From: Mobula hypostoma
Lineage: Eukaryota
Reading direction: 5' to 3'
NCBI RefSeq assembly: GCF_963921235.1
Contig: NC_086107.1
Location: 111,292,001 to 111,356,000, forward strand
Length of the DNA: 64,000 bases
The translations under genes were made by a program, and so were the position numbers. The notes beneath the pieces were generated by a model. That model was not told the DNA's origin. It did not search any database and saw only the letters and a list, made by a program, of their open reading frames with translations. Below are positions 1-64,000 of the stretch, in pieces (the first letter of the stretch is position 1; every line of letters starts with the position of its first letter).

Positions 1-574
1 CATGTGAGCTGATTTCAACGATTAAGAGAAGTTTGGTTAAGTACATCGATGGTAGGGGAGTGGAGGGCTATGGTCCCAGAACAGGTCATTGGGAGTAGGC
101 AGTTAAAATGGCTTAGTATGGACTAGATGGGCCAAAGGGCCTGTTTCTGTGCTGTACTTTTCTATGCCTGTAAGGCTCAATCTTCTCAGTGCAGGGAATG
201 TTCACTAAATAATCAGAATCAAGATTATTATCGCTGCCTTATATAACATGAAATTTGTTGTTTTGCACCAACAAAGGCATAAAATTAATATAAATTACAA
301 AATAAATAAGTAATGCAACATTAAAAAGCAATAGCGAAATAGCGTTCATGGGCTCATGGTGATTGCGGAATCTAATGGAGGGGGGAAGAAGCTCTTTCCT
401 GAATCGTTCACCATTTCTCAACCTCGTCTGGGAGGGACGCTGTGGCTGGGGTATGGTTGTCCATGGATGATTGTGGGAGGGGAGTTTGGTTCAGGACACC
501 TGATTCAGGTCACCTTGCCTGTGTTGCTTGCTAATGCTGGTGTCATCAGAACATGCGTGCATGGTCAACTGAAA

Positions 575-845
575 CTGCTGGTTAAGGCCGTCACCCCTAC
601 TGGGGCATAGGCTGCGGACAGCAGCTCACCCGAGTCCCCGGTCCTGGGCCAGTCTTTCCAGTTGTCCCCAGGTGTAGCCCATCCTCGAAGACCCTTCCTC
701 ATCCAGGGATGAGGTCTTTGGAACTTCTGTTGGTGTTCCTGTAACTCCAGGTTTTAATGGGATGGGGTCGAAAGCCTCGTGCCCAACCCTCCCCCTTTCA
801 CAGCCGGGCTGGGGACTGACCCTGGTGGAGTGTAGATGACACACT
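575..845 (-). mobile_element. Short non-autonomous RTE-LINE derivative (5' end joined to 3' end)
   Basis: Minus strand encodes an RTE-type C-terminus (MGYTWGQLERLAQDRGL) directly downstream of an RTE-like 5' region containing GGAGGGTTGGGC. Confidence 0.6.
781..840 (-). ncRNA. Degenerate twister-ribozyme-like motif
   Basis: Minus strand reads UACA-CUCC-ACC-AGGG-UCAGUCCCCAGCCCGG-CUGUGAAA-GGGG-GAGGG-UUGGGC. This is colinear with the twister pattern UAA-P2-GCC-..-CCGGUCCCAAGCCCGG-..-P2'-GAGGG-P1', with several core substitutions. Confidence 0.5.
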
Positions 846-1532
846 GCCCAGCATCTTTATGAGGGGACACTTAGACACTGCAGATGCTGGCATTCGGGTC
901 AACAAACAATTTGCTGGAAGAGCTTAGCGGGATGACCAGCGTCTGTGGGATGATGTGGAGTTTTGACCCAAAACGTTGATAGTTCCTTTCCTTCCCGCAG
1001 ATGCTGCTGATTTCCTCCAGCAGATTGCCTGTTGGCTCCGGCACCTCAAGTACAAATTTATTGTTACGCATGTATACCGCCAAATGAGACAACGTTCCTC
1101 TGGACCAAGGTACACAGCACAGTACATATAACTCACATAGATTACACGTAAAGTAATATTACCACTAATAATAAGGAGCATTTACGACACAAGGAAAAAG
1201 TAAACAGTATAACGTTACTGGCACTTCCTACGTGATGAGACCTGGGTGGTGGCAGGGAGTTCAACGGTTTTACAGCCGGGTGGGGTGATGGGGAAGAAGC
1301 TGTTTCCCATCCTTACAGTTCTTGTCCAAATGCACCTTTGAGTGTTGTTGCAGTTTGTGTTCACCGTCGTCTCCCTGCCTGTTTAGGCTCCTGGTGTGTC
1401 ACTCTCTCATCCCCAACAAACACCACAGTCGATGTTCCAGGCTAGTGGTTCTCCTGTTTTTATTTCAGATTTCCGGCATCTGCAGATTCTTTTTTGATTT
1501 TTAGCTCAGGGAGCTGTGTGAATTGGGTATCT

Positions 1533-1565
1533 GGTGCCACCTAGTGACTAGTATCTATACTGCAG
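1533..1565 (-). promoter_or_regulatory. Candidate CTCF site with upstream (ZF9-11) module
   Basis: Minus strand CTGCAGTATA-GATAC-TAGTCACTAGGTGGCACC gives a core CACTAGGTGGC plus a CTGCAG module at 5-bp spacing, in apparently non-repeat sequence. Confidence 0.55.
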
Positions 1566-1603
1566 GTACACTGTGGAGCCAGACTTTCTTGATGATACGT
1601 AGG

Positions 1604-2205
1604 ACATAGAACATTACAGCTCAGAACAGGCCCTTCAGCCCACAATGTTGTGCTGACCTGTTAACCTACTCTAAGATCAATTTAACCCTTCCCTCCCACA
1701 TAGGCTTTTTCTTTCATCAATGTACCTAAGTCTCTTAAATGTCTCTAATGTATCCGTCTCTACCACCACCACTGGCAGTGTAAAGAACTTTTCTCTGACA
1801 TCCCCCCTATCCTTTCCTCCATTCACTTTAAAATGATGCCTCTTCATATTAACCACATCTGTCCTGGGAAAAGAGCCTCTGGCTGTCCACTCTATCAATG
1901 TCTCTTATCATCTTGTACAGACCGATCAAGTCACCACTCATCCTACTTTGCTCCAAAGGGGGAAGCCCTAGCTTGCTCAATGTATCCTCCTAAGACATGC
2001 TCTCTAGTCCAGGCAGCATCCTGGTAGACCTCCCCTGCACCCTCTCTAAAGCGTCTACGTCCTTCTAATGAGGTGACCAGAGGTGGACACACTTCCAAGT
2101 GTGGTCTAACCTGACATTTATGGAGTTGCGCATTACCTTGCGACTCTTGAACTTAAACCCCACTACTGAAGACCATAATCCTTCCTAACCACCCTACCAA
2201 CTTGC
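1604..2205 (-). mobile_element. Degraded CR1 LINE 3' fragment
   Basis: Similar to the 3' end of the intact CR1 copy at 49841-50958, with a CATAGAAC tail remnant. Confidence 0.7.
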
Positions 2206-3327
2206 AAGGCAGGTGCCTTGACCCTGAATGGTTTCAACACCTCAGGATGTGTTCTGTTACTGAGGACGGATGCAAAGACCGAGGGAATTCTCACTGACAT
2301 GCTCACTCTCATTCTTCAACCACTTACACCATTGATCTATATAATCTGAGAGTTCACTTTTGTCTTTGGTGAAGATTTTGCTTTGGGACTATTCACTGTT
2401 GCATTTATACTGTTGGCCAGAAGGAACAACAATCTACAAATCAGTGGATTCGGATGAATCAAGGAGAGGGGAAGCAGACATACCAATGGTCTTCGTGAAC
2501 TCCGAACGGATTCCTTCTCTGGGATAATCTAATCAGAGCAATTGAATGTGGACACAAGGAGCTTCAGCTAATGACCTGCTAAACCTGAGACCATTCTCAG
2601 ACGAGTAGCTATTTATTATGTAAAGTGCCAAGACCTACCAAACAAGCAATCTGTAATCTTGTTAAATTTAGTGTTTAGGTCGCCTAATTTCTCTGGTTTA
2701 GACCAGATTTGAAAGGAAACAAATACACAAGGTGGGGGGCGGGGGGGGCAGAAACCATAGAACAAAGTTGGTGGTACCCTTGGACCAGAGCCAGCAGGAA
2801 GGTGACCCAGGTAGGTCAGATGACCTTGAGCCAATGGGATGGAGATCATCAATTCAACTGATGAGGAAGAGTCAGCAACGCCAAGTACTTAATGGCGATG
2901 ACTCTCCAGAGATCAACCATTGCGGACGTGGAGGACCCTACGCACGTGAGGAGATCGGAATGGGACCACCAGGAATGCCTGGCCAGTGTTGACTCCTTTC
3001 CTGGGTAATACCTTTTCTCTTCATTGACTGTTCATGGAGGCTCCGGGAATTCCAGTGGGTGTGCACACAGGTAGTAATTTGTGAACCCACGGACTTTTTA
3101 GCTGAGACGATAAAGTTACTTGTTGGTAAATACTGATTCGTTCTGTGCCTCACTGATCATTATTACAAGGGTAGATCCCTATAACAATGCCATTAACTGG
3201 ATTTCACGGGGATTTCACTAAATGAGTGTTTAGGGAAATTCTAAGGTTGTGAGGCATTGTCTTTGCAATGCACGTGTCATAATACAACTATTATCCTTTT
3301 CAAATTACATACCATCTTAATGAGCTT

Positions 3328-3968
3328 ACACAGTGGATTTTGATTAACTGGGACACATCGAGACCAGTACATTTTGGTCCAATTTAGCTGCTGCCCCAAT
3401 TAGCCAAATTTTCATGGAAGTAGTTAAAAAGGTATAGGAAAAGGACAGACTACCATTTAACTGACTAACAAATTATGTATTTAAATAAAATACAAAACAA
3501 ACTAGAACATGATCAAAGGTACAACAGTATTATAGAACTGTGTATCAGTTCCTAATGGATATCCGCAGAAGAATTCATCCAATGTATGCTGCCGTGTTCC
3601 TTTGATTGACTGTAAATGACCAAATTCAGTGAAGTTATCTTATGCAGATCATGGACTGCCTTCATACAATGCTATCGTCAATTGCATTTTCCAAATCTTC
3701 ATTTTCATTATAACATTCAAGGTGATTTGTTGATACCTTCAAGTTCTTAGTAGTTCCTAACTTGTTGAAGTAGTGAAATTGTTTCACTTTTACTCCCAGC
3801 CATTACTGGCGTCTCCAAGCCTGAATGCTTGATGCCACGGTGAGCAAAACAGTTCTGAATAGTCTTACTGCATATTTCTTACCAACAACCAAAAACAAAA
3901 ATGGTTGCTTTTTGAATATAATCACACACAACTGATATTCTTTTGAAACTGTTCGCTCTAAGCACGAT
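3328..3968. mobile_element. Tigger/pogo-like DNA transposon remnant
   Basis: Begins (A)CAGTGGATTTTGATTAACTGGGACAC after TA and is colinear with the copy at 18024-19735. Confidence 0.55.
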
Positions 3969-4019
3969 GTTGTTGCTGTTGTTCGTCCTTCGTCGTCGAA
4001 GATGACCATGGCTTCAAAG

Positions 4020-4838
4020 TCAAATGGGAGATTGGTGGCTGTGGGTCCGGAGGTGACTGATGAGGCCAATCCGGGCCCTGAAGGCTCGCCCACATGTGGG
4101 ACACAAGTGGGTGGGTGCTGTCATGGCAGTGGATGCTGCTCGGGCCTTGCGCACAGCACGCTTTCGTTGGGCCTCGATGATGCGCCTGACTTCAGCTGCA
4201 CGGGCTCCTGTGGTGATCTTGCTGCGCCAAGCTGGACGGTCGAGGGCAAGCGTCTCCCACGTGTTGATGTCGACACCCAGGCCTTTGAGGGACGCTTTCA
4301 GGCAGAGTTTGTAACGTTTCTTCTGCCCCCCGACTGAGCGCTTGCCCTGACACAGTTCTCCATACAGCAGCTGCTTAGGCAATCGGCTGTCTGGCATTCT
4401 GACCACATGTCCAGCCCACCTGGCTTGGGCTTTCAGCAGGAGGGTGTAGACGCTGCAGAGCCCAGCTCGTTCCAGGATTTCCGTGTTGGGGACTTTGTCC
4501 TGCCACCTGATGTGGAGGAGTCTGCGGACACAGCTCAGGTGAAAGTGGTTGAGCTGTTTGGCGTGTCTGCTGTAGACAGTCCAGGTCTCGCTGGCGTAAA
4601 GGAGGGTGGTAAGGACCACTGCACAGTAGACCTTCAGCTTGGTGGCAAGGCTGAGTCCTCTCCGCTCCCAGACGTTCTCACGGAGTCTCCCAAAGGTGGC
4701 GCTGGCTTTGGAAATCCTGTTGTTGACCTCAGCGTCTATGTTCACTGCGCGAGAGAGTATGCTGCCCAGGTAGGTGAAGTTGTCGACTGCCTGGAGGTTC
4801 TGGCCCTTGTAGAACATAGAATGGGCCATTCGGCCCAC
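4020..4838 (-). CDS. RTE-clade LINE ORF C-terminal part (post-RT region and C2H2 finger); element about 3968-4845, 5'-truncated
   Basis: FTYLGS, TLLYASETW, RWAGHVVRM and terminal HLCPTCGRAFRARIGLISHLRTH motifs; (CAA)-like tail near 3968-3983. Confidence 0.9.
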   Translation of the reverse strand: MGRMAHSMFYKGQNLQAVDNFTYLGSILSRAVNIDAEVNNRISKASATFGRLRENVWERRGLSLATKLKVYCAVVLTTLLYASETWTVYSRHAKQLNHFHLSCVRRLLHIRWQDKVPNTEILERAGLCSVYTLLLKAQARWAGHVVRMPDSRLPKQLLYGELCQGKRSVGGQKKRYKLCLKASLKGLGVDINTWETLALDRPAWRSKITTGARAAEVRRIIEAQRKRAVRKARAASTAMTAPTHLCPTCGRAFRARIGLISHLRTHSHQSPI

Positions 4839-5420
4839 GATGTTGTGCTGACTCTTTGACCCTCTCCGCGATCAATCTAACCCTTCCCTCCTATGCAGCC
4901 CTTAGCCCTCTGTTTTCCTTACATCCATGTATGTATCTAAGAGTCTTTTAATTTATACAGCAAAAAATAGGTCCTTCTAGCCCTTCAGGCTGCACCACCC
5001 AGCAATGCCCCAATTTAATCTTAGTCTAACCACGAGACAATAGACAATGACCAATCAACCTATCAATCAGTACGCCTTTGGATTGTGGAAGGCAACTGGA
5101 GCAACTGGAAAAAAGCCATACTGTCACGGGGCGAACGTACAAATCCTTACAGGCAGCAGCGGGAATTGAACCGGGGTCACTAGTACTGTAAAGCTTTGTG
5201 CTGACCACTAGACTACTGCACCGCCCCACTTGTCCCTCTTGTGTCAGCCACACCAGTGTTTATTGTCCACTTGTAGGTACCAGAACTGAGATGCTGGCGA
5301 AGAGTTGATTACCTATATCGATGGCTATAAGTTTACATAGACGATATTCAGAGTAAGGGCAGCAAACCTCCTACCCCAAAGGACATTAGAGAACATAGAA
5401 CACAGAACATAGAACATAGA

Positions 5421-6195
5421 ACAACACACAAAAACACACGAGATTCTGCAGATGCTGGAAATCCAAAACAACACACACAAAATGCTAGGGGATCTCAGCA
5501 GGTCAGGCAGCACCTACGGAAATTAAGAGTTGATGTTTTGGACTGAGACCCTTCATCAGGACTGGGAGGGGAAAGACAGCAGAATCTGGAGGGATGGGAA
5601 GGAGGAGAGCTAGCAGGTAATAGATGTAGCCAAGTGGTTGAGAAAGGTAAAGGGCTAGAGAAGAAGGACTTTGATAGGAGAGGAGAGTGGACCTTGGGAG
5701 AAAGGGAAGGAGGAAGAGACCCAGGGGGAGATGATAGGCAGCTGAGAAGGGGTAAAAGTTAGAGTGGGGAATAGTGGAAGGGTGGTGGGTGAATGTTGTT
5801 TTCTGGGTGGAGAAATTGACATTCATGCCATTGGGTTGGAGGCTACCAACATGATGGAAATCATGTTGAAGGAATCCAATAGGAGAGGAGAGTGGACCAT
5901 GGGAGAAAGGGGGAGAAGGAGGGGCACCAGTTGGAGGTTATAGGCAGGTAAGTGGCCAGAGTGGGGAATAGAAAAAGAGGGAATGGGGAGGGAAAGAGAA
6001 TAAAAGTACTGGAAGAAGAAATCGATGTTCATGCCATCAGGTTGGAGGCTACCTAGACAGAATATAAGGTGTTGCTCCTCCACCCTGTGTGTGGCCTCAT
6101 CGTGGCAGAAGAGGAGGCAATGGACCAACATGTCGGAACAGGAATGGGGATAGCAATTCAAATAGTTGGTTACCAGGGAATTCCGCTTTTTGTGG
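5421..6195 (-). mobile_element. Penelope-like element 3' region and pseudo-LTR, partly duplicated
   Basis: Encodes HSCSDMLVHCLLFCHDEATHRVEEQHLIFCLGSLQPDGMNIDF (GIY-YIG C-terminus); degenerate hammerhead motif near 5527-5564. Confidence 0.8.
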
Positions 6196-6540
6196 GTGGA
6201 GTGGAACAGGAACACGACAGCACATACAGGCCCTTCAGCCCACGATGTTTTAACCCATTCCAAAATCAATCTAACCTTGCCTTCCCACACAGCCCTCCAG
6301 TTTACTTTCATCCATGATTCTCCCAAAGGTTCCTATTAGATCTGCCTCTACCCCCATTCACAGCAGCGTGTTCCATGTATCCGTCACTCTCTGTATGAAA
6401 AACCTATCTTTTGACATCTCCTTCAATCACCTTAAAAGCATATACTCCAATATTAGCTATTTCAACTCTGGGAGCAAAAGGCTCTGGTTGCCCACTCTAT
6501 CTATGCCTTTTACCATCTTACGCATCTCCATCAAGAGGAT

Positions 6541-6850
6541 AGCACGGTAGCGCATCGCTTCCTAGCACCAGTGATCACTTACTGAGGTTCAATTCCCGCC
6601 ACTGTCTGTAAGGAGTTTGAACGTTCTCCCCGTGACCGCGTGGGTTTCCTCCGGGTGCCCCGGTTTCCTCCGCATTCCAAAGGCGTATGGGCTAGGGTTA
6701 GTGAGTTGTGGGCACGCTCTGATGGCAGTGGAAGTGTGGAGACACTTGCAGACTGATCCCAGCACAATGCTTGCTGATTTGATTTGACACGAATGACATG
6801 TTTCACTGTATGTGTCAGTGATCTGATGTACACATGTCAAATAAAGCTAA
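6541..6850 (+). mobile_element. V-SINE (tRNA-derived). Related copies at about 4975-5225(-), 25845-26110(+), 33000-33215(-), 42410-42640(+), 43830-44105(+), 54590-54870(+), 55468-55775(+), 62490-62720(-), 63030-63200(-)
   Basis: B-box GGTTCAATTCC followed by the V-domain TCCCCGTGACCGCGTGGGTTTCCTCCGGGTGC..CCGGTTTCCTCC. Confidence 0.75.
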
Positions 6851-7129
6851 TCGCTAACCACCTCACATCTGAGGTTGGCAAAGCTTGTGGACGTTATAAT
6901 CATTTGATGAAAGCCAGCCAGCAGAAGGCAGCAGTGGTTCAGGGCCAGCGCTCTTTTGGAGAGAGGATGCTGTGTTTCACTCCCAAGCTAAAACAAAGTC
7001 TCAGTTGCTACATACAGGAGTGAAACAGTGCAGAAAACGGGGTCTCTACGCTGACATCCTATATACACTCACAGTTGGGCTTCACACAAAATGCTCCTGT
7101 TAACTTCTGTACTCCAAAGAAAGATTAAT

Positions 7130-8180
7130 TCTGCAGAGGCCGGGAAACCCAGAGCAACACACACAAGGCGCTGGAGGAACTCAGCAGATCAGGCAGCATC
7201 TATGGAAGGGGAATAAACAGTCAAAGTTTTGGGCTGAGACCCTTCCTCAGGACTGGAGAGGAAGAGGAAAGAGGCCAGAATAATGTGTGTTTGGGTACAG
7301 GGGGAAGGAGATCCAGTAGTTGATAGGTGAGACCAGGTGAGGAGAACATGAGTGGGAGAGGAGGTGATAGGTGGAGAGGGTAAAGGACTGGAGGAGGAAG
7401 TATTTGACTGGAGAGTGAACCATGGGAGAAAGGGAAGGAGGAGGGGCACCAGAGAGAGATGATAGGCAGGTGAGGAGAAGGGAAGGGGTAAGAAAGGAGC
7501 CAGAATGGAGAATGGGAAAAGAGAGGAGGGTGAAGGGGGAGAAATTATCAGAAGCTAGATGCTCATGTCATCAGGTTGGAGGCTCACAGACAGAAAATGC
7601 AGGAGGAACTTCAGCATCTGTGGAAGGGAATAAATGGTTGACTTTTCATGCAGAGATTTTTCATCAGGCCAGGAAGCTATGGAGACAGGATCTGAGGTGT
7701 TGCTCCTCCAACCGGGGAGTGGCCTCATTGTGGTACTCAAGGAGGCTGTGGACCAACTGGAGGAATAAGAGTGGAAAGTCAAATTGAAATGATTGGCCAC
7801 AAAGAAATCACACTTTTTGTGGTGGACAGAGTGAAGGTGCTCGGCGAAGAGATCCCCCAATCTATGTCCTTTATCCCGAGTGCAGAGGAGGCTGCAATGG
7901 GAGCACTGACCCCAACAGACTCGCTGGTGAGGTGTTGCCTTATTTGCAAGAACTGTTTGGGGCCCTGAATGGGGGTGAGGGAGGAGCTGTAGGGGCAGGT
8001 GTAGAACTTGCCATGCTCGCAGGGGTAAGTGCCAGGAGGGAGATCAGGGGGGAGAAACTGGTGGACAAGGCAGTCGTGTAGAGAGCGATCGCAGCAGAAA
8101 GTTTTGAGTTGAGGGAAGGGAGAGAAGTGGTAGGATCCCATTGAAGATGGTGGAAGTTGCAGAGAATGAAGTGTAGAATT
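7130..8180 (-). mobile_element. Penelope-like element, GIY-YIG endonuclease remnant and pseudo-LTR
   Basis: Frameshifted PPGTYPC..YTCPYSSSLTPIQGPKQ..GDLFAEHLHSV..VANHFN. Confidence 0.85.
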
Positions 8181-8423
8181 TTAAGTTCAAGTTTATTGCA
8201 GTTCAATTGTACACATGTATACTGCTAAATGATGTAATGTACTTCAGGGATCAAGGTGCAAAACACAGTACCTATATCACATACAGCACATAAAATAATA
8301 TTAACACAATAACAACAGATGAAGTATTCTGTAGATGTACAAGCTGACACAGAGGGCATATATGATATAGTTAAATATACAATGGTATTACAGTTACTGA
8401 TGCTGTAATCAATAATGTGATAG

Positions 8424-8717
8424 TTAAAGTTAAAGTCTGTTCTGAGCCTTATAGGCTCATCAGGCTGGTGCTTATGCCGGTTTCCATTGCGTGAAGCAAC
8501 TGAGAGTACGAGACTTGCCCCCCGGATAGGACGCCAGTCTATCATGTGGTTAACCCCCAGCATTTTTGCCGGTACCTGTTTTCAGCTGGGTGGACTGGAG
8601 CAGTGTGTGATTAAGTGCCTTGATCAAGGACACAACACGTCGCCTCGGCTGGGGCTCGAACTCACAACTTTCAGATTACTAGTCCAACACCTTAACCACT
8701 TGGCCACACGCCACTCA
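8424..8717 (-). mobile_element. tRNA-derived SINE
   Basis: Minus-strand A-box TGGCCAAGTGG and B-box GAGTTCGAGCC, then GTGTCCTTGATCAAGGCACTTAA; (TTTAAC) tail. Confidence 0.75.
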
Positions 8718-8739
8718 ATAATGTGTACTGGGTGATAAC

Positions 8740-9272
8740 AGGGGTTACACAGCCTGGGGTAAGAAGCTATCACCTAGCCTAACAATCCTTGTTCTTCTAC
8801 TGTGGTAACTCCTGCCTGATGGTAGGAGGTCAAGGAGAGGGTGGACAGATGGGAAGAGCCTTTGACAATGTTGAGGGCTCTGCAAACTCAGCACTTCTGG
8901 TGTATGCCTCGGATGGGGGGAGGTGGAGAGACACCCCGATGATTCTCTCAGCAGTCTTCACAATCCATTGCCGGGTCTTGAGGTCAGATGCCTTGCAATT
9001 CCCACGCCGGACAGTGATACGGCTGGCCAGGACGCTCTCAATGGCGCTCCAGTAGAACGTGGCCAGAAGGCAGGTGGGGAGCCTCACTCGCCTCGATCTC
9101 CTCAGGAGGTGGAGGCACTGTTGTGCTTTCTTGCCAAAAGAGGGTGGTTTTGGTGACCAGGTGAGATCATTAGTGATGGGCACTCCAAGAAACTTGGTGC
9201 TCCTGGCTCACTCCATCAAGGAGCCATTAATGAGCAGTAGGGAGAGGTCAGCCTGCACCTTCCTGAAGTCCA
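8740..9272 (-). mobile_element. Older Rex1/Babar-type LINE 3' fragment
   Basis: ITNDLTWS..KKAQQCLHLLRR..FYWSAIESVL..VKTAERIIG. Confidence 0.75.
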
Positions 9273-9664
9273 CTCCAGCTATTGTGAGTCTTGCTGGTGT
9301 CAGTGATGCCTTCCTGTGAGTAATTGCCTTCTTGAAATAGCTAAACCTTGAATGCCTTCATTGGGACTATTGGTTAATGGCCAATATAAATGAATAATTG
9401 CTTAGATATTTTATTTATATTCATCAGAGTGATCACAGTGAATTTTGAATCGTGCTAAAGTGCATCCAATATTTGTGGTAGTCCGTGAGTGTTTATATGA
9501 TACAGGCTGGGTCGGGGAAAAGATTACAGTGGGACTGGAGAAAAGGTTCCAGCATGCGCTGAACGTCTCCGTGGGAAAATGCAACACCCTCACCAGTTTC
9601 TGGGAATCCTTGGCCCATGGTCAATCAAAGTTGAGAAAGAGATTTAGGATGGTATTGGAAAAAG

Positions 9665-10230
9665 ATGAGGAGAATGGGCAAAAAAATGGCAGATGAAATA
9701 CTCAGAAGGGAAGTGTATGGTCATGGACTTTGGTAGAAGGACTAGAATGTGGACTATTTTCTAAACAGGGTGCAAATTCATAAATCAGAAGTACAAAGGG
9801 TCTTGCGCAGGATTCCCTAAAGGATAACTTGTAAGTTGAGTCAGTAGTAATGAATGCAGAGGCAATGTTAACATTCGTTTCAAAATGACAAGAACATAAA
9901 GGAAAGGATATACTGCTGAGGCTTTATAAGGCATTGGTCAGACCACGTTTGGAGTATTGTCAGCAGCTTTGGGTCCCTTATCTAAGAAAGGATGTGCTGG
10001 CATTGAGGAGGGTCCAGAGGAGATTTACAAGTAGGAACCTTGGAATGAAAGGGTTAAGTGTGCAAAGTATTTGGTGGCTCTGGTCCTGTACTCACTGGAG
10101 ATCAGAAGAATGAGTGTAAACTCATTGAAACCTAAGGAATATTGAAAGGCTTAGATAGTGTGGACGTGGAGAGGATTTTCCAAAAGAGTCTAAGACCAGA
10201 CGACATGGCTTCTGTGTAGGAAACTTACCT
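9665..10230 (+). mobile_element. Degraded CR1 LINE RT 3' fragment
   Basis: Recognisable LYKALVRPRLEYCQQLW-type coding with stops. Confidence 0.75.
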
Positions 10231-10298
10231 TTGATGCACCCCAACTACACCCCTCCCCAATATACTTTCCTTCTGTCACCTTAAAAGAATGTACTCTC

Positions 10299-11157
10299 TG
10301 TTACGTACCCCATAACTGGGTTGCCAAACCAGCAGAAATGGATCACTCAGTTGGAGTCTGGAGTACTAGAACTAAGAAAGTTTTATTAAAGAAACAAGCA
10401 ACACAGTAATCGAAAGGATAATAAATGCAACAATTCAACAATGATAACCACACATGTGCACAGAATTAAGATAACAGCATCAATCAAGCTCTATCGTTGT
10501 CTAGGGGTAAATGACCAATTTCAAAATGACTCAAAGTTCAGTCCAGTTTGTAGTTCAGTTCGCAGTAATCGTTGCCATGGCGGTGGACAACGTGGGGGAA
10601 GAGAGAGATAGAATAGGAACAACTCATCATTCAGAACGGCTTCACTCACAGACCAGCGAGATGGTTCACAAACAGCATTTGGGCGGGTCCTTGGTGATGT
10701 CACCTGAGGTCACCGACTGTGACCCCTCCTCCAGATGCGGTCGATCCTCTGCAGTGAACCCGGCACCCAGGCAAGGGCGGACACACACCGGGTTCCCGCT
10801 GATCGTACCTTTCCACCCTGTGCGTTGTCTGGGACTTCTCACCCACTCGTGAGAAGCGTACCGCTTCCAGGGTCTCGTTACCTCGGGTGGCGTGTGTGTC
10901 TGCCTTAGCGAACCTGTCCCTTTTTATCCCCCTGCTGGGGTATCGCCTGTCCATCACTTCAAACAGTTCAGGGTTCAAAGGGGGGAGCCGCTCCAGACAG
11001 CTCTTCCTCCCACATCCCTTCATTACACATCTCCAGACGCTGCTCCATTGTTCCTTATCTCTCCTTCCCCTGAGGGCAGGTGGCAGACCAACTGCTGATG
11101 CCACTGATGCTAGCCCAGGCCAGCAAACATCTTAATTTTATGTGTATTCTCGTAACA
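10299..11157 (-). mobile_element. Solo LTR (859 bp, Gypsy/ERV-type) inserted in a CR1 fragment
   Basis: Termini TGTTACG...CGTAACA; 4-bp TSD TCTC (10295-10298 and 11158-11161); minus-strand GATAAAAAG TATA-like box (~10925) and AATAAA (~10385). Confidence 0.85.
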
Positions 11158-11569
11158 TCTCATATTAGTCATTGCCATCCTGGGATAAAGTCTCTGGCTG
11201 TCCACTCGATCTGTGTCTCTTATCATCTTATACACCTCAGTTAAGCCTCCCCTTATCCTCTTTCACAGCAAAGAGAAAAGCTCTAGCTCACTTCACTTTT
11301 CCTTATAAGGCATACTCTTTAATCCAGGCAGCGTCCTGGTAAATCTCCTCTGACCTCTCTAAAGCTTCCACATCTTTGCCAATGAGGTACCCAATACTCC
11401 GGTGTGGTCTAATCATAGTCTTATACAGCTGCAACATTGCCTCGTGGCTCTTGAATCAGAATCAGGTTTAATATCACCGGCATATGTCATGAAATTTGTT
11501 AACTTAGTGGCAGCAGTACAATATAATACATGATAATATATTAAAAAATCAATTACAGTAAGTACTGTA

Positions 11570-12758
11570 ATCGTCTACCTGCTGAACCGTGTCTATGCCC
11601 ACCTGGACAAGCCAGCGAGCACTGCGAGGGTCATGTTTTTTTGACTTCCCCAGTGCGTTCAACACCATCGGCCCTGCTCTGCTGGGGGAGAAGCTGACAG
11701 CGATGCAGGTGGATGCTTTCCTAGTGTCATAGATTCTTGATTATCTGACTGGCAGACCAAAGTACGTGTGCTTGCAACACTGTGTGTCCGACAGAGTGAT
11801 CAGCAGCACTGGGGCTCCACAGGGGACTGTCTTGTCTCCCTTTCTCTTCACCATTTACACCTCGGACTTCAACTACTGCACAGAGTCTTGTCATCTTCAG
11901 AAGTTTTCTGATGACCCTGCCATAGTTGGATGCATCAGCAAGGGAGATGAGGCTGAGTACAGGGCTACGGTAGGAAACTTTGTCACATGGTGTGAGCAGA
12001 ATTATCTGCAGCTTAATGTGAAAAAGGTTAAGGAGCTGGTGGTAGACCTGAGGAGAGCTAAGGTACCCGTGACCTCTGTTTCCATCCAGGGGGTCAGTGT
12101 GGACATGGTGGAGGATTACAAATACCTGGGGATACGAATTGACAATAAACTGGACTGGTCAAAGAACACTGAGGCTGTCTACAAGAAGGGACAGAGCCAT
12201 CTCTATTTCCTAAGGAGACTGAGGTCCTTTAATACCTGCCGGACGATGCTGAGGATGTTCTACGAGTCTGTGGTGGCCAGTGCTATCATGTTTGCTGTTG
12301 TGTGCTGGGGCAGCAGGCTGAGGGTAGCAGACACCAACAGAATCAGCAAACTCATTCGTAAGGCCAGTGATGTTGTGGGGATGGAACTGGACTCTCTCAC
12401 GGTGGTGTCTGAAAAGAGGATGCTGTCCAAGTTGAATGCCATCTTGGACAATGTCTCCCATCCACTACATAATGTACTGGGTGGGCACAGGAGTGCATTC
12501 AGCCAGAGACTCATTCCACCGAGATGCAACACAGAGCGTCATAGGAAGTCATTCCTGCCTGTGGCCATCAAACTTTACAACTCCTCCCTTGGAGGGTCAG
12601 ACACCCTGAGCCAATAGGCTGGTCCTGGACTTATTTCCTGGCATAATTTACATATTACTATTTAACTATTTATGGTTTTATTACTATTTATTATTTATGG
12701 TGCAACTGTAACGAAAACCAATTTCCCCCAGGATCAATAAAGTATGACTATGACTATG
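11570..12758 (+). mobile_element. Young Rex1/Babar LINE, 5'-truncated (ORF 11766-12617)
   Basis: GAPQGTVLSPFLFTIYTSDF..QKFSDD RT motifs; AATAAA followed by (ATGACT)n tail. Confidence 0.9.
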
Positions 12759-13540
12759 TACAGTATATGTACACGAAAAAAAATTAAAATTTGGGCAAAA
12801 ACAGAAAAATAAAGTGAGGTAGTGTCCAAGAGTTCAATGTCCATTTAGGAATTGGATGGCAGAGGGGAAGAAGCTGTTCCTGGATCACTGAGTATGTGCC
12901 TTCAGGCTTCTGTACCTCTTTCCTGATGGTAACAATGAGAAGAGGGCATGTCCTAGGTGATGGGGGTCCTTACTAATGGACACCGCCTCTCTGAGGCACT
13001 GCTCCACAGAGATGTCTTGGATACTGTGGAGGCTAATTTTACAACTTTTTGTAGCTTCTTACGAACCTGTGCGGTAGTCCCCCGATACCAGATGGTGATG
13101 CAGCCAGACAGAATGCTCTAAACAGTACTTCTGTAGAAGTTTCTTAGTGTCTGAGGTGACAAACCAAATCCTCTCAAACTCCAAATGAAATCTAGTCGCT
13201 CTGAACAATGAAGGCCAACACGCCATTTGCCTTCTTAACCACCCTATCAACTTGCACGGCAACTTTGAGGGATCTATGGACGTGGACTCCAAGATACCTC
13301 TGTTCCTCCACACTGCCAGGAATCCTGCTATGAGCCTTGTACCCTGCCTTCATGTTCGACCTTCCACCGTAAACCACTTCACTCTTTTCTGGATGAACTC
13401 CGTCTGCCACTTCTCAGCCCAGCTCTGCATCCGATCAATGTCCTGTTGAAAGCTACGGCAACCTTCTACACTATCCACAACACCACCAACCTTTGAGATA
13501 TTGGAAACTTACTAACCCACCCTTCCACATCCTCATCCAA

Positions 13541-14192
13541 ATAGGAAGGAGGAGAAGACGGCGGCACGACGCAGCGCGCACGGCCGTCCCGAATGAATAT
13601 CGATATGTGTTAACTAGGGGCCGTGCACAATCCGGATTTGATGGAGACAGCCGTGAGAACCGTAGAGGAACATCTGGAGTAACTTCTGAAATGCCCGCTT
13701 CGCTGCCGCTGCTACTGTGCGATCCAGAATCTCCGGAGACGAAGGCCCCAAATCCTCGGCTTTGCGTATCGCCTGTTGCTGGGGCCGGGGTTGAAGCGCT
13801 CGGCAGAAATGGTGCTCGGTGCTCGGTGTCGAAGAGGTGGTCGGAGGCTCAGAGTTTTTGGACGGATTCAGAGTCGGACTGTGGTCGGATGCTTCCGGAA
13901 TTCTGCATCGGCAAGTTGACAGCGCTGGAGGTTTACCGTCTGCGTGAGATGATGGGACTTTCAAGAGACTTTGAGACTTTTTACTGTGCCATGGTCTGTT
14001 CTTATCAAATTACGGTGTTGCTTTGCACTGTCGTAACTATATGTTATAATTATGTGGTTTTTTTGTTAGTTTTTAAGTTGGTTTGTCATGTGTTTTCGTG
14101 ATATCATTTTGGAAAAACGTATCATTTCTTAATGCATGCATTACTCAATGACAATAAAAGGGGACTGCGTGTCCTCATAATCATAATAATAA
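13541..14192 (+). mobile_element. ~640-bp non-coding retroposon inserted in a CR1 fragment; relatives at 26221-26880(-) and 34222-34820(-)
   Basis: Three colinear copies with a GC-rich head (GAAGACGGCGG..) and a shared 3' end AATGACAATAAAA..GGACTG.GTGT.CTCATAATC. Confidence 0.75.
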
Positions 14193-15007
14193 TGTCATTT
14201 ATAAGAATCACAAGGAGCAGGAGTCCCAGAACAACGTTCTGCTCTATCTCCTCTGAACCCTCTCTAAAGCTCACGCATCCTTCCTGGAATGAGGTGGCCA
14301 GAATTGAAGGCAACACTCCAAGTTTCACTGCTTTGCTTTTTGGCCCCCTGGAATACTTCTTTGTGCATGGATTCAAAGTCCGAATAAGCATGCACAGATT
14401 ACCATATACTACCCTGACATTCATTTTCTTGCAGGCATTCACAGTAGAACAGAGAAATACAGTAGAATCAATCGGAAAACTAAACACAAACAAAAACCGA
14501 CAAACAACCAATGTGCAAAAGAAACTCTGCAAATAAAAATAATACTAACGATAAATTAATAAGTAAATAAATAATACTGAGATTATCCTCGCTACAAATA
14601 GGTTAGTTTTGTTAAACTCACAATATGCTGGAGGAACTCAGCAGGCCGGGCAGCGTCAATGGAAAAGAGTAAACAGTTAACGTTTCGGGCCGGGACCCTT
14701 CATCAGGGATGGAAATAAAGAGGAGAAGTCAGAGTAAGAAGGAAGGGGGAGGGGAGGAAGAAGTACAAGGTGGCAGGTGATAGGTGAAACTGGGAGGGGG
14801 GAGAGAGTGAAGTAAAGAGCTGGGAAATTGGTTGGGGAAAGAGATTTGCTTTGAAAGAGGTCTCTAGTTTATGTTCTGTGAAATTATTTAACTTGTTACT
14901 CGCAGGATTGCTTTGCTCGACAGTGATCTACTTCTCTGAGATTTGTTTTAGCGGTTTACTGTATGTAGATTTACTTTGTACTGGGCATTCTGCACAGAAC
15001 ACAGATT

Positions 15008-15556
15008 TACACTCAGTAGCGCCATTTTTAGCTACCTCCTGTACCTAATAAAGTGGCCACTGAGTGTATGTTCATGGTCTTCTGCTGCTGTAGCCCATCC
15101 ACTTCAAGGTTCAACGTGTTGTGCATTCAGAGATGTTCTTCTCTACATCACTGTTGTAATGTGTGGTTATTTGAGTTACTGTCACCTTCCTGTCAGCTTG
15201 AAGTGTGTGGCCATTCTCCTCTGATATCTCCCATTAACGAGTCACTTTCACCCTCAGAACTGGATGTCTTTTTTTTTTTGTTTCTTGCATCATTCTTGCT
15301 CGAAACTGCCGTGCATGAAAATCCCAGAAAATTAGCAGCAATTTCCTAAAATATTCAAACAACACCACCCGGTACCACCAATCATTCCATGGTCAAAGTC
15401 AGTTAGATCATTTTTCTTCCCAGTTCCAATGTTCGGTCTGAAAAACAACTGAAACTCTTGACCATGTCTGCATGCTTTTATACACTGAGTTGTTGCCAGC
15501 TGATTGGCTGATTAGATATTTGCGTCAACAGTCAAGTGTACAAGTGGACCATGAGT
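15008..15556 (-). mobile_element. Non-autonomous Tc1 derivative (N-terminal transposase remnant)
   Basis: TA-CACTCAGT.. TIR; colinear with 31387-31948 and 45730-46000. Confidence 0.8.
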
Positions 15557-16220
15557 TGACCTTCAAGAGAGGTAGGTACCATGTGATATGTACCAGCCCC
15601 ATGGTTTATTTACTCGCTGTCTCCCTACCTTTTTATTCTGGCTTTTGCCCTCTTTCTTTCCCGTCCTGATGAAGGGTCCTTCTTTAGCCTGCTGGTGGTG
15701 AATCTGTGGAATTCACTGCCACAGACTGCTGTGGCAGCCAAGTCATTGGATATGTTTAAAGCAGAGGGTTGGTAAGTTCTTGATTAGTCAGGGCGTCAAA
15801 GGTAATGGGAAGAAGTCAGAAGAATGGGGTGGAGAGGGATAATATATCAGCCATGATGGAACGTCAGCACAGACTCAATGGGCTGAATGGCCTTATTGCG
15901 TTCCTATGTCTTATGGTCTTATGGGTCTCAGCCCGAAGTGATGTCTGTCCATTTTCCTCCACTGATGCTGATTGACCCGGTAAGTTCCTCCAGCATTTTT
16001 TGTGTTGGGAGCATTTAATAGGCAGCGGGAGCTTATCCCCACCACCTCCCCTCACCAATGACAACTTTAAAGAACCATGTAGCACTTACATTTGGGAATA
16101 ATACAAGAGATATCCATGCTTGATTGACAATTCAGAATCATCCCATCATGCCACTTGGAAGGCGGGATGCAGTGTGATGGACGGGTCTGAAGTCCAATGG
16201 GGGAGTGAGGGTCGGAGGTC

Positions 16221-17921
16221 ATAGAAACATAGAAACATAGAAAATAGGTGCAGGAGTAGGCCATTCGGCCCTTCGAGCCTGCACCGCCATTTATTATGAT
16301 CATGGCTGATCATCCAACTCAGAACCCTGCACCAGCCTTCCCTCCATACCCCCTGATCCCCGTAGCCACAAGGGCCATATCTAACTCCCTCTTAAATATA
16401 GCCAATGAACTGGCCTCAACAGTTTGCTGTGGCAGAGAATTCCACAGATTCACCACTCTCTGTGTGAAGAAGTTTTTCCTAATCTCGGTCCTAAAAGGCT
16501 TCCCCTCTATCCTCAAACTGTGACCCCTTGTTCTGGACCTCCCCAACATCAGGAACAATCTTCCCGCATCTAGCCTGTCCAATCCCTTTAGGATTTTATA
16601 CGTTTCAATCAGATCCCCCCTCAATCTTCTAAATTCCAACGAGTACAAGCCCAGTTCATCCAGTCTTTCTTCATATGAAAGACCTGCCATCCCAGGAATC
16701 AATCTGGTGAACCTTCTTTGTACTCCCTCTATGGCAAAGATGTCTTTCCTCAGATTAGGGGACCAAAACTGCACACAATACTCCAGGTGTGGTCTCACCA
16801 AGGCCTTGTACAACTGCAGTAGTACCTCCCTGCTCCTGTACTCGAATCCTCTCGCTATAAATGCCAGCATACCATTCGCCTTTTTCACTGCCTGCTGTAC
16901 CTGTGTGCCCACTTTCAATGACTGGTGTATAATGACACCCAGGTCTCGTTGCACCTCCCCTTTTCCTAATCGGCCACCATTCAGATAATAATCCGTTTTC
17001 CTGTTTTTGCCACCAAAGTGGATAACCTCACATTTATCCACATTAAATTGCATCTGCCATGAATTTGCCCACTCATCTAACCTATCCAAGTCACCCTGCA
17101 TCCTCTTAGCATCCTCCTCACAGCTAACACTGCCGCCCAGCTTCATGTCATCCGCAAACTTGGAGATGCTGCATTTAATTCCCTCGTCTAAGTCATTAAT
17201 ATATATTGTAAACAACTGGGGTCCCAGCACTGAGCCTTGCGTTACCCTACTAGGCACTGCCTGCCATTCTGAAAAGGTCCCGTTTATTCCCACTCTTTGC
17301 TTCCTGTCTGCCAACCAATTCTCTATCCACATCAATACCATACCCCCAATACCGTGTGCTTTAAGTTTGCACGCTAATCTCCTGTGTGGGACCTTGTCAA
17401 AAGCCTTTTGAAAATCCAAATATATCACATCCACTGGTTCTCCCCTATCCACTCTACTAGTTACATCCTCAAAAAATTCTATGAGATTCGTCAGACATGA
17501 TTTTCCTTTCACAAATCCATGCTGACTTTGTCTGATCATTTCACCGCTTTCCAAATGTGCTGTTATCACATCTTTGATAACTGACTCCAACATTTTCCCC
17601 ACCACCGATGTTAGGCTAACCAGTCTATAATTCCCTGGTTTCTCTCTCCCACCTTTTTTAAAAAGTGGGGTTACATTAGCCACCCTCCAATCCTCAGGAA
17701 CTAGTCCAGAATCTAAAGAGTTTTGAAAAATTATCACTAATGCATCCACTATTTCTTGGGCTACTTCCTTAAGCACACTGGGATGCAGACCATCTGGCCC
17801 TGGAGATTTATCTGCCTTTAATCCCTTCAATTTACCTAACACCACTTCCCTACTAACATGTATTTCCCTCAGTTCCTCCATCTCACTAGACCCTCAGTCC
17901 CGTACTATTTCCGGAAGATTA
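16221..17921 (-). mobile_element. Young CR1 LINE, 5'-truncated, open RT ORF 16319-17881
   Basis: KSPGPDG, YLDFQKAFDKV, QGSVLGP, KFADD and RPHLEYC motifs; (TTTCTATG)n tail. Confidence 0.95.
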
Positions 17922-18220
17922 ATTTCCACAAGGTTATGGTCCTTCCATCCTCTCTCCACATTCAGAACAGGCTTCCCCTCTAACCCAGGCACTGGTTATA
18001 CTTTACCATTCTCCTCCAGTCCCTAGTCGGTTCTGGTAAATTTGGGACACGTCAGGACCAGTACATGTTGGCCCAATTAAGCGGCTGCCTCAATTAGCCC
18101 GTTTCAAGGAAATAGTTAAAAAAAAGTATAAAAGACAAACTACCATTTAACAGAGCATCAAATCATGTATTTAAATGAAATACAGAACACATTAGAACAC
18201 TACCAATACTACTGGTAGTA

Positions 18221-18665
18221 TCTGACAACAACAGGAAACCTGTGCAGGAGAGTTTTTAAAGGAAATAGCCACTGCGCTGGGGCAGTTCCATCCTCTTGAC
18301 CTTGGAGGTCCGGGTCCAGTGTGATGATCGGTCATCACAAACTGGGGGTCTTTCATATTTTTACAGTGGGTGACGGTGACGTCTCTCGTGCCTTGTCATG
18401 CCCTTTATTCTCCACAGAGCATCGCAAAACCGCCTTCCTTGCCTTTGGATCTCACTGGAGATCTTATCCCCCCAGTCTGCTGAAGTTGACTTCACATGCT
18501 AGGACACGCATGACCCTATCTCACATGGGGTATAAGACCTGCTGACTACCCTCACCTGGTTTAGCCCACCTGCCAAACCGGTGCACAGGGGCGTGGCTGC
18601 TGTCACATGGCAACAGCTACTTGGAGCCACATGTGAGAGATGAGTGTCTGATGGGGACCAAAGGT
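18221..18665 (-). mobile_element. Non-autonomous RTE derivative with a decayed HDV-like ribozyme 3' half
   Basis: Homologous to 29900-30140; retains GUGGCUCC..GCCACGCCCC..GGCUAAACCAGGUGAG on the minus strand. Confidence 0.65.
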
Positions 18666-18912
18666 AACATTCAGGATGATTGTCAATGCCTTCAAATTTT
18701 TCATAGTTCCTAACTTGGCGAAGTAGTGAAATCGTTTCACTTTCACTCCAGGCTGTTTCTGGCATCTCCAAGCCTGAATACTTGAAACCGCAGTAAACAA
18801 AACAGTTCTAAGTTGTCTTTCTGCTTATTTCTCACCAACTATCGGTGACTGGTTTTTGAACACAAACACATGCAACGGACACTATGTAAAAGCTGATCAC
18901 TCTAGGTAAAGT

Positions 18913-19522
18913 TCTGCCCGCCCCCCCCCTTCACCATTCCCCATTCCTATTTCCCTCTCTCACCTTATCTCCACACCTGCCCATCACGTCCCTCTGGTAC
19001 TTTTCCCTCTTCCCTTTTTTCCATGGCCTTCTGTCCTCTCCTATCAGATTCCCCCTTCTCCAGACCTTTATCTCTTTCACCAATCAACTTCCCAGCTCTT
19101 TATTTCACTCCCCCGCCTCTTCGGGATTCATCTCCTTCTTCCTCCCCTACCCCCACCTTCTTACTCTGACTTCTCGCCTCCTTTTTCCAGTCCTGATGAA
19201 AAGTCTCGGCCTGAAACGTCGACTGTTTACTCTTTTCCATAAGACGCTGCCTGACCTGCCGAGTTCCTCCAGCATTTGAATTGAATTGAATTGACTTTAT
19301 TTCTTACACCCCTCACGTACATGAGGAGTAAAAATTTTTACGTTACGTCTCCATCTAAATGTGCAATGTGCAATCATAGTAATCTATAATAAATAGAACA
19401 GTCAAAGTAATATAGAGCACACTGAAATCAGCGTGAGTTCACCAGTCTGATGGCCTGGTGGAAGAAGCTATCCTGGAGCCTGTTCGCCCTGGCTTTTATT
19501 CATTGTGAATTTTGTGTGTATT
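18913..19522 (+). mobile_element. Penelope pseudo-LTR insertion with a nested LINE tail at about 19278-19505
   Basis: Pyrimidine-rich pLTR flanked by ACTCTAGGTAAAGT (18899-18912) and ACTCTAAGTAAGGT (19523-19536), a 12/14 TSD-like repeat. Confidence 0.75.
19188..19225 (+). ncRNA. Minimal type I hammerhead ribozyme motif
   Basis: CAGUC-CUGAUGA-A-AAGUCUCGGCCU-GAAA-CG-UC-GACUG; one mismatch in stem II. Confidence 0.65.
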
Positions 19523-20568
19523 ACTCTAAGTAAGGTGTAGCTTCCAATGGCCACACAGATGTACACGACAGGCACGAGCTGGAACCTGCTCAGCAAGTCT
19601 CCTGTCCCGATTAAGCGACGTCGTTTCCCAAATAAACAAGGAGAATCCTGGGAATTTTCTCGATTTATTTTTGTTCTTTGAGTGGTCACAAGTAAACGGC
19701 TGCCCTGATTAACTGATTGGTCAGAATTCACTGTATTGCCGTGATTATCCAAAACCCTGTTAATAGTTGTGGTTTTTTCTTTCCAATTTCCTTTGGGCAT
19801 CTCCTTGGCCAATTTCCTCCCAGGGTCTGCACTATTACAAAGGTCTTGTGGTTACTTACTATGTCTGGATCACACAGCTCTTGGCAATTGGGGTCAAATA
19901 TGCTTATGCTTTTGGTAGTTTATAAAAAAAGCCTGGGGTCAGACTGGATAGGAAGTTCTGGCACAGCAAGTGTTGCGTCACAACTTATCTTTCCCAGAAA
20001 ACGAAGGACCCATGGCTTCCCAGAAAGGGAGTGTCCTCTGTTTGCACACACATACTGCTGTCGGCACCCAGCAGAGGGTCAAGCCCGATACTGAACAGGA
20101 GCCTCCTCTTCAACACAGGGCTTTGTGTCAACTGATGCTCATTCAGCTTATGATGCATTTTAAATATAAATTTGACCCAAGCATTTAGTTGCTGTTTTAA
20201 ATATAAATAAATGTTTCTTTTCTGTCCTTGTCAATATGTCTGGTAGAGGCATCAAGTCTTGACCAGACATATTGATCAACATGCAAAGAAAAGAGCTTTT
20301 CCTCGTGGCAAAGCATAGAACGTAAGACATAGCAGCAGAATATGGCCATTCTTCCCATCGAATTTGCTCCTCCATTCTATCATAGCTGATTTATTACCTC
20401 TCTCAACCCCACTATCCTGCCTACTCTCTGCAACTTTGACGCCCTTACTAATCAAGAACCTATCAATCTTCACTTCAGAAAATAGTCAGTGGCTTGGCAT
20501 TCATAGCTGTCTGTGGCAACGAATTCCACAATCCCTCCAGCTAAAGAAAATCCTCCTCATCTCTGTTC

Positions 20569-21112
20569 TAGTCATAGTCATAGTCATATTTTATTGATCC
20601 CAAGGGAAATTGGGTTCCGTTACAGTTGCACCAACCAAGAATAGAGTATAAATATAGCAATATAAAACTATAAATAATAATATGTAAATTATGCCAGGAA
20701 ATAAGTCCAGGACCAGCCTATTGGCTCAGGGTGTCTGACCCTCCGAGGGAGGAGTTGTAAAGTTTGATGGCCACAGGTAGGAATGACTTCCTATGACGCT
20801 CTGTGTTGCATCTCGGTGGAATGAGTCTCTGGCTGAATGTACTCCTGTGCCCACCCAGTACATTATGTAGTGGATGGGAGACATTGTCCAAGATGGCATG
20901 CAACTTGGACAGCATCCTCTTTTCAGACACCACCGTGAGAGAGTCCAGTTCTATCCCCACAACATCACTGGCCTTATGAATGAGTTTGTTGATTCTGTTG
21001 GTGTCTGCTACCCTCAGCCTGCTGCCCCAGCACACAACAGCAAACATGATCGCACTGGCCACCACAGACTTGTAGAAGATCCTCAGCATCGTCCGGCAGA
21101 TGTTACAGGACC
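20569..21112 (-). mobile_element. Young Rex1/Babar LINE 3' fragment inserted in a CR1 fragment
   Basis: Near-identical to 12230-12758; (ATGACT)n tail. The ORF 20718-21227 is a CR1/Rex chimera. Confidence 0.9.
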
Positions 21113-22422
21113 TAAAGGGACGTTCTTCCTTTCCGAGGCTGTGCCCTCTGGTCCTATACTCTCCCACTATCGGAAACATCCTCTCCACATCCGCTCTATC
21201 TAGGGCTATTAAAACTTCAGCAGTCACTTCAAGGTCTCAGAGGAGTGTCTCACTCCCTGTGTTCCGCTCTCTGGAGGAAGGCTCAGGGTCCACAGGAGTT
21301 GCCACTCACTGGCCAAGCCTGGTACCATAAATAACTCAATTCACAGAAACAGGTAAAACACTGAAGTGGTTGGCGAGACTGATGCTGAGAGGATGATTAC
21401 TTTTGCTCGAGACTGAACCAGAAGGCAGATTCTCAGGACAGGTTGCTCCCTCAGGAATTCATTGTATACCAACTGGTTGTGATCTTTTGGGTATAATTAC
21501 AACAGTGATTCCACTTCAAAGCTGCTTCACGGATTTATGGCAGGTGTACACGCGTACCCAATAAAGTGGCCACTGAGTGCATATGTACTTTGATAATAAA
21601 TTTATTTTGAACTTTTTGAACATTCAACTTTGAGTAACAACTATAGGCCCAGAACAGCCCTGGCTGCCCCTGTCCTAACTTCAGTTTTCCAGCTGAACAG
21701 CTCTGACTCTAACAGCCTTTACGCACTATTCCCACTCTCATATCCTCACTGGCACTGTGATAGCATTGCTCTACTTGCCCTTCTCCCTGGATCACGTGAT
21801 TCAAAAAGAGCTTATTGTCATCTGCACAAGAACAGTGAGATACAGGTACAATGAAAAACTTACTTGGCAGCATCACAGGCTTGTATATATATGATGGCAT
21901 AAACACCGATTCCTCCAACATGCAGTAATTCTTTCCCCTCCCCCTTCCCTCTTCTCCATTTTCTTGACCCCTTCCCCTCAGCTGCCTATCATCCTCCCCC
22001 TGGTGCCTCTCCTCCTTCCCATTTCTCCCATGGTCCACACTCAACTCCTAACAGATTCCTCCTTCTTCAGCCCTTTGCCTTTTCCACCAATCACCTTCTA
22101 GCTTCTTACTTCATCACCTCTCCTCCATTTACCTTCTTACTCTGGCTTCTTCCCCCCTCCTTTGAAGAAGAGTCTTGGCCCAAAACGTCGACTGCTTATT
22201 CATTTCCATCGATGCTGCCCGACCTGTTGACTTCTGTCAGCATTTTCTGTGAGTTGCTCTGAATTAGACAACACAGGAAATAAACTATGCACAAATTATA
22301 CATAAAATACCAGTCAGTGAACTAAAACAGAATCATAGTCAAAAAGAAAACAGGACAGAATTAGTTACTACTGAATGCAACAGATGGTCCATAGTGTTCC
22401 AATGCTGAGTTGGGGCTAGATT

Positions 22423-22662
22423 TGGGTTGAGAGTTGGGTTGAAAGTTGGGTTGAGAGTTGGGTTGAAAGTTGTGGGTTTGGAGTTGGGTTGGGAGTTGGG
22501 TTGGGAGTTGGGTTGGGAGTTGGGTTGGGAGTTGGGTTTGGAGCTGGGTTTGGAGTTAGGGTTAGAGGGGGGTTAGAGGGGGGTTAGAGTTGGGGTTAGA
22601 GTTGGGGTTAGAGCTGGGGTTAGAGCTGGGGTTAGAGCTGGTTTAGAGCTGGGGTTAGAGCT
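22423..22662 (+). repeat. G-rich 12-13 bp minisatellite with a unit gradient
   Basis: GGGTTGAGAGTT changes to GGGTTGGGAGTT and then to GGGGTTAGAGCT along the array. Confidence 0.9.
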
Positions 22663-22850
22663 GAGCAGCTCAGGTTTGAGAACCTGATGGTTGGAGGAAA
22701 GCAGCTGTTCCTGAACCTGGTGACATGGGGACTTTGGTAACTCCTGTCAGATGGCAGCATCAAGATCATGAATTCTTCTCTGAACACCTTTGCTCTGTCC
22801 ACCGTGGAGGCGGGATCTCTCAGGGACCAGCCATTTTAATATCACCAGCA

Positions 22851-24632
22851 GGTGAATTGATTATGGGGAGCAAGGACATGGCAGACCAATTGAATAATTA
22901 CTTTGGTTCTGTCTTCACTAAGGAGGACATAAATAATCTTCCAGAAATAGTAAGGGACAGAGGGTCCAGTGAGATGGAGGAACTGAGTGAAATACATGTT
23001 AGTAGGGAAGTGGTGTTAGGTAAATTGAAGGGATTGAAGGCAGATAAATCCCCAGGGCCAGATGGTCTGCATCCTAGAGTGCTTAAGGAAGTAGCCCAAG
23101 AAATAGTGGATGCATTAGTGATAATTTTTCAAAACTCGTTAGATTCTGGACTAGTTCCTGAGGATTGGAGGGTGGCTAATGTAACCCCACTTTTTAAAAA
23201 AGGAGGGAGAGAGAAACCGGGGAATTATAGACTGGTTAGCCTAACGTCGGTGGTGGGGAAACTGCTGGAGTCAGTTATCAAGGATGTGATAACAGCACAT
23301 TTGGAAAGCGGTGAAATGATCGGACAAAGTCAGCATGGATTTGTGAAAGGAAAATCATGTCTGACGAATCTCATAGAATTTTTTGAGGATGTAACTAGTA
23401 GAGTGGATAGGGGAGAACCAGTGGATGTGGTATATTTGGATTTTCAAAAGGCTTTTGACAGGGTCCCACACAGGAGATTAGTGTGCAAACTTAAAGCACA
23501 CGGTATTGGGGGTAAGGTATTGGTGTGGGTGGAGAATTGGTTAGCAGACAGGAAGCAAAGAGTGGGAATAAACGGGACCTTTTCAGAATGGCAGGCGGTG
23601 ACTAGTGGGGTACCGCAAGGCTCAGTGCTGGGACCCCAGTTGTTTACAATATATATTAATGACTTGGATGAGGGAATTAAATGCAGCATCTCCAAGTTTG
23701 CGGATGACACGAAGCTGGGTGGCAGTGTTAGCAGTGAGGAGGATGCTAAGAGGATGCAGGGTGACTTGGATAGGTTGGGTGAGTGGGCAAACTCATGGCA
23801 GATGCAATTTAATGTGGATAAATGTGAAGTTATCCACTTTGGTGGCAAAAATAGGAAAACAGATTATTATCTGAATGGTGGCCGATTAGGAAAAGGGGAG
23901 GTGCAACGAGACCTGGGTGTCATTATACACCAGTCATTGAAAGTGGGCATGCAGGTACAGCAGGCAGTGAAAAAAGCGAATGGTATGCTGGCATTTATAG
24001 CGAGAGGATTCGAGTACAGGAGCAGGGAGGTACTACTGCAGTTGTACAAGGCCTTGGTGAGACCACACCTGGAGTATTGTGTGCAGTTTTGGTCCCCTAA
24101 CCTGAGGAAAGACATCTTTGCCATAGAGGGAGTACAAAGAAGGTTCACCAGATTGATTCCTGGGATGGCAGGACTTTCATATGAAGAAAGACTGGATGAA
24201 CTGGGCTTGTACTCGTTGGAATTTAGAAGATTGAGGGAGGATCTGATTGAAACGTATAAGATCCTAAAGGGATTGGACAGGCTAGATGCAGGAAGATTGT
24301 TCCCGATGTTGGGGAAGTCCAGAACGAGGGGTCACAGTTTGAGGATAGAGGGGAAGCCTTTTAGGACCAAGATTAGGAAAAACTTCTTCACACAGAGAGT
24401 GGTGAATCTGTGGAATTCTCTGCCACAGCAAACTGTTGAGGCCAGTTCTTTGGCTATGTTTAAGAGGGAGTTAGATATGGCCCTTGTGGCTATGGGGGTC
24501 AGGGGGTATGGAGGGTAGGCTGGGGCGGGGTTCTGAGTTGGATGATCAGCCATGATCATAATAAATGGTGGTGCAGGCTCGAAGGGCCGAATGGCCTACT
24601 CCTGCACCTATTTTCTATGTTTCTATGTTTCT
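22851..24632 (+). mobile_element. Young CR1 LINE, 5'-truncated, open RT ORF to 24518
   Basis: Full RT motifs (GVPQGSVLGP, KFADD) and (TTTCTATG)n tail. It splits an older repeat at ..TTTAATATCACCAGC|ATATGTCATG.. Confidence 0.95.
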
Positions 24633-25596
24633 ATATGTCATGAAGTTCATTAACTTAGCAGCAGCAGTACAACGCAATACATGACTAATAAAGAGAAAAA
24701 AATAAATCAATCAATATGTATATATACATAAAATAGTTAAATTAAAAATAGTGCAAAAACTGAAAAAAAATGTTCATGGGTTCAATGTCCATTCAGAAAT
24801 GGGATGGCAGAGGGGAAGAAGCTGTTCCTGAATCACTGAGTGTGTGCCTTCAGGTTCCTGTACCTCCTTCCTGATGGTAGCAATGAGAACAGTGCATGGC
24901 CTGGGTGGTGGGGGTCCTTAATGATGGACACCGCCTTTTAGAGGCATTGCTCCTTGAAGATGTCCTGGATGCTGGGGAGATTAGTTACCATGATGGAGCT
25001 GACTGAGTTCACAACTTTCACCAGCTTATTTCGATTCTGTGCAGTACCTCCATCCCCATACCTGACGGTGATGTAGCGAATCAGAATAGACGGAATGCTC
25101 TCCACGGTACAAGATTTTGAGTGTTTTAGGTGACAAACCAAATTTCCTTGAACTCCTAATGAAATATAGCCACTGTCTTGCCTCCTCCATTACCTTAACT
25201 CTTTCCCCTCCTTCACTGTCTCCATCTTCCCATCCCCCTCACACCCCTTCATCAGTTCCTCTCCCCTCTCCCTCCCTTAATGTCATGCTGAACGTTCCTC
25301 TCTTGCCAGGCTCCATCATCTTCAGCTGTTTGTTGCTTCCATCTCTCACCCCTCCGGTTTCTGATATCATTCCCACTCAGCTGCCTGTCACCCGCCAGCT
25401 TTTGCTCCGTCCCTTCCCTCCACCTCTTTGTACTCTCTCCACGCTTTCTTTCAGTTCAGTTGAGGAACCTTGGCCTGAAACGTTGTCCATTTCCCTCCAC
25501 AGATGCTGTCTGATCTGCTAAGTCCCTCCAGTGTTTTGGCTCCAGATTTCAGCATCTGTGTTCATGTGTGTGTTCATGAATTCCCCTTATTCACAT

Positions 25597-25817
25597 CTCA
25601 CAGTATTCCAACATCATAGCCCAAAATCGCCATTGCTACGGACCAGCGCTGGTTCTCTTCTCCCTGACTCACAGTATTCCCACATCATATCCCAAAATTC
25701 CTATTGCTTTGGACCAGCGCTGGCTCCCTTTTCCCTGTCTCACAGTATTTCCACATCATAGCCCAAATTTCCATTGCTACGGACCAGCACTGGCTCCCCT
25801 TAACCCGCGTCTCACAC
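25597..25817. repeat. 71-bp tandem repeat, about 3.1 copies
   Basis: Units start with CTCACA at 25597, 25668, 25739 and 25811. Confidence 0.9.
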
Positions 25818-28322
25818 TGCTCCCATAGGACAGCCTACCACGGGTGCCATGGTTAGCGTGACACTATTACCGCTCGGAGCGTTGGAGTTCGGAGTTTAAT
25901 TCCAACGTCCTCTGTAATCGTCCTTGTACATCTTCCCCATTGAACGCCTGGGTTTTCTCTGGGTGCTCAGGTTTGCTCCCACAGTCCAAAGATGTACTAG
26001 TTAGTAGGTTAGTTGGCCATTATAAACAGTCTAGTGTTAAATCAGGGATCACTAGGCGACACAGCCTGAAAAGTCTGAACGGTTTATTCAACACTGTATC
26101 TCTAAGCAAATTAATCTAAGCAGCCAATATCCCAGTTGTGATCAGAAATGGAACTGAAATTAGAAATGGCTTATTACTATCAGAGGTACTGCACAGTGAA
26201 AGGCTTGTCTTGCATACTATTTTTAGATTATGAGAACACTCAGTCCTTTTTTATTGTCATTTAGAAATGCATGCACGCATTAAGAAATGGTACAATGTTT
26301 CTCCGGAGTGATATCACAGAAAACAGGACAAACTAAAGACTAACACCGACAGAACCACATAATTATAACATATAGTTACAGCAGTGCAAAGCAATACCAT
26401 AATTTGATGAAGAACAAACCATGGGCACGGTAAATAAAGTCTCAAAAGTCCCCAAGTCGATCGACTCCCGAGTCCCCGATAGCAGGCCCCAGAAACTCCC
26501 TGCCATAAACCTCCAGGCACCGTCAACTTGCTGATGCCTTGGAAGCAGCCGACCACAGCCGACACTGAGTCCATCCGCCTGAAAACTTCGAGCTTCCAAC
26601 CAGCCTCTCCGATACAGCCTCCCGAGCGCCACCCTCTGCCGAGCGCCTTCGACCTCTCCTCGGCTGCTGAAACACGCAAAGCCGAGGATTTCGGGGCCTT
26701 CAGCTCTGGAGATTCCGGTTACCACACAGTAGCAGCGGCAGCGAAGCGAGCATTTCAGAAGTTTCTCCAGATGTTCCTCCGTACTCTCACGTCCGTCTCC
26801 ATCAAATCAGGATTGTGCACGGTCCCCTACTTGACAGATAACAGACATCACCACCGAAGCGGCCATGCGCGCTGTCGTTGTTGCTGTACTATTGATACAG
26901 ATTCGATCATTACACGGAGCATTGATGTAGAACCAAGATAAAACAATAACAATGCAGAATCAAGTGTAAAATCTGCAGAGAAAGTGCAGTGCAGGTAAAC
27001 AATAAAGTGGAAGATTATAATGAGGTAGACTGTGAGGGCAAGAGTCCAAGATATCGTACTAGGGAATCCATTCAATAGTCTTACAACAGTGGGGTAGAAG
27101 CTGTCGCTGAGCCTGGTGGCACGTGCATTCAGGCTTTTGTATCGTTTTCCTGATGGAGGACCAAGAACATTGAGAATGTCGAAGGTTGGTTGGAGTCTAG
27201 GATTATGCTGGCTGCTTTGCTGAGGCGGTGAGAAGTGTAGACAGAGTCCGTGGAGGGGCGGCTGGTTTCCGCGATGTGCTGAGCTGTGTTCCCAACTCTC
27301 TCTGTGGTTCCTTGTGGTCACATGCAGAGCGGTTGCCACACCAACCTTTTACGCTTCCAGATAGATCAGATGGTGCTTCCCCCCTCCCGCCCGCATAATG
27401 CCCCCCAGGTAAACAATCAGGGCTGTTAATGTCACAGTATCCGGTGGGCATGATCACTTGTTTAGTCAGCAGGCTGTGACTTGTAGCACTTCTATAGAAC
27501 ATAGAACATTTAAGAGTACCGCGCAGGGACAGGCCATTCAGCCCACAATGCTGTGCTGAACCAGCTAAAGAGCAAATCAAAAACACCCAAACACTAATCC
27601 CTTCCAGTTACACCATGTCCATATCCCTCCATCTTCCTGACATCCATGTACCTATCCAAATATCTCTTAAAAGCCTCTAATGTATTTGCCTCTACCACCG
27701 TACCAGGCAGTACGTTCCAGGCATCCACCACTCTCTGAGTGAAACAGTTACCCCTCACATCCCCCTTGAACCTACCCCCTCTCTGCCCTCTGGTATTAGA
27801 CATTCCAACTTTGGGAGAAAGGAACTCTCTGTTCACCCCATCTATACCTCATAAATGCTAAATCTCCCTTCAGCCTCCGGCATTCCAGAGAAAATAGCCC
27901 AAGTTTATCCAGCCTCTCGTGATAGCACATGCCCTCTAAACCAGACAGCATCCTGGTAAGCCTCTTCTGCACCCTCTCCAAAGCCTCAACGTCCTTCCTA
28001 CAGTGGGGCTTAAATACTCTCAAAAATATCTCACCTTTGACTGGGTTGGAGCGTGTTGAAGTACAGTGTACTGTCAGGTTTCTGTTGCTGGGCTATCAAC
28101 CTGCTTTTGATTGGCTATTCTAATTAGCTTCCAGAGACAGTTCGAATCTCTTGCAATTAGCCTTGGTTTAATAAGTGGTTTGCTTAAAATTTCCTACGAC
28201 TTCTTAACCTAACTAAAGGTGTGGTGAGCAGCGAAACAAAGTCAGAAGCACCGAAATCTACTATTAAAGCTGTTCTTTTTTTTTTGTTACTGCTGACAGA
28301 TCTAACAAGTTAATGTAAAATA

Positions 28323-28382
28323 TACACCCGGTGGCCACTTCAGAAGGTACCTCCCGTACCTAATAAAGTGGCCACTGAGCAC
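28323..28382. mobile_element. ~60-bp Tc1 mini-MITE made of two TIRs
   Basis: TACACCCGGTGGCCACTT..GGTACCTCCCGTACCTAATAAAGTGGCCACTGAG, the same as the terminal hairpin of the Tc1 copies. Confidence 0.7.
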
Positions 28383-30163
28383 GTACGTGAGAAACTGTCG
28401 TAGGAAAGCAGTATCCATTATCAGATCTAAGTCTCTGGCACTTCTTGCCCAATGGGAGCAGTGTGAAGGGAGCCTGGAGAGAAGGGTGCCGTCCTCATCA
28501 TTTCCTCCCAGAGTCCTTGGATCCTCGCTATTCAATGTCAAACTCGATCGATTTGGGACGTTATCAGACGGGCTCAGCTGTTTCCTATCAGCACTCACAA
28601 GACTTGTCAGAATAGCCAAGGGAAGAATGGTGTCAAAGTCTTCATTGTTAATGGCTCGTCGGGGAAGGATCCCAACTTTGCTCAGAGATAAGTTGCTATT
28701 CTGGAATTTCGTTCTGACCATTACTCCCGCGGCTCCTCTGTGGAAGGGGTATCTGCTTCGCACAGAGATTCTGAAGATTTTCTGTTCATTTATCTATCTG
28801 GCACAAAGCCTGTGTTCCTATGTATTCCACTGAAAGATGTTGAGGTGATAAATGTGTTCACAGTTTGCTGTATCATGCTGTGTCCCAGCCTCACACACCA
28901 CAGCTTTCTTTGTTACTGCCCTGAACAACAGCCTCTCATCTGTGGTTCTTTCCACAGGACAATAGCCTCCTTCTTCTCTGGATCTCAGTAATGCTAAGGC
29001 TTTATAAAGCGTTGGTCAGACCATACTTGGAGTATTGTCAGCAGTTCTGGGTCCCATATCTAAGGAAGGACGTGCTGGTGTTGGAGAGGGTCCACAGGAG
29101 AACGAGAATGATCCTGGGAATAAAAGGGTTAACTTACAACCTGACGAGCTTTCAATGACTCTGGGCCTGTACTCTCTGGAGCTTAGGAGAATATTGAAAG
29201 GCCGAGATAGAGTGGATGTGGAGAGGGTGGTTCCAGTAGTGGGAGGGTCATCCTCAGCATGCAAGGATGTCCCTTTAGAGCAGAGATGTCGAGGATATTT
29301 TTTTTAGCCAGAGGGTGGTGAATCTGTGGAATTCATTGCCACAAGTGGAGACCAAGATTAAAGAAGGCATTTTTGTTCATCCAAAAGTCAACAGGTCATC
29401 AATGACAGATAATCTGAAAAACTTCCAGTGGGACCGGAGAAAATCACCTGGAGGGCATGCATAAAATTTGTTGTTGAAAATTTTTTTGGCATCTACAGAG
29501 CACCAAACTATAAGGTCCGTCCATCGTCATCGATGAAGACCTCGACGCCATTAGTACTTTTTACGAGGTCGAGTTGCTAGCTCGACACTCAACACAGCAC
29601 AGATGGAAAGCGTGGCTGGGAGCGACCGGACTGGATTCCAATTTGGGAATCTTCGCTCCCGGAGTCCGGCGCTGATGTCACTGCACCACCAGCTGGCTTT
29701 TGGTGTCGAGACTAGCGCGTGATTTGGATTTAAGTGAGGGAGAGATGCGCCGCATCAGCCTCACTCTCTCTTCCCAATTTCCATCTGGATCCAGTGGCAA
29801 GACAGAGTCGAGACGGCTGGAGGTGGGACTAGGTGCAGTGGATGACCAGGACATCTTCTGTGTCTTGTCCTGTTCTACGCGTTCCACGACGCTTGCAGAG
29901 ACCGCCTTCTTGACCACTGGACCTTTCATTGGTCTCGTTCGCTCAATCCGCCGGAGTCTGTTTTCACATGCTGGGATAAACATCTCCCTATCTCACCGAG
30001 GGTTTGAGACCCGTCGGCTACCCTCACCTGGTTTAGCCGGCTTGTCGAAGCCGTTGCCCAGGGTACGGCCGCTGTCGCATGCAAACAGCTACGGGGAGCC
30101 ACAGGTGAGAGCTGAGTGCCAGGTGGGGACCAAAGGTGGACTAACCGCCCTGAAAAGGAAGCG

Positions 30164-30350
30164 GATCTCCCCCTCCCCCTTTCAAATCTCTTACTAGCTC
30201 TTCTTTCAGCTAGTCCTGACGAAGGGTCTCGGCCTGAAACGTCGACTGTACCTCTTCCTAGAGATGCTGCCTGGCCTGCTGCATTCACCAGCAACTTTTA
30301 TGGTGTGTTGCTTGAAATTCCAGCATCTGCAGATTTCCTTGTGTTTGCAT
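30164..30350 (+). mobile_element. Young Penelope pseudo-LTR fragment
   Basis: TSD TGAAAAGGA(A/T)GCG at 30151-30163 and 30351-30363; same subfamily as 46809-47522. Confidence 0.85.
30211..30248 (+). ncRNA. Minimal type I hammerhead ribozyme motif
   Basis: UAGUC-CUGACGA-A-GGGUCUCGGCCU-GAAA-CG-UC-GACUG. Confidence 0.7.
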
Positions 30351-30407
30351 TGAAAAGGATGCGACATGTTCCCCCACCAGAGGTGCTACCCCTCCCTGAC
30401 GCCCCAT

Positions 30408-30897
30408 GCATCAAACTACATACAGCTGGTTGACGACATGTTTCAAGCACACAAAACCATGAAGTGCAACATGTCCCTAAAGATCTATTTTCTGCATTCC
30501 CATTTAGACTTCTTCCCTGCAAATCTTGATGCTGTCAGTGACGAGCATGGTGAAAGGTTTCACCAGGACATTGTGTCATGGAGAAACTGTATCAGGGCAA
30601 CTGGAATCTGTCAATGCTAGCTGATTATTGTTGGACACTTAGACGAGAAGCCTCAGACACTGAGTACAAATGAAAATCACCAACAAAACATTTTTAGCTT
30701 AGTTGCATTATTGCAAATCTTCAGCACCATTATGCAATAAAACATATTATATTCGATAAAAGTTAATTTCTTGTTTTTCCAAATTCCGGTGTGATACAAG
30801 TAGTCTGAAGTTATATTTGTGCTCAGTTTCAAATGGTCTATCATAAACAAAAAAATTCTGAGGAAGCAACACTTACGAAAAAATTTGTTGTTCAGTG
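30408..30897 (+). mobile_element. Chapaev3-type (CMC) DNA transposon 3' end, transposase C-terminal remnant
   Basis: CNMSLKIYFLHSHLDFFPANLDAVSDEHGERFHQDI, then after a frameshift YQGNWNLSMLADYCWTL; terminus ..AAATTTGTTGTTCAGTG followed by TTA. Confidence 0.75.
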
Positions 30898-31386
30898 TTA
30901 TCAAGAGGCTGAACAATTATCAAAGCAAGAGTTGGCACCTCCAGTACAAGACAGAGAGATGAGGAGAGAGGGTGGGAGAAAAACAAAGCAAACACTCCAT
31001 TGGTCTCAGGAGCTGGGATCTGTGGCTCAGTCTGAGAGATAAGTGGCTCCCTGTTCCTCTTTGCTTCATGTTTACAGAAGGTCAGACGTGGGATGCTCCA
31101 AGGAGCAGTGAAACAGAAATGAAAACACGAAGCAACTGGAAACAATCAACAAGTCAGGCAGCCATGGGAAGTGAAATAGAGTTCGTTTCAGATTGAGGGC
31201 TCTTTGTCACCAGGCTCAACCCAACCATGAGGTTCCAGCACAGACCGGACACACTTCTGTAAATACTTAGAAGCTACGGGAAGACTATTAGCCATTGTGG
31301 AGTGTGGACTATTCAGACAGAGTCTTGGTCAGGAATAAAGGGATCATTCTTGGACTCATCAAGGATGTCAAAGCCGACCAGCAATT

Positions 31387-31948
31387 TACACTCGGTGGCC
31401 ACTTTATTTGGTACCTCCTGTACCGTATAAAGCGGCCACTGAGTGAATGTTCCTGGTCTTCTGCTGCTGTAGCCCGTCCACTTCAAGGGTTGGAGTGTCA
31501 TGCACTCAGAGATGCTCTTCTGCCCACCACGGTTGTAACACGTGGCTACTTAAATTACTGTGCCCTCCCATCATTTGAACCAGTCTGGCCATTCTCCTCT
31601 GACATCTCTCATTAACAAGGCACTTTCACCCATAGAAGTGTTTTTTTTTGGTTTCTCACACCATTCTCTGTAAACTCTAGAGACTAATGTGTGTGAAAAC
31701 CCAGGAGATCAGCAGTTTCTGAGATACTCAAACCACCCTGTCTGGCACCTGCAATCATTCTACAGTTAAAGTCACTTAGATCACATTTCTTCCCCATTCT
31801 GATGCTTTGTCTCAGCAGCAACTGAACCTCTTGACTGCGTCTGTATGCTTTTATGCATTGACTTGCTGCCACATGATTGGCTGATTAGATATTTTCCATT
31901 AACGAGCAGGTGTACAGATGTACCCAATAAAGTGGCCACTTTATTGGG
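31387..31948 (-). mobile_element. Non-autonomous Tc1 derivative
   Basis: MGKKCDLSDFNCRMIAGARQGGLSISETADLLGF (Tc1 HTH N-terminus); TIRs at both ends. Confidence 0.85.
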
Positions 31949-32898
31949 CTCCATCCTTGACTGTTGACCATGCAATGCACTCAAGCAAATAAAACCTACT
32001 GCAGCTTCTAGAAGTTTCAAGGATTAGTTAGGGTTAACTTCAATTCTTGGACATAAATGAATGCTGATTATTTCAGGCATTGCTGTTCCGAGAAACTTGC
32101 AGGAAGAAACGCTTTTGGATAATCCCAATTCCAGGAATTTGGGCACAGTGCCTGTTATAATTTGTGGTCCTTTCTGTGGCTTGTGCATAAGTAACACTCT
32201 CATTCCCCTCCCCCTCCCCACCCGGACACAGATTCTACATCTAACCACGTCAAGTGCTTGTGAGTTTCAAAGAAATTTGCTCCGAAACGTTGATATAACT
32301 TGAGGCTTGTGGTGCTGCGGAGAGTCCACTGACCTCCTGCACGTTCTGTAGCGTGAGTGTCCTGGGTTCCTCCCCAGTCTGGGCTGTGGAACAACCCCAG
32401 CCAGGGGCATAGCATGCACTCTTTGTGAGGCAACAGAGAGCTTAGCTGCGACACAAGTTGTTGCCAAACAGCCCGTAACAGTGAGGTAACAAAGGAGCCC
32501 CAGTGCAGATCGTTGCAAGATTTCCTACTCAATTGAGATCTAAGGTTTTAAGAAAGAGGAGCGAGGCTATCACGTTTGTCAAGCCTGAGCTGCCATCCGT
32601 AAAATCATGGCTGATCTGACCGTGGACTCTGCTCCATCTACCTGTCTTTTCCTCATAACCCTAATTTCCCCATCTATACAAAAATCTGTCTAACTGTGTC
32701 TTAAATATTTAGTGAGGTGGCCTCTTCTGCTTCTCTGCGTAGCGAATTCCATAGATTTTCCGCTCTCTGGGAAAAGTGGTTTCTCCTCTTCTCCATCTTA
32801 AACCTACTCTCCTGAATCTTGAGGCTACGTTTCCTGGTTCTAGTCTCACCACTCAGTGGAAACAACTTTCCTGCCTCTATCTTAATTTCATGTGTTTC

Positions 32899-33017
32899 CA
32901 TGAGATTCTTATGAATTCCAGCAAGCATATTTATTTAGAGCTACCGTGCAGAATGAGCATGAGATTCTTATGAATTCCAGCAAGCATATTTATTTAGAGC
33001 TACCGTGCAGAATGAGC
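32899..33017. repeat. Perfect 59-bp tandem duplication
   Basis: CATGAGATTCTTATGAATTCC..GCAGAATGAG starts at 32899 and again at 32958. Confidence 0.9.
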
Positions 33018-35190
33018 CCTTCCCAGCAACCTCCAATTCTACCTGAGTGAACCTTGGGACAATTTACTATGGCCAATTAACCCACCGACTGGTACACCGT
33101 TGGACTGTGCAAGGAAACTGGAGCACCCGGAGAAAATCCACGCACTCCACGGGGATGACATTGGAATTGGTCTCTGAAGTCCGATGCCCCCGCGCTGTGG
33201 TAGCGTCGCACTAACTGTGGTGTGGTACTTCCAGGCAGCTCAAGCCCTCTTTATAGTCTCACCCCCCTCGTCTTCCAAATTAAACTGGCAAACCTCCTCT
33301 GCCCTGCCTCCAAAGCCAGCAGACCTTCCCTCGAGGAAAGTACCCCTAGTTCCGCCTCACCATTACCCTGTACAGCTGCTGCGTAATCTCCCTGCTCTTA
33401 ACGCCGATCCTTCTGGCAACGAGGACCAGCTTCGTGCACGATCACGGGGAGAAGGCAGGAGAACGGGGTTTGAGTGGGGTAAGAAACAGTGGAGCAGTCT
33501 CGGCTGGCTGAATGCCCTCATTCTGCTCCTATATCTTCTTGTCTTGTGGTCTAACAGCACTGGAGGGCATGATCGGACCCAGGCTGTTTTGGCTGTGAGA
33601 CAGCAGCACTACCTGCCGTGCTGCTTGACCTCCAACCGGCCCCAGTTGACTGTGCGCTTGCCTGCTGGCAGGGGAACGTGGAAGAGAACGGACGGGGAAG
33701 CAGGTAACGGGGGTGATCAGGGTGAATGCTTTTACAGCAGGACAACGACTTCCTGTCAAACGTGGAGAGAGCCCTCATTGTAGCATAGGGGGAAGAGCGG
33801 CCTGTTTTACAGTGTCAACCATCGTCGGTCAGACAGCATCCTGGCAAACCTCTTCCGCATCCCCTCCAAAGCCTCGGCGTCCTTCCTACAGTGGGGCAAC
33901 CAGAACTGGATGCAATACTCCAGATGTGGTCCAGCTGGAGTTTTATAAAGCTGCAGCGTAACCTCCTAGCTCTTGAACTCAATTACTCAACTAATTAATA
34001 AAGGCAAGCATGCCATAAGCCTTCTTTACTACACTGTCAACTTGTGCCACCACTTTCAGGAAGCTACGAGCTTGCACCCCAAAACCCCTCGGCTCATTAA
34101 TACTGTCAAAGGTCTTGCCGTTAACAGTGCAGTGTCTCATTACATTTGATCTCCCAAGATGCAGCACTTCCCATTTAGCTGGGTTAAAGTTCATTGGCTA
34201 TTTCTCCTCACAAATCTGCAATTTTTTTTAGATTATGAAGACACGCAGTCCTCTTTTATTGTCGTTTAATAATGCATGCATTAAGAAATGATACAATATT
34301 TCCTCCGGTGTGATATCACAAAACACAGGACAGATCAAGACTGAGAAAAACTAACAAAACCACATAATTATAACATATAGTTACAACAGTGCAACAATAC
34401 CATAACTTGATGAAGAAGTCCATGAGCACAGTAAAAAGTTCAAAGTCTCTCAAATGTCCCAATCTCACGCAGACGGGAGAAAGAAGAAAAACTCTCCCTG
34501 CCATGCCGACCACAGTCCGACTCTGAGTCATCCAAAAACTTTGAGCTCTGATCAGCTCTCCGACACCGAGTACTGAGCGCCATCTCTATCCGAACGATTC
34601 GACCTCCATCTCGGTCGCCAACAGCAGGCAAAGCCGGGGATTTTGAGGCCTTCCCTCTGAAAGATTCCCAATCACGCGGTAACGACAGCAGCGAATTGGC
34701 GTTTCAGGAATTTCTCCAGATGTTCCTCTGTGCTTTTGCGTCCATCTTCATCAAATCAGAATTGTCCATGGCCCCTATTTAACGGATACGATATCATTTT
34801 TCACCGGAGGGCTGGGCACATATTCCAAATATCGTTTGCCAGTCTTCACCACTACCCACAATACCACCAATCTTTGTAACATCTGCAAACTGACTCACCC
34901 ACTTGTCCATGTTTTCATCCTGACATTTGTATAAATTATACATACAGTGCAGATCCTTGCAGAACACGCCTCCAGCCAGAGTAAGTCCCATTGACCACTA
35001 GTCTCTGTCTTCTATGGGCAAGCTGTGACATGAAGCCTGGCGAGGATGGTAAGGACCCAAGTGCTGGAGTATCCGAGACCAGAATCAAGACACGATTTTG
35101 AGACTGAGATGAGAACAGGGTTCTTGACGAGGTGTTAGACGAGAACCCGATGAGATTAGTTGAGAATCCAAAAAGAGACAGAATCCTGAG

Positions 35191-36596
35191 GGTTCCTGTG
35201 CTGTGGAAGATGTCCTGCCTCGTCCCTGTGCCGAAGACGCCACGCCCCAGCGGCCTCAATGACTACAGACCGGTGGCATTGACCTCCCACATCATGAAGA
35301 TCCTGGAGAGACTTGTTCTGGAGCTGCTCCAGCCTACGGTCAGGCCACACTTAGATCCCCTCCAGTTCGCCTACCAGCCCCAACTAGGAGTTGAGGATGC
35401 CATCGTCTACCTGCTGAACCGTGTCTACGCCCACCTGGACAAGCCAGCGAGCACCGTGAGGGTCATGTTTTTTGACCTCCAGTGCGTTCAACACCATCCG
35501 CCCTGCTCTGCTGGGGGAGAAGCTGACAGTGATGCAGGTGGATGCTCCCCTGGTGTCATGGATTCTTGATTACCTGACTGGCAGACCACAGTACGTGTGC
35601 TTGCAACACTGTGTGTCCGACAGAGTGATCAGCAGCACTGGGGCTCCACAGGGGACTGTCTTGTCTCCCTTTCTCTTCACCATTTACACCTCGGACTTCA
35701 ACTACTGCACAGAGTCTTGCCATCTTCAGAAGTTTTCTGATGACTCTGCCATTGTTGGATGCATCAGCAAGGGAGATGAGGCTGAGTACAGGGCTATGGT
35801 AGGAAACTTTGTCACATGGTGTGAGCAGAATTATCTGCAGCTTAATGTGAAAAAGACTAAGGAGCTGGTGGTAGATCTGAGGAGAGCTAAGGTACCGGTG
35901 ACCCCTGTTTCCATCCAGGGGGTCAGTGTGGACATGGTGGAGGATTACAAATACCTGGGGATATGAATTGACAATAAACTGGACTGGTCAAAGAACACTG
36001 AGGCTGTCTACAAGAAGGGTCAGAGCCGTCTCTATTTCCTGAGGAGACTGAGGTCCTTTAACATCTGCCAGATGATGCTGAGAATGTTCTACGAGTCTGT
36101 GGTGGCCAGTGCTATCATGTTTGCTGTTGTGTGCTGGGGCAGCAGGCTGAGGGTACCAGACACCAACAGAATCAACAAACTCATTCGTAAGGCCAGTGAT
36201 GTTGTGGGGATGGAACTGGACTCTCTGATGGTGGTGTCTGAAAAGAGGATGCTGTCCAAGTTGCATGCCATCTTGGACAATGTCTCCCATCCACTACATA
36301 ATGTACTGGGTGGGCACAGGAGTGCATTCAGCCAGAGACTCATTCCACCGAGATGCAACACTGAGCATCATAGGAAATCATTCCTGCCTGTGACCATCAA
36401 ACTTTACAACTCCTCCCTTGAAGGGTCAGACACCCTGAGCCCATAGGCAGGTCCTGGACTTATTTCATAATTTACTGGCATAATTTACATATTAATATTT
36501 AACTATTTATGGTTCTGTTACTATATTATTTATGGTGGAACTGTAACAAAAACCAATTTCCCCCGGGATCAATAAAGTATGACTATGACTATGACT
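35191..36596 (+). mobile_element. Young Rex1/Babar LINE, 5'-truncated, disrupted (frameshift near 35470, stop at 35964)
   Basis: DYRPVALTSHIMK, LDPLQFAY, GAPQGTVLSP and KFSDD motifs; (ATGACT)n tail. Confidence 0.9.
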
Positions 36597-36734
36597 ATAT
36601 CGTTCGCCAATCTTCACCACTACCCACTATACCACCAATCTTTGTAACATCTGCAAACTGACTCACCCACTTGTCCATGTTTTCATCCTGACATTTGTAT
36701 AAATTATACATACAGTGCAGATCCTTGCAGAACA

Positions 36735-37141
36735 ATGTGGATAAATGTGAAGTTATCCACTTTGGTGGCAAAAATAGGAAAACAGATTATTATCTGAATG
36801 GTGGCCGATGTTGAGGAAGTCCAGAACGAGGGGTTACAGTTTGAGGATAAAGGGGAAGCCTTTTAGGACCGAGATGAGGAAAAACTTCTTCACACAGAGA
36901 GTGGTGAATCTGTGGAATTCTCTGCCACAGGAAACAGTTGAGGCCAGTTCATTGGCTATATTTAAGAGGGAGTTAGATATGGCCCTTGTGGCTACGGGGG
37001 TCAGGGGGTATGAAGGGAAGGCTGGGGCGGGGTTCTGAGTTGGATGATCAGCCATGATCATAATAAATGGCGGTGCAGGCTCGAAGGGCCGAATGGCCTA
37101 CTCTTGCACCTATTTTCTATTTTCTATGTTTCTATGTTTCT
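36735..37141 (+). mobile_element. Short CR1 insertion with an internal deletion
   Basis: TSD AACA (36731-36734 and 37142-37145). Relative to the 22851 copy, 421 bp are missing between two CCGAT microhomologies. Confidence 0.85.
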
Positions 37142-37202
37142 AACACGCCTCCAGCCAGAGTAAGTCCCATTGACCACTAGTCTCTGTCTTCTATGGGCAA
37201 GC

Positions 37203-37558
37203 TGTGACATGAAGCCTGGCGAGGATGGTAAGGACCCAAGTGCTGGAGTATCTGAGACCAGAATCAAGACACGATTTTGAGACTGAGATGAGAACAGGGT
37301 TCTTGACGAGGTGCTAGACGAGAACCTGATGAGACTAGTTGAGAATCCAAAAGAGACAGAATCCTGAGCTGAGCTGATGATTGAGTTCCGAACCTGAGCT
37401 CAGGTGCTCTATAAATATCCAAATCTTGGCGCCAAAATGTGGCCGCCAATTAGCGGAGCAGGCCAGAATCTTTAAGGGACCGTGCCAGCTATCTATACTC
37501 TGGAGAGTCGCTGCGCCTAAACCCTGGAGGCTGGCACGGCCAGGTGGGTACCATAACA
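37203..37558 (-). mobile_element. Solo LTR (356 bp)
   Basis: TG..CA termini and 5-bp TSD CAAGC (37198-37202 and 37559-37563); partial duplicate at 35024-35190. Confidence 0.75.
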
Positions 37559-37979
37559 CAAGCCTATTCTGGATCCAAAGGACCAATCCATTGTGGATTC
37601 CATGCACCTTTATCTTCTGGATGAGCCACCCATGAGGGGCTTTGACAACGCCTTACTAAAATCCATGTAGACAACCATCTGCATCTTTTCACCTTCAATC
37701 ACCTTCGTCATCTCGAAAAGCTCAATTTAGTGAGACATGACGTGTCCTGAACAAAGCCATGCTAACTGTCCCTAATTGGGTTCTGGGACCTCACCTGTGC
37801 CTGCAGAGGGCATGAAGATATTGGTCAAGACCCCAGCAATCTCATGTCCTTCCTCTGTCAATAACCTGGGGTATATCTATCATCCCCTGGGGACTTATCC
37901 ACCTTAAGTAGATTATCCTCTCAGAAGTCTGGAGAGGAGGGAACTTCAATCAGGTCCACTGCCCAAGGATAAAAGGCAG

Positions 37980-40900
37980 GAGCGGTTCGCAGTAACGTAA
38001 TAGAGCTTTGACCAGCAGCCAATCGGCATTTGGGATTAATTGGTAAGAACAAATTAAAGGAAGGCAGGGGTAAGTGCAGTGGCCATCATTGCAATGGCCG
38101 TCGTCTGGGTGGACATGGTCAGAGTGGTGATCTTAAGGCTTTAGGTCTTCGGGGCTTAGCAAAGCTTAAGAGTTTTTCCTTCTCTTCTAGGTAGAGGTGA
38201 CGGGCAGGATAGCGCGATGCTCCTTATGTGGGATGTAGGAAGGCAGGGAGACCTCCAGTATCCCTGTCCACTACAACTGCCAGAAGTGCATCCAGCTGCA
38301 GCTTCTAACAAACTGCGTTAAGGAGGTGGATCTGGAGCTGGATGAATACCAGATCATTCGGGAGGCTGAAGGAGTGATAGGTGGGACATATATAGTCGCA
38401 CCCGAGGTGCAGGACACAGAAAACTGGGTGACAGTCAGGAAGGGAAAAGGGGTTAAAGGAGCCAGTGCAGAGTACCCCCGTGGCCATCCCTTCAACAACA
38501 GGTATATCACTTTGGGTCCTGTTTGGGGTCGGGGAGTGGTTTACCTAGCAGAGGAAAGTCACAGTAGTCAAGTCTCTGGCACAAAGTCTGCCTCTGTGAC
38601 TCAGACAGGATGGAAACCAGAGGTCCAGAACAGTTAGTGAAGAGGTTATGGAGGCAGATGTTGGTAAAACCTCAGATAAAGTTAAGAATCAAAAGGTTGA
38701 GCATGGTGCGACAACATCGAAAAGGGTGAATACAGGACTGAAGGTGTACAGGAATACAGGCACGGTTGTAGTTTGGCAGGTATGATGTTGTAGGCATCAC
38801 AAGATCATGGCTGAGAGATTTTAGCTGGGAGCTTAATGTCCAAGGATACATATTATATCAAAAGGACAGGCAGGAAGGCAGAGGGGTGGCGTTGCTTTGT
38901 TGGTAAAAAATGAAATCAAATCATTAGAGAGAGATGACATAGGGTCAGAAGGTGTTGAATCATTGTGGATAGATCTTAAGGAACTGCAAGGGTAAAAAAA
39001 ACCCTGATGGGAGTTGTATATGGACCCTAAAACAGAAGTAAGAATGCTGCCTACAAATTACAAAGGGAGATAGAAAATGCATACCAAAAGGGCAATATTA
39101 CAAAAGCCATGGGAGGGACTTAAGTATGCAGGTAGATTGGGAAAATCAGGTTGGTGCTGGATTACAGGAGAGGAATATTTCCAGAGTGCCTACGAGATGG
39201 CTTTCTAGAGCAGCTCATGGTTGAGTCCACTCGAGGATCAGCTATTCTGGATTGGGCGTTGTGCAATGAAGCAGAATTGATTAGAAAGTTTAAGGTAAAA
39301 GAACCCTTAGGGGAAAGTGATCATACTATGATCAAATTCACCCTGAAATTTGAGAAGGAGAAGCTAAAGTAAGATGTATCAGTATTACAGTGGAGTAAAG
39401 GGAATTGCAGAGGCATGAGAGAGGAGTTGGCCAGGATTGATTGGAAAAGACACTGGCAGGGAAGATGGCAGAACAGTAATAGGTGGAATTTCTGCAAGCA
39501 ATTTGGAAGGCACAGGATATATACATCCTAAGTAGGAAGAAGTATTCTAAAGAAAAAGATGACACAACCATGGCTAACAAGAGAAGTCAAAGCCAACATT
39601 AAAGCCTAAGACAGGGCATATAATAGAGAAAAGATTAGTGGGAAGTTAGAGGATTGGAAAGCTTTTAAAAACCAACTGGAAGCAACTTAAAAAGTCATTA
39701 AGAAGGTAAAGAACAAATACAAAAGTAAGCTAGGCAATAATATTAAAGAGGATACCAAAAGTTTCTTCAGAGAAACAGGAGTGGAAATTAGGCCACTGAA
39801 AAACGATGCTGGAGAGGTAATAATGGGGGCCAACAAAATAGCGTACGAATTGAATAAGTACACATTTTGCATCAATCTTCACTGTGGGACACACTAGCAG
39901 TTTGATGGAAGTTCCAGGTGTCAGGGGTCATGAGGTGTGCGAATTACCATTACTAGAGAGAAGGTTCTTGGGAAACTGATAAATCCGAAGTAGATAAGTT
40001 ACCTGGACTAGATGGTGTATAGCCCAGAGTTCCTAAAGAGGTGGATGAAGAAATTGAGGAGGCATTGGTAATGATCTTTCAAGAAGCACTAGATCCTGTA
40101 ATGGTTCTGGAAGATTGGAAAATTGGAAATGTCATTCCACTCTTCAAGAATAAGGAGAGGCAGAAGAAATGGAACTATAGGCCAATTAGTCTGACCTCTA
40201 TAGTTGGGAAGATGTTGGAGTCGATTACTAAGGATGAGGTCTCAGGCTATTTGGAGGCACATGCTAAAATAGGCCATAGTCAGCTTGGTTTCCTCAAGAG
40301 AAAATCTTGCCTAACAAATCTGTTAGAATTCTTTGGAGAAGTAACAAGCAGAATAGACAAAGGAGAATCAGGAAAACTTGAATTTTCAGAAGGCCTTTGA
40401 CAAGGTGCCACACATGAGGTGGTTTAACAAGCTACAAGCCATTGGTATTACAGGGAAGATTCTAGCATGAATAAAGCAGTGGCTGATTGGCTGGAAGCAA
40501 AAAGTGGGAATAATGGGAAACTTTTCTGGTTGGCTGCTGGTGACTAGTGGTGTTCCACAGTGGTCCGTGTTGGGACCGATTCTTTTTACGTTATGTCAAT
40601 GATTTGGATGATGGAATTGTAGGCTTCGTTGCAAAGCTTGCAGATGATACGAAGACAGGTGGAGGGGCAGGTAGTTTTGAGGAAGTAGAGATGCTACAGA
40701 AGGACTCAGACAGATTAGGAGAATGGGCAAAGAAATGGAAGATGGAATACAGTGTTGGGAAATGTATGTTCATGCACTTTGGTAGAAGAAATGAAAGGGT
40801 TTGTCTATTTTCTAAATGGAGAGAAAATACAAAAAAACTGAGATGCAAAGGGACTTCGGAGTCCTTATGCAGGATTTCCTAAAGGTTAATTTGTAGGTTG

Positions 40901-41563
40901 AATATGTGGTGAGGAAGTTAAATGCGATGTTAGCATTCATTTCAAGAGGACTTGAATATAAAAGCAAGGATGTAATATTGAAACTTTATAACGCACTGGT
41001 GAGGCCTCACTTGGAGTATTCTGAGCAGGTTTGGGTCTCTTATCTTATAAAGTATGTGCTGAAGGTAGAGAGAGTTCAAAGGAGGCTCACGAAAATTACT
41101 CCAGGATTGAATGTCCTGTCATATGAAGAATGTCTTTTGGCTCTGGGCCTGGATTCACTAGAATTCAGAAGAATGAGGGGTGACCTCATTGAAACCTATC
41201 GAATGGTGAAAGGCCTTGATAGAGTGGCTGTGAAGAGGATGGAGTTTCCTATGGTGGGAGAGTCTAAGACCAGAGGACACGGCCTCAGAATAGAGGGGCG
41301 TCCCTTTGGAACGGAGACGCGGAGGAATTTCTTTAGCCAGGGGGCGGTGAATCTGTGGAATTCTTTGCCACAGGCAGCTGCGGAGGCCAAGTCTTTCTGT
41401 ATACTTAAGGCAGAGGTTGATAGATTCTTGACTGGTCAGGGCATGAAGAGATATGGGGAGAGAGCAGGAGACTGGGTTTGAGAGGGAAATTGGATCAGCC
41501 ATGAGAAGACTCGATGTGCCAAATGGCCTAATCCTGTTCATATATCTTATGGTGTTATGGTCT
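37980..41563 (+). pseudogene. Near full-length degraded CR1 LINE (ORF1 zinc-finger/coiled-coil remnant, endonuclease, RT)
   Basis: ORF1-like C..C..NCQKCIQLQLL..ELDEYQIIREAEGVI..WVTVR; endonuclease TRGSAILDWAL..GESDH; RT KLADD; many stops and frameshifts. Confidence 0.85.
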
Positions 41564-44117
41564 TAATGTTCTTTAAAAGACCCCACATTTTCTCCTTCTT
41601 TATTTCAACATGCCCTAGCATATTTGCACGTTCCATACTGATCTCCCTATCCTCCAGATCCTCCTTGGTAAATACCGATGCAAAGTTCTCATTTAGAAAC
41701 ACACCATAACCATTGCCTCCAAGCATCATCTCTCCTTTATCGCTGTGTGGTCCCACTCACTCCCCAGTTATCCTCTTGCCCCGATGTATGTACAGAATGC
41801 CTTGGGATTCTCTTTAAACTTACCTGCTGAGGAACTTTCACGGCCCCTCCTGGCTCTCCTAATTCCCTTTTTAAGTTCCTTTCTGTCTTCTTTATTATCC
41901 TCAAAAGCTCTGCTTTGATGTAAACACTGTTTGTACTGAAGAGCATATGTTTTGAATATATTAAGACCGTAAGACCTTAAGATATTGGAGCAGAATTAGG
42001 CCATTTCTCTTTGACTAATCAAGAACCTATCAACCTCTGCTTTAAATACAGTCAGTGACTTGGCCTCTACAACTGTCTGTGGCAATGAATTCCACAGGTT
42101 CACCTCCCCCTGGCTAAAGAAATTCCTCCTCATCTCTGCCCTTCTACTCTGAGACTGTGCCCTCAGGTCCGAGACTCCCCCACTACAGGAAATATGGAGG
42201 AAAAAGTCTGCATGGAGAAGGTTGTAGGCACAGGGGCCTGCTTGTGTGCTGAACCACACTGTGGCTAAGCTTGCTCAGAACTCTAAAGAGTCTCAAAGAT
42301 TCCCCACCCTCTGTGCAAGAAATTTTTCCTCATCTCAGTCCCGAGTGGTCAACACCTGCTGGTTTCAGATCTTTCAACACGTGGAACCATGGTCTCCCCA
42401 TTCACACTCTTACCTGGTAATAGCACGACACTATCACATGCTGGGGCATCGCAGTTCAGAGTTCAGAGTTCAGCTCCGCATCCCATGATTCCCGTGAGCA
42501 CGTGGGTTTCCTCCCAGGTGCTTCAGTTTCCTCCCACAGTCCAAAGGCGTTCTGGTTAGTACGTTAATTAGTCAGTGTGATTAGGCAGGTTGCAGGGCAG
42601 GGCAGCTCAGTAGGCTGGAAGGGCCTTTTCTTGAGCCGTGTCTCTAAACAAATAAATTATTAAATTACAGAGCTAACCAGTTAGTTTCTGCTGTGTATAT
42701 GGTGATGGAACGGTATTGTGGTGAATAGACCACTTACATCACAGGGCCAGAGTCTTTTGCAAACTGGCTTAGGTATGTTACACCACCTCTACTCTCCAAA
42801 TTAAAGCAAAGATAAAATCTAGTTCTCCTTTAAGGACAGAACTCACTTAAAGTTCATATAAAGGGGGATGATGTGTAGAGAATTTTAAGCATTAAATACT
42901 GAATTTAATTTCTGTGTGAATTGTTAATAGTTCTGGTTGCAATCCCACATCCTGTTTTCTTAACAATCTCTCACCACCCTGTAGGCCGCAGGCTGCGCTT
43001 GTGGCTGGTTAGTTCCAGAACAGAAAAAAGAGTTTTTTTTTCTCTGTGACCTTTTCTAAATAAAATTTTAATTTTATGCTGAATAACTCGGTCACTGTTA
43101 ACTTGTGAGAAGCAGGGCCAGTGAAGAGCAGAGAGCATGGTGGAATCTAAGAGCCTTTCTCCTTGAGATTATTTCTGTCCATTCCACTGTGCAATGATGG
43201 CTGCTTTACTTGGAAAGTCATGCCTTCAAGTCATTGAGCCTGTGGTTTTCCTAGAATCTCATCAAATTAAATAGCAAAGGTCACGGCTGCTAAATTTACA
43301 AGGCACTGACTTTGTGAGTAAAAATATCAGAGTACAAGCTGAACTAGTGAGAACACAAATGATGTTTTCAGAGACTAGGAAAGGAAAATCATCCATTGTC
43401 ATATAAAGCTATACAGTCCAGGAAAGGGTACTTAAGATCTTGTCCATGACAACATTTTTGCCATCTACACTAATCCCTGCACGAGGTCCATATCCTTCCG
43501 TGTCTTGTTTAATTAAATATCTGTCTAAATGCCTTTTAGATGTTCAAAGTTCAAAGTAAATTTATTCTCAAAGTACGTATATGTTAGAATATACTACCCT
43601 GAGCTTCATTTTTTTTGCAGACATTCACAGTAGGACAAAGACATGCAATAGAAGCAACGAAAAACACCGCACAAAGATGGACAAACAACTAATGTGCAAA
43701 AGAAGACGAAGTGAGCCAATGCAAAAGTAAGTAAATAAATATTATTGAGAATGTGAGTCTTAGAGTCCTTGAAAGCAAGTTCATAGGTTGTGGAATCACT
43801 TCAGAGTTGAGGTGAGTTACGTGTAGTTGGGGCAGCAAGGTAGTGCAGAGGTTAGAACAACCCTTTACAGTATCAGTGGCTCGGGTTCAATTCCCACTGT
43901 CGCCCGTAAAGAGTTTGTACGTTCTCCCCCGTGACCGTGTGGGTTTCTTCCAGATGCTCCAGTTTCCTCCCACAGTCCAAAGATGTACCAGTTTGTAGCT
44001 GAGTTGGTCATTGTAAATTGTCCCGTGATTAGGCATGGGTTAAATTGGGGGAAGTGCTGGGCGGCGCAGCTCGAAGGGCCTGTTCCGCGCTGTATGTCAA
44101 TAAATAAATTTTAAAAT

Positions 44118-45080
44118 GTGATGATGATGACAGGTTCTTCACTTGCGAAGATCAGGAGGGAAGAAGAGTCCTCAGGAGCGACGGCACGATCGTTGGTGCC
44201 TGCAGAGGCCAATCCTGGACCTGCAGACTCTGGAGCAGCATGGACACGCAAACACCTGGAATGCAGGCGCTTGGATAGTCGGATCCTTCCTGCGTCTCCT
44301 CTTCCCTTCAGCAATCGCCCTTCTGGATTCCTCAAAATTCCTGGCTGCTCCGTGGATCAGCGGTCTCTGTCACAAGCCAGCTGCTGCCAGTCATTGACCT
44401 GAGAGAGATGCTGCTACTTGCTATTTGTACCTCTTACACGGAACACCACCACCTCTCTTGCCCTGAGAGACAGTTCTCCGCAGAGGACTGCTTTCAGTAA
44501 CCTGGAGTTGTCCATGCGAGACACATGGCCTGAGCACCAAGCTGCTTTCAATGCTTGGAAATTGAGCCTTCTCCAGGATCTCGGTGTTGGAGACACCATC
44601 CTGCCCGCTGATACCCATGATGGGCCGGAGGCAGTCACTGATGGAAGAGCTCCAGGCTTTGGAGCTGTATAGTGGTGTGGTGACAATGGCGGCCCGGTAC
44701 ACCTGGATCTTTGTGGACAGACGCAGCTGGTGCTTCTTCTACACACATTTTCAGAGGTGCCCAAAGGCACTGCTGGCTCTGGTGAGTCGATTGTCAACGT
44801 CCCTTACTACAGGAATGTCATTGGAGGTTTAAAATCTGCGTTTTCCTTCTCCTAGGTGGGCTGCCGTCCAAGGCTGACGAGTCCCACCTGCCTGAAGCAA
44901 CTGGTTATGAGGCGCCAGTGGTCCGCCTTCGTCCCTTCTCTTGTCAGGAGAAACAGTTCCAACGGGCCTAGTAGTTAATCCAATGAGAAGGCCAAGAATT
45001 GGACTCAGTTGTCAGAGGCTGTTAGAGACTCACGCCATTTGAAGCACTCTATAGGTAGTGGGAGCCTATGACAACCTTAG
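44118..45080 (-). mobile_element. Degraded, internally deleted RTE LINE
   Basis: WCSGHVSRMDNSRLLKAVLCGEL and a terminal GLASAG..H-type remnant; (CAT)n tail. Confidence 0.7.
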
Positions 45081-45729
45081 GAACCATATACTACCTTAGC
45101 TTCATAATCTTGCAGGCAAGAACAACAGAACAAAGAAATAGAACAGAATCAATGAAAAACTATGACAAACAACCAATCTGCAAAAGACAACAAACTGTGC
45201 AAATACAAAAAGAAAAAAAAATTAGTGAATAATATTGAGCACATGAGTTTTAGAGTTCTTGAGAGTGAGTCCATAGGTTGTGGAATTAGTTGAGTGTTGA
45301 GGTGAGTGAAGTTATCCACGCTGGTTTAGGAGCCTGATGGTTGAGGGGTGATACCTGTTCCTGAGCCTGGTGGTGTGGGAGCTAAGCCTTAGATCCCACA
45401 CTAGTGAGAAGAGAGCATGGCCTGGATGGTGGAGATCCTTGATAATGGAGGCTCCTGTTGCAGCACATTTTGTAGATGTGTTTCTGTAATGTTTTGCATA
45501 TATAACTCTAGCAACTCCTCAGCCAATGAGTTCTAAATATAACCAATTCTCTGTGTTTAAACAAAATTCCCCTCAAATCCCCTTAGAATTCCACTTTCCA
45601 ACTCTCTGCTCAACTTTCTGAATGATTATATCCTGTTGAAGCCCCAGGCAATCTTTCTCACTATCCACAGCTCAGCCAACTGGTTACTGACTAATCATAC
45701 CTCCTACATTCGCATACACATCATTAGTA

Positions 45730-46000
45730 TACACTCAATGGCCACTGAGTGTATCTCCGTGGTCTTCTGCTGCTGTGGCCCGTCCACTTCCAGGTTCAAC
45801 ATCTTGTGCATTCAGAGATGCTCTTCTGCACACCACTGTTGTAACGTGTGGTTATATGAGTTACTGTCGCCTTCCTGTCAGCTTGAACCAGTCTGGCCAT
45901 TCTCCTCTGACCTCTCTCATTAACGAGGCACTTTTCACCCACAGAACTGCCACTCACAGGATTTTTTTTGCTTTTCACACCATTTCTTGTAAACTCTAGA
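45730..46000 (-). mobile_element. Tc1 derivative fragment
   Basis: KCLVNERGQRRMARLVQADRKATVTHITTRYNSGVQKSISECT. Confidence 0.85.
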
Positions 46001-46002
46001 GA

Positions 46003-46790
46003 TTACATGTAGAGAGTTCCACATGCCTGTTTATAGGATTGATCGTGGAAAACCATGCTTCTAGGAATTAATCTTGCATGCCGTATGCTTGCCTGTGGCA
46101 TCACTTCCACTGATGCCCAGTCAGACTTGTGTCCCTCTCCATCTCCATGGGTAGAGACCAGGGAGAGTTGGTCATGTCACTTTACAGCCAGGTGATGCTC
46201 ATGGATCCTTCTGGATAGTTTTCGCCCAGAATGGCCACCATAACATTTGCTGAAGTCCCCACATTGGATTTTGTAGACCACATTGGTTTTGTCCAATAGC
46301 TTGGTTTGCTCTTTAGGTCTGCAGAGCACTCTCCTCAATATTGCTGTTGGTTTATGCATGACCAAAATTCCATGTTCTTGGAACTAGAATATTTCTAGAA
46401 GCATGGTTCTCGCCAAACAATTCTATAAACCGACACATAGACCTCGATCCCACTTATAAGCCAATGCGGGCAAAATTCCAGACCACGCATAGCGTTTGCC
46501 ATGCAACCAATTAGCAACAAGACCTCTTCCCTACATCACAATTGGGTTTCCATAGTGACAAGCAATCAGCTGATTGATAAGTATATAAAGGAAGACACAC
46601 CACAACTAACATTAAGCTGGGTGCCAACCGCAGTAAAACAAGAAGAAGATGAAGAAGAAGGACTAACAGCGCACTGATGATGTCTCCTCATACATGACAT
46701 AAGCTTTGAAGATGGATTGCAAAGATCGGAGAACAACTCAGGCCAACCTTCAACCACCAGAGCTACATATTTTCCGAGTTATTTCCAATA
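46003..46790. mobile_element. Second Penelope family: GIY-YIG remnant (-, 46003-46380) and oppositely oriented 3' end/pLTR (+, 46381-46790)
   Basis: NVVYKIQC..YGGHSGRKLSRRIHEH; FLEAWFS..INRH occurs on both strands; decayed GCA-CUGAUGA-U-GUC..GAC hammerhead remnant near 46671. Confidence 0.8.
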
Positions 46791-46808
46791 TATGTACTTT
46801 GATAATAA

Positions 46809-47522
46809 GCAACACACATCAAAGTTGCTGGTGAATGCAGCAGGCCAGGCAGCATCTCGAGGAAGAGGTACAGTCGACGTTTCGGGCCGAGACCCTTCGT
46901 CAGGACTAACTGAAGGAAGAGTTAGTAAGAGATTTGAAAGTTGGAGGGGGAGGGGGAGATCCAAAATGATAGGAGAAGACAGGAGGGGGAGGGATGGAGC
47001 CAAGAGCTGAACAGGTGATTGGCAAAGGGGATATGAGAGGATCATGGGACAGGAGGCCTAGGGAGAAAGACAAGCGGGGGGGGGGAACCAGAGGATGGGC
47101 AAGGGGTATATTCAGAGGGACAGAGGGAGAAAAAGGAGAGAGAGAGACAGAATGTGTGTATAAAAATAAATAACGGGTGAGGTACGAGGGGGAGGTGGGG
47201 CATTAGCAGAAGTTAGAGAAGTCGATGTTCATGCCATCAGGTTGGAGGCTACCCAGACGGAATATAAGGTGTTGTTCCTCCAACCTGAGTGTGGCTTCAT
47301 CTTTACAGTAGAGGAGACCGTGGATAGACATGTCAGAATGGGAATGGGTTGTGGAATTAAAATGTGTGGCCACTGGGAGATCCTGCTTTCTCTGGCGAAT
47401 TAATATGTGTGGCCACTGGGAGATCCTGCTTTCTCCGGCGAATTAAAATGTGTGGCCACTGGGAGATCCTAATTAAAATGTTGCTTGAATTTCCAGCATC
47501 TGCAGAATTCCTGTTGTTTGCA
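46809..47522. mobile_element. Young Penelope insertion with an internal inversion
   Basis: 13-bp TSD ACTTTGATAATAA (46796-46808 and 47523-47535). Confidence 0.85.
46871..46908 (-). ncRNA. Minimal type I hammerhead ribozyme motif (best copy)
   Basis: UAGUC-CUGACGA-A-GGGUCUCGGCCC-GAAA-CG-UC-GACUG. Confidence 0.75.
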
Positions 47523-48132
47523 ACTTTGATAATAACTTTACTTTGAACTTTGAACTAATCCAGAAATTTAACTGTGTTACTGCAAGCATATATATTATAT
47601 CATGCACATTGTTTGCAGATTTGCCATACAAACATAAAACCTATGAACTTAGGTAATCAGTACAGAACAGTCCATTTAGTCCGTGATGTTTCTGCAGAGG
47701 TTTTAGACCATAAGACATAGGAGCAGAATTGGTCATTCAGCCTTTCGAATCTGCTCTCGCTTTCCTTTATGGCTGATCCCTCTCAACCCCATTCTCCCGG
47801 GCCTTCTCCCCATAATCTTTGACGCCCTTACTAACCAAGAACCTATCAACCTCTGCCTATAAGACACCGCAAGACTTGGCTTCCACAGCCGTCTGTGAAA
47901 ATGAATTCCACAGATTCACCACCCTCTGGCTAGGATCCTATTTCCTCATCTCTGCTCTAAATGGATGTCCCTCCATTCTGAGGGTATGTACTCTGGTCCT
48001 AGACTTCCTCATTATAGGAAGCATCCTCTCCACATCCACTCTATCTAGACCTTTCAATATCTGATAGGTTTCAATGAGATCCTCCCCCATTCCTCTACTT
48101 CCAGTGAGAACAGGCCCAGATTCATATATGAC

Positions 48133-48555
48133 TCCTCATTCGTAAGGCCAGTGATGTTGTGGGGATGAAACTGGACTCTCTGACGGTGGTGTCTGAAAAG
48201 AGGATGCTGTCCAACCTGCATGCCATCTTGGACAATGTCTCCCATCCACTACATAATGTACTGGGTGGGCACAGGAGTACATTCAGCCCGAGACTCATTC
48301 CACCGAGATGCAACACAGAGCATCATAGGAAGTCATTCCTGCCTGTGGCCATCAAACTTTACAACTCCTCCCTTGGAGGGTCAGACACTCTGAGCCAATA
48401 GGGCTGGTCCTGGACTCATTTCCATCTGGCATAATTTACATATTATTATTTAATTATTTATGGTTTTATATTGCTATATTTATACTCTATTCTTGGTTGG
48501 TGCAACTGTAACGAAACCCAATTTCCCTCGGGATCAATAAAGTGTGTCTATCTAT
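48133..48555 (+). mobile_element. Rex1/Babar LINE 3' fragment
   Basis: Near-identical to 12350-12740. Confidence 0.9.
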
Positions 48556-49840
48556 ATATTAACCCTTTCATTCCTAGGTTCCTTCTCATAAACTTCCTCC
48601 TCTTTTAATCTATTCTAAGATCAATCTAACCCTTCTCTCCCACATGGCCCTCCATTTTTCTTTCATCCAATGTCCCCAATGTATCTGGCTTTACCACGTA
48701 CCCGCCAGTCTCTGTGTAACAGCCCTACACTCTCCTCCAATCATCTTAAAGTTATGCCTTGCTTTATTAGTGATTTTTGTCCTGGGAAAAGGTCTCTAAC
48801 TGCTCACTTGATCTATGCCTCTTATCACCATGTACGCCTCTATCAAGTCACCTCATATCCTCCTTCTCGCCAAACAGTAAAGCCCCAATCTATCCTCATA
48901 AGACATGTTCTATCATCGAGGCAGTATCCAGGTAAATCTACTCTGCACCCTTCCTAAAGCTTCCCCATCCTTCCTATATTAAGGCAACCAGAACAGAACA
49001 CAGTATGCCAAGTGTAGTCTAACCAGGGTTTTACAGAGCTGCAAAGGGCCATGCAACTTGGGTTATATCCGTTTTTGAGACCATGTTTCATTGTCACCGC
49101 AATATTACCTTGCAGTAAAGTTATTTCCCATGGTAAGGGAATCTAGGACAAGAGGGCATGACTTCACGATTGAAGGACATCCATTTAGAACAGAGCTGTG
49201 GAGAAATTATGTTAGGCAGAGGGTGGTAAGTCTGTGGAATTTGTTGCCATGAGCGGCTGTGGAAGCCAAGTTATTGGGTGCATTTAAGGCTGAGATAGAT
49301 AAGCTCTTGATTAGCCAGGGCATCAAAGGGTATGGGGAGAAAGCAGGGGAGTGGGGATGACTGGAAGAATTGGATCAGCCCATGAGTGTTTGGCAATGGC
49401 CTACTTCTGCTCCTGTATCTTATGGTTCCTGAACTCATTCTCCTGACTAATGAAGAACAGCGCACTATACGTCTTAACACTTCATCAGTTTAGCCTAGGA
49501 CCTGAACAGAACACATTAATCCCAAGGGACTTCAACGTCTGTTCAATAGCTGCATGAGTATGGGCTTCTACCTTTTGATATTTACCAGCAGTTCACCCAC
49601 AACTGAGTAGATGTGGTGACAAAGAAACATAGGCACATGAGAAACTCCAGGCTACACAGGGAAGAATCCAAGTTCAAGTTTAATTGTCATTCAACCTTAC
49701 ACTTGAATGCAGCCTTAAAGTAAATATTCAGAAGGAAAATGTTTTCTGGATGGTGTTTGATGCCTCCGGGCCTGCATTAGCTGGAGCTTAGAGGAACGAG
49801 AGGGTGAGGGAGAGTGATCTTATTGAAACCCCTCAGATAT

Positions 49841-50958
49841 AGAACATAGAACATAGAACATAGAATAGTACAGCACAGTACAGGCCCTTCGGCCCACAAT
49901 GTTGTGCCGACACTCAAACCCTGCCTCCCATATGCCCACACCTTAAATTCCTCCATATACCTGTCCAGTAGTCTCTTAAACTTCACTAGTGTATCTGCCT
50001 CCACCACTGACTCAGGCAGTGCATTCCACGCACCAACCACCCTCTGAGTAAAAAACCTTCCTCTAATATCCCCCTTGAACTTCCCACCCCTTACCTTAAA
50101 GCCATGTCCTCTTGTATTGAGCAGTGGTGCCCTGGGGAAGAGGCGCTGGCTATCCACTCTATCTATTCCTCTTATTATCTTGTACACCTCTATCATGTCT
50201 TCTCTCATCCTCCTTCTCTCCAAAGAGTAAAGCCCTAGGTCCCTTAATCGCTGATCATAATGCATACTCTCTAAACCAGGCAGCATCCTGGTAAATCTCC
50301 TCTGTACCCTTTCCAATGCTTCCACATCCTTCCTATAGTGAGGCGACCAGAACTGGGTACAGTACTCCAAGTGTGGCCTAACCAGAGTTTTATAGAGCTG
50401 CATCATTATATCGTGACTCTTAAACTCTATCCCTCGACTTATGAAAGGTAACACCCCATAAGCTTTCTTAACTACCCTATCCACCTGTGAGGCAACTTTC
50501 AGGGATCTGTGGACATGTACCCCCAGATCCCTCTGCTCCTCCACACTACCAAGTATCCTGCCATTTACTTTGTACTCTGCCTTGGAGTTTGTCCTTCCAA
50601 AGTGTACCACCTCACACTTCTCCGGGTTGAACTCCATCTGCCACTTCTCAGCCCACTTCTGCATCCTATCGATGTCTCTCTGCAATCTTCGACAATCCTC
50701 TACACTATCTACAACACTACCAACCTTTGTGTCGTCTGCAAACTTTCCAACCCACCTTTCTACCCCCACATCCTGGTCGTTAATAAAAATCACGAAAAGT
50801 AGAGGTCCCAGAACAGATCCTTGTGGGACACCACTAGTCACAATCCTCCAATCTGAATGTACTCCCTCCACCATGACCCTCTGCCTTCTGCAGGCAAGCC
50901 AATTCTGAATCCACCTGGCCAAACTTCCCTGGATCCCATGCCTTCTGACTTTCTGAAT
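49841..50958 (-). mobile_element. Young CR1 LINE (second subfamily), 5'-truncated, open RT C-terminal ORF, inserted in an older CR1
   Basis: GVPQGSVLGPLLF, KFADD and RPHLEYC motifs; (TTCTATG)n tail. Confidence 0.95.
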
Positions 50959-51639
50959 TGAAAGGCCTAGAGTAGTCATGGAGAGGATGTTTCCTGTAGT
51001 GAAGGGAATCTATGACCAGAGGGCACAGCCTCAGAATACAAGGACATCCCTCTAGAACAGAGGTGAGGAGGAATTTCTTTAGCCAGAGTGTGGTGAATCT
51101 GTGGAATCCATTGCCACGAATGACTGTGGAGGTTAAGTCACTAGGTATATTTTAAGTGGAGGTTGTTAGATTCTTGATTAGTAAGGGCATCAGGGTTATA
51201 GAATCTCAGGGTTATACGTGGTGACATGTATGTACTCTGATAATAAACTTGACTTTGACTTTGAGAGACCAAAAGGAAATCCAAAGTTTTTCATGAACAC
51301 AAGAGATTCTGCAGATATCTTGAACAACGCAGGCAAAATGCTGGAGGAACACAACAAGTCAGGCAGCGTCTATGGAAGGGAATAAACAGTCGATGTCTCA
51401 GGCTGAGCCCTTTCAAAGTTCAAAGTAAATGTATTATCTAAATACGGATATGTCACCACATTCTACCCTAAGATTCATTTTCCTTCAGGCATTCTCAGTA
51501 AGACAAAGAGATACAGCAGAGATAATGATAAATTACACAGAAAGATTGACAAAAAACAATGTGCAAAAGAAGACAAACTATGCAAATACAATTAATAATA
51601 ATAAATATTTAGATAGATAAATAAATAATAAGCATGATA

Positions 51640-52350
51640 CAGTCCGCAGATGCTGGAAATCTAGAGCAACACACGCACAAAATGCTGGAGGAACTCAACA
51701 GGTCAGGTCTACGGAAATGAATAAATAGTCGACGTTTCAGGTTGAGACCCTTCTTCAAGGGCTAGAAAGGATGGGGAAGGACAGCAGAATAAAAAGGTGG
51801 AGGTGGGGGTGGAAAGAGGAAAGCTAGAAGGTGATAGGTGAAGCCAGGTAGGTGGGAAAGGTAAAGGGTTGGAGGAGAAGGAATCTGATGGGAGGAGAGT
51901 GGACTGTAGGAGAAAAGGAAGGAGGAGAGTCAGCAGGGGGAGGCGATAGGCAGATGAGAAGAGGTAAGAGGCCGAAGTGGGGAATTGAAGAAGAGGGGAG
52001 CGGGAGGGATTTTTTAACCTGAAGGAGAAATCGATACTCATGCCATCAGATTGGAGGCTGCCCAGGTGGACGATAAAGGTGTTGCTCCTCCACCTTGAGG
52101 TTGGCCTCATCATTGCCCAAGAGGAGGCCATGGACTGTACATGTCAGAATGGGAATGGGAATGGGGCTGGAAATTAAAATGTTGGGCCAACAGAAAGTCT
52201 CGTTTTTGGTAGATGGAGTGGAGGTACTCAACAAAGTGGTCCTCCAATTTACAATGTGTCTGACCAATGCAGAGGAGGCTGCGTTGGCAGCACCGGACAC
52301 AATAGTCAACACCAGCAGGTTTCACAGGTGAAGTGTTGCCTCACCTGCAG
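51640..52350 (-). mobile_element. Penelope-like element, GIY-YIG remnant and pLTR
   Basis: AGVDYCVRC..CIGQTHCKLEDHFVEYLHSI..AQHFN. Confidence 0.85.
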
Positions 52351-55001
52351 GATATAAATAAAAATGTCTTAGAACATGTGTTATAGAGTCTTGAAAGTTA
52401 GTTCATAGGTCATCATCGGGACTCCTGCTGCAAATCCAAAGCTTTTGTCCTGCTTTCCACTCCAGAAATTCATCTATTATTTTTCATCTTTGACACACAT
52501 CTGTATACCAGTGAACCCCTTGATTTTTTTTTTCATTCTGTATCCTATAAGTTTTTATAAGTTCTGATAAGGAAACTAGGCCATATCTAACCACAGTGCA
52601 TCTTTACAGTGTTTCTTAGTATTTGATTCTATCTGTTCCTGGAAGTTCCTTTAATAGATAAAGCAGTTTCTACAAGCCACAGAGTTCAAAGATAATCTGT
52701 TATAATGCACTGTTACCCTAGCCTAGTTAGATTGTTTGGTGATAATATTTAAAGGGGAGGTTTGTCGTCCACATTGTTAGTCCATAGACTTCATCAGAAA
52801 CTCAGGTGATTTTTTTTTTTGCTAAACGAGCTTTGGCTTATGTCAGATGTGGAAGGAAGAATATTCAGTTCTGTGCAGTTCACGTTTAATTGTCATTCAA
52901 ACATATATGTATGCAGCCATATGAGCCACTGAGCCCGAACTGGTTCCCCTTAAGAGCAATCCATATTGTCCCAGTCTCCTACACCTTCCTCATATCTGTG
53001 CAATTACTTTCTCCTCCAATTATTTATCTACGTTGGGGAGTATTCTGGAGGTATGTGAATATAACAGATATTAATTCAAGAAGAACCAGTCTTCAGTTCT
53101 TATTGTAAACTGAAGTTAAACTGGCCCACAGACAATGAGACATTTGCACAGGTGTCAGACAATGGGGTAATGTTAATTGCCCTGCAGTCATACAAGCAAC
53201 TATGGGTTTTAGTAATTTGCACCATTATAATTAAGTCTAGTGAAGCTTGCAATTAGAAAAGGTATTTGAACATTCAGAAGCATTTCCCACTGTAGATATA
53301 CAATTCAAAGGAAGCATTGTCAACCCAAAATATAGAGGCAAGCAATGTCATTGCAATCGTATTGAATCACCTGCTGTCACCATTGATCTTAAAGGGTATA
53401 GAAGTGTGATGTACCTTTGGGTTTGTGAGACTCTACTGAGAGTGTCTCCAGATTGACGCCTGCTTGTTGTGATGAATATAGACTTCTATATAAGACCATA
53501 TGATATGGGAGCAGAATGAGGCTACGTGGCCCACCGAGTCTGTTCCACCATTTCATCATGATTGATCCATTTTCCCTCTCTGCCCCAGTCTCCTGCCTTC
53601 TCCCCACATCCCTTCATGCCCTGAGCAGTCAAGAACCTATCAACTTCTGCCTTAAATATACCCAATGACTTGGCCTCCACAGCTCTCTACGGCAATGAAT
53701 TCCACATATTCACCACTCTCTTGCTAAAGAAATTCCTCCTCATCTCCATTCTAAAAGGACACCCTTCAAATCTGATGCTGTGTCCACTGGTCTTAGACTT
53801 CCCCACCTTTGGAAACATCCTCTCCACATCCACTCTATCTAGGCCTTTCAACCTTCGATAGACCCCCGCCCCAACACACACACACGCACACACTTCCGAA
53901 ATCCAATGAGTACAGTCCCAGAACTTTCTTTGGTCGACGGGTCAGTAAGTGGGGGAAAGGCTGGTGGCAAAGGAATTGGAAGACAGATAAGAAATGCCTC
54001 CTTTTATCCATATGGAAGCACAAGAGGCTGCAAATGCTGGAACCCAGAGCAATACACAATACACAGGATGATTTCAGCAGATCCAGCAGTGTCTATGGAG
54101 GGTAATGGACAGTTGATGTTGTTGGTGGATAATCTGTCTTCTCTGAGATGGAGACAGAGAGATCAGGAGAGTGAAGAGAGGTGTCAGAGAAGGACCAAGT
54201 GAATTTGAAGGAGGGGTGAAAGTTGCTAGCCAAGTTGATGAGATGGAGGCAGACTGCTTTTAAAATAATATCCATTCACCTTTAGGCTGAAGTTGGCTGT
54301 CCATTTCCCTTCATAGATGCCACTCCTGCCTTCTTCCTTCATTCATTCATGCCCTGACTGATCAACCTCTTCACTAGCTTCAACGTCTCTCTGGTGACAT
54401 TTGGGGGCTTACCTGGGATGCTGTTGAGAAGACTTTCTACCCAATGGCCTTGAATGAATGTTCAGTACATTACAGGACAGGTACCATGCTTAGAATCAGT
54501 TTCTCTTTACTTAAACCCATTGAATAAGTCTGTAATATTGAATACAAAGCCAATGTATATAAACAGGGAATTTTAACTGTAAGTACGATAGCATAGCAGT
54601 TAGTGCAACCTCATTACAGCATGGGGTATCGGAGTTCGGAGCTTGACTCCAACTTCATCTGTAAGAAACCTGTATATCCTTTCCATAAACACGTGCATTT
54701 CCTTCCGGATGCTCCGGTTTCCTCCCACAGTCCAAAGACATTCTGCTTAGTGGATTAAATGGTCACAATACAGTACATTGTCCTGTGATTGGACTACGGT
54801 TGAATCAGTGGGTTGCTGGGCTCTTTGGGCTGGAAGAGCCTATGGCCTGCTGTATCTCTAAATAAATAAATTCTGTTTTTGTGTAGATAGGCCACAAGGC
54901 TCTGGACAGACTTTAACTTTAATAAACAGGTATATTATTTTCTTATTGTTACATGTAGTGAAAACTTTGTTTTGTATGTTAGCTATACAAATCATATATG
55001 T

Positions 55002-55297
55002 GGGCACGTGGCCAAGTGGTTAAGGCTTTCGACTAGTGACCTGAAGGTCGTGAGTTCGAGCCCCAACCGAGGCAGTGTGTTGTGTCCTTGAGCAAGGCAC
55101 TTAGCCACACAGTGCTCTGCGACGACACTGGTGCCAAGCTGTATCAGCCCTTGCCCTTCCCTTGGACAACATCAGTGTCGTGGAGAGGGGAGACTTGTAG
55201 CATGGGCAACTGCTGGTCTTCCATACAACCTTGCCCTGGAGAGTGAAGACTTTCCAGGCACAGATCCATGGTCTCGCAAGACTAACGGATGCCTTAA
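55002..55297 (+). mobile_element. tRNA-derived SINE
   Basis: A-box TGGCCAAGTGG, B-box GAGTTCGAGCC, core GTGTCCTTGAGCAAGGCACTTA. Confidence 0.8.
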
Positions 55298-56210
55298 GTA
55301 TACAAATCATAAGTGAAAATGATAACAGAATGCAGAAGAAAGCGTTGCAGTTACAGAGGAACTGCTGTGCCGGTAGATAATAAGATGCAAGGTTTAATGA
55401 TGTAGATTGTGAGGTCAAGAGCCCATTTTATGAGGGGGCCATTCAATAGCTTTATAACTGCAGAGAGGGGGCACGGTAGCATAGGAGTTAGCATGACGCT
55501 TTGCAGAACCAACGGCCCGGGTTCAGTTCCCACTGTTGCCTGTAAGGAGTTAGTGTGTTCTTCCCGTAACCGTGTGAGTTTCCTCCAGGTACTCCAGCTT
55601 CCTCCCACAGTCCAAAGACATGCTAGTTGGTAGGTTAATCGGTCATTGTAAACTGTCCCGTGATTAGACTATGGTTAAATCGGGGGGCGGGGGGGTGGTG
55701 GTAGGCGGGAGTGTGCAGGGCGGTGCAGTTGGTAGGGCCAGAAGGTCCTACTCCACGTTGTATCTCAATAAATAAACAAGATGTCCTTGAGCATGCTTTC
55801 AGGCTTTCGTATCTTTTGCCTGATGGGAGCGAAAGTGAGAATGAACGGAGTGAAGTGGGGTCTTTGAGTCCATTGGCTGATCTACCGAGGCAGTGAGAAG
55901 CGTGTACAGAGTCCACAGAGGCCGAACGGGAGGCTGGTTTCCTGAGGATTGGCATTTTGCTCATATATGGAGATACTTCAGAGAGCGGAGTTGGGGGCTC
56001 ATCAAATTTGATGTGAAAGCACAAGTGGTATGTAATGTACGTAAGAACACAAGAAGTTCAGAGCAAACCATTTTTCCAAGGAGTTCATGCAATCAGCCCT
56101 GGTCTAATTTCCTCTTCTGTGCTACTTCTACACAGCCTTCAATACCCGGATTTTTCAGAAAAGTTTTGTTAAATAGCTTCAAAAACCCTATAAGTGCCTT
56201 CAAAGCCTTA

Positions 56211-57280
56211 AGACCATTAAGTCCATAAGATATAGGAGCAGAAGTAGGCCATTCAGCCCATCGAGTCTGCTCCGCCATTCAATCATGGGCTGATCCAATT
56301 CTTCCAGTCATCCCCACTCCCCTGCCTTCACTCCTTACCCTTTGATGCCCTGGCTAATCAAGAGCCTATCATTCTCTGCCTTGAATACACCCAATGACTT
56401 GGCCTCCACAGCCGCTCGTGACAACAAATTCCACAGATTTACCACCCTCTGACTAAAGTAATTTCTCCACATTCTATTCTAAATGGACATCTTTCAATCC
56501 TGAAGTTGTGCCCTCTTGTTCTAGACTCCTCTACCACGGGAAATAACTTTGCCATATCTAATCTGTTCAGGCCTTTTAACATTTGGAATGTTTCTATGAG
56601 ATCCCCCTCCATTCTCCTGAACTCCAGGGAATACAGCCCAAGAGTTGCCAAATGTTTCTCATACGGTAATCCTCTCATTCCTGGAATCATTCTCCTGAAT
56701 CTTCTCTGAACCCTTTCCAATGTCAGTATATCCTTTCTAAAATAAGGAGCCCAAAACTGCACACAATACTCCAATTGTGGTCTCACGAGTGCCTTATAGA
56801 GTCTCAACATCACATCCCTGCTCTTATATTCTATACCTCTAGAAATGAATGCCAACATTGCATTCACCTCCTTCACCACCGACTCAACCTGGAGCTTAAC
56901 CTTAAGGGTATCCTGCAGAAGAACTCTCAAGTCCCTTTGCATCTCTGCATTTTGAATTCTCTCCCCACCTAAGTAATAGTCTGCCCGTTTATTTCTTCCA
57001 CCAAAGTGCATGACCACACACTTTCCAACATTGTATTTCATTTGCCACCTCTTTGCCCATTCCCCTAAACTATCTAAGTCTCTCCGCAAGCTCTCTGTTT
57101 CCTCAACACTACCCGCTCCTCCACCTATCCTTGTACCATTGGCAAATTTAGCCACAAATCCATTAATCCCATAGTCCAAATCATTGATATATATTGTAAA
57201 AAGCAGCAGTCCCAACACCGACCCCTGTGGAACTCCACTGGTAGCCAGAATAGGATCCCTTTATTCGCACTCTCTGTGTT
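56211..57280 (-). mobile_element. CR1 LINE RT 3' fragment (ORF 56439-57218)
   Basis: LLFTIYINDLD..KFANG (mutated FADD) and RPQLEYC. Confidence 0.9.
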
Positions 57281-57310
57281 TAGGATCTGGGGCTTTCCCA
57301 GCATATATAA

Positions 57311-57777
57311 CTCATAAACTCTTCTCGGGCTTCCAGCCGGGTCTAGGTGTCAATTTTAACCAAAGTTTCGATGACAAACTCTGCCATCTTCATCAGGGAC
57401 GTCTAGTCTGGAATGTCTGATACGCAATGACCAAAGAATTGACTTCGGTAGCATAGAACTACTCTGCTGTGCTAATGGCTTTTGGGACTGCTTGATGAAG
57501 GAACCCATGAAATAAGACGAGAGAATAAAAATTTCAACAAAGATGAAGATCTCATTCTAAGTAAGAACTAGAATATGATTTTAAACAAGGTGGGACAGTG
57601 GAAACCTGATTCGTTGAGGACTAACCAATCAGGATAGACAGACAACAGGAGCTGAGTATATATACCACCAGACTGGACATAGACATCATCCCTGATGAAG
57701 ATGGTGGATTTTGTCATCGAAACATTGGTTAAAATTGATACCTGGACCCCAGTTGGAAGCCCAAGAAGAGATTATGT
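57311..57777 (+). mobile_element. Third Penelope family remnant flanked by inverted pLTR segments
   Basis: About 80-bp inverted repeats (57318-57398 and 57690-57771), each with CTGATGA-A-GATGG..TGTCATC-GAAAC; internal FWDCLMKE..NFNKDEDL.LS remnant. Confidence 0.7.
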
Positions 57778-59904
57778 GCCTTTGGATGATCATCTGCTTT
57801 TGAAATACTCACAAAGTGCTGCAGGAACTCGGCAAGCCAGGCAGAATTTATGGAGAGGAATAAACAGATGATGTTTTGGGCCAAGACCCTTCCATTCAAT
57901 TCAATTCAAGTTTAATTGTCATTGGATTGTCATTGATTGTACCAACAGTCACACACAGCACAAAGCACTCAGAGCACATACAAGAGAGTGAACACATGTA
58001 AGATATCGTTAAAATAGAGCCACACAGAAAATGTCAAGACCCTGAGTCTGTGAAATCTGCAGTTGAACACAATACAGCTTGTTTTCTGCCGAGCGAACCT
58101 GGGGGTCAGCACTGACTCCAGCTTGGATGCTGCACCACAGCGCCCCCCAGTGGAGCACACTGCCTTCAACGCCTCTCTCCTGCTGGCTGTAAACAGATGA
58201 CACCGCAGCTTGAGGCCTAGTCCTCGCTATCACCGAGGCCAGGCAGCTTCCTTGCTCGACCTGCTGAGTTCCTCCATCCTTCAGTGTGTGTTGCTCTGGA
58301 TTTCCAGCATCTGCAGAATCTGTTGTGCTTATAGTCTGCTTTTTACTCCTCTTACCAAAGTGCATGACCTCACAGTTCTCCATGCTAAACACCATCTGCC
58401 AACAATTTGCCTGTATACTAAATTTATCCTGTTCCAGAGCTCAATTAACCTCATTGCAATGTGTCCACTCACCTACTTTTGTGTCATTGGCAAATTTGGA
58501 TATCGTACAAAACCCCTTCATTGCTCACTGATGTAAATAATGACTAATGTGGGTTAAGAAATGATCCTGGGGGAATTCCACTGGACAGTCTTCCAATCTT
58601 CCAATCTGGGAAAGAGCCATTTATTCCAACATTCTGTATCCTATCTAATAATCAACCTTCAATCCATTCTAACACACTTAAACCTTAAGAAAATAAGACA
58701 TAGGAGCAGAATTAGGCCATTCGGGCAATCAAGTCTGCCCTGCCATTCTATCATGGCTGATTTTAAAGTTCGATGTTCAAAGTTCAAAGTGCATTTATTA
58801 TCAAAGTATGTATGTATTATACAACCTTGAGATTTGTCTTCTGACAGGCAGCCACGGAACAAAGAAACCCAAAAGAAGCCATTAACAAAAGGTCCAATGT
58901 ACAGAGAGGAAAGAAAACATCGTGCAAACAATAACCACAGGAAAATAGTGTTCTGAACTGAAGTCCGCAAAGAGAGTCCGATAGATCAGCGTAGTTCACC
59001 GCAGAGCCGAGTGGCGGAGCGGTGATCTGAATTGGCCCGTTCCTCGCCTCTGGTCTCAACGCCCTAACCTTTTCAATCTGGCCTAGCACCTGAATCTCCA
59101 CCCAGACATTGAGTTCAGTCGCCTCAGTGTACCCTGACACCTGGACACCGCTGCTTTGATACGGCTTGTGACTGACCTCCCAGATTCAGCTTAAAGCTCC
59201 ACCCTCTCAATTCCATAAACCTTTGATGTCCTGACTTATCAAGATCTCATCAACCTTCGCTTTAAATATACTCCATGACTTGGCCTCCACAGCAGACTGT
59301 GGCAATGAATTCCACCGATGCACCACCCACTGGCTGAAGAAATTCCTCCTCGTCTCTTTCCTATATGGGCATCCCTCCACTCTGAAGTTGAGCCTTCTGA
59401 CTTTAGAATCACCCACAATGGGAGCCGTCCTCCCCACTTCCACTATCCAGTCCCTTCAATATTTGATTCACTTCCCCAACACCATAAACTCTTACATACA
59501 TGTATGACTTGGCCACCTTTCTGACAACTATTGATATGGTTTGGAAAGTTGTTTCGATCAGCTAAAATTCAAGGAATCCTGCAATGGATGAGTTGTAATG
59601 CAGGGTTTCAACCTGAAATGCTAATAGTTTCTTTGAATCAAATGCTGATTTAAAGATTTTTAAAGATTCACTTTATTTGTCACATGCACATCGAAACATT
59701 ATAACCATATAACCATATAACAATTACCGCACGGAAACAAGCCATCTCGGCCCTTCTAGTCCGTGCCGAACTCTTACTCTCATCTAATCCCACCGACCCG
59801 CACTCAGTCCATAACCCTCCATTCCTTTCCCGTCCATATAGCTGTCCAATTTAACTTTAAACGACAACATCGAACCTGCCTCAACATTGAAACATACAGT
59901 GTGT

Positions 59905-60120
59905 TGTAACACACAAAATGCCGGAGGAACTCAGCAGGTCAGGCATCATCTATAGGGAGGGGGTGGTGGGAATAAGCAGTCGCGGTTTGGGTCGAGACCA
60001 TCTGTCAGGACTGGGCTGATGAAGGGTTGTTAATTCCCCTCCATAGATGCTGCCTGACCTGCTGAGTTCGTCCAGCATTTTGAGTGTGTTGCTCTGGATC
60101 TCCAGCATCTGCTGAACCCC
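59905..60120. mobile_element. Fold-back element built from two inverted Penelope pLTR ends
   Basis: CAAAATGCCGGAGGAACTCAGCAGGTCAGGCA.. pairs with ..TGCCTGACCTGCTGAGTTCGTCCAGCATTTTG. Confidence 0.75.
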
Positions 60121-62077
60121 CTGGGTTTCTGAAATGTGTGGTTTATTTACTTATTTCAAAGGTTTCAAAGGTACATTTAATGTCAGAGAAATGTATACAA
60201 CATACAACCTGAAGTGCTTTTTCATCCACGAAAACAGAGGAGTGCCCCAAAGAATGAATGACAGTTAAATGTTAGAACCCCAAAGTGCCCCCCCCCAGCT
60301 CCCCTCCCTCCCGCACGTAAGTGGCAGCAAGCAACAATCCCACCCCCCCCCCCACCGGCAAAAAAACAGTGTCGGCACCCGCCACTGAGCACGCGAGCGT
60401 GAGCAAAGAAACAGCAAAGACACAGACTTGCAGTACTCCAAAGACTATGCGTTCACCCGGTATTCGACATACCACAGGCTCTCTCTCTCTCTCTCCCCCT
60501 AATAAGTGAGAAAGAGATGTCTCCATTTCACAATTTTTCTTCTTTTGCACATTATTTGTCAGTTGTTACGTATGGTTTTTAAGAAGTTCTATTGTATTTA
60601 CTTATTTTTCTGTTAAAGCCTGCAAGAAAATGAATCCCAAAGTAGCTTATGGTTACATATTGAGCCCTCCGTTGGTCAGGGCTAACCATGGATGTTGTGT
60701 CCTAGCTGTCTAGATACACAAGCCAGGGCAGTACGATATGGAGAGCAAGTTGTTACCCATATAGCAGGCTCCATCTCTCCACGCATCTGATGAACCCAAA
60801 GCAACGGCAGAGACTGATCCAGTTTGACACCAGCAATATTGCAGTTGTCAGTCAGCACTGAACTAAAATGTAGAGCTGCCTTAGGGACTCCAGCTTTGTG
60901 ATTTAACCCTCACTGCACGGGATCGAAGTTAGATGCAGAGAATTGTAAAATTAGTCTGCTCCAGCTAGGCCACTAGCCTCTATCGTATCCAGGACGTCTT
61001 TAAGGAACGATGCCTCAAAAAGGTGGCGTCCATCATTAAGGACCCCCATCACCCAGGTCATGTCTTGTTCTCATTGTTACCATCAGGAACAAGGTACAGA
61101 AGCCTGAAAGCACACACTCAGTGATTCAGGAACGGCTTCTTCCCCTCTGCCATCCGATTTTTGAATGGACATTGAACCCACGGATACTACCTCACTACTT
61201 TTTTATTTCTATTTTTCCGCTATCTATTTAATTTAACTAATATGTATACACTTAAGGTGATTCACGGTATTTTTTCTCTCTATTACTATGTGTTACATTG
61301 TTGTGCAGCTGTGTAGTTGATAAATTTCTCAAGGTATGCCAGTGATAGAAACCTGATTCTGATTCTGATAAGCAGGAAGAAACACGACAGGCTGCCAGTG
61401 ACGGACTTGGACAAGTATGTACGACGAGAATGGGAAAGCATTCTGCTTTGGGTGGAATGGATCCCTTCTGCCATTGATTTAACTGTTTTCAGCAGAAATC
61501 CAGTTTCCCTTTCTGCTGGAGGAGCCAACAACTCCTGGTTCAAAGATTGGGTAGTGCTGGCCATTGTCAAGGATGCCTTGGTTTCAGTAAGTTCAGCATC
61601 ACTACGGTATACAGAGGATACAGGGGAGGAGGGGAAAGATTTAATTATCAGCTTGTTGAGGTGGATATGAAAGAATCGATGATGTACAAGAAGCATTTAA
61701 TGTCTCTGGGCCTGTACTTGTTAGAATTCAGAAGGATAAGGAGGAAATCTCATTGAAACCTACTGTATACTGCAAGTTCTGGATAGAGTGGCCATGGAGA
61801 CTTTGTGTCCATTAGTAGGAGAATCTAGGATCTGAGGGCAGAGCCTCAGGATTAAGGGAAACATCTTTCCAACTGAGATGAGAAGAATTTTTTTCAGCCA
61901 GCGGGGTGGTGAATCTGTGGAATTTGTTGCCATTACAGGGCAGTGGTGGTCAAGTCATCAGGGCAAAAATGATCCAGTGCTTTCATTAGGGCAGAGATGG
62001 TAGGTTCTCGATTAGTAAGTATTATGGGGAGACGGTGGGAGAATGAGATTGTAAAAAATAATCAGCTATGATTGACA

Positions 62078-62412
62078 GGTCCTCCAAGAGGACCACAGCC
62101 TTGTTGTTGGGTTTGGAGGCTTGTGTGCATCAATGGCCCGGAGAGCTATGCTGGCTGGAGTCAGAGCCTTGTGCTTTGACTCTTGGTAGGGTCCCCCAAG
62201 CCAAACAGGTCAAAGGGTAAAGGTCAGACTAAGAGTAGTCCACCGGTCCTTCAGGTCCTGGGCTAACAACCCTGATTGGTCAAAAAATATTGTTACGGAA
62301 ACAACAAGGAAGAATCCTTCTTTATCTGTGTGCGACGATATGGACAGACAAACGTGGAGTACCTTCAATGTTGCCCTAAACGCCAATGGTGTAACAAGCA
62401 GTAAGTAAGTAA
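62078..62412 (+). mobile_element. Short non-autonomous RTE (Expander/Rex3-like) derivative
   Basis: GAGCTATG..GGTAGGGTC.CCCAAG.CAAACAGGTC..CAGACTAAGAG 5' region; (TAAG)n tail. Confidence 0.55.
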
Positions 62413-63204
62413 TGAATGAATGGTGGAGCAGGCATGATGGGCTGAACGGACTGAATTTGCTGCTATAATTATTAATTTTATTTTATATATTTGTAGATAC
62501 AGCACCCACCCACACCACCCAGCAACCCATCTATTTAACCCTGGTCTATTCACAGGACAATTTACAATGACCAATTACCCTACGAACTGGTAAGTCATTG
62601 GAATGTGGGAGGAAACTGGAGCACCCGGAGGAAACCCACGTAAGGTACAATCTCCTTACAGACGGCATCAGAATTGAACTGTGTACTCTGGAACAGCCCA
62701 AGCTGTAATAGCATCACACCCTACACCTTACGGTCTATGTTAAGGCTCTATGTGAAGAAAAGGGAATCCTTGTACAAAGTCTGATCATCTCTGATCAGAG
62801 GCAACATCTTTCATCAGAGATGTTAAACAAGAGAAAGCTTCTGCTGATTAGGTAAGCGCAATAATTTTAGTTTGCAGTCTGAGGCAGAACAAAGGGTTTT
62901 CAAGGTTTCCTGACCAACGATCATTGTTCAACCAAAATGGCCAAAGCTAGATTATCTAGTGATGAATCTTGTTTGTTCTTTGTGGGCAAATTGGTTGTGG
63001 TGTTTTATTTATCTATTTAATTACTCAGAGATACAATGTGGAACGGGACCTTCGAGCCACGCCACCCAGCAATCCCCCGATTTAACCCTAGCCTAATCAC
63101 AGGACAATTTACAATGACCAATTAACCACCGAACAGTACGTTTGTGGACTGTGGGAGGAAACTGGAGCACTAGGAGAAAGCCCATGTGTTCCGTGGATGG
63201 GTAG

Positions 63205-64000
63205 TGTGAGGGGATCCAGGAGTGCCCCTATTAACTTTTGGAGAGAGACATTTATCGTTGATAGTTTGTTTGGAAAGGAGAGAGAGACAGAGTTATTTAC
63301 CACCGATATGTTGCTTTTGAAAAGAGAGAGAGAGAGACGAAGATTAACAATTGGACTGTCACTTTAAGGCATTGGAAGTAACTTTGGATTTCTACTGAGT
63401 TTGGAGTTGGAGACAGCATCAAGCAGCTCGAAAGTTGCTATGGTGACCGAAGGCGGTGTTAGTTAATGGACACTCGATGTTATGATTTTCAGCACATTGT
63501 TGATGTTACTTTCAAGGACTTGTTGCCTGCTTGTACTCTTTTACAGATAAAGGAGGGAGGGACTCTTTGAATGACAGGTGATGCTCAGCCTGGTGAAATA
63601 AATGGGAGGTCAGATGATACAGACCTCAGGACACATGATCTGGACACTGAATGAGCATTGTTGTGCCCGCAGAGAAAGTAGGTTTTGGAGGATCGATCAG
63701 GCGGATCAATCCAAATTGCTATTCCACCGTGTGAAGAAGGGGTTGACTGGTGGGGAGTTGTCTATGTGTCCACCCTCGCCTGGGTGATAGCTCCACCACA
63801 GAAGACCGGTCCCCCGGTTAAAGTCACAGTCGGTGACTTGTGAAGGATTTCAGAGGACGACGAGAGGATTGACGGCATCAGCTCACCTGAAGAATCAACT
63901 CACTCTCTCTCTCTCCATCACTACTCAACTAAATACCACCAACTGAACTGAACTGAACTTTACTCAACCTCGTAAGACTGTACCTTTTTACCCCTAGACT
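63205..64000 (+). mobile_element. Probable LTR cut off by the window edge
   Basis: Begins abruptly with TGTGAG inside a V-SINE; non-coding, AATAAATGGG TATA-like element near 63597, (ACTGA)n. The other end and TSD are not visible. Confidence 0.5.

What the first reader, a model, noticed from the sequence alone, without database searches (positions are those of the whole stretch)
30022..30405. HDV-like self-cleaving ribozyme with an extra hairpin inserted in L3, at the 5' end of an RTE derivative
Seen on the minus strand: P2 UCUCACCUG (30110-30102) pairs with CAGGUGAGG (30030-30022); P3 is GGC (30100-98)/GCC (30069-67); L3 is UCCCCGU (HDV genomic UCCUCGC); P1' GUACCCU is followed by GG-GCAAC, matching HDV's CUGGGCAAC; P4 is CGGCUU-CGAC-AAGCCG; J4/2 is GG-C-UAA, with the catalytic C75 equivalent at 30036. 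The candidate P1 5' strand GGGGCGU (30405-30399) lies at the element's apparent 5' end. Established: RTE and other non-LTR elements use HDV-like ribozymes to process their 5' ends. Unusual: about 21 nt forming a hairpin (GCUGU..ACAGC, 30089-30071) occupy the position of the extruded U27 in L3. The related copy at 18550-18665 keeps that stem with a different loop, and its P1' ACGCCCC is the perfect partner of GGGGCGU. Inference: this is a family-level structural variant. This copy has a C-A mismatch in P1 and may be inactive.
Basis: partly seen in the sequence, partly recalled or inferred. Interest (0 to 1): 0.8.

Follow-up and report, generated by a model that had tools for sequence, protein, structure and literature searches.

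The report
HDV-like ribozyme heading a SINE-like repeat
The finding is a broken copy of an abundant short retrotransposon whose first ~193 bases look like a hepatitis-delta-type self-cutting RNA, with an unusual extra hairpin in its catalytic loop, that would trim the element's own 5' end.

Summary
The copy itself is dead. It lacks the family's first 5 nt, carries two nested insertions of other repeats, and has three changes in P1'.

The case rests on the family, which has more than 1,000 copies in two lineages about 75% alike. Full-length copies begin at the G of GGGGUGU. That 7-mer is the exact Watson-Crick partner of ACACCCC, which lies directly after P3'. Between the lineage consensuses, P1, P2, P3'/P1'/P1.1 and J4/2 are identical, against 75% identity downstream (Fisher p=2e-4). 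P4 and a rod-like J1/2 helix carry compensatory changes.

- The 290-nt gap is mostly a secondary insertion.
- The "perfect partner" at 18.6 kb is a coincidence between two dead copies.
- No RTE or other LINE partner was found.

Weak points:
- Core helices show no covariation.
- Rfam gives only a sub-threshold match to an HDV-like family.
- The cleavage-site pair is G-C, not G·U.
- The 20-nt L3 hairpin has no precedent that I found.

Verdict: a probable new structural variant of a known kind, not yet tested for cleavage.

The parts
29514..30409 (-). The whole degenerate young-family copy: about 565 nt of its own sequence plus two nested insertions. It is 5'-truncated by 5 nt.
   Evidence: with alignment to 29 other copies.
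30410..30420 (-). 5' copy of the target-site duplication (tgtagtttgat).
   Evidence: It matches 29512-29502 at 9 of 11 positions.
29502..29512 (-). 3' copy of the target-site duplication (tatagtttggt).
30399..30405 (-). It is the family's second G-run (positions 10-16, consensus GGGGUGU) and forms the base of the J1/2 rod.
30351..30398 (-). 5' half of the J1/2 rod (a P1.2-like peripheral helix).
   Evidence: Folds. Compensatory changes.
30164..30350 (-). Insertion A: an unrelated ~187-bp repeat, flanked by a 13-bp duplication (CGCNTCCTTTTCA).
   Evidence: Absent from the 29 other copies.
30111..30163 (-). 3' half of the J1/2 rod plus the AGC linker.
30102..30110 (-). P2 5' strand, UCUCACCUG.
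   Evidence: 97.6% of cells paired.
30098..30100 (-). P3 5' strand, GGC.
30091..30097 (-). L3, UCCCCGU. It holds the U and G of the reverse wobble and the CC of P1.1.
   Evidence: Role of the L3 G and U from PMC3774820 (passages).
30071..30090 (-). The 20-nt hairpin inserted in L3: stem GCUGU/ACAGC, loop UUGCAUGCG.
   Evidence: 97.9% of cells paired. 19 of 21 positions are identical between lineages.
30067..30069 (-). P3 3' strand, GCC.
30060..30066 (-). P1 3' strand. Here it reads GUACCCU; the family consensus is ACACCCC.
30058..30059 (-). The GG of P1.1.
30038..30053 (-). P4 hairpin, CGGCUU-CGAC-AAGCCG.
   Evidence: One search shows G-C changing to C-G between lineages.
30031..30037 (-). J4/2, GCUAAAC. 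The putative catalytic C is at 30036.
   Evidence: 7 of 7 positions are identical between lineages.
30022..30030 (-). P2 3' strand, CAGGUGAGG.
29554..29700 (-). Insertion B: an unrelated ~147-bp sequence that splits the element's 3' hairpin.
   Evidence: compared with the intact 3' ends.
18239..18665 (-). Old-family fragment, truncated at family position 78 and so lacking P1 and the 5' part of J1/2. It sits inside a TIR DNA-transposon composite. Ends are approximate.

Best explanation
The window holds a dead copy of a SINE-like, non-autonomous non-LTR retrotransposon. The young lineage is ~570 bp and the old lineage ~500 bp. In the source copies, the first ~193 nt fold as an HDV-like self-cleaving ribozyme.

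Layout in family numbering:
- P1: 1-7, GGGGUGU, paired with 149-155, ACACCCC.
- J1/2: a ~90-nt rod-like helix at 11-101, 3 nt from both P1 and P2.
- P2: 105-113 with 185-193.
- P3: 115-117 with 146-148.
- L3: 118-124, U-C-C-N-N-G-U, followed by a 20-nt hairpin at 125-144.
- P1.1: C119 and C120 with G157 and G156.
- P4: 162-177.
- J4/2: GCUAAAC, with C179 as the general acid.

Inferred mechanism. The element has no recognisable polymerase III head, and the young lineage has a T4 run at position 59. It is therefore probably transcribed as part of longer host transcripts. The ribozyme then cuts 5' of G1, giving an RNA with an exact 5' end. A LINE reverse transcriptase, still unidentified, copies this RNA from the 3' hairpin and (CAA)n tail by target-primed reverse transcription. 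Because the ribozyme lies downstream of its own cut, each new copy inherits it.

Shown: the sequence layout, the exact 5' ends, the target-site duplications, and the conservation and compensation pattern between lineages.
Inferred: cleavage itself, co-transcription, and the role of the L3 hairpin.
For: 1. 5' ends. Among the 29 other young copies, 7 have a TSD of at least 8 nt abutting G1 (offset 0 or +1). Another 4 have an intact G1 preceded by 5-9 extra nt. Five are truncated by 2-11 nt, and 13 are unclear or more truncated. No sequence upstream of G1 is shared among copies.
2. P1. The terminal 7-mer is the exact Watson-Crick complement of the 7-mer directly after P3'. Both positions are fixed independently, so chance is about 4^-7, doubled because the G-run occurs twice (my inference).
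3. Conservation between the young and old consensus: P1 7/7, P2 18/18, P3'/P1'/P1.1 12/12, J4/2 7/7, P3+L3 9/11, L3 hairpin 19/21, downstream 142/189. Core 53/55 against downstream 142/189 gives Fisher p=2.1e-4.
4. Compensation at lineage level. P4 pair at columns 196/209 is G-C in 26 sequences and C-G/U-G/U-A in 18. Rod pairs: 70/105 G-C to A-U, 75/100 A-U to G-C, 83/98 C-G to U-A. Overall 91.7% of cells are paired, against 34-50% with slid partners.
5. The J1/2 rod is well defined: -44.4 kcal/mol, z=-2.76, 4 of 200 shuffles as good. It sits where PMC4908430 (abstract and passages) places the activating 'pinch' helix of large HDV-like ribozymes.
6. Strict descriptor: 27 family hits and 0 others in 647 kb, and 4 hits in 5.12 Mb of shuffles.
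7. On the 106-nt core of an intact young copy, the only Rfam family of 4227 with E up to 10 is RF02682, an HDV-like ribozyme. It aligns GGGCAACGG-P4-CCGGCUAA.
8. [quoted passage not shown] J1/2 loops of 216-498 nt are known in R2 (PMC3774820).
Against: - No Rfam hit at gathering score in the window. No HDV-clan hit at E up to 10 on 801 nt around the finding or on the whole intact locus L008.
- The one HDV match is 13.2 bits, E=1.7, against a gathering score of 44. An old-lineage copy gave none.
- P1, P2, P3, P1.1 and the L3 hairpin do not vary between the two lineages, so they carry no covariation.
- A test of P1 pair 6-150 found no coupling. Of 20 fetched copies with U150, about 13 have G6, 4-5 have A6 and 3 are uninformative. 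The A6 share is similar among C150 copies.
- The cleavage-site pair is G1-C155, not the G·U wobble of HDV and CPEB3 (PMC4836649 passage). Its TG and CA decay variants are equally common, 102 against 109 exact 31-mers. This is plain CpG decay, so there was no U155 source copy.
- L3 is interrupted by a 20-nt hairpin. My searches found no precedent.
- The nested MFE of the 193 nt is no better than shuffles: z=-0.22, 78 of 200.
- The 5' 26 nt also match a G-quadruplex motif. That could by itself conserve the G-runs.
- No cleavage data exist.
Confidence: 0.7

Rival explanations
1. The HDV-like layout is a chance resemblance. The 5' ~190 nt would be a structured, G-rich leader (a rod hairpin, possibly a G-quadruplex) that serves as an internal promoter or protein-binding region. 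The exact 5' end would be a transcription start.
For: - The loose topological descriptor is common: 40 hits in 128 kb.
- The nested MFE has z=-0.22.
- Rfam gives no match above threshold.
- Core helices are invariant, so there is no covariation.
- The cleavage-site pair is G1-C, not G·U.
- The L3 hairpin has no precedent I could find.
- There is a G4 motif at positions 1-26.
- Other blocks downstream of the ribozyme are also conserved.
Against: - It requires many features to coincide: a terminal 7-mer complementary to the 7-mer directly after P3', a 9-11-bp P2, a 3-bp P3, CC/GG for P1.1, the U and G of L3, C-N-A-A before P2', and a compensated P4.
- All of these are identical across lineages that are 75% alike elsewhere.
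- No tRNA-like head was found: ARAGORN gave 0 genes in 5 loci, and Rfam gave no polymerase III RNA.
- The young lineage has a T4 run at position 59. From established knowledge, this argues against polymerase III.
Confidence: 0.2
2. The fold is a relic. It would be inherited from the 5' UTR of an ancestral ribozyme-bearing LINE and no longer cleave, disabled by the L3 hairpin and the G-C cleavage-site pair. It would be kept for another role such as translation initiation, RNA stability or reverse-transcriptase binding.
For: - The L3 insertion and the G1-C pair both depart from active HDV-like ribozymes (PMC4836649).
- Reviews report IRES-like roles for HDV-like ribozymes (PMC6765202 passages).
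- A 94-codon frame follows in the young lineage.
Against: - Catalytic positions are invariant across both lineages: C179, L3 U118 and G123, and P1.1.
- Copies still start exactly at G1.
- The frame has no Pfam domain, and the old lineage has stops in the same region (by eye).
Confidence: 0.1

Closest known systems
[quoted passage not shown]
   Same: The double-pseudoknot order of helices, the cut at the first base of the element, and the presumed release from co-transcripts (PMC3774820 and PMC6765202 passages).
   Different: - This element has no ORF for a reverse transcriptase and no identified partner.
- L3 carries a 20-nt hairpin.
- The cleavage-site pair is G-C.
- The host is a 3.5-Gb eukaryotic genome with thousands of copies.
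Non-autonomous elements that carry the partner's ribozyme (NARTc of Trypanosoma cruzi; R2-derived SIDEs)
   Same: A short non-coding retroelement headed by an HDV-like ribozyme (PMC3383444 and PMC3414825, search listings and abstracts only).
   Different: Those share their 5' end with a known autonomous element. Here no autonomous element with this head or tail was found.
drz-Agam-2 type 'large' HDV-like ribozymes with a P1.2 helix in J1/2
   Same: A stable helix in J1/2 starts and ends within 3 nt of P1 and P2, the arrangement shown to activate catalysis (PMC4908430, abstract and passages).
   Different: The rod here is ~90 nt with internal loops. Its base is a repeat of the P1 sequence itself.
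Rfam RF02682, HDV ribozyme of Faecalibacterium prausnitzii
   Same: The stretch GGCAACGG-P4-CCGGCUAA aligns letter for letter.
   Different: The score is 13.2 bits against a gathering score of 44. The 5' half, with the long J1/2 and the L3 hairpin, does not align.

Membership tests
HDV-like self-cleaving ribozyme | Order of strands: P1, J1/2, P2, P3, L3, P3', P1', P1.1, P4, J4/2, P2' (nested double pseudoknot). | tested here: met
   Structure laid on alignment A1: 91.7% of cells paired, against 34-50% when partners are slid. The descriptor finds it in 24 of 29 young loci.
HDV-like self-cleaving ribozyme | P1 of 6-7 bp whose first base, G1, is the first base of the cleaved RNA. | tested here: met
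   In the family consensus GGGGUGU pairs with ACACCCC over 7 Watson-Crick bp, and copies begin at G1. The window copy does not meet this, because it is truncated.
HDV-like self-cleaving ribozyme | G·U wobble at the cleavage site (G1·U37 in HDV, G1·U36 in CPEB3). | tested here: not met
   The consensus pair is G1-C155. TG and CA variants number 102 and 109, which is CpG decay and not a U155 source copy. I could not check whether the wobble is obligatory in all members.
HDV-like self-cleaving ribozyme | 3-bp P3 closing a 7-8-nt L3 that holds the U and G of the reverse wobble and the two bases of P1.1. | tested here: inconclusive
   P3, U118, G123 and the C119/C120-G157/G156 pairs are all present and invariant. 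However, 28 nt lie between the P3 strands, because a 20-nt hairpin plus one G follows L3 position 7.
HDV-like self-cleaving ribozyme | Catalytic C in J4/2 a few bases before P2', followed by A residues. | tested here: met
   GCUAAAC is 7/7 identical between lineages. Only the sequence is shown; the chemistry is not tested.
HDV-like self-cleaving ribozyme | Score at or above the gathering threshold of an Rfam HDV-type model. | tested here: not met
   Searches gave none. One search gave 13.2 bits against a gathering score of 44.
HDV-like self-cleaving ribozyme | Covariation in the core helices. | tested here: inconclusive
   P1, P2, P3 and P1.1 are invariant between the two lineages. Compensation is seen only in P4 and the J1/2 rod. 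The pair 6-150 test showed no coupling.
HDV-like self-cleaving ribozyme | Mg2+-dependent self-cleavage giving a 2',3'-cyclic phosphate and a 5'-OH. | not testable with these tools
   No RNA run is on record for the stretch.
Non-LTR (LINE-mobilised) non-autonomous retrotransposon | Target-site duplications, variable 5' truncation, and a 3' tail of a simple repeat. | tested here: met
   TSDs of 8-13 bp. The tail is (CAA)n after a 3' hairpin. 3 of 20 further copies are truncated inside the body.
RTE-clade derivative | A 5' or 3' end shared with an RTE-type LINE in the same genome. | tested here: inconclusive
   No LINE was found. All 20 of 20 upstream checks were the same element. One pattern gave 0 matches and the other 11, with no common non-SINE junction.

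The most novel reading that the evidence does not exclude
This would be an active HDV-type ribozyme class whose catalytic loop L3 carries an extra helix, making a three-way junction at the active site, and which uses a G-C cleavage-site pair. It would have been missed by all fixed-L3 descriptors and Rfam models. The conserved hairpin, with its palindromic GCAUGC loop, and the competing 5' G-quadruplex motif could act as a switch or as a dimerisation or protein-docking site. That would tie cleavage to retrotransposition.
Probability: 0.4. Interest if true: 0.75.

Novelty: new variant of a known kind. Interest (0 to 1): 0.62.

Why it matters
If the consensus RNA cleaves, L3 of the HDV fold tolerates a whole inserted helix. 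L3 is the loop that builds the metal site and P1.1. Searches that fix L3 at 7-8 nt would then have been undercounting this ribozyme class in large eukaryotic genomes.

It would also add an abundant vertebrate-scale repeat family to the retroelements that define their own 5' end by self-cleavage. The family has at least 1,255 candidate copies with the ribozyme region and 2,777 with the 3' module.

The two lineages give a natural mutant series for testing the fold: L3 CC against AA, GCAAC against UACAC, and a flipped P4 pair.

Tried and rejected
- Rfam. Gathering score on the window gave 0 hits. E up to 10 on 29800-30600 gave 4 noise hits. The whole of L008 gave 3 noise hits. The old-lineage core gave 2 noise hits.
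- ARAGORN on 5 loci found no tRNA-like head.
- The loose HDV descriptor proved uninformative, with 40 hits in the window.
- Reading the 18.6-kb copy as a covarying relative was rejected. It is a truncated fragment inside a TIR-transposon composite, and 7 of 30 loci share the same junction.
- A possible U155 (G·U) source variant, suggested by 10 T in 26 copies of my sample, was rejected. Genome-wide counts are symmetric at 102 and 109. The sample was biased towards the window copy.
- Coupling of P1 positions 6 and 150 was not seen.
- The LINE partner was not found.
- RNA evidence. No RNA holder was listed. Contigs of four runs from four coded organisms cover both lineages but show no starts or ends. 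This gives no verdict on expression.
- The 94-aa frame has no Pfam family.
- Literature. The element's 16-mer appears in no paper. No paper describing an L3 insertion in an HDV-like ribozyme turned up. Webb 2009 and Ruminski 2011 are recalled only; I did not see them. PMC2645270 is not held.
- Earlier findings of this scan held nothing relevant.
Full report
**What is at the coordinates**

- P2: 30110-30102 with 30030-30022.
- P3: 30100-30098 with 30069-30067.
- L3: UCCCCGU at 30097-30091.
- A 20-nt hairpin at 30090-30071.
- P1': GUACCCU at 30066-30060.
- GG then GCAA.
- P4: 30053-30038.
- J4/2: GCUAAAC, with the C at 30036.
- GGGGCGU at 30405-30399.

Rfam finds nothing at gathering score in the 64-kb window. 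It finds no HDV-type family at E up to 10 in 29800-30600.

**The finding is one copy of a large repeat family**

- A search of the window's own 3.48-Gb assembly with 30000-30160(-) gave 1,255 first-look candidates. The 40 scored are 98-100% identical.
- Comparing the window copy with 29 others shows an element of ~570 bp. It ends in a hairpin (CTCGACACCAT...ATGGTGTCGAG) and ...GACGAACAA(CAA)n, flanked by target-site duplications.
- The window copy has its own duplication: tgtagtttgat at 30420-30410 and tatagtttggt at 29512-29502. It begins at 30409, which is family position 6.
- It carries a 187-bp foreign insertion at 30350-30164 with a 13-bp duplication. A second insertion at ~29700-29554 splits the 3' hairpin.
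- Its P1' differs from the family's ACACCCC at three positions. This copy cannot be active.

**A second, older lineage and a decoy**

- A search with the 18.6-kb copy gave 3,001 candidates at 80-84% identity.
- Of its 30 loci, 21 are full SINE-like copies of an older lineage. This lineage is ~500 bp, ~75% identical to the young one over positions 1-381, and has a different 3' part.
- Two further loci are truncated or deleted.
- Seven, including the window's 18.6-kb copy, share one junction, GAATGTTAC|CTTTGGTCCCC. They match a ~850-bp terminal-inverted-repeat element on both sides of the SINE fragment.
- So a fragment truncated at position 78 was captured in a DNA transposon and amplified with it.
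- That copy has no P1 strand. Its ACGCCCC is a private A-to-G change, and the window's GGGGCGU is a private U-to-C change. Their complementarity is a coincidence between two dead copies.

**The family-level fold**

Both lineages begin GGGGTGTATGGGGTGT(C)CAGGG. In family numbering the layout is:
- P1: 1-7, GGGGUGU, pairing over 7 Watson-Crick bp with 149-155, ACACCCC, which directly follows P3'.
This closes a ~90-nt rod that occupies J1/2.
- P2: 105-113 with 185-193, extendable to 11 bp.
- P3: 115-117 with 146-148.
- L3: 118-124.
- Inserted hairpin: 125-144.
- P1.1: C119 and C120 with G157 and G156.
- P4: 162-177.
- J4/2: 178-184, with C179.

The rod starts 3 nt after P1 and ends 3 nt before P2. 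It folds at -44.4 kcal/mol, z=-2.76, and 4 of 200 shuffles fold as well. A helix at this place is the 'pinch' that activates large HDV-like ribozymes (PMC4908430, abstract and passages). J1/2 loops of 216-498 nt are known in R2 (PMC3774820, passages). The long J1/2 is therefore not unusual.

**5' ends**

Among the 29 other young loci:

| Class | Copies |
|---|---|
| TSD of at least 8 nt abutting G1 (offset 0 or +1) | 7 |
| G1 intact, with 5-9 extra nt between TSD and G1 | 4 |
| Truncated by 2-11 nt | 5 |
| Unclear, short TSD or larger truncation | 13 |

Twenty further 5' ends show the same pattern. No sequence upstream of G1 is shared. The template RNA therefore starts at G1. That the terminal 7-mer is the exact complement of the 7-mer fixed by the motif after P3' is, by my estimate, a chance of about 1 in 10^4.

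**Conservation and compensation**

Identity between the two lineage consensuses:

| Segment | Identical positions |
|---|---|
| P1 | 7/7 |
| P2, both strands | 18/18 |
| P3'/P1'/P1.1 | 12/12 |
| J4/2 | 7/7 |
| P3+L3 | 9/11 |
| L3 hairpin (both differences at CpG) | 19/21 |
| J1.1/4+P4 | 13/20 |
| J1/2 | 79/98 |
| Downstream of the ribozyme | 142/189 |

- Core against downstream (53/55 against 142/189) gives Fisher p=2.1e-4.
- On alignment A1 (26 young and 21 old copies; L001, L011, L015 and L028 were left out), 91.7% of cells pair, against 34-50% when partners are slid.
- One P4 pair flips from G-C to C-G.
- Three rod pairs change on both sides.
- Individual copies are dead on arrival, so only these lineage-level events count. 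They concern the peripheral helices. The core helices never vary and so give no covariation.

**Specificity**

- A topology-only descriptor gave 40 hits in the window's two strands and is useless.
- Adding L3 U-Y-C-N-N-G and C-N-A-A before P2' gave 27 family hits (24 of 29 young loci, 3 of 30 old-query loci). It gave no other hit in 647,220 bases.
- The same descriptor gave 4 hits in 5.12 Mb of shuffles, all with 6-7-bp P2.
- On the 106-nt core of an intact young copy, the only Rfam match at E up to 10 is RF02682, an HDV-like ribozyme. It scores 13.2 bits, E=1.7, against a gathering score of 44, and aligns GGGCAACGG-P4-CCGGCUAA.
- The old lineage, which reads GGUACAC there, gives none.

**Against the ribozyme reading**

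- The cleavage-site pair is G-C. The T at this position in 10 of 26 copies of my sample suggested a G·U source variant. Genome-wide, however, the TG and CA forms occur 102 and 109 times. That is symmetric CpG decay, and my sample was biased towards the window copy.
- HDV and CPEB3 both have a G·U wobble there, which serves as a metal site (PMC4836649 passage).
- A shared variant A6, in about a quarter of copies, is not coupled to U150.
- The nested MFE of the whole 193 nt is ordinary, z=-0.22.
- The first 26 nt also fit a G-quadruplex motif.
- The L3 hairpin sits where every described member has a closed 7-8-nt loop. I found no precedent for it. This covers only the open-access library and the passages I read.

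**Mode of transcription and partner**

- No tRNA-like head was found and no polymerase III RNA family matched.
- The young lineage has a T4 run at position 59.
- Together these favour read-through transcription followed by self-cleavage, as reviewed for RTE and Baggins (PMC6765202 passages). This is an inference.
All 20 of 20 sites upstream of the young 3' module are the same element, 3 of them truncated. Two junction patterns found no LINE.

**RNA data**

No run on record as RNA holds the stretch. Contigs from four coded organisms carry both lineages with the same P1'. Contigs cannot show ends.

**Verdict**

- It is wrong or unproven in several particulars: which G-run is P1, the 290-nt gap, the 18.6-kb 'covariation', and the RTE label.
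- I put the probability that the source copies encode a working HDV-like ribozyme at about 0.7.
- The window copy itself is certainly defunct.

Noticed in passing
window 30164-30350 (-): A ~187-bp unrelated repeat (…ggaaatctgcagatgctggaatttcaag…gtacagtcgacgtttcaggccgagaccc…) is inserted in the J1/2 region with a 13-bp target duplication. A similar sequence appears in the flank of L072, so it is itself a dispersed repeat.
   Followed up: partly
window ~29554-29700 (-): A second foreign insertion of ~147 bp splits the element's 3' hairpin. Its identity was not examined.
   Followed up: no
window ~18024-18849 (-); loci L031, L033, L034, L040, L044, L045, L052: An ~850-bp element with terminal inverted repeats (ACAGTGGATTCCGGTTAATTGGG…) has at least 6,150 candidate copies. 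One variant captured a 5'-truncated SINE fragment, and that composite was itself amplified: 7 loci share the identical junction.
   Followed up: partly
family positions 1-26 (L008:1690-1715:-); partly in window 30381-30409: The 5' end fits a canonical G-quadruplex motif, GGGG-N5-GGGG-N5-GGG-N1-GGGG, in both lineages. It would compete with P1 and with the base of the J1/2 rod.
   Followed up: partly
window 30076-30084 (-), loop of the L3 hairpin: The loop UUGCAUGCG contains the self-complementary 6-mer GCAUGC. This could allow loop-loop dimerisation. By itself it has about a 6% chance of occurring.
   Followed up: no
L008:1148-1430:- (family positions ~286-568); window ~29514-29925 (-), interrupted: In the young lineage a 94-codon frame runs from an ATG to the (CAA)n tail without a stop. 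It has no Pfam family. The old lineage has stops in the same region.
   Followed up: partly
window 16319-17893 (-) and 22680-24518 (+): Two long, nearly identical reverse-transcriptase frames (524 and 612 aa from stop to stop) lie in inverted orientation on either side of the 18.6-kb composite. They are a different LINE family, unrelated in sequence to the element studied.
   Followed up: no
L010 and L011 (G000:C52, about 14 kb apart): Two copies have identical flanks on both sides. This is a local segmental duplication, not two insertions, so I counted them once in the alignment.
   Followed up: partly
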